The notes under the pieces: generated by a model
The model's input: only the letters and a program-made list of their open reading frames with translations
Databases searched by the model: none
What the model was told of the DNA's origin: nothing
Part shown: piece after piece, positions 1 to 23,849 of the stretch
Position numbering within the stretch: position 1 is the stretch's first letter
How the letters are laid out: every line of letters begins with the position of its first letter
Position numbers and translations under genes: made by a program
From: Candidatus Micrarchaeota archaeon
GTDB lineage: Archaea > Micrarchaeota > Micrarchaeia > Anstonellales > Bilamarchaeaceae
DNA length: 23,849 nt
NCBI GenBank assembly: GCA_037440825.1
Contig: JBBITJ010000001.1
Coordinates: forward strand, 39,828-63,676
Reading direction: 5' to 3'

Positions 1-265
1 GCTTGCCTTCCGATCCGCACGACGGAGCGAAGTACTCCTCGCCTGCTGGCCAAGCACGCGCTTGACCACAGCATCATCAAACCCCGTCTTGATTGCTGAA
101 CAGATGCCGCTGAGCGAAATAGCCAGAGGTATGAACAGGCTGGCGACGAAATCCACGGCTATGCCCTACCTGGACCGTACAATGCTTCCTTGCTGGTTTT
201 CTCTAGGATGCAAATAAAATGATGGGTTGGTTCTACTATTAGGGGGACGCCTCACGCCTGGTACA

Positions 266-340
266 CGCTCCCATCGGGATTTGAACCCGAGTTAATGGAT
301 TGAAAGTCCACCGTCCTTGACCGGGCTAGACTATGGGAGC
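266..340 (-). tRNA. tRNA-Glu (anticodon TTC), intronless, CCA not encoded
   Basis: The reverse complement GCTCCCATAGTCTAGCCCGGTCAAGGACGGTGGACTTTCAATCCATTAACTCGGGTTCAAATCCCGATGGGAGCG folds as a cloverleaf. Acceptor stem GCTCCCA/TGGGAGC, anticodon loop CTTTCAA, T-loop TTCAAAT. Confidence 0.96.
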
Positions 341-348
341 AAGCAATT

Positions 349-404
349 GTTTTCAGTTTCCGGTTTTCTGTTTCGCAAAACACAAAACCCAAGACTCGAA
401 ACTA
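349..404. repeat. Inverted pair of 7-bp tandem arrays (4 + 4 units)
   Basis: GTTTTCA GTTTCCG GTTTTCT GTTTCGC | AAAACAC AAAACCC AAGACTC GAAACTA. The last unit contains the tmk stop codon. Confidence 0.8.
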
Positions 405-974
405 AACATTGACGCCGCTGTCACGCAAAGCATTCAGAATCTCTGCATGCACCGCGTCAATGTTTTTGCTGGCATCCACTAGGCGCCAGTTTGTCGTAAG
501 AAATTTATCTTCGTAGAGTTTTAAATAGTTTGCGCGCACCTGCGAAAGGTACTTCTTGTCCTCCTCGTACCTGTCCAGGTCCTTCTGCTTGCTCTTCCTG
601 GCCTGCGAAATCTCGGCGCTTATGTCCAGGTAGATCACGAGGTCCGGCTTCAGGAACGCTGTGTCCTCCACTATCCTCTTGCCCTGCTCGTAGCTTATGC
701 CGTCCACCTCGTACGCTATGGTTGAGAAGACATATCGGCTCAGCACTACGGGCTTCTCCCTGCCCTTCAGCTTCTCCTGCTCGTTGGCTATGTCCGCGAG
801 GAAGAGATGGAAGAGCGACTTCGAAGAGAGCTTCACCTTCTTCTCCAGGTAGTCGTTGAGTATGCCGAAGTTCCTGGTTGGGTAGCGCATGAACTCGAAG
901 TCCAGCTCCTTGCGCAGCATTTCTATCTGCGTGTCCTTCCCGCATCCATCAATACCTTCGAAAACTATCAGCAT
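402..974 (-). CDS. tmk: Thymidylate (dTMP) kinase
   Basis: N-terminal IVFEGIDGCGKDTQ P-loop, RYPT, (D/S)RYxxSxxAY motif, KPDLVIYLD; SD GAGGTG at 980-985. Confidence 0.93.
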   Translation of the reverse strand: MLIVFEGIDGCGKDTQIEMLRKELDFEFMRYPTRNFGILNDYLEKKVKLSSKSLFHLFLADIANEQEKLKGREKPVVLSRYVFSTIAYEVDGISYEQGKRIVEDTAFLKPDLVIYLDISAEISQARKSKQKDLDRYEEDKKYLSQVRANYLKLYEDKFLTTNWRLVDASKNIDAVHAEILNALRDSGVNV

Positions 975-986
975 AGCAGCACCTCT

Positions 987-1061
987 TCACCAAAACGAAG
1001 GCATTGACATGTCTTCGATACGCCGAAGACTTTGGTCAATACCCTCAAAAACAACCAGCAT
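987..1061 (-). pseudogene. 24-codon ORF beginning with a duplicate of the tmk N-terminus (MLVVFEGID...)
   Basis: The first 27 nt match the tmk start at 22/27 positions. The ORF is in frame with tmk and ends at TGA 989-987. Confidence 0.55.
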
Positions 1062-1121
1062 GATGCAACCCGGAATTTCTAAACGCGGAATAGAATAAAA
1101 ACCGGACGGTTGGACGAAAGG

Positions 1122-1149
1122 TTATAAATATATCCAAATATGGATATAT
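1122..1149 (+). promoter_or_regulatory. TATA box plus palindromic operator (probable PadR autoregulatory site)
   Basis: TTATAAATA at 1122-1130; perfect inverted repeat ATATATCCA-AATA-TGGATATAT at 1128-1149 overlapping the padR ATG. Confidence 0.7.
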
Positions 1150-1609
1150 GCGATTTTGCAGTGATCAGATGAAGGATTTCCTGAAGCGGGAGGGTGAAGT
1201 GGGCAGATACGTCGTGAAGAAGGTAGTGTCGCTCATGATCCTCTGGCTCGTGAAGAAGAAGGAGCGCACAGGCTACGAGATAATCGCAATTTTCGAGAAC
1301 GCCGGGCTGCGGCACGCCGCGAGCGCTGCGCGCGTCTATCCCCTGCTTGGCATACTCGAGAAGGCAGGATTCCTGTCCAAGAAGGAGGCGATGCAGGGTA
1401 AGAGGAGGTCTTACGTTTACAGGATAACGCCGGAAGGGAAAGCGAGGATGGAATATGCCTCGAAATGGCTGAAGGGCAGCCTGCTCGGGCAATTCTTTCG
1501 GGAAATGTTAGATGCAAACGATGCAAGGACGGGAAGCGGGCGTATGCGAGCGCGATTGGAAGGGGGTTACGGAGGAACACTGGAACATAGGGGGAAACAC
1601 AATGTTTAA
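1148..1609 (+). CDS. PadR-family winged-helix transcriptional regulator
   Basis: LMILWLV..ERTGYEI, VYPLL..LEKAGFL and RR.YVYRITPEG are PadR signatures. The tail after FFREML looks unconserved. Alternative start at 1169. Confidence 0.88.
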   Translation: MRFCSDQMKDFLKREGEVGRYVVKKVVSLMILWLVKKKERTGYEIIAIFENAGLRHAASAARVYPLLGILEKAGFLSKKEAMQGKRRSYVYRITPEGKARMEYASKWLKGSLLGQFFREMLDANDARTGSGRMRARLEGGYGGTLEHRGKHNV

Positions 1610-1627
1610 GCTGATGGGTTTCCCCCT
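1589..1627. repeat. Perfect 10-bp inverted repeat spanning the padR stop codon
   Basis: AGGGGGAAAC (1589-1598) and GTTTCCCCCT (1618-1627) flank a 19-nt spacer containing TTTAAG. Confidence 0.6.
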
Positions 1628-1651
1628 GGGTTTGTGAAGGGAGATGCTGGC

Positions 1652-2407
1652 ATGAAAGGCAAGCTCGAAACTCGGAACGCAGAACGCATGACTGCTGCGG
1701 AAAACCGAAGACTGGGGACTAGGGACTGCGTGATCTGCGCGCAGAGCCTGTACAAGATTTACAGGATGGGCGACGAGGAGGTGCGTGCGGTGGACGGCAT
1801 AGACCTTTCCATAAGGAAGGGGGAATTCGTGAGCATACTCGGACCAAGCGGCAGCGGCAAGTCCACGCTGCTCCAGATGATAGGGCTGCTTGACAGGCCG
1901 ACTTCAGGGAAGATATTCATAGACGGCAGGGACAGCGCGGAGATGGATGACGACGTCGCCACGGAGTTCAGAAGGAAGCGCGTGGGATTCGTGTTCCAGC
2001 AATTCAACCTCATAAGCACGCTCAACGTCTACGAGAACGTCGCGGTGCCGCTCATGCTAGACGAGGTGGACGAGGCGGAGCGCATGCGCATAGTGGTGCC
2101 CCTGCTGGAGCGGCTGGGGATGGAGGAGAGGCTGGCGCACTACCCGAACCAGATAAGCGGCGGGCAGATGCAGCGCGTCGCCATAGCGAGGGCGCTCGTG
2201 CTCAACCCGGAGATAATACTCGCGGACGAGCCCACCGGGAACCTGGACAGCAAGAGCGGCAGCGAGATAATATCCATTTTCAAGGAGCTGAACAGGAACG
2301 GCAAGACAGTAGTGATGATAACGCATGACCGCAGCATAGCGAGGCACGCGGACAGGATAATATACATAAAAGACGGGAAGATAGACAAGACGGAGGTGGT
2401 AAGATGA
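1652..2407 (+). CDS. ABC transporter ATP-binding protein (LolD/MacB-like)
   Basis: Walker A GPSGSGKST, Q-loop GFVFQQFNL, signature ISGGQMQR, Walker B ILADEPTGNLD, H-loop ITHD. The start is uncertain (1634 GTG, 1652 or 1688 ATG). Confidence 0.95.
   Translation: MKGKLETRNAERMTAAENRRLGTRDCVICAQSLYKIYRMGDEEVRAVDGIDLSIRKGEFVSILGPSGSGKSTLLQMIGLLDRPTSGKIFIDGRDSAEMDDDVATEFRRKRVGFVFQQFNLISTLNVYENVAVPLMLDEVDEAERMRIVVPLLERLGMEERLAHYPNQISGGQMQRVAIARALVLNPEIILADEPTGNLDSKSGSEIISIFKELNRNGKTVVMITHDRSIARHADRIIYIKDGKIDKTEVVR
1660..1728 (+). repeat. Two direct 7-bp tandem arrays at the ABC ATPase 5' end
   Basis: CAAGCTC GAAACTC GGAACGC AGAACGC ... AAAACCG AAGACTG GGGACTA GGGACTG. Confidence 0.65.
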
Positions 2408-3855
2408 AGAAGGTTTTCGCATTCGTTCTCCTGGCCCTTTTCGGGCTGGGATTTGCATCGCTTTCCATAAGCGGGCTTGCGCTGAGCAAGGCGGCGCTGA
2501 AGCCGGGCGAGAGCGCCGTGATAAACATGACCATCTCCAACGCGGACGACACCGAAGTGGTCGAAGGAGTTGCGATAACCATAGACGGCAATCCGGCGTT
2601 CACGTACACAAGCAGCATCTCCGTGGGCGACCTCAATCCCAGTACGTCGACTTCTATATCCATTCCGGTGAAGGCGAACGCGGACGCCGCGAGCGGCATC
2701 TACGCTTTCGCGATAAAGGCGCAGGGCTTCACAAAGAGCGCGACGCAGAGCAACCTGAACTACAAAGGCGCCAGCATAGCGATTCCGGTGCTCAGGAAGC
2801 CGGTCATCACGATTTCGGATTACGAGCCCACTTACAGCGAGAACAGCGAATTAAGGTTCACTATAAACAACTACGGGGGAAGCGCGAAGAACGCGAGGCT
2901 GGCAGTGGTTGCGCCTTTCGCGCTCTATGGGGAAAGCGAATTGTTCCTCGGCGACATTTCCGGCTCCATGAACGTTTCCCTCAACCTGAATGTGGCGGGA
3001 GTGGATGAAGGGCAGAATACGCTCAAGCTCCTGCTCATATACGAGGACGAGCTCGGGAGCGAGGCCAACGAGACCAAGAACGTGTCGCTCAACGTGAAGA
3101 AGGAGCTCATAGACCTCTCGTTCACCCAGCTTTCGGAAATATTTGCGAAAAGGGACAGCACTGCAACTTTCAGGGTGTCCAACAGCGGGAAGGACCTCAG
3201 GGACGTCCGCATAACGTTCACGGACGCCAACATCACCGTGCGCGGCGGTAACGACATAAAGCTCGGGGACTTAAGGAGCGGCGAGAGCATGGAATTCTCG
3301 TTCTCCGCGTACATGGACCTGTCGCCAGGCACGAAGAACGTGGATGCCGAAATCACTTATGTGGAGGACGGCAAGGAGAAAACCAAGGAAACTGAGATAA
3401 CCTTCACGATAGGCTCTGACAGCGACGTCCAGGTGTTCGTGGAAGGGAAGCCCATACCGCTCAGCAGGGGCGAGGAGCACACGCTTTCTGTCACGGTCGC
3501 GAACACGTGGGAATACCCGATAGAGTCCACGAGCGTGCGCGCCGAAGGGAACTTCTTCAGCATGGTGAGCGTGCAGAACGAGCAGTACATAGGGCTGCTC
3601 AGCAAGGACGACTTCAGCAGCGTCCAGTTCAAGATACGGATAGACGACGACGCGCCGGCCGAAGGCAACCTCACGGTTTACGTGAAATACCGCGAGCCTT
3701 CCGGGAACTGGATTGAGCAGAAGAAGGTAATTGCCATACCTGTCGGCGAGAAGGCGGTGGCGCAGGATTCCGGCGCGACCTACCTGGCTGCAGGCGCTGT
3801 GGCAGCGGCTGCGTGCGCTTACTGGGTGTTCTTCAGGAAGAGGAAGAAGGTGTAG
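2404..3855 (+). CDS. COG1361-type S-layer-domain/Ig-like surface protein with C-terminal membrane anchor
   Basis: Signal peptide MKKVFAFVLLALFGLGFA; repeated beta-rich modules (PGE..., GDL.., Y.D..G); C-terminal TM helix plus RKRKK tail; ATGA overlap with the ATPase gene. Such proteins commonly sit between the ATPase and permease genes in archaea. Confidence 0.75.
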   Translation: MKKVFAFVLLALFGLGFASLSISGLALSKAALKPGESAVINMTISNADDTEVVEGVAITIDGNPAFTYTSSISVGDLNPSTSTSISIPVKANADAASGIYAFAIKAQGFTKSATQSNLNYKGASIAIPVLRKPVITISDYEPTYSENSELRFTINNYGGSAKNARLAVVAPFALYGESELFLGDISGSMNVSLNLNVAGVDEGQNTLKLLLIYEDELGSEANETKNVSLNVKKELIDLSFTQLSEIFAKRDSTATFRVSNSGKDLRDVRITFTDANITVRGGNDIKLGDLRSGESMEFSFSAYMDLSPGTKNVDAEITYVEDGKEKTKETEITFTIGSDSDVQVFVEGKPIPLSRGEEHTLSVTVANTWEYPIESTSVRAEGNFFSMVSVQNEQYIGLLSKDDFSSVQFKIRIDDDAPAEGNLTVYVKYREPSGNWIEQKKVIAIPVGEKAVAQDSGATYLAAGAVAAAACAYWVFFRKRKKV

Positions 3856-3882
3856 CTCCCCGTTTGCGGGAAGATGATTCCT

Positions 3883-5103
3883 ATGAAGATAGCGGATATG
3901 CTAAAATACTCTGCCAAGAGCCTGGCTCACAGCAAGCTCAGGACCTGGCTCACCATCATAGGGATAGTGATAGGTATATCCTCTGTCATAGTGCTGGTCT
4001 CAATAGGCGAGGGGCTGAACCATTACGTGAGCGAGCAGCTCTCGCTCTTCGGGGCCGCGACCATAGTAGTCACGCCGATGAACCTGCAGAATTCCAACCC
4101 AAGCTTCGGCGGGCCGAACATGCAGGCGACGAGCGGCAAGCTGTTCGAGAAAGACGCGGACGAGCTGCGCAAGGTCGCAGGAGTCGAACTGGTATCCGAG
4201 GTCATAAACCAGCGCGCCGGCGTCGGGTTCAGGGGCAAGAACATAACCGCGAGCGTGAGCGGCATAGAGCCCGGCGTGTACAAGGAGGTGTTCAAGGACG
4301 TCGTAATCAGCGAGGGGAGGTACCTGAGCGACTCGGACCGGGGGGCAGCGGTGCTCGGAAACGACATCGCCGAGAAAAGCTTCGGAAAAGACAAGGTAGG
4401 AGTGAACAGCTACATCGACATCGCAGGCGAGAAATACCGCGTCGTGGGAATCCTGAACCGGACAGGCAATTCGTTCGCCTCTGTGGACAGCGTGATATTC
4501 ATAACTTACCAGGACGCGAAAGACCTTTTCGGAAGCAGGCTGCAGGACAAGGAGGTGAACGCCATAGTCCTCAAGGCCAGGGAGGGTTTCGATGTCGACG
4601 AGGTGGCGGAGGAGGTGGAGGAGCGGCTGCGCAGCACCCACGGCGTGCGGGAAGGGGAGGAGGACTTCGGATTGGTTACGCCGAGCTTCATAAACGGCAC
4701 AATAGGCTCCATAACGTCCATGCTCACAGTTTTCCTCGGCGCCATAGCCGCGATCTCGCTCCTCGTGGGCGGAGTGGGGATAACCAACACCATGTTCATG
4801 GCAGTGGTGGAGAGGACCAAGGAGATAGGCACGCTGAAGGCCATCGGGGCGAGCGAGAGGGAGATACTGTCCATATTCCTGATAGAGAGCGGGATGATAG
4901 GCGCGATAGGCGGCGTGCTGGGAATAGCTTTCGCGCTCCTCCTGCTTCTTCTGGTGAAGGGGTTCGGCGCCCCTGTGTACTTGGACCCTTACGTAATAGG
5001 CGGGGCTTCGGTCTTCGCGTTCATGGTCGGCGTAGCCAGCGGGTTCGTGCCTGCAAGGAACGCTGCGCGCGTGTCGCCGCTCGAGGCGCTGAGATACGAA
5101 TAA
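3883..5103 (+). CDS. ABC transporter permease (MacB/FtsX family)
   Basis: KLRTWLTIIGIVIGI, large extracellular domain, ISLLVGGVGITNTM..V.ERTKEIG.LKAIGA, C-terminal PA..AAR..P.EALRYE. Alternative start at 3874. Confidence 0.95.
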   Translation: MKIADMLKYSAKSLAHSKLRTWLTIIGIVIGISSVIVLVSIGEGLNHYVSEQLSLFGAATIVVTPMNLQNSNPSFGGPNMQATSGKLFEKDADELRKVAGVELVSEVINQRAGVGFRGKNITASVSGIEPGVYKEVFKDVVISEGRYLSDSDRGAAVLGNDIAEKSFGKDKVGVNSYIDIAGEKYRVVGILNRTGNSFASVDSVIFITYQDAKDLFGSRLQDKEVNAIVLKAREGFDVDEVAEEVEERLRSTHGVREGEEDFGLVTPSFINGTIGSITSMLTVFLGAIAAISLLVGGVGITNTMFMAVVERTKEIGTLKAIGASEREILSIFLIESGMIGAIGGVLGIAFALLLLLLVKGFGAPVYLDPYVIGGASVFAFMVGVASGFVPARNAARVSPLEALRYE

Positions 5104-5138
5104 TCGGATTTATAAATTTTGTCTGATTAACTGCGCAC

Positions 5139-5504
5139 ATGGCAACCAAGAGAAAAGCCACCATGGCGGAAGGCGGGGCAAAGCAGCATTCCAGGTACAA
5201 GTCTTACCGCAAGAAAGTGATGTGGATCGAAATCCTGTGCACATTCCTGATATGGGTGCTGTTCATAGTAGGTCTCGGGCTGGTGTTCTACCTCAGGGCG
5301 CCTGCGGAGGTCTTCGACACTGCCACGGCCATAGTGATCGTAGGCATTCTGTTCCTCAGCATAGTCCCGTTCCTCGCGAACTGGGAATACTACAGCTCTA
5401 TATGGAAGGCGTGGAGGGAAGGGAAGGAGATAATCTACAAGGAAGAGAGGGAAAACAACCCCTACGCGATCCTCGGAAGCAGGGAAGTCTGGATAAAGGA
5501 ATAG
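5139..5504 (+). CDS. Hypothetical membrane protein (2 TM helices)
   Basis: 121-aa ORF with two hydrophobic segments; TATA-like TTTATAAAT at 5109-5117, 30 nt upstream. Confidence 0.7.
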   Translation: MATKRKATMAEGGAKQHSRYKSYRKKVMWIEILCTFLIWVLFIVGLGLVFYLRAPAEVFDTATAIVIVGILFLSIVPFLANWEYYSSIWKAWREGKEIIYKEERENNPYAILGSREVWIKE

Positions 5505-5546
5505 AAGAAAAGATTGGAATAAAGGAAAGAAGAAAACGGAAAATAT

Positions 5547-6923
5547 TCATTTCCAGAAATATTTCTCTATCTCGTAGGCAGTGGGTCGCTTCTCATTCTC
5601 CTTGTGCTCCTCGAGCCTCTGCTCAAGGTATTCGGCCAGTATTTCAGTAGAGATGAATCCCTTCAGGAACTTGTTGTCGTTCTCTAGGGCCGCGACCGCA
5701 TCCATCACGCTTGAAGGCAGGCTCTTGACCTTGAGCTCCTTCCGCCTCTTCGCGTCCATCGCAAGCAGGTTCTCGTCCACGGGCTTCCCGGGATCAATCT
5801 TGTTCTTTATGCCATCCAGCCCTGCAGCGACCACTGCCGCGTACGCGAGGTACGGGTTCACGGAAGGATCGGCGCCCGTGTATATTATGGACCGCTCGGG
5901 ATCCGGGACAGCGGAATTCACGCACACGAGCGCGTTCGGGCTGCTCCTGCTCCACGCAGCGTAGCGCGGGTCGTTCTTGAGCCGCTTGTACGAATTGGTC
6001 GTCGGCGCGGTGAAGACGCAGAGCGCCTCCGCGTGCTCCAATATGCCGCCTATGTAATAGAGCGCGGTCTGGCTGAGCTGGGCGTATTCGCCTTTTTCGT
6101 CGTAGAACAGGTTCGCAGTCCCCTTCCTCAGCTTCTGCGAGAGGTTGAGCGCGCTGCCCTTCTCGTTCGCGACAGGAAGGGGCATGAACGTGGCGATGCT
6201 GCTGGATATGTACGCGATGTTCCTCGCGACGTGCTTGAGCGACACGAGCGCGTCCGCAGCGAGCTTCGCGTTCGTCTCCCGCAGTGATACGCGCTGCTGG
6301 CCGTTCGCCGACCTTCCGTGGCTGTGCGACGCCACCCCGTAGCGGAAGTGGTCCTCCACGATCTCCGCTATCTGGACCCTCGCCGAATAGAATGTGTCCT
6401 GGGGCTGGCTCGCATACGCGCCCTTCCTCGTGTTCCAGAACGGAGTGGGATTCCAATAAGCTTCCCTGGAATCTATGAGGAAGTTCGGACCCCGCTCAGG
6501 GGAAAGCTTGTCGCCAGTGACGTTGTCGAACAGGTAGAATTCGGATTCCGCGCCTATCTGCACGTCCGTTATTCCCATTGCCTTCGCGTTTATGTTTATG
6601 CGCTCAACGGAGTAGCGCGAGTCCTTCATGGACCTCTCCTTCCCAGGTATGGAATAGATGTCGCAGAGCAAGCGCATCGTATTCGGCTCCCACGGGACTT
6701 TCGCGAACGAGTCCGGATCAGGCACGAGGGAGAGCGCTTTTCCGGTGAAGCCGAACACCTCGGTGAGGTCGGTTTCGATGCCGTCCGAGAAAGACGCTTC
6801 GGTGAGATCTTTCGCGGCGATGGTGCGGTGGTGCAAACCGCCGTCGATGTTGATGAACTGGAGGCTCACCCACCTGAGGTCGTTGGTCTTCATGAATTCA
6901 AGAGTCTCTTCTACGCTTGGCAT
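5547..6923 (-). CDS. Glutamine synthetase type I homologue, predicted catalytically inactive
   Basis: GS fold motifs are retained (GAESEFYLFD, ATFMP.P, LS..ALYYIGGIL.HA, PTTNSYKRL, NPYLA..AGLDGIKNKIDPG), but most metal, ATP and glutamate ligands are replaced. SD GGTGAT at 6933-6928 supports ATG 6923. Confidence 0.85.
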   Translation of the reverse strand: MPSVEETLEFMKTNDLRWVSLQFINIDGGLHHRTIAAKDLTEASFSDGIETDLTEVFGFTGKALSLVPDPDSFAKVPWEPNTMRLLCDIYSIPGKERSMKDSRYSVERININAKAMGITDVQIGAESEFYLFDNVTGDKLSPERGPNFLIDSREAYWNPTPFWNTRKGAYASQPQDTFYSARVQIAEIVEDHFRYGVASHSHGRSANGQQRVSLRETNAKLAADALVSLKHVARNIAYISSSIATFMPLPVANEKGSALNLSQKLRKGTANLFYDEKGEYAQLSQTALYYIGGILEHAEALCVFTAPTTNSYKRLKNDPRYAAWSRSSPNALVCVNSAVPDPERSIIYTGADPSVNPYLAYAAVVAAGLDGIKNKIDPGKPVDENLLAMDAKRRKELKVKSLPSSVMDAVAALENDNKFLKGFISTEILAEYLEQRLEEHKENEKRPTAYEIEKYFWK

Positions 6924-6936
6924 AACGATCACCAAA

Positions 6937-6999
6937 GAGCGCCAGCGCTTGCTGCTGCCGCTGCGCCTCGGAGTCCGTTAATGCTCCAAGCTAAATAAA
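6937..6999 (-). promoter_or_regulatory. Putative promoter and structured 5' leader of the glnA homologue
   Basis: TATA-like TTTATTTA at 6999-6992; GC-rich imperfect hairpin GAGGCGCAGCG-(GCAGCAGCAAG)-CGCTGGCGCTC at 6969-6937 ending just before the SD. Confidence 0.4.
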
Positions 7000-7004
7000 C
7001 CTTG

Positions 7005-7730
7005 CTATTCGCGGGATTTTCCTGAGAGGCGTTCCACCTCCTTGGCGAGCTGCTCGACCTTCTGCCTGAGCTGGACAACCTCGCTGTCCACGCTTCCGAA
7101 GCGTTCTTCCAGCACGTCGTGGGCTAGAAGGTCTATCTTCTCCGCGCCTATGGGCACAATCCTTGATTTGAGATTCACGGTGGTGCTGTTGGGCGGCATG
7201 TCGGAAACGACAAGGGCTTCTGCGCCTATGCGGCAATTGTCTCCGATAGTCTTGGAGCCAAGCACCTTGGCGCCTGCGCCGATAACCACTCCGTTGCCTA
7301 TCGTGGGGTGCCTCTTGCCGGTCTCTTTTCCTGTTCCGCCGAGCGTTACGCCTTGGTAGATGAGCACGTCGTTCCCCACTTCCGAGGTTTCTCCAATCAC
7401 CACCCCTATGCCGTGGTCTATCACCACCCGACGGCCGATCTTCGCGCCCGGGTGTATCTCTATGTGGGTGAGCATCTTCACAAGATGGGACATTATCCTC
7501 GCGGTGTTATACCATTTCTTTTCATAGAGCCTGTGGATGAGCCTGTGGAGCGTGAGCGCCTGCAATCCCGGGTAAGTGAGCAGGATTGTGAATGCGTTCA
7601 GGTTGTTCGCAGCAGGATCTTTCTCCCTTATTGCTTCTATATCCTCCTTCATCCTCCTGAAGAAGCCCAGCCTCTGCCCATTTCCTTCAGAACCTGAAAC
7701 GCGCCTAGTTTCCATATTTTTTTGAACCAT
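7005..7730 (-). CDS. cysE: Serine O-acetyltransferase
   Basis: DPAA...YPGL.A..LHR, EIHPGAKIG, IDHG.GVVIGET, QGVTLGGTGKE.GKRHPTIG, GAGAKVLG; C-terminal coiled coil; SD AGGTG upstream of ATG 7730. Confidence 0.95.
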   Translation of the reverse strand: MVQKNMETRRVSGSEGNGQRLGFFRRMKEDIEAIREKDPAANNLNAFTILLTYPGLQALTLHRLIHRLYEKKWYNTARIMSHLVKMLTHIEIHPGAKIGRRVVIDHGIGVVIGETSEVGNDVLIYQGVTLGGTGKETGKRHPTIGNGVVIGAGAKVLGSKTIGDNCRIGAEALVVSDMPPNSTTVNLKSRIVPIGAEKIDLLAHDVLEERFGSVDSEVVQLRQKVEQLAKEVERLSGKSRE

Positions 7731-7784
7731 GAATGCCACCTTTTGATTTTTACGACTTGAAATTACCGCTAAAACTAAAAGTTT

Positions 7785-7853
7785 TCAACAAAGGCAGCGG
7801 CAACAAGGCAAGCTGGCTGAAATAGAATAAGAGCGTACTATCGTGCCTTGCAT
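7785..7853 (-). CDS. Cys-rich leader peptide MQGTIVRSYSISASLPCCRCLC (candidate cysteine attenuator)
   Basis: 22 codons, 4 of the last 6 Cys (TGT TGC CGC TGC CTT TGT TGA). The stop is 54 nt upstream of cysE and the ATG is 31 nt from the first base of a TATA box. Confidence 0.75.
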   Translation of the reverse strand: MQGTIVRSYSISASLPCCRCLC

Positions 7854-7876
7854 GGTTCTAATTATGTGCTAAAGAG

Positions 7877-7884
7877 TTTTTAAA
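7877..7884 (-). promoter_or_regulatory. TATA box for the Cys leader/cysE transcript
   Basis: TTTAAAAA on the minus strand; the spacing places the TSS at or near the leader ATG (7853). Confidence 0.6.
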
Positions 7885-7905
7885 TGTGAGTTTAGGAAAA
7901 GAAAC

Positions 7906-7933
7906 CAAACTGAAGACTGGAAACGGAAAACCG
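7906..7933 (+). repeat. 7-bp tandem array (4 units)
   Basis: CAAACTG AAGACTG GAAACGG AAAACCG. Confidence 0.7.
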
Positions 7934-7966
7934 CAAAGTGCTTCAAAAATGGAAATAAGGAGAAAA

Positions 7967-8602
7967 TCAGATAGCCAGTACCCACTTCACATATCCGGGC
8001 GTCTCGCTCTTCGGAGCGCCTACATACTCGAAGTAAATGTCGAACTGGTTCTGGTCCTTGGGAAGCTGGACTGCGACCCAGCCGCTCACCGTGGCTCCTG
8101 GCTCTATGGGCTGGCTGAAATCCAGCTCAGGAGAGAATTTTGCATTCACGGCCATCGCGGAGCTGGTCTGGAATTTCAGACCCTTGCCCATCGCGTAGAT
8201 CTGCGGCGTCAAGATCTTAGCCTCGGTTCCGCTGTTGGTTACCTGGAAGTAAAGGAGGAGGTAGTTGGAGCTTGCTCCTGCGCTGAAATCCACGTTCGCG
8301 AGCGAGATGCCGTAGGATTCAGTTCCGTAGGTCACTGATTCCGCCTGCCCCAGCCTGCCGTTCTCTATTACGGTAGGAGGCTCTGCCGGAGTCACGTTCA
8401 CAGGCCAGTTCGTGACGTTGGCACCTGTCTGATTCGTCTGGTTCGTAACGTTCACGCCGGTCCCGTTGGTCTGGTTTGCTCCGTTGGTCTGGTTTGCTAT
8501 GTTTCCGCCGGGCGTGACGTTTTCCTCCGTTCCGCCTGGAACTATTACGCAGCCGGAGAACAATATGAGAGCCATGAAGCCGAGAATTATCTGCATCCGC
8601 AT
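7967..8602 (-). CDS. Lipoprotein with N-glycosylation-sequon-rich linker and C-terminal Ig-like (DUF4352-like) domain
   Basis: Signal peptide ending in lipobox LFSGC; repeated NQT/NVT/NGT sequons; V.N.G...I.PG.T.SGWV pattern; SD GGTGA before ATG 8602. The longer ORF-track start runs through the tRNA gene. Confidence 0.75.
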   Translation of the reverse strand: MRMQIILGFMALILFSGCVIVPGGTEENVTPGGNIANQTNGANQTNGTGVNVTNQTNQTGANVTNWPVNVTPAEPPTVIENGRLGQAESVTYGTESYGISLANVDFSAGASSNYLLLYFQVTNSGTEAKILTPQIYAMGKGLKFQTSSAMAVNAKFSPELDFSQPIEPGATVSGWVAVQLPKDQNQFDIYFEYVGAPKSETPGYVKWVLAI

Positions 8603-8676
8603 GATTTCACCTGCCCCATACTCCGATAAGAGATTTAAAAAATTTATGCAGGATGACTGAGAAAGAAGATGCATTG

Positions 8677-8712
8677 CAAACTCTGAACGCGAAACAGAAA
8701 ACTGGAAACTGA
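8677..8712 (+). repeat. 7-bp tandem array (5 units) directly 3' of tRNA-Phe
   Basis: CAAACTC TGAACGC GAAACAG AAAACTG GAAACTG; 8689-8712 matches the reverse complement of 353-376 at 23/24 positions. Confidence 0.8.
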
Positions 8713-8715
8713 TAT

Positions 8716-8788
8716 TGCCACGGGCGGGATTTGAACCTGCGACCCTCCGGTCTTCAGCCGGATGCTCTCCCAACTGAGCTACCGTGGC
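8716..8788 (-). tRNA. tRNA-Phe (anticodon GAA), intronless, CCA not encoded
   Basis: Reverse complement GCCACGGTAGCTCAGTTGGGAGAGCATCCGGCTGAAGACCGGAGGGTCGCAGGTTCAAATCCCGCCCGTGGCA; anticodon loop CTGAAGA; one A-C mismatch in the T-stem. Confidence 0.96.
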
Positions 8789-8980
8789 AGTAGCTAGGAT
8801 TAGTGAAAGGAACTATGCTGTGATGTTTTTTAATTGTTTTCTATTCCAGAAGGCTGAAAACGTTCAATTCTATGCCTCCGGTTTTCTCCAATTCGCCCGC
8901 CAGCTCTGCCTCCATGCATCGCACTAGGTAGTCGCCGTTGTAGGAATGTATGCAGAACTGGAAACGACCATGCGCCCGCC

Positions 8981-10159
8981 CTATGGCTGCAACCACTCTA
9001 TCTCGTAATGCTCGTAGTCGCTCCCCGGAATCTCTATCCGCTTGACCGCATAGTAGGTGACGCTGCTCTCCCTGTCCGCGATTGCGAGCAGCACTTCCAA
9101 CCCGTAGTGCTTCGCCTCGAAAAGCGCTTCCGCGAGCTCCTCTCCCCCCAGGTATTCATCTTCTGAAAGCGAATACATCAAAAAGCGGGGCTGCCCTTCC
9201 TTGGGAGTCTCTATTCCGCCTTTTTTGCGGTGGTAGAGCAGGAAATCCAGCCTGGGCTTCTTCGCATTCACCTTGATGTCCAGCTTCTTGCCCGGAATCG
9301 CTAGTATGAACGTCTTCTTCACCGAGTGCGCGACGCGGATGGCGCGCGACCACTCGGAAATGAGCATCTTGCTCCTGCGCGGGAAGATGTGCACCACGTG
9401 CTTGGAATGCACCCATTCGTTGTTCTCCTTCACCGGCGAGGCGCCGGGGAAATATATCCTGAAATGCGTCCCGAACTTGAAACCTGTTTTCAATACGTAG
9501 CCCTTGTCCCTCCAGTCATCGTAGACCGAGTACATGTCCTCGAAGTACTTTATGCGGTCTTCGGCCTCCTTCCAGATTTCCCCGAGCTCCGCGTTCTTCA
9601 ATTTGAGGTTGCCGTGCTTGAGCAGGTAGATGGTCTCATAGATGTCCAGCTTCGCGATCTTGCCGCGATGCGCCGCCTTGTAGGTGCCGAACTGGCCGAG
9701 CCAGTATTTCTCGTACAGCTCCTTTCCGCTCGCCTCGTCGTCTATAATGGTGATGAGGTCGTCCATGAAGAACACTCCTTGGAGCGCGTAGGCGTCTATC
9801 TTGAATTTTCCTCCGCTATAGCGCTTTGCTGCCGCGTGGCCGTAATTCCCCTTCACCTCGGTGCTCGGCCTGGACACCAGCCCGCGGTCGCGCCAGTCCT
9901 TGAACGTGAGGTAGCGCGCGAGCAGCTTCTTCCTTTTCAGGAAAAGGGATGCGAGGTCGTTGAACGTGTACGGGTTGCCGGATTCATCCACGCACGTGGC
10001 GTTCCTTATGTCCATCATGTAGAGCGCTTCCTCTGGCTCGAGGTAAATTATGCCTTTCCGCATCTCGCCGTAGAATCCGTTCTGCAAAGAGCTCACGTCC
10101 GCTGGCTCCTTCACGCATATTTCCCCTGATTTCCTTTCCAGATAGAGTGTAATTCCCAT
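8981..10159 (-). CDS. endA: tRNA-intron lyase (splicing endonuclease), probably three-unit epsilon2 type
   Basis: L...EALY, DWR..G, KTGFKFGTHFRIY (catalytic Tyr), ..HSKH, RVAHSVKK (catalytic Lys); 392 aa; central loop GQFGTYKAAH. Confidence 0.92.
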   Translation of the reverse strand: MGITLYLERKSGEICVKEPADVSSLQNGFYGEMRKGIIYLEPEEALYMMDIRNATCVDESGNPYTFNDLASLFLKRKKLLARYLTFKDWRDRGLVSRPSTEVKGNYGHAAAKRYSGGKFKIDAYALQGVFFMDDLITIIDDEASGKELYEKYWLGQFGTYKAAHRGKIAKLDIYETIYLLKHGNLKLKNAELGEIWKEAEDRIKYFEDMYSVYDDWRDKGYVLKTGFKFGTHFRIYFPGASPVKENNEWVHSKHVVHIFPRRSKMLISEWSRAIRVAHSVKKTFILAIPGKKLDIKVNAKKPRLDFLLYHRKKGGIETPKEGQPRFLMYSLSEDEYLGGEELAEALFEAKHYGLEVLLAIADRESSVTYYAVKRIEIPGSDYEHYEIEWLQP

Positions 10160-10235
10160 TGCTTCACCTTGTTATTTTGGGTACAGCGCCCATGAAAAAA
10201 TCGGGCAATAAAATATCTCGGACTGGGTTTAAAAA

Positions 10236-11024
10236 TCAGAGGAATTTCTCCAGTCCCGGCTTGACTGCCATGCCGTCCTTCGCGGCGATGGTGCGCACCC
10301 CGCTCTCCTTCTCTATCCTCGCGGCCTCCTTCTCCGGGCCTTCGCGCAACATCTTCATGCCCATGTGGGTGAGTATCGCGAGCTTCGGCTTTGCGACCCT
10401 GAGCAGCTCGATCGTCTCGGCGGAGGTGAAATGCCCGAGGTACTCGTCCTTCTCGGGCTTCATCGTGTTCACTATCAGCCAGTCGCATCCCTTGTACTGT
10501 TCGTAAAGGCCGTCGAAATATTCCGTGTCGCTCGTGTACCCTACTGTGAGCCCGTCCATTGAGAGCTTGAACCCGAATGTGGTCTCTTCCTCGTGCTCAG
10601 CCTTCAGGATCTCGATTTCAAACGAGCCTTTTTCATTGGAGAATTTCCTCTTCTCCCCCCACTTCGCAGCATAAACCTCTTTCACTTTCGAAAGGTGGTA
10701 ATGGGTGAAGCCCATGTCGCCTTTTTCGTCGCCTTCCACCGCATTTTTGCTGCCGATTACGATGCCTTTTTTCTTCAGTGTGTACGAGGTCATGGCCTCC
10801 ACGAGCACGTTCGCGTCGGTGCAGTGGTCTATGTGCAGGTGCGTCACTATTATCGCGTCCAGGTGCATCGGGCTCTGCTTCATCTGCAGCCCGTGGATGA
10901 GCGCTCCGGGCCCAGGATCAACGTGTATGCTGAGGGAGCCGTTTATCCTGAACCCTCCGGTCCAGCGCCTCTGCTGTACGAGGTTCACGCGGCCGCCGCC
11001 AGTACCCAAGAAAACGATTTCCAT
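10236..11024 (-). CDS. Metallo-beta-lactamase-fold hydrolase (RNase Z-like superfamily)
   Basis: FLGTGGG, VDPGPG, THLHIDH (HxHxDH), YTSDT, GH, LTH motifs; SD GGTGGTG upstream of ATG 11024. Confidence 0.9.
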   Translation of the reverse strand: MEIVFLGTGGGRVNLVQQRRWTGGFRINGSLSIHVDPGPGALIHGLQMKQSPMHLDAIIVTHLHIDHCTDANVLVEAMTSYTLKKKGIVIGSKNAVEGDEKGDMGFTHYHLSKVKEVYAAKWGEKRKFSNEKGSFEIEILKAEHEEETTFGFKLSMDGLTVGYTSDTEYFDGLYEQYKGCDWLIVNTMKPEKDEYLGHFTSAETIELLRVAKPKLAILTHMGMKMLREGPEKEAARIEKESGVRTIAAKDGMAVKPGLEKFL

Positions 11025-11042
11025 GCTTGCCAGCACCACCGG

Positions 11043-11070
11043 CTTTCCGGTTCAGCGTTCCCTGTTTCGC
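11043..11070 (-). repeat. 7-bp tandem array (4 units)
   Basis: Minus strand: GCGAAAC AGGGAAC GCTGAAC CGGAAAG. Confidence 0.6.
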
Positions 11071-11159
11071 CTGTAGAATTTATCAATCCAACCTGTCGGA
11101 TTCGACCTTCGTGTTTCTGTCCTCTATTTTCCGCGCGCTCTTCAAGAGTGGCCATACCA

Positions 11160-12176
11160 TCATCCCTTGCTCCTCAGCTCCTCAATCATCCTGCAATGCA
11201 TGCATATGCGCGCTCGCGCATCCTCCAGCCCTTCGCGGGGAGCGGAGGCTGGCTCTCCGCACAAAGTGCAATGCGAGATTTCCAGCTTCTCCGGCAGCCC
11301 CTTGCGCATGAGCTTCTCCATCTCGATGAACGAGGCGAGGATGCGCATTTTCGTGCCCGGATATTTCTCCTCGGTGTCGTTCAATTGCGTCTTCACATGC
11401 TGCCTGAACGAGAAGTGCGCGTACGGGCACTCGGAATAGTGGATGCCAATGCCGCGCAGCAGCGCGTATATCGCGACTTCCTTCTCATAGGTGCGCATCA
11501 AGGGGCGGATGCGGGGAATTAGGTGCGCATCCTCGGAAAGCGGTTCCAGGAAGCGCGCGAGCCGCGCGGGCTCGTTCCTCATCATGTTCATGAGCACGGT
11601 TTGCGCCACGTCGTCAAGGTTGTGCCCTATGGCAATCTTGTGCGCCTTCGCTTCGCGCGCGCCCTTGTTCAGGAGATAGCGGCGGAAGACGCCGCACCAG
11701 CTGCACGCCGAAGTTCCTGTCCTTTTCATCATTTCGTCCAGCGTGAGCCCTGAGTCGGCCTTGAACGTCATGACCTTGAGCGGGACCTTGAGCTGCCTGC
11801 ATGCCGCCTTCGCGACCTTTAGCGTGGCCGGGCGGTAGCCCTTCACCCCCTCGTCTATCGTTATCGCCACGAGCTCGAAGGGCAGCCTCTTCCTCATCTT
11901 GGAGAGAAGATGGAGCATCACCACGCTGTCCTTCCCCCCGGAGAGCCCGACCGCCACCCGGTCTCCCGGCTTTATCATAGAGAATTCGCGGACCGTGCGC
12001 ATGAACCTCTTCTCGAAATAGGCAATGAAGCAGCCCGCGCAGAGGTGGCGTGCAGCGTAAGCCAGATGGACCGCGGCCGGCTTTCCGCATGAGGAACATG
12101 GCGGTTTTCTGTTCCGGGTTTTGTGTTTCGTGCCAGGAATTCCGGAACTGGAAACCGAAGACTGGAAACCATGCAT
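11160..12176 (-). CDS. tRNA 2-thiolation protein, TtuA/NcsA (Ncs6) family PP-loop ATPase
   Basis: N-terminal CxxC..CxxC/H zinc finger, PP-loop SGGKDS, CSWCGVFRR, GHNLDD, ECPY, C-terminal CxxCGEP..CxxC. Confidence 0.92.
   Translation of the reverse strand: MHGFQSSVSSSGIPGTKHKTRNRKPPCSSCGKPAAVHLAYAARHLCAGCFIAYFEKRFMRTVREFSMIKPGDRVAVGLSGGKDSVVMLHLLSKMRKRLPFELVAITIDEGVKGYRPATLKVAKAACRQLKVPLKVMTFKADSGLTLDEMMKRTGTSACSWCGVFRRYLLNKGAREAKAHKIAIGHNLDDVAQTVLMNMMRNEPARLARFLEPLSEDAHLIPRIRPLMRTYEKEVAIYALLRGIGIHYSECPYAHFSFRQHVKTQLNDTEEKYPGTKMRILASFIEMEKLMRKGLPEKLEISHCTLCGEPASAPREGLEDARARICMHCRMIEELRSKG
12104..12171. repeat. Inverted pair of 7-bp tandem arrays (4 + 4 units) inside the ttuA-like 5' end
   Basis: GTTTTCT GTTCCGG GTTTTGT GTTTCGT [GCCAGGAATTCC] GGAACTG GAAACCG AAGACTG GAAACCA. 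Confidence 0.8.
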
Positions 12177-12185
12177 ACGGATTTA

Positions 12186-12430
12186 ATGCCGAATAGCGCT
12201 TAAATCATTATGGACACGCGAACAACTGCCCATGCAAAAGGGACTCGGAGGCTTCGCGGATTTCGTGGAGCGGTGCAGGGAAACCGGAGCCCTGGTTGTC
12301 TACACTGGGCATGCGTCGCTGGGCAAAGGGACAGAGGACTGGCACATGCATGAAGCATTCGATGCCAAGGCAGGAGACATGGTTCTGGATGGAGATGATG
12401 GGGCAAGGCAATTCGGACCAGATACCCCTT
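12186..12430 (+). pseudogene. Possible decayed isochorismatase/cysteine-hydrolase gene fragment
   Basis: MPNSA*IIMD (in-frame TAA at 12201), then in another frame FVERCRETGALVVYTGH..LGKGTEDWHMHEAFDAKAGDMVL. This resembles the ALLIIDMQ...ARxxGxPVI...GTxGWxI..L.P..GD.V pattern, judged by eye. Confidence 0.35.
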
Positions 12431-12622
12431 TTAGCCGCCAAAGACTACTTTTATCACTTCAACCTGGTCTTTGCCGCCAACTTCCGAATCTTCCGGAACC
12501 AGCGCTCCGTTGACCTTCACGAGCGCTTCCTCGCGCTGCACGCCGAGCTTCCTGAGGAGCTCTGAAACCGTCCCACGGCTGAATGCGCACTTCTTCCTGA
12601 CGCCGTCCACCTTCACGATCAT
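12431..12622 (-). CDS. ThiS/MoaD-family ubiquitin-like sulfur carrier (SAMP-like)
   Basis: 63 aa, TVSELL..LG, VKVNG..VPED, C-terminal VVFGG diglycine; upstream of the ttuA homologue on the same strand. Confidence 0.88.
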   Translation of the reverse strand: MIVKVDGVRKKCAFSRGTVSELLRKLGVQREEALVKVNGALVPEDSEVGGKDQVEVIKVVFGG

Positions 12623-12671
12623 GGGTTATTAATCATCTCATACATTTATATAGTTTGGAAGATGATGAAAA

Positions 12672-12776
12672 ATGATGCACCCCCAGGACAATACGCACAC
12701 GATAATACGCATTGCAGCCGCGGCAATGGTTGCGCTCCTGGTAGTGCTGGTCATCGCGGCAGTAGTGCTGAAGTGA
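12672..12776 (+). CDS. Small single-TM peptide (34 aa)
   Basis: MMHPQDNTHTIIRIAAAAMVALLVVLVIAAVVLK*; TATA TTTATATA at 12645-12652, 27 nt before the ATG. Confidence 0.45.
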   Translation: MMHPQDNTHTIIRIAAAAMVALLVVLVIAAVVLK

Positions 12777-12824
12777 CGGCAGGTATTTAAAGTTCACCCA
12801 TGAGAGCATCCATGGTGCTGGAGT

Positions 12825-13067
12825 ATGGCGAAAGAAAACAGAACCGGAAACAGGGGACGCGAGACTTCGCGCGGGCAGGGTTCCACTGAATACCTCGTAG
12901 TCCTCGTTGTCGTACTCGTGATAGCGGTCATAGTGATCGCGCTCCTCGGAGGATTCACGCCTTTCGACCAGAGCTCCGTGGTGGAGCAGAGCCAGACATA
13001 CTGGCAAGGAGCCACTCCTTTTTCTATCGAGGAGAGCATGATAGTGACTGAGAACGTCACGGAATGA
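12825..13067 (+). CDS. Class III signal peptide (archaeal pilin-like) protein, possibly truncated
   Basis: RG|QGSTEYL followed by a ~20-residue hydrophobic helix and QSQTYW; only 80 aa. The basic region is encoded by a heptamer array (12840-12867). Confidence 0.7.
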   Translation: MAKENRTGNRGRETSRGQGSTEYLVVLVVVLVIAVIVIALLGGFTPFDQSSVVEQSQTYWQGATPFSIEESMIVTENVTE

Positions 13068-13080
13068 CTTAGTTGATCTT

Positions 13081-14046
13081 ATGCAGGACAGCGAATTGCT
13101 TCCATGGACTGAGAAGTACCGCCCGCGGAAGCTGGAGGAGGTCGCGGGCCAGGAAGAGATACTAAAGACCCTCGTGGCGTTCGTGAAGGCAAGGAACATG
13201 CCCAACATGCTCTTTGCTGGTCCGCCCGGAGTGGGAAAAACCACGGCTGCCATAGCGCTGGCGCACGAGCTCTACGGCAAGAACGTGAAGGGCAATCTGC
13301 TCGAATTGAACGCTTCTGATGAAAGGGGAATAGACATCGTCAGAGGTAAGATAAAGGATTTCGCGCGCAGCATCGCGATAGGGGATGTGCCTTTCAAGCT
13401 CATATTCCTGGACGAGGCGGATGCGCTCACTCCGGACGCGCAGCACGCGCTCAGGCGCACGATGGAGCTGTGTTCGAGCGTCACCAGGTTCATACTCAGC
13501 TGCAACTATTCATCCAAGATAATAGAACCCATACAGAGCAGGACCGCGATATTCAGGTTCCTCAAGCTCAACGAGAAGGACGTGAAAAGAACATTGGAGC
13601 ACATAGCGAAGTCGGAAGGGCTGAAGATGGACGAAGAGGCTTACGCCGCCCTTTACTATGTTTCCGAAGGGGACATGAGGAAATGCGTGAACGTGATGCA
13701 GGGTGCAGCCATACATTCCAAGCACATAACCAAGGACCTCGTGTACAAGATTTCCGCGCGCGCTGAGCCCAAAGAAGTGCGGGAGATGATGGAACTCTCG
13801 CTTGCAGGGAAGTTCGCGGACGCGAGGAAAAAGCTGGACGAGCTCATAGTGAACTACGGGCTCTCTGGAGAAGACATAATACTCCAGATGTACAGGGAAG
13901 TGGACAATTTGAAGGTGGAGGAGAAGAGGAAGGTCGAGCTCATAGACCGCATAGGCGAATACAATTTCAGGCTCGTGGAAGGCGCGAACGAAAGGATACA
14001 GGTCGAAGCCCTGCTCGCGCAGATAATGCTCATGGGCAAGCAGTAG
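13081..14046 (+). CDS. rfcS: Replication factor C small subunit
   Basis: PWTEKYRP, GPPGVGKTT, ELNASDERGI, FLDEAD, AQHALRRTME, SKIIEPIQSR. Confidence 0.97.
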   Translation: MQDSELLPWTEKYRPRKLEEVAGQEEILKTLVAFVKARNMPNMLFAGPPGVGKTTAAIALAHELYGKNVKGNLLELNASDERGIDIVRGKIKDFARSIAIGDVPFKLIFLDEADALTPDAQHALRRTMELCSSVTRFILSCNYSSKIIEPIQSRTAIFRFLKLNEKDVKRTLEHIAKSEGLKMDEEAYAALYYVSEGDMRKCVNVMQGAAIHSKHITKDLVYKISARAEPKEVREMMELSLAGKFADARKKLDELIVNYGLSGEDIILQMYREVDNLKVEEKRKVELIDRIGEYNFRLVEGANERIQVEALLAQIMLMGKQ

Positions 14047-14063
14047 AATTTTCCACTAATGGG

Positions 14064-14285
14064 ATGTGCGCGTTACAAGGCGCGGCCCGGAAGCCGAGCG
14101 CAACTCACTACCGCACAGTTTCGGAGATCTCCTGGGGCTCAAAAACTCGGCTGCGACGCGCTTTTCCGGGAAACAGCCAGAATTTCAGGGGTGGATTAGA
14201 CGTGTTCTCTGCAGAGGAATTCGAAGCCCTGGCCGGAGTCTGGAATGTGGATGGAAGGATACTCCGCGGAAGCGGGATTGAAAAG
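14064..14285 (+). pseudogene. Possible decayed minimal-nucleotidyltransferase (MNT) gene fragment
   Basis: GSRA in one frame (14089-14100) and VSE..G...R...LDVFSAEEFE...GIE in another; weak by-eye resemblance only. Confidence 0.25.
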
Positions 14286-14307
14286 GAAGAAAAAATAAAT
14301 GCTGATA

Positions 14308-16203
14308 CTAGACGATCAGGCGGTCGCTCACGAGCTTCCCGAATGAAATGGGTTCGAAGGGCTTTGCCGCGGACTTCGCCTCGATCTCTGAAAGCACCTG
14401 CTCGAAAGCAAGTTCCTTCTTCTCTCCGGTCTCGCGCACCGTGACGGATAATTTGCCGCTCTCCATTTCCTTGTCGCCTATCACTGCGACGTAGGGGCAC
14501 CATTCCACTTCCCCTCTGCGTATCTTCTTTCCCAGCGTGTCGCCTGTGTCGTCCACGTCTATGCGCACCCGCCTTCCCTCTGCCTTCTTCTGCAGCTCCT
14601 TCGCGTACGCGAGGTGCTTCTCGCCTATGGGAATGAGGCGGAGCTGGGTGGGCGCGAGCCAGAGCGGGAATGCGCCTTTCTTGCCTTCCTTTATCCTCAT
14701 CGCCTCCTTTTCCAGAAGGGCGTAAACAACGCGCTCCAGGCTTCCGCTCAGGGACGCGTGGAGGATGTATGGGCGCTGCTTCTGCCCTTTCTCGTCAACG
14801 TAGTTTATGTCATAGGTATCTGCATTCTCCACGTCTATCTGCACAGTTCCGAGCGTGCTCGCCTTGTCCATCGCGTCTATGAAGTTGAACTCGAATTTCG
14901 TGATGAAGTAGGCGTAGCGCTCCTGGAACAATTCTATGAAGATCGGCTTGCCGATTTTCTTCACGAGCGAGACGTACCAGTCCTTGTTCTCGTTGAAGAA
15001 GTCCGCCTGCGCCCTGAACGCCACTTCTATCTGGTCGAAGCCCAGGTCTTTGTTCCATTCCAGCCCCTTGCCGAGCTGGCTGGCGAATTCCGTGCGCGCC
15101 TGCTCCATGCTTGCCACCATTGTGTGCATGTCCGGCATTGTGAATGCCCTGAGGCGCTTCAACCCTGCGAGCTCTCCGCCCTGCTCCCTCCTGAAAGAAT
15201 AGCGCGTGAGCTCGTATATCTTCATCGGAAGCTGCTTGTAGCTCAACGTGGAATCGTGGGAGATGAGGAACTGGCCGAAGCACGCGGCGAACCTCAGGAA
15301 GAACTTCTTCTCGTCCGAGATCACTACGTACTGCCTCGCAGGGAACCTGTTCAGGTACTTCTTGAGCGTGGGATGCTCTAAATCGTACATTATCGGAGTC
15401 TCGACCTCGTGTGCCCCGTAATTGATGCAGAAATCCGAGACTGCGCGCTCCAGTATCTTCTTCATCAGCCGTCCCTTGGGGTGCCACCTGAAGTTCCCTG
15501 AATCGCTTCCTGGCTCGTAGCCCACGAGCCCGTGCTCCATCATGAGCTTTATGTGCGGAGGCTCGACCTCGTACGAGCGCACCTTCTTCGTCTCGTAGAT
15601 GACCATCTTCTTGAGCCACGGGTATTTCGAGTAGTCGAATTTCTCGACGTCGTGCAGGTTTCCGTCCAGGTCCAGTATCTGGAACCTGCTCTTCATTTTT
15701 TCCTCGCTCTTAAGCGAAGCCGAGACCACTTCCTCCACTTTCGCCGGCTGCGGGGAGATGGGCGCCCCTTTCGCTTCTGATTCCAGCGCCGTTTTCAGCT
15801 CCCTGGAAAGCTCGCTCAGGGGGTGGCCCTTGCACTTGAGCGTATAGCCCTTGTACCAGCCGAAGGGCGAATGGTCGACGTTGTAGCCCATGGATTTGAG
15901 CTTCGCCTCGGTTTCGCGCACCACTTCGAGCGCCACTGCAGGGGAAGATGGCTTGGATGTGAGGTGCACCAGAGGATAAACCAGGACGTTCTGCGGCTTG
16001 ACCTGCTTCGCGACCTTGTCTATCTCCTCCGCGGCCTTTTTCGCGATCGCGTTGACGTCTTCGTCGCCCTGCTCCACGGATGTGAAGACTACGAGCACTT
16101 CCTCGTAGCGCTTCTTCTCCGGCTTGACCTCTTCCGCGGACTTGATCGCCTTCTGCTTCGGCTCCACTTCTATGTAGTCTGCGTGTATCGTCATTATTCG
16201 CAT
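14308..16203 (-). CDS. thrS: Threonine--tRNA ligase, archaeal type with N-terminal editing domain
   Basis: MRIMTIHADY, YP.VHL, PFGWYK...CKGHPLSELSR editing domain; LRFAACFGQF, FRREQ.GEL.GL.RLRAFTMPDMH, SG.SLER-type motif 3 region, PLWLAPTQ.R anticodon domain; SD GGTGA. Confidence 0.97.
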   Translation of the reverse strand: MRIMTIHADYIEVEPKQKAIKSAEEVKPEKKRYEEVLVVFTSVEQGDEDVNAIAKKAAEEIDKVAKQVKPQNVLVYPLVHLTSKPSSPAVALEVVRETEAKLKSMGYNVDHSPFGWYKGYTLKCKGHPLSELSRELKTALESEAKGAPISPQPAKVEEVVSASLKSEEKMKSRFQILDLDGNLHDVEKFDYSKYPWLKKMVIYETKKVRSYEVEPPHIKLMMEHGLVGYEPGSDSGNFRWHPKGRLMKKILERAVSDFCINYGAHEVETPIMYDLEHPTLKKYLNRFPARQYVVISDEKKFFLRFAACFGQFLISHDSTLSYKQLPMKIYELTRYSFRREQGGELAGLKRLRAFTMPDMHTMVASMEQARTEFASQLGKGLEWNKDLGFDQIEVAFRAQADFFNENKDWYVSLVKKIGKPIFIELFQERYAYFITKFEFNFIDAMDKASTLGTVQIDVENADTYDINYVDEKGQKQRPYILHASLSGSLERVVYALLEKEAMRIKEGKKGAFPLWLAPTQLRLIPIGEKHLAYAKELQKKAEGRRVRIDVDDTGDTLGKKIRRGEVEWCPYVAVIGDKEMESGKLSVTVRETGEKKELAFEQVLSEIEAKSAAKPFEPISFGKLVSDRLIV

Positions 16204-16302
16204 GTTTTCACCCTGGATGTTTTTTGCGGATTTTTTGAAAAGAACAGATATTCTTTTTTTCCGGATCGGGCGCGACCCGCCAAGCCGCGGCCGAAAGTAG
16301 AA
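16204..16302 (-). promoter_or_regulatory. Candidate attenuator region between the Thr leader and thrS
   Basis: GC hairpin CGGGTCG-CGCC-CGATCCG (16279-16262), and AU hairpin AAAAGAAT-ATCT-GTTCTTTT (16257-16238) containing a U-rich tract. Confidence 0.5.
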
Positions 16303-16359
16303 CTAGCAGGTGGTGGTCGTAGTGCCTCCGGTTGCGACTATTACGACGCTGGGATCCAT
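16303..16359 (-). CDS. Thr-rich leader peptide MDPSVVIVATGGTTTTTC (candidate threonine attenuator)
   Basis: 18 codons with 6 Thr, five consecutive (ACT ACG ACC ACC ACC). The stop is 99 nt upstream of thrS and the ATG is 29 nt from a TATA-like box. Confidence 0.85.
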   Translation of the reverse strand: MDPSVVIVATGGTTTTTC

Positions 16360-16380
16360 GGGTTAGCTATGGGAAATAAC

Positions 16381-16389
16381 ATTTTTAAT
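16381..16389. promoter_or_regulatory. AT-rich TATA-like element, probably shared by the divergent Thr leader/thrS and endonuclease IV genes
   Basis: ATTTTTAAT lies about 26-29 nt from both ATG 16359 (minus) and ATG 16410 (plus). Confidence 0.5.
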
Positions 16390-16409
16390 GCAAATGGAGA
16401 AGCCCACCT

Positions 16410-17243
16410 ATGATCCGTTTCGGGCCTGCAGGCATTCCCATCCAATGCGAAGGAAGCAGCACTGTTGAGGGACTAGAGTGCTGCAAAAGGCTCGGTCTGG
16501 GCGCGATGGAAATGGAGTTCGTGCGCGGAGTGAATATGAAGGACGACTCCGCGAAGGAAGCGGGCAAGAAGGCGAAGGAGCTGGGCATTTCGATTTCCTC
16601 GCATGCGCCGTATTACGTGAATTTGTGCACCGGAGATAGAGTAAAGGCGGAAAACAGCAAAAGGCACATTTTCCTCGCCGCGAAAGCCACGTTTCTCGCC
16701 AACGGCAAAATCACGGTTCTCCATCCTGGGTTTTATCAGAAATTGGCGAAAGAAGAGGCGTTCCAGGCTGCTAAAAAACGGCTTATTGAACTGAAGGAAA
16801 AAATAGACGAAGCGAAAATTAAGTGCATCCTCGGAATGGAGACCGTGGGGAAGAAAAGCGCATTCGGAGGGTTTGAAGAAAATGTAAGGATGGCGCAGGA
16901 ACTCGATTTCGTCAAGCCGGTATTGGATTTCGCGCACCTACACGCGAGAAGGGATTTCCTCATCAAGGGCGAGGACGATTACATTAGGATATTTTCAATT
17001 CTGGACAGGGAGCTTCCCGGGTATACGAAGGATATCCAGTGCCATTTCTCCGAGATAAACTATAGTGAAAAGGGGGAGCTGAACCATCTCGTGCTCGGAA
17101 GCAACAGCGAGCCGCCCTACAAACCGCTCATGAAGGTGCTGGCTGAAAACGGGATTGGCGGCACAATTATTTGCGAAACGCCGAAGCTGGATTTGGATGC
17201 GTTAGTTATGCAGAAGGAGTATGAAAAGCGGCTCAAAGCCTAG
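16410..17243 (+). CDS. Endonuclease IV-family TIM-barrel protein (AP endonuclease 2)
   Basis: FGPAG.P, E.EFVRG, HAPYYVNL, VLHPGFY, ETVGK, DFAHLHAR, HFSEI...GE..H, ICETP. Confidence 0.88.
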   Translation: MIRFGPAGIPIQCEGSSTVEGLECCKRLGLGAMEMEFVRGVNMKDDSAKEAGKKAKELGISISSHAPYYVNLCTGDRVKAENSKRHIFLAAKATFLANGKITVLHPGFYQKLAKEEAFQAAKKRLIELKEKIDEAKIKCILGMETVGKKSAFGGFEENVRMAQELDFVKPVLDFAHLHARRDFLIKGEDDYIRIFSILDRELPGYTKDIQCHFSEINYSEKGELNHLVLGSNSEPPYKPLMKVLAENGIGGTIICETPKLDLDALVMQKEYEKRLKA

Positions 17244-17384
17244 AAAATACGCTCAAACCCAGCTGTTTTTGCAATTCTACTGCGCTGGAATGGCGCCATC
17301 CTTTTTGCGAGCCAAGGCTATCAGGAACGATGTGTCCAGCATGCTTATGGAAATAAAACAAAATTCTGACAGGAGATGAAAAAA

Positions 17385-17570
17385 TCAGGCTGATTTGAAT
17401 TTCTTTCTCTTCTTCATGTCGGACCAGCAGTCCTTGCAGATGAAGAGCTTCACGGTCTTGCTCGCCCTTTTCGAGCTCTTCTTGCACGACTCGCAGATGA
17501 GCCGCTCGCAGTAGTTGCACCTATCCGCCTTCGCAACCTGTTTCTTGCACCTTTCGCACGTCTGAAGCAT
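17385..17570 (-). CDS. Small basic zinc-finger protein (4 CxxC)
   Basis: 61 aa with CERC, CNYC, CESC and CKDC; Lys/Arg-rich; SD GAGGTG before ATG 17570. Confidence 0.75.
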   Translation of the reverse strand: MLQTCERCKKQVAKADRCNYCERLICESCKKSSKRASKTVKLFICKDCWSDMKKRKKFKSA

Positions 17571-17635
17571 TATAAGCACCTCTAAGTGTTTGATTTAAGG
17601 AATATAGGATGGTCGAAACGGTTTTTAATCCTAAC

Positions 17636-18226
17636 TTATCCCGCCGGAACGTTTATTCCCGGCGTAAATGCCTCGGGTCCAACGAGCGCAACCAGCACAG
17701 CTGCAACCACGAACGCCAATGCGAATACAGCCAGGAATGGAATCACGACCACTGCGACCGCCGCCCGGAAAAGCGAGAGCCCGTGCACCTTCTTCGCTCC
17801 GAGCACTATGTTGTAGAGCGAAATGAGGGAGAAAATCCATCCCACGAAAGGAACGGAGCCGAACAGCATGTTCGGAGTTGCGCCGTATATAAGCATCTGC
17901 ACAGAAGCCAGGAAATCAGCCTTGCCGCCGAGGAATTTCAGGACGAGGTGCTGGAACGCGAAGAAAAGGTAGAGGATTGGTACGAGGAACGGCAATGCGA
18001 TCAGAGCGCCTATGGCGGTTCCTGCAAGTCCGCCTGCCTGCTGGACGTCCTGCGTGTTGAACGCGATCTTGAGCGGAAGCGATATTGCCATCCCGATAAC
18101 GATGGAAATAAGGAAGTATATGAATGCGTCAGCATGGGTTTTGCCCTTCATCAGCTTCTCGAGCCTTTCCGCAGGAACGAGCAGCGCGTTCTCCTTTATC
18201 CTTGCCAGAACAGACATGATTTCCAT
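17636..18226 (-). CDS. Yip1-family multi-pass membrane protein
   Basis: Several hydrophobic helices; HL..KFLGGK, YGATP, P..G.I..L, G.KKVH.LS..RA patterns typical of prokaryotic Yip1 domains. Confidence 0.75.
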   Translation of the reverse strand: MEIMSVLARIKENALLVPAERLEKLMKGKTHADAFIYFLISIVIGMAISLPLKIAFNTQDVQQAGGLAGTAIGALIALPFLVPILYLFFAFQHLVLKFLGGKADFLASVQMLIYGATPNMLFGSVPFVGWIFSLISLYNIVLGAKKVHGLSLFRAAVAVVVIPFLAVFALAFVVAAVLVALVGPEAFTPGINVPAG

Positions 18227-18234
18227 AGAACCAC

Positions 18235-21081
18235 CTAATCCTTGCTCGCCTTCACTCTTACCTGCCTTCCATCCACTTCGAACAGTTTTGAATCCTCGTC
18301 TTTCAGCGCGCCGTACGATATCGATTTGGCGTTGGTCTCCCTTGAAAGCGCCTCCTCGTATTTCTTCACAATCGCCTCAATCTCCTTCTCCGCATCCACA
18401 ATCAGGGTGATTTTGTCCTTCTCCACGAGCGCGAGCTCCTTCCTCGCCTGCTGCACCCTCCTCTTCACTTCGTTGTACACGCCTTCCTCGTAGAGCTCCT
18501 CGTCCAGCTTCTTGGAAACGAACACCTTGCCGCCCTCGAACTCCTCGGATTCGTATTCGCCTTCCATGTCCCGCTCCACCACAATCACTTCCTTGGCGTT
18601 GAGCAGGCGCTTCAGTATGCCGGAAAGCTCTTCCACCGCGTCCTTCACTTCGTCCGAAGGCGCCTTGACGAAGATTTCGCGCACAGGCCAGCGCAGCTTT
18701 ATTCCAGTGCGCTGCCTCGCCTCCAATGCATGTGAAATGATGTCCGAGGCCAGCGCCATCCGCTTCTCGAGCGCCGTGTTTATCATCCCTTCGAGGAACG
18801 GCGGCATCTCGAGCAGGGACACGCTTTCCGCCTGCTCGTGCTTCCTGAAGAACTTCTGGTAGATGTGCTCGCTTATGAATGGCGAGATTACCGCGAACAT
18901 CCTGAGGCACGCGAACACTGATGTATATATGGCGAGCAGCGCCCCTTCTGCATTTTCGCCCTTACTCAGCCTGTCCTTCGCTATTTTCATGTAGAACCTG
19001 CTAAGGTCCTCCACCAGGAACCTTCGCAGCGCCTTTATCCCAACGTTGGGCTCGTACGCCTCGAACGCCCTGTGGAATTCCTTCAGGGTGCTGTGCAGCC
19101 TGGAAAGGAGCCACTTGTCCTCCACGTAAAGGACCGCCTTGTCTATCCTGGCATTTGGGTAAAAGCGGTCTAGGAATATGTGCATGTTGAACAAGATGTC
19201 AAGGTCGCTGTGCGCCTCCTTGAGCTCGTTCCAGTTGAACTTGAGCTCCTCCCAAATAGTGTTGCTCATGCCCCAGAGCCTGAAGCTGTCAGCCCCATAT
19301 TTGGCGAGTATCTCCTCTATCGGGACGAAGTTCCCGACGCTCTTGCTCATCTTCTCCCCTTTTTCATCGACGAAGAAGCCGTGCATCATGAGCCGCTTGT
19401 ACGGTATCTTGTCGTAGCGAAGCAGCCCTGAGCCGAGAAGAGAATAAAACCAGCCCCTTATCTGGTCCTGGCCTTCGAGTATGAAATCAGCGCGCTCCCC
19501 GAACTTCTTCGCTTCCTTCGCATCCATGCTCGCCCAGACCGCGTTGCCGGAGTCGAACCACACGTCCAGCACGTCCTTCACCCGCTTCATCTGCGAGCCG
19601 CACTTGCACTCGAACGTGATCTCGTCTATGTAGGGGCGGTGGAGCTCCTTCACCCCTTTTCCTTTTTCCGGAAGCTCGGCTTTGGAGCCGACCACTTTCG
19701 TTTCCCCGCACTTACCGCATTTCCATATTGGAAGCGGGATGCCCCAGTAGCGCTGCCTGCTTATGCACCAGTCCGGCGCCTGGGTTACGAATTCCTTGAA
19801 CCGGTCTTTGGCGAATTCAGGGTGCCATTCCACACTTTCTATTTCGGAAAGCATCTTGTCCTTGAGCTTGGAGATTGTTATGAACCACTGGTTAGTGGCG
19901 CGGAATATGAGGGGCGTCTTGCACCTCCAGCAGTGCGGGTAGCGGTGCTTTATTCTCTGCTCGTGCACCAGCACCCCCTTATCTTTCAGCATGGATATGA
20001 TTTCGCGGTTCGCCTCGCGCACGTTCTTTCCTGCATATTTGCCGGCTTCGGAAGTGTATATGCCGGCTTCGTCCACCGGGCTGAAGACCTCGAGCCCGAA
20101 TTTCCTGCCGATTATGAAGTCCTCCTGCCCGTGGCCCGGCGCGCAGTGCACAAGCCCGCTCCCGTCCTCCAGTGAAACGTACTCGTCGCTGAGTATCACT
20201 TTCCTCTGCGCGTCCTTCCTTATCAGGTCCTGGAAGGGATGCAGGTATTGCAGCCCTTCGAGCTTCTTCCCTGAAAGCTCCTCCAGGATCGCGGCGCTCT
20301 TGTCAACGTAGCTGAGCACGTGGTCGAGCCGCTCCTTCGCGACTATCCACGTCTCGCCGTCCACCTTCGCGCGCACGTAGGCGAATTTGGGGTTCACCAT
20401 CACGCCCATGTTCGCGACGAGCGTCCAGGGCGTCGTGGTCCATATTATCAGGTATTCCTGCTCCCTGTCCTTCACAGGGAACTTCACGTATATGCTCGGA
20501 TCCGTCTCCTCGCCGTACTCGAGCTCGTAATTGGCCATCGTGGTCTCGCACCTGTGGCAGTACGGAAGCACGTACACTCCTTCGTGCATGAGCCCCTTTT
20601 CATGGGCCATCTGTATGGTCTTCCAGCTCGATTCTATGTAATCGTCGTGGTAGGTGATGTATGGGGAATCCCATTCCATCCACACGCCCATTTCCTTGAA
20701 CTGCCCGCTCATTACGCCGATGTACTTGTCAGCGAACGCCTTGCACTTATCCACGAATTTCCCTATGCCGCGCTCCTCGATCTCCTTTTTCTTCTTTATG
20801 CCGAGCTCCTGCTCAACCTTCACTTCTATCGGGAGCCCGTGCGTATCGAAGCCCGGCTGGGCGCGCACGTTGTACCCGCGCATCCTCCAGTACCTGCATA
20901 TCGCGTCCTTGAGTGTCTTGTTCCACGCGGTTCCGGGATGTATGTGCCCTGTCGCGTAGGGCGGGCCGTCGCAGAAGTAGTAGGGATCGGACTTCGCGTT
21001 CTTCTCCTTCGCCTTCTCGTATATCTTCTCCCTCTCCAGGAATTCCGCCATCTCGCTTTCTATTTTCTTGTGATCGTACAT
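18235..21081 (-). CDS. ileS: Isoleucine--tRNA ligase
   Basis: DGPPYATG.IHPGT (HIGH variant), GFDTHGLPIE, WTTTPWTL, G.G.VH.APGHG, DWCISRQRYWG, DVWFDSG, EGQDQ.RGWF, KMSKS. Confidence 0.97.
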   Translation of the reverse strand: MYDHKKIESEMAEFLEREKIYEKAKEKNAKSDPYYFCDGPPYATGHIHPGTAWNKTLKDAICRYWRMRGYNVRAQPGFDTHGLPIEVKVEQELGIKKKKEIEERGIGKFVDKCKAFADKYIGVMSGQFKEMGVWMEWDSPYITYHDDYIESSWKTIQMAHEKGLMHEGVYVLPYCHRCETTMANYELEYGEETDPSIYVKFPVKDREQEYLIIWTTTPWTLVANMGVMVNPKFAYVRAKVDGETWIVAKERLDHVLSYVDKSAAILEELSGKKLEGLQYLHPFQDLIRKDAQRKVILSDEYVSLEDGSGLVHCAPGHGQEDFIIGRKFGLEVFSPVDEAGIYTSEAGKYAGKNVREANREIISMLKDKGVLVHEQRIKHRYPHCWRCKTPLIFRATNQWFITISKLKDKMLSEIESVEWHPEFAKDRFKEFVTQAPDWCISRQRYWGIPLPIWKCGKCGETKVVGSKAELPEKGKGVKELHRPYIDEITFECKCGSQMKRVKDVLDVWFDSGNAVWASMDAKEAKKFGERADFILEGQDQIRGWFYSLLGSGLLRYDKIPYKRLMMHGFFVDEKGEKMSKSVGNFVPIEEILAKYGADSFRLWGMSNTIWEELKFNWNELKEAHSDLDILFNMHIFLDRFYPNARIDKAVLYVEDKWLLSRLHSTLKEFHRAFEAYEPNVGIKALRRFLVEDLSRFYMKIAKDRLSKGENAEGALLAIYTSVFACLRMFAVISPFISEHIYQKFFRKHEQAESVSLLEMPPFLEGMINTALEKRMALASDIISHALEARQRTGIKLRWPVREIFVKAPSDEVKDAVEELSGILKRLLNAKEVIVVERDMEGEYESEEFEGGKVFVSKKLDEELYEEGVYNEVKRRVQQARKELALVEKDKITLIVDAEKEIEAIVKKYEEALSRETNAKSISYGALKDEDSKLFEVDGRQVRVKASKD

Positions 21082-21100
21082 GCGATTTACCTTTTATCGA

Positions 21101-21400
21101 TTATTTCCGCATCCGCTTCCTCGCTTCGAGCAGCACGAACGGCAGTATCATAAACAGCAACGCTGCTGCGAAGAGCTGGCTTATGAACAATGGATCCTCT
21201 CCGAAATACGCGGCGAAGGCGAATGCCAGGAATGCGGCGCCCACCGCATACCTCTTGCGCTCTACCTTCTCCACGAATGCGATTGAAACGAGGGAAAGCG
21301 AGAACAGAAACACGGACTTGGCTCCGAGCCCTAGGAACGCAAGCGCGAATGCGAGCGCGAACGACCAGAAGAGCACGTAGATGAGGTCTTTCCGTTCCAT
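21101..21400 (-). CDS. Hypothetical small membrane protein (about 4 TM)
   Basis: 99-aa highly hydrophobic ORF tightly packed between the KaiC-like ATPase gene and ileS. Confidence 0.7.
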   Translation of the reverse strand: MERKDLIYVLFWSFALAFALAFLGLGAKSVFLFSLSLVSIAFVEKVERKRYAVGAAFLAFAFAAYFGEDPLFISQLFAAALLFMILPFVLLEARKRMRK

Positions 21401-21409
21401 GATGATGCC

Positions 21410-22096
21410 TCAGTAAACCCTCTCTCCCACGTAGACCTTTATCCCTTCAGCAGTTACCTTGAAAGGCACGAGCTCGCGGGAATGGTCGGTGCCGCGCATC
21501 TTGAATATCTCCAGCGCGCGCACCCTTCTGTCCCCTTGCTCCAGGTTGTAGAGGTTGATTATGCCGTCCATAACGAAGTGCTCTATGTCGAACACGAGCT
21601 CCTCCTTGCGCACCTTGTTCGTCTCCACGGTCATCATCACCGTGCAGTCCAGGTTCCTCAGCAGGGAGAAGAACTCTAAAAGAGTCTGGCGGTAGTCCAG
21701 CTCGTTGTTGAACGACATCTTTATCGTGGTCGCGGAATCTATCACGACGCGCTTCACGCTGTTGGCTGAAATCTGCTCTTCCAGCAGCTCCGCAGTCGCC
21801 TCGAGCTCCAGCTTGTCCGGCTTCACTATCTGGAGCTTCTTGTCCTTCATGAGCTGGTCTATGTCAGCGAACTTGACGAACGTGGATGCCATGTTTTCCT
21901 TCATCTCGCTTTCCGACTCCTCGAGGGTGATGAAGAGGCCGTTCTCGCCCTGGTGCGCGCCCCTGTACAGGAACTCGAAGCCGAACGAGGACTTGCCGCA
22001 CCCGGGCCCGCCGGATATTGCGACATGCTTGTTTTTCGGCATGCCGCCCATGAGCATTTCGTCAAGGCCGCTGATGCCGGTTTTAAGGCGTTGCAT
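21410..22096 (-). CDS. Single-domain KaiC-like (RAD55-family) ATPase
   Basis: TGISGLDEML.GG.P, Walker A GGPGCGKS, ITLEE, RVVIDS, DGII.L, R.LEI.KMRGTDH. Confidence 0.9.
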   Translation of the reverse strand: MQRLKTGISGLDEMLMGGMPKNKHVAISGGPGCGKSSFGFEFLYRGAHQGENGLFITLEESESEMKENMASTFVKFADIDQLMKDKKLQIVKPDKLELEATAELLEEQISANSVKRVVIDSATTIKMSFNNELDYRQTLLEFFSLLRNLDCTVMMTVETNKVRKEELVFDIEHFVMDGIINLYNLEQGDRRVRALEIFKMRGTDHSRELVPFKVTAEGIKVYVGERVY

Positions 22097-22286
22097 AATA
22101 TCACAAATAAGCCATCTACGTTCGTAAAAAATCTATATAAATGTGCGTTCCTTCTGGCGAATGGGAAGAAGATTTAAAGATGTGTTTAATTATATACGAA
22201 TCAGGCGATATCCATGACACATGCGGTTGCAAAATCAGGCATGAACCCATAGCCTGATATTTAAACCGTGGCTTCCCATCTTATGC

Positions 22287-22607
22287 ATGGCGGTTTCAAA
22301 GAAGGAGGTGCTGAAAGCGCTTTCTGAAATCATAGACCCCGAGCTGGGCATAAACCTCGTGGACCTGGGGCTCATTTATGAAGTGAAAGTGGAGGAGCCC
22401 AAGCCAAAGGAAGGTTCGCACGTGGAAGTGAGGATGACGCTCACATCCATCGGCTGTCCGCTCGCAGGCTTCTTCGCGATGCAGGTAGAGGAGAAGATGA
22501 AAGCGATAAAGGGCGTGAAGGACGTGCACGTGCACGTCATCTGGGAGCCGCCTTGGACTCCGGACAGGATGTCGAAAAAAGCGAAGGCGCAGCTGGGAAT
22601 GAAGTAG
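22287..22607 (+). CDS. Metal-sulfur cluster assembly factor (SufT/DUF59/MIP18 family)
   Basis: DPELG.N.VDLGLIY, MTLT..GCP, V..IWEPPW.PDRMS; TATA TTTAAA about 26 nt upstream. Confidence 0.92.
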   Translation: MAVSKKEVLKALSEIIDPELGINLVDLGLIYEVKVEEPKPKEGSHVEVRMTLTSIGCPLAGFFAMQVEEKMKAIKGVKDVHVHVIWEPPWTPDRMSKKAKAQLGMK

Positions 22608-22654
22608 ATTCCCAACGGAATTTTTCTTTCATCAATTATTATAAATTTAGGGGC

Positions 22655-22675
22655 GGAACCCGAAACTGGAAACTT
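22655..22675 (+). repeat. 7-bp tandem array (3 units) between the TATA box and SD of metK
   Basis: GGAACCC GAAACTG GAAACTT; TATA TTATAAAT at 22639-22646. Confidence 0.55.
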
Positions 22676-22689
22676 TTTGCGGTGGGGAC

Positions 22690-23844
22690 ATGGCTAAAAA
22701 ATACATAACATCTGAATCCGTCACAGAGGGACACCCTGACAAGATATGCGACCAGGTGAGCGACGCTATACTGGATGAATTGCTGAAGCAGGACCCGAAC
22801 TCGCGCGTCGCAGTGGAGACGCTCACCACCACCGGGATGGTCATCTGCGCCGGCGAAGTGACCACTAGGGGCTATGCTGACGTGCAGACGATAGTGAGGA
22901 ACACTCTCAAGGAAATAGGGTACACGGATCCTGAATACGGGATAGACTCGCAGGACGCGGCTGTGCTCGTATCCATACACGACCAGAGCCCTGACATCGC
23001 CATGGGCGTTGACGAGAAGGCAGGAAAGGAGCAGGGCGCGGGAGACCAAGGCATGATGTACGGCTATGCCAGCAACGAGACTCCGGAGCTCATGCCGCTT
23101 CCCATAATGCTTGCGCACAGGCTCACCCAAAAACTGGCGGAGGTGAGGAAGAACGGCACGCTCGCATACCTGGGGCCTGACGGCAAATCCCAGGTCTCGG
23201 TGGAATACGAGGGCAGCAAGCCCCTGAGGGCGAGCGCGATAGTCATCGCAGCGCAGCACCGCGAAGCCGTGAGCGAGGAAGTCGTGAGGAAGGATGTGCT
23301 CGAGCACGTGATAAGGCCCGTATGCGGCAAATTGATGGACGCAGGAACCACGGTGCACATAAACGCGACCGGGAAATTCGTGATAGGAGGACCGCAGGGA
23401 GACACCGGAGTGACCGGAAGGAAGATAATAGTGGACACTTACGGCGGCGTAGGAAGGCACGGAGGAGGATGCTTTTCAGGCAAGGATCCGAGCAAGGTGG
23501 ACAGGAGCGGCGCTTATGCTGCGCGCTGGGTCGCGAAGAACATCGTGGCTGCAGGGCTCGCGGACAGGTGCGAGGTCCAGATTTCCTATTGCATAGGCAT
23601 CGCCGAGCCCACCTCTATAAACGTGGAAACTTTCGGGACGGACAAGATACCTGAGGAGAGAATAGCGGAGATAGTGAAGAAGCACTTCAAGCTCACTCCC
23701 AGGTGGATAATAGATACGCTGAAGCTCAAGAGGCCTATATACAGGAAAACCGCTGCTTACGGCCATTTCGGGAGGAACGATCCTGATTTCACCTGGGAGA
23801 AGACGGACATGGTTCCGCTGCTCAGGAAGGAAGCCGGGCTCTGA
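22690..23844 (+). CDS. metK: S-adenosylmethionine synthetase, bacterial/eukaryotic type
   Basis: [37 protein letters not shown]...[27 protein letters not shown]. Confidence 0.97.
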
Positions 23845-23849
23845 ACACC

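Follow-up and report, generated by a model that had tools for sequence, protein, structure and literature searches.

A cysteine-codon mini-ORF preceding cysE in a Micrarchaeota genome is a candidate ribosome-stalling cysteine attenuator

Sensing of amino acids by a ribosome that translates a leader open reading frame (ORF) is a textbook bacterial mechanism. In the Escherichia coli tna leader (TnaC), Rho is blocked by a ribosome that stays at the end of the leader ORF, and free tryptophan is sensed via the nascent peptide, not via tRNA charging. We know of no archaeal homologue of Rho. In Archaea the transcription machinery is eukaryote-like, terminators lack hairpins and many mRNAs are leaderless, so that an attenuator in these organisms would reveal the coupling between transcription, translation and termination; if the reading proposed below is true, it would provide a compact cis-element for this long-standing question. 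The literature that we searched on leader-peptide attenuation was bacterial only: leader-peptide attenuation in an archaeon was not found there, nor was regulated archaeal oligo-T/aCPSF1 termination inside a 5′ leader.

The closest known system is the polycysteine leaderless small ORF (sORF) of the Ms5788A type. Mycobacterial sORFs of this kind, among them Ms5788A and Rv2334A, are described as a 'Cys ribulon' (Canestrari et al., 10.1101/834739). In that account the 3′ Cys tract of Ms5788A pairs with the Shine-Dalgarno (SD) motif of the gene that follows, control is exerted on translation, and Rv2334A precedes cysK1-cysE. Hairpin-free Cys-codon leaders of actinobacterial cys/cbs operons had been predicted by Seliverstov et al. 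(2005; PMC1262725), who suggested Rho- or tna-like control, and translation was later demonstrated to be the level at which the actinobacterial Cys leaders act (10.1101/834739). In Archaea, termination at hairpin-free oligo-T tracts and by aCPSF1 (FttA) is described (PMC13675443, PMC7515710, PMC11616081).

The locus analyzed here lies in a window (the whole stretch of DNA that was studied) of 23,849 nt from a Micrarchaeota genome (G000; 875 kb, 45 contigs, 95.6% complete). On the minus strand a leader sORF is followed by cysE (7730..7005) and then by glnA; upstream of the sORF are a tRNA-Phe gene (8715-8789) and a gene for a secreted protein that matches no known family. The following features were recognized in the sequence, with further evidence where it is named.

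7877..7884, minus strand: TATA-like octamer (three T, five A), at −31 to −24 from the A of the sORF start codon
7785..7853, minus strand: leader sORF of 22 codons plus stop, probably leaderless; a same-length orthologue is present in a second genome of the genus, G004
7788..7805, minus strand: Cys tract at codons 17-22 (Cys-Cys-Arg-Cys-Leu-Cys), where the ribosome is proposed to stall; five Cys in G004
7771..7780, minus strand: two runs of four T, two bases apart (7780..7777 and 7774..7771), a candidate hairpin-free archaeal termination signal
7005..7730, minus strand: cysE, serine O-acetyltransferase of 241 aa, the proposed regulated gene; TIGR01172 at 225.5 bits (cut-off 210.65), with a hexapeptide repeat

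The sORF ends in Pro-Cys-Cys-Arg-Cys-Leu-Cys-stop. As the first-pass annotation of this DNA had pointed out, Cys codons occupy four of the last six positions, and both TGT and TGC are used. The octamer at −31 to −24, together with the lack of an SD motif between it and the sORF start as judged by inspection of the sequence, is the arrangement that one would expect for a leaderless mRNA of an archaeon; the sORF transcript probably starts at or next to the start codon at 7853. The spacer from the sORF stop to the cysE start, on the same strand, measures 54 nt, and cysE has a good SD motif (7741..7736, minus strand). This spacer had been called U-rich and free of a strong hairpin, and it is so: it has its four plus four T, and not one hairpin-plus-T terminator was detected in the 7500-8100 interval, where shuffled sequences gave a mean of 0.6. 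The sORF peptide matched no Pfam or NCBIfam family. With Rfam 15, tRNAs alone matched at the gathering threshold, and no leader match was obtained at E values up to 1 in eight loci. The CysE protein also passes the EpsC model NF041874 (212.6 vs. a cut-off of 150).

As in TnaC, the putative sensing codons of the window adjoin the stop codon and are followed by an unstructured spacer on which a factor might load; the two systems differ in termination factor and in domain of life. The likeness to the Ms5788A type, as that system is described, goes further, with a leaderless start (putative here), a 3′ Cys run, a place as first ORF before cysteine-metabolism genes, a Cys tract predicted to pair with the next SD, and no terminator hairpin (10.1101/834739). 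Unlike Ms5788A, the leader studied here comes from a DPANN Micrarchaeota metagenome-assembled genome (MAG) and is preceded by a TATA-type promoter of the archaeal kind; the two sequences are not similar; the sizes are 22 codons plus a 54-nt spacer vs. 90 nt plus 97 nt; the window leader is not exceptionally stable (z 0.47); and its spacer contains T runs typical of archaeal terminators. The leader in the window is known from its sequence; for Ms5788A the architecture was demonstrated by experiment. The actinobacterial cys/cbs leaders likewise have Cys runs close to the end of a short ORF upstream and lack a conserved terminator hairpin (PMC1262725), but these are bacterial, and the corresponding archaeal factor would be aCPSF1/FttA, which is encoded in the source genome (contig C17; TIGR03675 at 831.7 bits, cut-off 580.2). 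Stem-less T runs after an ORF, with the factor gene in the genome, resemble archaeal oligo-T/aCPSF1 termination, although the signals known for that system lie at gene ends. With the classical trp and his attenuators, as outlined in 10.1101/834739, the leader shares end-product codons in a short ORF upstream of a biosynthetic gene, ribosome speed being the signal; it differs in having no terminator or antiterminator hairpins and in placing the regulatory codons at the very end of the ORF. The window sORF is most likely an archaeal counterpart of the bacterial Cys-leader sORFs. If the same design (C-terminal Cys codons in an ORF that starts without a leader, perhaps with masking of the SD) arose independently in Actinobacteria and DPANN archaea, it would be a clear case of convergence.

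The Cys cluster of the sORF exceeds what chance provides in this genome. Cys makes up 1.23% of the residues in long ORFs of G000, and at least four Cys within a 6-residue window occur in 8 of its 8730 ATG-initiated ORFs of 8 codons or more. When the 260 nt upstream of each gene were searched for a short ORF (4-60 codons) with at least three Cys in its last 8 residues (criterion A), 4 of 530 windows were positive, the cysE window among them. The genes behind the other three windows are not cysteine genes: one encodes a PHP domain, one is an NFACT gene and one is an ORF without a family.

Among 61 relatives, clear CysE matches (E 1e-40 or better) were found in G000, G004, G005, G003 and G051. 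G004 is a Candidatus Micrarchaeota MAG of the same genus as G000, and its CysE is 55-57% identical. It shows the same arrangement: an octamer identical to that of the window and placed 22 nt before the start codon, a 22-codon sORF ending in Pro-Cys-Cys-Cys-Cys-Leu-Cys-stop, a six-T run 22 nt downstream of the sORF stop, an SD block and cysE. Conservation is uneven along the leader. The first 15 nt of the sORF are identical at 15 of 15 positions, third codon positions included, the middle (nt 16-39) at 11 of 24, and nt 40-69 at 27 of 30. The 28 columns after the sORF stop are identical at 14, and the SD block, from column 98 to the cysE start codon, at 29 of 32, vs. 447 of 747 columns (60%) in the cysE coding sequence. 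Seven of the eight middle codons encode a different residue, and the Cys block differs by two synonymous changes and an Arg to Cys replacement that supplies the fifth Cys of G004. Conserved ends with a divergent middle are as predicted for a cis-acting leader, and not for a folded peptide. The T runs are not at aligned positions in the two genomes, and a conserved A-rich block precedes the cysE SD in both.

Several other roles for parts of this leader were considered and set aside. The A-rich block was rejected as a second promoter for a leaderless cysE, since its spacing misfits either in-frame start codon. A +1 frameshift at the sORF Leu(CUU)-Cys(UGU) was dropped, with the +1 frame stopping after four codons and the Leu codon being CUC in G004. 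The four Ser codons mentioned in the first-pass annotation are present (positions 8, 10, 12 and 14) but are not conserved, G004 having two, and we do not retain Ser, the CysE substrate, as a second signal.

The remaining CysE-bearing relatives differ. In G005 the order is tRNA-cysE-glnA, with a tRNA and a 15-bp inverted repeat in place of the sORF; in G003 and G051, cysK-cysE is present and a Cys-rich sORF was not found. The Cys-tract pattern occurred in 2 of 99 genomes of the taxonomic family (G000 and G004), both times before cysE. A longer sORF pattern gave one locus among species-representative genomes, and this is the G004 sequence. Seventeen metagenome loci that matched the sORF pattern were rejected as chance matches (triplet repeats, out of frame or with internal stops), and none has cysE. 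Homologues away from cysteine genes, which would have favored a metal-binding peptide, were seen in none of the family, species-representative and metagenome scans, and the true family has two members.

For more distant analogues, cysE and cysK loci were gathered from ∼400 genomes each, sampled at the phylum and class levels. cysE was found in 21 of 401 sampled genomes and cysKM in 64 of 401. The 93 loci yielded 76 distinct windows of 260 nt upstream of the first cys gene, after removal of those in which the match started beyond query residue 45, lay too near the locus end or had a cys gene less than 400 nt before it. Criterion A was positive in 9 of the 76 windows, in 0 of 71 windows of other genes (at least 200 aa) in the same loci, in 0 of the 76 reverse complements, and in 3 of 529 non-cys genes of G000. 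Fisher's test gave p = 0.002 against the same-locus controls and, with G000 left out (8 of 75), p = 5e-6 against the G000 genes, values that are overstated because kin are not independent. One of the nine matches (L144, 59 residues) looks spurious and another (L132, TTG start) is doubtful. A looser criterion (B, at least two Cys in the last 6 residues) was positive in 15 of 76 windows; among the controls it was positive in 7 of 71 (p 0.07), and among the reverse complements in 4 of 76. No Cys sORF was found within 300 nt upstream of cysS in G000.

The leader peptides belong to Micrarchaeota of seven taxonomic families and share no sequence except within the pairs G000/G004 and G440/G216; analogues in other families have in common the C-terminal Cys codons and the place before cysK or cysE, and nothing more. 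Twelve leaders were inspected, namely eight criterion-A matches (without L144) and L129, L131, L135 and L141, which match criterion B only; L092 and L149 were left out, as they belong to the second motif described below. By eye, an A/T-rich TATA-like octamer ends 21-24 nt before the start codon in 10 of the 12, and 9 of the 12 do not overlap an ORF of at least 90 aa. The Cys codons are always the last few of the leader ORF and adjoin a T-rich spacer; in most leaders the stop is directly followed by the same three bases and then by a pyrimidine-rich stretch. A run of at least five T within 50 nt after the stop was present in 8 of the 12 leaders, in 11 of 64 other cys windows (p 0.001) and after 59 of 518 long G000 ORFs (p 1e-5, both by Fisher's test).

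Folding of the G000 and G004 leaders, separately and as a consensus, predicted two helices of interest, P1 and P2, and a small hairpin, P3, whose 3′ arm is the second T run (7774..7771). The arms of P1 and P2 were recovered each time, in either single-sequence fold and in the consensus.

7844..7851, minus strand: P1 5′ arm, leader nt 3-10; 8 of 8 pairs invariant
7803..7810, minus strand: P1 3′ arm, leader nt 44-51, in the Leu-Pro-Cys codons
7790..7798, minus strand: P2 5′ arm, leader nt 56-64, in the Cys tract, predicted anti-SD
7735..7743, minus strand: P2 3′ arm, leader nt 111-119, which takes in the cysE SD

Of the 25 pairs in the consensus fold, none is broken, one shows a one-sided change and two show two-sided changes. 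Eight of the nine P2 pairs are invariant and one is altered on both sides, from U-A to C-G, by a synonymous change in a Leu codon and the sole substitution in the SD block. By a rough, post-hoc estimate, a lone SD-block substitution would hit the partner base with a complementary base by chance about 1 time in 90; G000-type leaders number two sequences, so that the covariation rests on two pairs. In G000 and G004 alike, leader nt 70 is the end of the best duplex formed with the SD window. As a statistical outlier the SD-masking helix had to be given up: its duplex (−13.3 kcal/mol) is average, 205 of 427 G000 genes pairing their SD upstream at least as well, and it is marginal against shuffles of its own leader (p 0.13 in G000 and 0.04 in G004). 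Whole-leader fold energies were no better than those of shuffles (z 0.47 in G000 and −0.66 in G004). In minimum free energy (MFE) folds of the ten other leaders, in some of which the gene start is misplaced, the paired SD-window bases all pair with the Cys zone in L119 and L129, pairing with the Cys zone is partial in L124 and L141, and it is absent in six.

We lean towards the reading that the sORF is a ribosome-stalling cysteine attenuator of cysE, with masking of the SD as its read-out. A ribosome would load on the 5′ end of the transcript, without a leader, at the start codon of the sORF (7853). Since Cys is specified by four of the last six codons, the supply of charged tRNA-Cys would set the time spent on 7805..7788. 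With ample cysteine, the ribosome would complete the sORF and depart; the vacated Cys tract (7798..7790) would pair with the SD region of cysE (7743..7735) while P1 closes the 5′ end, and with P1 and P2 formed the translation of cysE would be poor. Termination may occur as well on the exposed RNA, which has the T runs (7780..7771). Under cysteine shortage, with Cys-tRNA low, the ribosome would stall on the Cys tract, where with codons 17-22 in its A site it would cover the 3′ arm of P1 and the 5′ arm of P2 and keep both helices open; the open P2 would free the SD, and cysE would be made. Counting against the attenuator, no cysK was found in G000, which makes the benefit of inducing cysE doubtful, the fold energies are average, the covariation comes from two sequences, and six of the ten other leaders do not pair their SD window with the Cys zone in the MFE fold.

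The same sensor could also have a transcriptional read-out, in which the polymerase terminates at hairpin-free T runs, intrinsically or by aCPSF1/FttA, once the ribosome has left, and a ribosome stalled on the C-terminal Cys codons, 10-25 nt upstream, shields the RNA so that transcription continues into cysE, as an archaeal parallel to tna/Rho-type attenuation. This is close to what the first-pass annotation had proposed, a cysteine-responsive attenuator acting through ribosome-dependent access to the U-tract. Its cysteine part has gained from the analysis: the leader is conserved in G004 and enriched before cysK and cysE, so that a cysteine attenuator is well supported by sequence comparison. 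The U-tract part fared less evenly. The T runs found in 8 of the 12 leaders are better explained by termination than by SD masking; the six-T run of G004, the Cys codons that adjoin a T-rich spacer and the aCPSF1/FttA gene of G000 fit termination as well, the archaeal polymerase is described as terminating at oligo-T without a hairpin (PMC13675443), and Rho- or tna-like control has been proposed for the hairpin-free actinobacterial leaders (PMC1262725). Against this, the window has T runs of only four plus four, a pattern that is not typical of a gene end in G000 (two or more runs of at least four T follow 41 of 518 long ORFs); the runs do not align between G000 and G004; the second is base-paired in the consensus fold; and a stalled, uncoupled ribosome could equally raise factor-dependent termination, which would give regulation of the wrong sign. 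Sequence comparison at this locus points rather to the predicted pairing of the Cys tract with the SD. We consider SD masking the likeliest read-out at the window and U-tract termination, which seems unlikely as the main read-out but may operate together with masking, its main rival. A wider and tentative possibility is a Micrarchaeota-wide cysteine regulon, in which leaderless Cys mini-genes would gate U-tract/aCPSF1 termination and some lineages would add a +1 frameshift mini-ORF for CysK.

Two further readings dispense with cysteine sensing. If the ORF were untranslated, the conserved islands might be promoter-proximal or 5′-UTR elements (a regulator site or a riboswitch) and the Cys codons incidental; the nucleotide-level conservation, which includes the third positions of nt 1-15, and the conserved A-rich block before the SD would agree with this. 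We give it little credence, as Rfam returned nothing up to E 1, the fold energies are unexceptional, and incidental codons leave unexplained why Cys-ending ORFs occur on the sense strand only (0 of 76 reverse complements) in seven taxonomic families. About as improbable, in our judgment, is a functional Cys-rich micropeptide, be it metal- or thiol-binding or a modulator of CysE, that does not act in cis. G000 does have a second small poly-Cys ORF, of 47 residues with six consecutive Cys (contig C22, 6611-6754), and its place between a regulator and a heavy-metal P-type ATPase indicates that such peptides can serve metal handling. The window peptide, though, differs at 7 of 8 middle residues between orthologues while both of its ends are conserved at the nucleotide level, shares with its analogues just the C-terminal Cys codons and the position before cysK or cysE, has no metal, RiPP or maturation gene nearby and, as noted, belongs to no Pfam or NCBIfam family.

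A cysK or other PALP-fold enzyme was not found in G000, a 95.6% complete genome, in which PF00291 and TIGR01136 gave 0 matches. The PALP genes of G004 and G005 were rejected as cysK, both being trpB, and weak PF01053 matches were rejected as O-acetylserine sulfhydrylase, being aminotransferases. The three congeners G000, G004 and G005 keep cysE-glnA without a known O-acetylserine sulfhydrylase, and two of them have the Cys leader. Either cysK lies in unassembled DNA or O-acetylserine is used outside the standard pathway; one may speculate that it is shared with a host. A cysE leader in an 875-kb genome without cysK raises the question of how O-acetylserine is used and whether cysteine is shared with the host of this presumed symbiont.

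A second element was noticed at cysK. Fifteen loci share a motif of 15 nt, placed ahead of cysK or cysE or at the beginning of either gene, which as a mini-ORF would encode Met-(Glu/Gly/Ala)-Arg-(Asp/Gly)-Leu-(Leu/Phe)-Cys. In 12 of the 15 loci a zero-frame stop comes 1-4 codons past the only Cys codon; the +1 frame stays open for at least 18 codons in 15 of 15, vs. 3 of 15 for the +2 frame. The site consists of a Leu or Phe codon (YUU) followed by a Cys codon (UGC), with a G-rich, SD-like stretch before it, and resembles the bacterial RF2 site. It is also similar to Ty1-type +1 shift sites, where a slow, 'hungry' A-site codon is described as driving the shift (PMC5009743). From its sequence the second mini-ORF looks like a +1 programmed frameshift site, and non-canonical initiation at these loci may be an alternative; the literature searched yielded no report that connects cysK with programmed frameshifting. 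In three loci (L117 in G263, L131 in G440 and L135 in G216) the +1 frame is the whole of CysK (293-296 codons): the SD and ATG are in the zero frame, and the CysK frame has a Gly codon at the position of the canonical CysK Met. The poly-Cys leader and the motif occur in tandem in four genomes (G263, G440, G216 and G057).

A 15-nt motif, separate from the poly-Cys leader (the short ORF ending in Cys codons ahead of cysE or cysK), is conserved in 15 of the cysE/cysK loci collected from the sampled genomes (L numbers), where it lies ahead of cysK/cysE or at their start. Copies of this second motif were located as follows:

L117:1477-1500 (genome G263), second motif
L131 and L135, position ~1480 in gene orientation, minus strand, second motif
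L073:516, L079:509, L080:1399 and L005:112, second motif
L076, L082, L104, L121, L125, L137, L144 and L149, further loci with the second motif

Read as a mini-ORF, the motif encodes Met-x-Arg-Asp/Gly-Leu-Leu/Phe-Cys and contains a YUU-UGC site. The zero frame reached a stop codon within 1–4 codons in 12 of the 15 loci, and the +1 frame was free of stops for at least 18 codons in all 15. The whole of CysK is encoded by the motif's +1 frame in three genomes, where CysK lacks an in-frame start codon. The second motif is a candidate +1 programmed frameshift site, which would be driven by cysteine starvation.

Immediately 3′ of the stop codon, poly-Cys leaders and second-motif mini-ORFs carry an identical three bases, followed by a pyrimidine-rich stretch:

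L124, L117, L129, L131 and L135, shared post-stop bases and pyrimidine-rich stretch
L073, L076, L079 and L104 (second-motif loci), same post-stop arrangement

This resemblance hints at common descent of the two elements or at a shared downstream signal.

No cysK/cysM or any other gene for a PALP-fold enzyme was found in the whole genome containing the window (G000, 95.6% complete), and the PALP genes of the congeners G004 and G005 were identified as trpB. Weak PF01053 matches were assigned to aminotransferases. The cysE gene thus appears to be an orphan in G000, as well as in G004 and G005. Its product (window 7005-7730, minus strand) has one Cys in 241 residues, compared with 1.23% Cys in long ORFs. 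Bacterial CysE inserts its tail into CysK; here a C-terminal extension, coiled-coil-like in appearance, replaces that tail. Another contig of G000 begins within cysE (C40:2-586 and onward) with 100% identity to the cysE-glnA stretch of the window; this contig is either a redundant piece of the assembly or the outcome of a recent duplication.

Between tRNA-Phe and the leader stands an ORF that is absent from the corresponding place in G005, and that matched no Pfam or NCBIfam family:

window 7967-8599, minus strand, ORF of 210 aa whose N-terminus is signal-like and in which Asn-Gln-Thr motifs recur

In G005, which lacks the leader ORF, the sequence upstream of cysE (L003:490-530) holds a perfect inverted repeat of 15 bp as well as a tRNA gene with an intron; these may constitute a different control element.

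A further poly-Cys small ORF was observed outside the window:

G000, contig C22:6611-6754, minus strand, ORF of 47 codons in which six Cys stand in a row and the N-terminus is rich in Lys and Glu

It is flanked by a Cys-rich regulator-like ORF on one side and a heavy-metal P-type ATPase on the other, and probably encodes a metal-binding small protein.

Follow-up and report, generated by a model that had tools for sequence, protein, structure and literature searches.

Candidate leader ORFs reading amino-acid supply upstream of thrS and cysE in a Micrarchaeota archaeon

Gene context and leader anatomy

The window analysed here is a stretch of 23,849 nt from a Candidatus Micrarchaeota archaeon. 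On its minus strand it harbors the genes of an archaeal-type threonine--tRNA ligase (thrS) and of a serine O-acetyltransferase (cysE). The product of thrS matches the NCBIfam model PRK03991 (NF003068) with an E-value of 3.5e-237 over residues 1-629 of 631, and the product of cysE matches TIGR01172 with an E-value of 3.4e-67 and 225.5 bits (cut-off 210.65). The start of cysE is probably the ATG at position 7730, upstream of which the frame remains open to a GTG at 7739; this start was picked by its Shine-Dalgarno (SD) sequence and ATG, both conserved between the window's genome (G000) and a relative (G004). A preliminary description of this DNA had reported that both genes are SD-led and are preceded by a TATA-like box, a cognate leader ORF of 18 or 22 codons and a spacer, and all of these elements were found in place (Table 1).

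Table 1. Features of the thrS and cysE loci, with positions in the window
Feature	Position	Strand	Remarks
TATA-like box ATTAAAAAT	16381..16389	-	21 nt between box and Thr-leader ATG (16359); box start 30 nt upstream of the ATG
Thr leader ORF MDPSVVIVATGGTTTTTC-stop	16303..16359	-	18 codons + stop; ends in T-T-T-T-T-C-stop
Alternative helix, 5' strand (final Thr and Cys codons plus stop)	16303..16311	-	partner 16283..16275
Conserved hairpin after the Thr leader	16266..16294	-	12 pairs; 91.5% paired vs 26-45% when slid
A tract AAAAAAAGAA, then U-rich tract UGUUCUUUUC	16237..16260	-	pairing into a weak A-U hairpin possible
SD-like sequence GGGTGA of thrS	16208..16213	-	read from sequence
thrS, archaeal-type threonine--tRNA ligase with N-terminal editing domain	14308..16203	-	ATG at 16203
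TATA-like box ATTTAAAAA	7877..7885	-	ends 23 nt before Cys-leader ATG (7853); no divergent gene using it
Cys leader ORF MQGTIVRSYSISASLPCCRCLC-stop	7785..7853	-	22 codons + stop; ends in C-C-R-C-L-C-stop
Helix closing the Cys leader	7803..7851	-	GCAAGGCA, just 3' of the AUG; partner UGCCUUGU (Leu-Pro-Cys codons)
Anti-SD segment GCUGCCUUU within the Cys-codon tail	7790..7798	-	pairs with 7743..7735
SD region of cysE, AAAGGUGGC	7735..7743	-	sequence, conserved in G004
cysE, serine O-acetyltransferase	7005..7730	-	SD GGTGG, then ATG at 7730

The Thr leader contains five consecutive Thr codons (ACT ACG ACC ACC ACC, 16323..16309), and the 99 nt that separate it from thrS comprise, besides a hairpin, an A tract and the U-rich sequence UGUUCUUUUC (16246..16237). 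In the Cys leader, four of the last seven codons encode Cys, the Cys-rich tail being located at 7805..7788, and the spacer to cysE has a length of 54 nt with two U4 tracts. The spacer lengths given in the preliminary description are correct, whereas the U-rich tracts mentioned there do not exceed U4 at either gene.

In the Thr and Cys leaders, and in a third leader with a Leu run described below, the distance from the end of the TATA-like box to the ATG of the leader is 21-26 nt. Box and spacing of the Thr leader are kept in five other loci of the genus and in one metagenome locus (L110), and those of the Cys leader recur in G004 despite a different spacer sequence. The A/T element ATTAAAAAT is also located about 22 nt before a divergent plus-strand gene starting at 16410 and may belong to that gene. 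It is the TATA spacing, together with the conserved SD sites, that suggests a common transcript of leader and gene.

Conservation and RNA structure of the thrS leader

A Thr leader is present in six of the eight loci (genomes) of the genus, the window's genome included, and in one of 49 metagenome loci (L110, with an identical hairpin apex); on this distribution it is nearly restricted to one genus, and since the loci are related the counts are not independent. The ORFs of the genus end in TTT(T)C/Y-stop, those of the other loci reading MENRPATYFAAARTTTTC, MNCRQVLPEAVAATTATTC, MYTGSFGSIGSTGNTTTC, MYGGSFGSIGSTGNTTTC and ..KRITETTTY. In this comparison the run is fixed and the N-terminus is variable. 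As a control, clusters of residues other than Thr were searched for upstream of thrS in the genus loci, and none was found.

The hairpin behind the leader shows six pairs in which both sides have changed, and its covariation score was matched by none of 500 shuffles (7 sequences). U tracts of 4-6 are found downstream of it in all seven Thr leaders. A second, alternative helix can be formed by the end of the Thr leader with 16283..16275, which represents the apex and the 3' top of the hairpin. It is paired in 88.9% of cells compared with 21-43% when slid, and three of its pairs have changed on both sides; its covariation score was matched by 24 of 500 shuffles, which is moderate support. Because both structures need 16283..16275, they are mutually exclusive, and thrS thus has the arrangement typical of attenuators, in which one of two competing helices contains the regulatory codons. 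Pairing in the alternative helix also accounts for the Cys codon with which the Thr leader ends. Modelled accessibility of the thrS SD did not depend on the position of a ribosome along the leader, masking of the SD was not seen, and the folding energy of most of the thrS leader is not better than that of shuffles (z -0.66).

Regarding the ribosome-stalling attenuation proposed in the preliminary description, the sensor logic fits every comparative test run, whereas an intrinsic terminator, i.e. a stable hairpin with a U tract immediately behind it, is absent at thrS and cysE. The thrS hairpin ends about 20 nt before the U4 tract, and cysE is without such a hairpin. This bacterial criterion may not apply to the archaeal RNA polymerase. 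Archaeal termination is described as depending on U tracts and aCPSF1/FttA (PMC8716108, PMC11616081). The A tract and UGUUCUUUUC at thrS, with only U4, are a possible termination signal of this archaeal kind.

Masking of the cysE Shine-Dalgarno sequence

The Cys leader occurs in one relative only (G004, where it reads MQGTINTANSAMPSLPCCCCLC), i.e. in two close genomes in all. In both, the anti-SD segment and the SD region (GCUGCCUUU and AAAGGUGGC in G000) form a helix of 9 bp, which is part of the centroid structure and contains one double change from U-A to C-G between G000 and G004; since the leader is known in these two genomes only, the support for this helix consists of one compensatory pair. 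The putative helix of GCAAGGCA with UGCCUUGU is invariant in both sequences. The folding energy of the whole cysE leader is not better than that of shuffles (z +0.40).

In a partition-function model, the unpaired fraction of the cysE SD in free RNA is 0.11 (G000) and 0.02 (G004). It is 0.19-0.64 with a modelled ribosome on the Cys tail, and 0.72 and 0.54 with a ribosome at the stop codon. Both hallmarks of translational attenuation, a masked ribosome-binding site and a stall site at which a stalled ribosome blocks the masking pairing, are found at cysE in sequence and model, and the evidence points to translational control in which the Cys codons themselves mask the ribosome-binding site. In the model, any ribosome at the leader end opens the SD, including one at the stop codon, a result that would also agree with mere translational coupling in which amino acids are not sensed. 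Extended to all leaders, this explanation states that they are translated but act constitutively, the passage of ribosomes opening the SD regardless of amino-acid supply, and that the codon runs are not sensors. The opening of the cysE SD from the stop codon, which equals or exceeds that from the Cys codons, speaks for it, but it explains neither the cognate runs at four loci, with an enrichment at P ~2e-5 (see below), nor the conservation of the run rather than of the rest of the peptide, and we regard it as highly unlikely.

Genome-wide occurrence of cognate leaders

The upstream regions of the whole genome (542) were scanned for ATG-initiated short ORFs (sORFs) of 8-45 codons in a manner blind to gene identity, and an sORF was flagged if at least four identical residues occurred among its last seven codons. 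The regions contain 581 such sORFs, 14 distinct ones of which passed this threshold, among them three with a run cognate to the downstream gene (Thr/thrS, Cys/cysE and Leu/LeuA-type). If placement is random and a generous set of genes is accepted as cognate, 0.048 such matches are expected (P(>=3) ~2e-5). These numbers uphold the earlier assumption, made without a statistic, that two cognate matches were unlikely by chance, and provide the genome-wide enrichment that had been suggested as a check. The designation as a "general amino-acid sensor" was overstated: of the amino-acid-specific genes whose upstream region offers enough space (about 14), only four have a cognate leader and ten have none.

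Short ORFs are common, as the 581 sORFs in 542 regions illustrate, and a simple calculation gives a chance of about four in ten that an 18-codon frame is open. From this it could be argued that the leaders are ORFs arisen by chance close to a promoter, or else that their products are small peptides with a function of their own. However, the N-terminal residues vary and only the cognate run and the surrounding RNA are conserved, and chance is excluded by enrichment and conservation; we regard this explanation as extremely improbable.

Conservation of the codon clusters in orthologous loci, a further check named in the preliminary description, was found for the Thr leader (6/8) and, in one relative, for the Cys leader, as well as for two other leaders of the same genome. 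A leader with a Leu run is located upstream of the LeuA-type gene in seven of eight orthologous loci, representing two families, and has its stop codon within a hairpin loop. A leader with a Phe/Tyr run precedes the gene of DAHP synthase in 26 of 30 loci; it was found by a TATA-aware scan, and the gene behind it was identified afterwards. All 26 aromatic leaders contain an ATG in frame and are uninterrupted by stop codons, with 14 different N-terminal lengths that always differ by whole codons. The hairpin of the aromatic leader is 92.9% paired, and five of its ten pairs have changed on both sides.

The Thr hairpin, its competing helix, the cysE anti-SD helix and the aromatic hairpin are real helices with covariation, as would be expected of untranslated structured RNAs such as protein-binding operators or direct sensors of tRNA or metabolites, in which codon runs and open frames would be by-products of sequence constraint. 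At thrS, this would mean that ThrRS binds its own leader hairpin in the style of the E. coli thrS operator, where the target of ThrRS is a tRNA-Thr-like hairpin adjacent to the SD, which mimics the anticodon arm with a Thr anticodon in a 7-nt loop. The apex of the Thr hairpin keeps a GGU or AGU triplet, i.e. a Thr anticodon, in all seven sequences, and the terminal Cys codon of the leader can be attributed to RNA pairing. The apex loop of the Thr hairpin comprises 9-13 nt, is without the usual flanking bases of an anticodon loop and is located about 60 nt from the SD. Moreover, pure RNA structure does not predict that four different leaders are each cognate to the gene behind, nor that the frames, which vary in length by whole codons, are open and in phase with an ATG that keeps the TATA spacing. 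At gathering score, Rfam gave no match to a leader or riboswitch family (Thr, Leu and Phe leaders, T-box), and only two tRNAs were matched (window, L061, L037). Altogether, we consider untranslated structured RNAs unlikely.

Discussion

Starting from the anatomy, conservation, cognate enrichment and competing helices established here, we infer leader translation, stalling and an effect on the downstream gene. The leaders are probably translated cis-regulatory ORFs by which the ribosome gauges how much of the cognate charged tRNA is available. Transcription would start at or next to the leader AUG and give rise to a leaderless mRNA, and a ribosome translating the mini-gene would dwell on the run of Thr or Cys codons when charged tRNA is scarce, its position selecting the downstream RNA helix. 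At cysE, the Cys-codon tail would act as the anti-SD strand that masks the ribosome-binding site in free RNA, and a ribosome held on this tail would open the site, so that CysE is made when cysteine is short (translational attenuation). At thrS, the 3' end of the leader ORF, from its last Thr codon through the Cys codon to the stop, would pair with the apex of the hairpin behind it; occupation of the Thr run by a ribosome would free the apex and thereby allow the full hairpin to form. This state is predicted to raise expression, the likely route being less termination at the A-tract/U-tract signal. An identical design may operate at the LeuA-type gene with its Leu run and at the DAHP synthase gene with its Phe/Tyr run.

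Leader-peptide attenuation is a textbook bacterial mechanism, known amongst others from the enterobacterial transcription attenuators in the leaders of the thr, leu and pheA operons and from pheM, located before pheST. The leaders described here share with them a short ORF in the 5' leader whose last codons repeatedly specify the amino acid handled by the downstream gene, as well as, at thrS, competing RNA helices one of which contains the regulatory codons. As in the case of pheM and pheST, the gene behind the Thr leader encodes a tRNA ligase. Unlike the enterobacterial attenuators, the present leaders belong to Archaea, are preceded by a TATA-box promoter, are apparently part of a leaderless mRNA, have no G+C-rich hairpin abutting a U tract at thrS and cysE, and showed no sequence or Rfam relation to those systems. 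In the translational attenuation of ermC and cat, a ribosome stalled on a leader ORF frees a sequestered SD, the trigger being an antibiotic together with the nascent peptide; the freeing of the SD is alike at cysE, whereas the presumed trigger is scarce charged tRNA.

For cysE, a proven model exists in mycobacteria, whose polycysteine sORFs are leaderless, precede genes of cysteine metabolism in a Cys "ribulon" and were tested by mutation; there, stalled ribosomes block structures that sequester the downstream ribosome-binding site (10.1101/834739). The design suggested for cysE is the same. The cysE leader differs from the mycobacterial sORFs in its archaeal host, in being known from two sequences only and by sequence and model, and in that the masking strand is the Cys-codon tail itself.

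Our literature search found no paper on leader-peptide attenuation in archaea and none on leader peptides in Micrarchaeota. We lean towards the view that Archaea possess ribosome-read amino-acid gauges of their own, at least four of which (Thr, Cys, Leu and Phe/Tyr) would reside on leaderless mini-genes in a tiny DPANN genome. Their outputs would be archaeal, namely SD unmasking at cysE and, at thrS, the LeuA-type gene and the DAHP synthase gene, ribosome-controlled access to U-tract/aCPSF1 termination. Such gauges would constitute an overlooked pan-archaeal regulatory layer and would demonstrate directly, in vivo, that archaea put transcription-translation coupling to regulatory use.

If this is true, archaeal ribosomes serve as amino-acid sensors, and with the leaders the coupling of transcription and translation in archaea, as well as U-tract/aCPSF1 termination, could be tested on objects that are short, defined and portable. 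The annotation of such genomes would be improved, since mini-genes of this size are below the thresholds of gene callers. Furthermore, the leaders would reveal the amino acids that are still monitored and made in a host-dependent DPANN cell, namely Cys, Leu and the aromatic ones, and Thr with regard to its charging.

Short ORFs upstream of thrS and cysE

The genome containing the window comprises 875 kb on 45 contigs. A preliminary description from the sequence had proposed ribosome-stalling leader peptides in front of thrS and cysE, and its account of both loci was correct in all measurable points (see table). The gene cysE was identified by TIGR01172 with a score above the cut-off. The stop codon of the Thr leader is separated from the thrS ATG by a spacer of 99 nt in total, and between the Cys leader and the cysE ATG (7730) lie a 54-nt spacer and the SD sequence GGTGG. 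The U-rich tracts described for both loci are present but reach only U4. At thrS, the TATA-like box was found at the described spacing, but it is also situated at promoter distance from a divergent gene starting at 16410. The A/T-rich element in this region (16381-16410) is located at TATA distance from the Thr leader on the minus strand as well as from the xylose-isomerase-like/Nfo-like gene on the plus strand (ATG 16410), and it may serve as a promoter in both directions. Residues 50-244 of cysE occur a second time, with 100% identity, at a contig end (G000:C40:2-586, locus L036), probably as a result of assembly redundancy.

Coordinates of the leaders and associated features in the window and on other contigs of the same genome (G000)
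Feature	Position	Strand	Remarks
TATA-like box ATTTAAAAA	7885..7877	minus	upstream of cysE
Cys leader ORF MQGTIVRSYSISASLPCCRCLC, 22 codons	ATG 7853, stop 7787..7785	minus	
TATA-like box ATTAAAAAT	16389..16381	minus	21 nt before Thr-leader ATG
Thr leader ORF MDPSVVIVATGGTTTTTC, 18 codons	ATG 16359, stop 16305..16303	minus	
Hairpin after Thr leader	16294..16266	minus	10 nt past leader stop, then A tract
U-rich UGUUCUUUUC	16246..16237	minus	between A tract and SD GGGTGA of thrS
thrS	14308..16203	minus	NCBIfam PRK03991, E 3.5e-237
Leu leader MNASVRNSRQEIGNRTVSSAQLLLSLLLA-stop	G000:C1:7384-7473 (L037:1307-1396)		outside window; between two adjacent LeuA-family paralogs
Phe/Tyr leader before DAHP synthase	G000:C18:2548-2610 (L061:242-304)		outside window

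Genome-wide search for cognate leaders

Crude gene calling on the whole genome gave 887 ORFs. A scan blind to gene identity was applied to 542 upstream regions and yielded a total of 581 ATG-started sORFs of 8-45 codons, including 14 distinct ones with at least four identical residues in the last seven codons. Three of these 14 are cognate to the gene behind them, namely Thr/thrS, Cys/cysE, and Leu/LeuA-family gene. The number expected by random placement is 0.048 with a generous list of cognate genes, and the probability of at least three matches is approximately 2e-5; the initial view that two cognate matches are unlikely by chance is thus supported. The Leu leader ends with SAQLLLSLLLA-stop and precedes the LeuA-family gene G000:C1:7578-9299. 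A second scan, in which a TATA-like box at 20-29 nt was also required, added MAMAKKMHGYFRFFFSFSYC-stop upstream of the gene for DAHP synthase (NF006421, E 1.7e-131), the first enzyme of aromatic amino-acid synthesis. Extending the search for cognate sORFs from the window to the whole genome also gave the Leu leader and the aromatic leader.

An annotation pass covered 305 crude genes having at least 75 nt upstream. The amino-acid-specific genes among them encode ThrRS, AspRS, GluRS, PheRS alpha, HisRS, ProRS, the LeuA-type protein, CysE, DAHP synthase, DapA, ArgG, MetK, CarB, and SHMT. A relaxed search found no cognate sORF upstream of the genes for AspRS, GluRS, PheRS alpha, HisRS, ProRS, DapA, ArgG, MetK, CarB, and SHMT. 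Accordingly, a leader is carried by four of about 14 amino-acid-specific genes, a proportion that refers to genes with at least 75 nt upstream and from which strict E-value cut-offs may hide some members. Annotation of contigs C12, C7, C17, C26, and C44 also revealed an intein-containing RtcB, bacterial-type gyrase A and B, DnaK, and a match to the selenoneine sugar synthase SenB. A scan with Rfam at gathering scores detected only tRNAs and no match to a leader family.

Conservation of the leaders

Conservation of the codon clusters, which the preliminary description had named as a check, was found for the Thr leader at 6/8 loci of the window's genus, for the Leu leader in seven of the eight genomes having the LeuA-type gene, and for the aromatic leader at 26/30 loci read; the Cys cluster is kept in G004 only.

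ThrRS was detected in all 41 related genomes, and the upstream regions were read at 30 loci. The Thr leaders of the genus are ORFs of 16-19 codons in the same position with nothing in common across the N-terminal two thirds. Five of them end with three to five Thr codons followed by one Cys or Tyr codon, and the sixth (G005) ends TTATTC. In G003 and G006, which belong to the same genus, thrS is found without a Thr leader. As a control, residue clusters were recorded in sORFs upstream of thrS: Thr is the sole clustering residue in the genus (six of eight loci), and over all 30 loci Thr clusters occur six times, Phe and Ala once each. The count leaves out MVFIKDLETTTTC, located 377 nt upstream of thrS in G022 (locus L017) with a small gene between. 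Among 49 metagenome loci in which the ThrRS N-terminus and upstream DNA are present, one has MPIATTTTTRSF-stop and then the same hairpin apex. In G004 (L002) and G001 (L005), a second small ORF of 19-20 codons is situated between the Thr leader and thrS; its stop codon overlaps the thrS SD (GGGTGA) and its start context resembles that of thrS in relatives, and from its sequence it may be a duplicated start region.

The cysE gene is present in only 5/41 relatives. The leader of G004 reads MQGTINTANSAMPSLPCCCCLC, and box and spacing are kept despite CysE proteins being only 57% identical. The cysE genes of G005, G003, and G039 have no Cys leader, and in G003 and G039 cysE directly follows another gene. 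In G005 (L033), a tRNA-like gene, seemingly interrupted by an insert, is located directly upstream of cysE, where the window's genome has the Cys leader. At the DNA level, a search across 99 family genomes recovered the Cys leader only in G000 and G004; seven other matches span query bases 3-46 only, i.e. the A/T-rich promoter part.

All Leu leaders end L-rich, followed by Ala or Gly, and one of them stems from another family of the order. In a protein search of the genome contigs, the LeuA-type protein matched a single locus. DAHP synthase occurs in 34/99 family genomes. All 26 aromatic leaders have an in-frame ATG without an intervening stop, and their N-terminal parts are of 14 different lengths. 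The nucleotide string encoding FFSFSY is almost invariant in 22 aligned genomes, a degree of conservation beyond that required by codon identity.

The observed frames change in length by whole codons only, and the codon run is the sole conserved portion of the peptide, both as predicted for a translated sensor, judged from these sequences; neither would be expected of a small protein or of a purely RNA-based element. Small peptides or chance ORFs are a highly improbable explanation, since they fail to account for the fourfold cognate match and the conservation pattern. Constitutive translational coupling without any sensing fails on the same two points and is only slightly less improbable.

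RNA structures at the leaders

For seven Thr leader sequences, RNAalifold gives a hairpin of 12 pairs just past the stop codon, with 91.5% of cells paired compared to 26-45% with slid partners and six pairs changed on both sides; the covariation score was reached by 0/500 shuffles. In a competing helix, the end of the Thr leader (last Thr codon, Cys codon, and stop; 16311..16303) pairs with the apex and 3′ top of the hairpin (16283..16275). Here, 88.9% of cells are paired (21-43% when slid), three pairs are changed on both sides (for example ACC-UGC with GCGGGU versus ACU-UGC with GCAAGU), and the score was reached by 24/500 shuffles. This pairing accounts for a Cys codon being conserved at the end of the Thr leader. 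The two helices are mutually exclusive because they share bases. They are close in energy in G000, where the MFE structure has the Thr run bound to the G-rich segment and the centroid is the hairpin. A pseudoknot of both helices was rejected by reasoning, as the connecting loop would measure 1-2 nt. The hairpin apex keeps a GGU or AGU triplet, as might be expected of an untranslated RNA operator, including one for ThrRS autoregulation; such operators are nevertheless unlikely, since neither the cognate match at four genes nor the conservation pattern is accounted for by them. On contig C6, a hairpin with U6 (CCGA..GCUUGGCGGCG..UCGG UUUUUU) about 200-240 nt upstream of carB has an apex resembling that of the Thr hairpin and probably acts as terminator for the neighbouring gene.

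The consensus structure of the two cysE leaders consists of two helices. The first closes the leader by pairing GCAAGGCA after the AUG with UGCCUUGU. The second comprises 9 bp between GCUGCCUUU in the Cys-tail codons and AAAGGUGGC in the cysE ribosome-binding site, and G004 carries a synonymous change of CUU to CUC together with a compensating A-to-G change in the SD region. In a partition-function model, the probability of the cysE SD being unpaired is 0.11 (G000) and 0.02 (G004) in free RNA, 0.19-0.64 with a modelled ribosome on the last seven leader codons, and 0.72 (G000) and 0.54 (G004) with the ribosome at the leader stop. In the same kind of modelling, the effect of ribosome position on SD accessibility was nil at thrS and tiny at DAHP synthase (0.47 vs 0.42), and SD masking was dropped as a mechanism for both. 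Whole-leader folding energies of cysE and thrS were not below those of shuffles, the thrS fold beginning 10 nt inside the Thr ORF; together with the SD modelling at thrS and DAHP synthase, this argues against strong structure.

A hairpin was found in 23/23 folded aromatic leaders, with about 11-16 bp in the main stem, a loop containing a U-rich tract, and the 5′ arm on or just past the stop codon. It was missed by RNAalifold on long MAFFT alignments and appeared after the segment was cut out. In 20 aligned sequences, 92.9% of cells are paired (34-61% when slid) and 5/10 pairs are changed on both sides; 3/500 shuffles reached this value. A third helix, between GUGGUU upstream of the leader ATG and AACCAC, shows 86% pairing and no change on both sides. 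The Leu leader stop codon, read directly, lies in the loop of a G+C stem of 5-6 bp in 7/7 sequences with one double change (G002); owing to a 1-nt difference in loop length, this hairpin was not found by RNAalifold. In G000, the stem is GGCC/GGCC, with a T6 tract some 50 nt beyond. In G021 and G250, CCACACC follows the stem and forms base pairs with the SD GGUGUGG.

Proposed mechanism and relation to known systems

For thrS, we propose a switch with two states. While it occupies the Thr run or the stop codon, a ribosome would cover the 5′ strand of the competing helix and allow the full hairpin to form; without a ribosome, the end of the Thr run would be able to invade the hairpin. For homeostasis, the state with the hairpin must be the ON state. 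The output would likely be termination some 20 nt beyond the hairpin, at the signal formed by the A tract and the U tract. In archaea, U tracts serve as the terminator signal, in concert with aCPSF1/FttA (PMC8716108, PMC11616081). T runs of at least five occur in 3/558 coding windows of this genome versus 67/537 windows after stop codons, and are thus about 25 times rarer in coding sequence. The presence of a full aCPSF1 would bear on this termination model; a beta-CASP ribonuclease (G000:C24:2541-3854) aligns with the aCPSF1 profile only from position 174 onwards and therefore has no KH domains.

For cysE, the pairing and its geometry are found in both leaders, and we infer translation, stalling, and response. 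The leader would be translated from a leaderless mRNA and act by translational attenuation. With plentiful Cys-tRNA, the ribosome would clear the tail fast and the tail would re-pair with the cysE SD. Under a shortage of Cys-tRNA, the ribosome would dwell on the UGU/UGC codons, which are the masking strand, so that the SD would stay open and CysE would be made.

A full-text literature search, with subscription journals largely outside its coverage, found no paper on leader-peptide attenuation in archaea. The thrS and cysE leaders differ from bacterial attenuators in that they do not show a terminator of the bacterial type; the logic is the same as in bacterial leader-peptide attenuation. Likewise, the cysE leader shares the logic of the polycysteine leaderless sORFs of mycobacteria, for which one study reports the mechanism proposed here for cysE (10.1101/834739).

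Follow-up and report, generated by a model that had tools for sequence, protein, structure and literature searches.

A conserved Thr-codon leader ORF upstream of thrS in Micrarchaeota, a probable ribosome-mediated threonine sensor

In the window, the 23,849-nt stretch of a Candidatus Micrarchaeota genome analyzed here, the threonyl-tRNA synthetase gene thrS is preceded by a mini-ORF that ends in a run of Thr codons. Our results indicate that this mini-ORF is conserved among relatives and linked to thrS, and that in the window's genus it is followed by an RNA hairpin with a covarying stem. The element is probably a cis-acting, ribosome-mediated threonine sensor, which would control thrS through a translated and probably leaderless mini-ORF.

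Results

A Thr-rich leader ORF precedes thrS

Three coding features on the minus strand define the locus.

16303..16359, minus strand: leader ORF, 18 codons plus TAG, peptide MDPSVVIVATGGTTTTTC*
16309..16323, minus strand: Thr run of five codons (ACT ACG ACC ACC ACC), followed by TGC (16308-16306) and TAG (16305-16303)
14308..16203, minus strand: thrS, encoding an archaeal-type threonyl-tRNA synthetase of 631 aa (Pfam PF08915, PF00587 and PF03129)

The leader ORF reads ATG GAT CCC AGC GTC GTA ATA GTC GCA ACC GGA GGC ACT ACG ACC ACC ACC TGC TAG and is separated from the archaeal-type thrS downstream by 99 nt. The initial annotation of this DNA had drawn the ORF at 16359-16303, and our reading of the minus strand agrees with it exactly, as does our re-reading of the mixture of ACT, ACG and ACC codons in the Thr run. 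The downstream gene had been taken for a threonyl-tRNA synthetase and is indeed one, as its product contains the archaea-specific editing domain PF08915 (6.2e-46) together with the class II core and anticodon-binding domains. An additional Thr codon is located at codon 10, and Thr accounts for 6 of the 18 codons overall, against a genome background of 3.5% of codons in long frames. Within the 875-kb assembly, the leader ORF is the sole frame ending with a Thr run, Cys and stop, and the only one with five Thr before the stop. The Thr run exceeds chance expectation, and the comparative argument presented below is stronger than the argument from composition. Twelve candidate ORFs of the leader kind were found in the intergenic regions of the genome; only the one upstream of thrS precedes its cognate gene, and no other cognate leader ORF was detected among the 12.

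The mini-ORF occurs in two architectures and is linked to thrS

Related mini-ORFs upstream of thrS fall into two architectures. Type I, the architecture of the window, is present in six of the eight genomes of the genus, in the metagenome contig L043 and in L232, a Norongarragalinales genome; its peptides are MDPSVVIVATGGTTTTTC, MENRPATYFAAARTTTTC, MNCRQVLPEAVAATTATTC and MYTGSFGSIGSTGNTTTC, with MYGGSFGSIGSTGNTTTC, MPKAKSTKRITETTTY and MPIATTTTTRSF as further examples. Type II is found in eight other genera, with peptides including MASKDSGITTTTTC, MSVQDSGITTTC, MVFIKDLETTTTC, MSISKDLTKTTTC and MIMGYLELTRTTETTTC and the weaker examples MNYTGLAIGTTC, MSIGNWKNKTRTCTTC, MKLGLTTKTN and MSSLDLRMVTGTAC. 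In these other genera, 0.4-2.5 kb and other ORFs, among them a small helix-turn-helix-like ORF, lie between the mini-ORF and thrS.

To survey the distribution of the element, thrS loci were sampled from 41 relatives and then from the whole family, in which 87 of the 99 genomes contain thrS at E<=1e-100. With 55 further upstream regions added, the scan covered 85 thrS loci of the family and order, up to 1.6 kb upstream. Sense-strand mini-ORFs with TTT in the last eight residues were present at 10 of these 85 loci and on the antisense strand at none; in the same scan, the residue controls gave 14 sense versus 8 antisense matches for Ser and 12 versus 16 for Leu. G005 adds a TTATTC* variant, which was found by eye. 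A strict DNA pattern (three ACN, TGY, T-R-R, TT) matched 22 times in the 176 genomes of the order, compared with 11 times for the reversed control; 13 of the matches have a real stop, nine of them located upstream of thrS and the other four in unrelated contexts.

Altogether, a Thr-rich mini-ORF is located upstream of thrS on the sense strand in 17 of the 99 family genomes, representing 9 of 23 genera, with one copy each. L232 and L043, which stand outside the family count, also carry the element, and L232 was the single match when the 400 nt upstream of thrS were searched for Thr-run mini-ORFs at 78 wider archaeal loci. Of the 99 family genomes, 82 lack the element, including two of the eight in the window's genus. 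In the largest genus, the mini-ORF scan found none at 30 loci, and covariance models later gave two members.

The covariance model of type I (R1) returned six matches of 70-83 bits in the 99 genomes, these being the six training genomes with exactly one match each, and the next best match scored 24 bits. The model of type II (R2) returned nine matches at E<=2.4e-5 in the 99 genomes. Two of them, in G104 and G044, lie outside the training set, and the thrS N-terminus follows them on the same strand after 592 and 639 nt. On inspection of the weaker R2 matches, those in G103 and G076 were judged real and those in G017 and G080 false. All copies found by the covariance models are single in their genomes and always lie ahead of thrS.

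The variation among these mini-ORFs has the signature of a reading frame. Between species whose threonyl-tRNA synthetases (ThrRS) are 86-88% identical, the N-terminal two thirds of the mini-ORF are unalignable. The features that persist are the ATG, a length of 16-19 codons within the genus, the Thr run, a Cys codon (Tyr in one case) and the stop. Among relatives, the Thr codons use all four third bases (ACA/ACC/ACG/ACT), and the Cys codon (TGC/TGT) and the stop (TAA/TAG/TGA) vary as well. In two species of one genus, G020 and G114, an indel of 6 nt that leaves the frame intact accounts for five Thr in one and three in the other. Across all 18 related mini-ORFs, the last nine codons contain 2-6 Thr, some members being down to two Thr codons (for example GTTC* and VTGTAC*). 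Given the unalignable N-terminal part, the synonymous third positions, the varied stops and the in-frame indel, this pattern is what selection on the reading frame, rather than on a nucleotide motif, would predict.

The initial annotation had proposed that a translated Thr-codon leader ORF reports the supply of Thr-tRNA to thrS, and had suggested an alignment of the regions upstream of thrS as a check. Comparison of these regions indeed revealed Thr runs that are kept across relatives with synonymous variation. Together, the exclusive linkage to thrS across genera, the conservation and the synonymous variation strongly support the idea of a translated Thr-codon sensor.

A covarying hairpin follows the leader ORF in type I loci

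The following elements were identified in the RNA downstream of the Thr codons.

16268..16292, minus strand: hairpin P, 9-bp stem and 7-nt loop UUGGCGG, from covariation and RNAalifold
16275..16282, minus strand: 3' strand of candidate helix A, made up of the P loop plus the two leading nucleotides of its 3' arm

Across seven sequences, 93.4% of the cells in hairpin P are paired, compared with 76.6% in shuffles and 28-44% in slid controls. Five of the nine pairs have changed on both sides, the covariation score is 0.54 versus 0.205 with none of 500 shuffles as high, and P is the only consensus helix returned by RNAalifold. The sequence of the stem changes completely between species with pairing kept. 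The initial annotation had placed a hairpin at 16279-16262, which proved to be mis-drawn, as the comparative data favor 16292-16268. P is 10 nt away from the stop when the extended stem is counted and 13 nt away for the core stem. Over its full length, the 186-nt stretch shows no excess stability relative to shuffles (z -1.31; 20 of 200 as good), and the overall thermodynamic stability of the leader region was not significant on either strand.

Candidate helix A would form between its 3' strand in P and positions 16304-16311, which cover the final Thr codon and the Cys codon and extend 2 nt into the stop. In the seven sequences, 91.1% of its cells are paired versus 21-39% in slid controls, its covariation is 0.274 versus 0.199 with 6 of 500 shuffles as high, and one pair goes from C-G to U-A in three sequences. 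These values, scored on the same seven sequences from which the structure was derived, offer modest, suggestive support for the helix. Because two bases are shared, helix A and P would compete at least in part.

In the genus, the candidates for attenuator-type exclusive helices are the covarying P and its modestly supported competitor, helix A. When folds were computed with the ribosome footprint masked at the Thr codons or at the stop, no consistent two-state switch appeared in the window's genus, and P formed in every state in four of six species. Duplexes between the ORF and downstream sequence in the genus did not outperform shuffles (fractions 0.095-0.815). P would be out of reach for a ribosome that stalls on the Thr codons, which makes the geometry awkward for a simple masking model.

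These results bear on the switch put forward earlier, in which the Thr segment pairs either upstream or downstream in mutually exclusive ways and a stalled ribosome changes the fold. The upstream pairing, GTCGTA with TACGAC, is present in the window, but it is energetically unremarkable against shuffles (fraction 0.22) and has no counterpart in relatives; pairing of this type did not exceed shuffles in any of the seven leaders (fractions 0.18-0.88). Neither of the two pairings is conserved or better than shuffled controls. The call for covarying stems is answered by P at 16292-16268, not by the two alternative pairings, and folding with the ribosome masked did not bring out the switch.

Hairpin P could also be an RNA operator bound by a protein, either ThrRS, as in the autoregulation of E. 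coli thrS, or another RNA-binding factor. P with its invariant loop would then be the binding site, and the Thr codons would be incidental or kept for pairing with the loop. The loop (family consensus YYGGCRR) and the closing C-G and G.U pairs are invariant in all seven sequences, in which the rest of the stem covaries; this invariance extends to a genome from a different order with a ThrRS of 54% identity; and the 7-nt loop has, in our judgement, the outline of an anticodon loop. Helix A would in addition explain why the last Thr codon, the Cys codon and the stop are kept at the level of nucleotides. However, that pairing accounts for about 8 nt and not for the further two to four Thr codons or their synonymous variation. 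The anticodons of tRNA-Thr are NGU, whereas the loop triplet is GGC in 7/7 sequences, and P lies 55-230 nt from the thrS Shine-Dalgarno (SD) motif, too far for direct occlusion. An operator would also leave unexplained the fixed spacing between the ATG and the TATA box, described below, and the Thr-run ORFs of other genera that have no such loop. We regard this explanation as unlikely.

Promoter geometry suggests a leaderless mini-ORF and thrS as an internal cistron

The surroundings of the two ORFs contain the following features.

16382..16388, no strand assigned: TATA-like box (TTAAAAA on the minus strand), apparently common to the leader ORF and the divergent nfo-like gene
16410..17243, plus strand: divergent nfo-like gene of the xylose-isomerase-like TIM barrel / AP endonuclease 2 family (PF01261, 1.1e-26)
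16208..16213, minus strand: SD-like motif GGGTGA, 4 nt before the thrS ATG

Archaeal TATA boxes are centered about 26 nt before the transcription start, and from this distance we take the TATA-like box to be a promoter element. The 7-mer TTAAAAA (16388-16382) is followed by 22 nt and then by the leader ATG (16359), and the gap between the TATA-like 8-mer and the nfo-like ATG (16410) is 21 nt. As the box lies 21-22 nt before the ATG, a leaderless transcript is implied, and both the leader ORF and the nfo-like gene would be leaderless. The 22-nt spacing to the leader ATG is kept in six genomes of the genus, in L043 and in L232. The BRE-like A-rich motif looks, in our judgement, better toward nfo than toward the leader.

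For thrS itself, SD motifs of the GGTG(A/G) type are found 4-9 nt ahead of the start in six of seven type I leaders, with GAGGCTGA instead in G007. The distance from the A/U hairpin described below to thrS ranges from 26 to about 170 nt among type I leaders. The retained SD motif and the variable distance from the AT-rich hairpin would fit a longer transcript that begins at the mini-ORF and has thrS as an internal cistron. Readthrough of the leader stop codon into thrS was rejected. In the window, the leader ORF and thrS share a reading frame that only the UAG interrupts (open frame of 664 codons), but relatives do not keep this relation: leaders of 155, 283, 178 and 269 nt put the two ORFs in different frames, and in G001, where the frame is shared, another stop occurs earlier in that frame (open frame of 655 codons).

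On another reading of the same geometry, the mini-ORF would be a small gene in its own right, or would arise incidentally when the nfo promoter initiates in both directions, and thrS would be expressed from a promoter of its own. The mini-ORF would then end at its own terminator, formed by P and the U-tract, and its product would be a peptide or nothing. In five of the six genus genomes, the nfo ATG and the leader ATG are 50-51 nt apart with a single, symmetric TATA box midway; the AT-rich stretch between the hairpins and thrS could hold a promoter; and in other genera the mini-ORF is separated from thrS by the distances and intervening ORFs given above. Against this, G002, L043 and L232 keep the leader ORF and its 22-nt TATA spacing where no nfo adjoins, and the AT-rich stretch lies at no fixed distance from thrS, which keeps its SD motif. 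The peptide is unconserved save for the Thr run and Cys, unlike the evolution of functional micro-proteins, and the exclusive association with thrS over nine genera and in two architectures would be unexplained. An independent gene therefore appears improbable.

An A/U hairpin with a U-rich tract is a candidate termination site

A second hairpin lies between P and thrS.

16238..16257, minus strand: A/U hairpin, arms AAAAGAAU/GUUCUUUU, with the U-rich tract UUCUUUU (16244-16238) as its 3' arm

Such a second hairpin holding a U-rich tract had been proposed from the sequence, and it is present at 16257-16238 and predicted in every fold of the window leader. The U-rich tract lies 23 nt beyond P. 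In the five genus genomes tabulated, a T-run of at least four is located 52-66 nt after the stop, and in L007 a T-rich tract follows the hairpin. The tract in the window is short, and T-rich tracts are common in AT-rich intergenic DNA; downstream of 910 ORFs in the genome, a T-tract was counted 181 times on the sense and 158 times on the antisense strand. A terminator scan of the minus strand from 15900 to 16700 detected no intrinsic terminator, defined as a GC-rich hairpin followed directly by a U-run, and a scan of the region for bacterial-type promoters and terminators gave nothing relevant. According to the accessible parts of PMC8716108, PMC7515710 and PMC11616081, archaeal termination relies on U-tracts and aCPSF1/FttA and not on hairpins. 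The A/U hairpin with its U-tract is a candidate archaeal termination or processing site.

Type II leaders contain three segments with alternative pairings

Type II leaders have a different organization. Segment 1 (for example CAAGGAUUUAG) is part of the ORF and immediately precedes its Thr codons, and segment 2 (CUAAAUCCUUG), 11-14 nt after the stop, pairs with it or, alternatively, with segment 3, which lies beyond a U5-U7 tract. In five of six type II leaders, the 1:2 duplex reaches -14 to -19 kcal/mol, compared with -5 to -9 kcal/mol in shuffles, and the 2:3 duplex, likewise in five of six, beats at least 96% of shuffles. G.U pairs are present in these stems. No 3:4 terminator helix was found in type II leaders, and column-wise covariation of the 1:2 helix on a MAFFT alignment was not significant (154/500 shuffles). 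Judged by their predicted pairings, type II leaders are closer to a textbook attenuator than type I leaders.

Because the column covariation is not significant, the type II segments may also be read at the DNA level. On that reading, a transcription factor, such as the product of the small helix-turn-helix-like ORF between mini-ORF and thrS in other genera, would use the conserved repeats as promoter or operator sites, with the inverted repeats as palindromic operators; direct repeats of CGTGACAAAC indeed adjoin the TATA box in type II loci, and segments 1, 2 and 3 are near-palindromic with both sides conserved, which leaves column covariation weak. We consider DNA operators very improbable, because the G.U pairs in stems P and 2:3 would be A.C mismatches on the other strand, a stem P whose sequence changes fully between species with pairing kept ill suits an operator recognized by a protein, and the window's genus has no such regulator gene in the locus.

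Discussion

A model for threonine sensing at thrS

Of the leader-peptide interpretation first given to this region, the Thr-codon sensor is supported by the comparison of relatives, whereas the proposed folding switch is not. The reading that we prefer retains the former. In the proposed mechanism, transcription would start at or adjoining the leader AUG (16359), and ribosomes would translate the 18 codons. When charged tRNA-Thr is scarce, a ribosome would stall on codons 13-17; when it is plentiful, the ribosome would reach the UAG and leave. The position of the ribosome would set the fate of the downstream leader, with P and the A/U hairpin/U-tract, and hence the amount of thrS. By analogy with the logic of pheST and the T-box, we infer that threonine starvation would turn thrS expression on.

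Three effector steps may be envisaged. Tentatively, we favor premature termination or 3' cleavage at the U-tract, acting as an archaeal terminator signal. A stalled ribosome would lift this effect by preventing helix A from forming between the end of the ORF and the P loop. Two others seem doubtful, to an equal degree: a ribosome stalled near the 5' end might shield the mRNA from 5'-3' decay, which is a suggestion of our own, or the translation of thrS might be controlled. In its most specific form, which is quite possible but well short of secure, the model describes an archaeal form of ribosome-mediated attenuation, in which a leaderless, Thr-tipped mini-ORF would signal the charging of tRNA-Thr to thrS. 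In place of a bacterial hairpin terminator, it would gate U-tract/aCPSF1(FttA)-type termination or cleavage, or 5'-3' decay, through pairing of the conserved hairpin with the last codons of the ORF, and two or more orders of Micrarchaeota would have retained and remodelled the element.

Comparison with known leader systems

The leaders of E. coli pheST (pheM) and of the thr operon (thrL, Rfam RF00506) are bacterial leader-peptide attenuators. The Micrarchaeota element has in common with them a short leader ORF, here presumably translated, that is enriched in codons for the amino acid of the downstream gene, a conserved RNA structure directly after the ORF, and a presumed signal, namely stalling for lack of charged tRNA. 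It differs in its archaeal host, its TATA/TFB promoter and its apparently leaderless ORF; moreover, it has no GC hairpin with an abutting U-tract, and no terminator/antiterminator pair emerged in the genus. The Rfam Thr_leader model (RF00506) gave 15.7 bits (E = 2) at 16236-16341 on the minus strand, short of its gathering threshold of 55 bits, and this enterobacterial model was the only Rfam match at E<=10 in 16100-16500.

In E. coli, thrS is subject to autogenous translational repression through a mimic of tRNA-Thr, and in Bacillus it is controlled by a T-box. Common to both and to the present element is that the same gene would be regulated through its 5' leader RNA. Unlike the E. coli operator, the loop of P shows the GGC triplet noted above instead of a Thr anticodon, and the hairpin is at least 55 nt from the SD motif; with no Thr anticodon in the loop and no adjoining SD, membership in the E. 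coli-type operators was rejected. A T-box riboswitch was likewise rejected, there being no Rfam match to it at the gathering score in the window or at E<=10 in 16100-16500. At the gathering score, Rfam identified only two tRNAs in the window, both elsewhere, with no match in the intergenic region, and ARAGORN found no tRNA in that region.

In build, the element is closer to the polycysteine short ORFs of mycobacteria. As described in the accessible part of Canestrari et al. (bioRxiv 10.1101/834739), the leaderless mRNA in that system begins with a sensory ORF bearing a run of a single codon, operonic genes follow, and the output depends on ribosome pausing in the run. So far as that part of the report describes it, the two systems would be alike in having a leaderless, run-bearing short ORF ahead of genes, leaderlessness in our case being suggested by the TATA spacing, and they differ in the domain of the host and in the class of the regulated gene. 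The mycobacterial model, with the Thr run acting as an anti-SD sequence for the thrS SD, was rejected, as the duplex was no better than shuffles in 7/7 leaders (fractions 0.14-0.96). The element resembles bacterial attenuators in function and mycobacterial polycysteine ORFs in build and is a member of neither, since it has no intrinsic terminator, fails the Rfam threshold and forms no duplex that sequesters a ribosome-binding site. In the accessible literature, including the available text of PMC2965389, PMC7261190 and PMC8116511 and with subscription-only papers outside its scope, we found no archaeal leader-peptide attenuator.

Implications for archaeal regulation

In bacteria, leader-peptide attenuation is a textbook mechanism and depends on the coupling of transcription to translation. 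A conserved, thrS-specific leader ORF of Thr codons in Micrarchaeota offers a concrete and testable archaeal case. The two architectures, one with a short GC hairpin (the genus) and one with alternative pairing among three segments (the other genera), provide natural variants for dissecting the mechanism. If the proposed reading is correct, ribosome-based sensing of amino acids exists in the archaeal domain, operates on leaderless mRNAs and is wired to a eukaryote-like transcription machinery, possibly through termination at U-tracts by aCPSF1. It would also suggest that genome-reduced DPANN archaea regulate a core gene of translation in cis.

Putative promoter regions of the leader ORF

The features considered are as follows.

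14308-16203, minus strand: thrS, encoding an archaeal-type threonyl-tRNA synthetase
16257-16238, minus strand: A/U hairpin with a U-rich 3' arm
16359-16303, minus strand: 18-codon leader ORF with the Thr run
16410-17243, plus strand: divergent nfo-like gene

The intergenic region 16360-16409 contains one TATA-like box, located 21-22 nt from the start codons on either side: the plus-strand ATG of the nfo-like gene (16410) and the minus-strand ATG of the leader ORF (16359). In five of the six genomes of the genus, these ATGs are separated by 50-51 nt. The arrangement resembles a compact bidirectional promoter from which two leaderless transcripts would arise. Upstream of the type II leader, the architecture found in eight other genera, CGTGACA(A/C)AC direct repeats were observed at six loci (L017, L028, L198, L214, L216 and L219), the first adjoining the TATA box and the second lying ~20 nt farther upstream; these repeats may represent a BRE plus a transcription-factor site.

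Sequences between the leader ORF and thrS

Across 16203-16359 of the window, the leader ORF and thrS share a reading frame, in which the UAG at 16305-16303 is the sole intervening stop and the open frame comprises 664 codons. Because this common frame is not conserved when the leaders of relatives are compared, it was taken as a coincidence.

In two relatives, L002 (genome G004) and L005 (genome G001), ~100 nt of additional sequence with strong hairpins separates the A/U hairpin from thrS. This stretch holds a second short ORF, which terminates at a UGA within the thrS SD (GGGUGA); this suggests that the ORF is translationally coupled to thrS. In L002, the thrS start region GAAAACAUG is able to pair with CAUGUUUUC.

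Five other loci (L010, L112, L015, L017 and L028) carry a second mini-ORF (M..KGCLETQ*) between the leader and thrS, preceded by a GAGGTGA SD. Inside it, GGGTGTTTAGAAAC is invariant and similar to the 5' portion of the Thr leader ORF (..KDLETTTTC). A conserved frame (..GRK.ALS.EQ...VSRM.IWR..), which lacks its own start codon and looks helix-turn-helix-like by eye, begins directly after the TAG within GGGTGTTTAGAAAC. The GGGTGTTTAGAAAC region may be a +1 recoding site.

tRNA-Thr and thrS variants in the family

In the whole 875-kb assembly holding the window (95.6% complete), ARAGORN found no tRNA-Thr gene, reporting 24 tRNAs when introns were not searched for and 45 calls when they were. G007, one of the genomes of the genus, possesses, in addition to the orthologue, a second, distant thrS-like gene (C91:71-1960, 37% identity). 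In several of the family's genera, thrS appears to be split: in G008, G017, G049, G065, G083, G100, G103 and G111, residues 1 to ~140, corresponding to the editing domain, and the catalytic part, starting at ~residue 152, gave separate matches. The leader is present in G100 and G103, upstream of the editing-domain part or farther upstream on the same strand.
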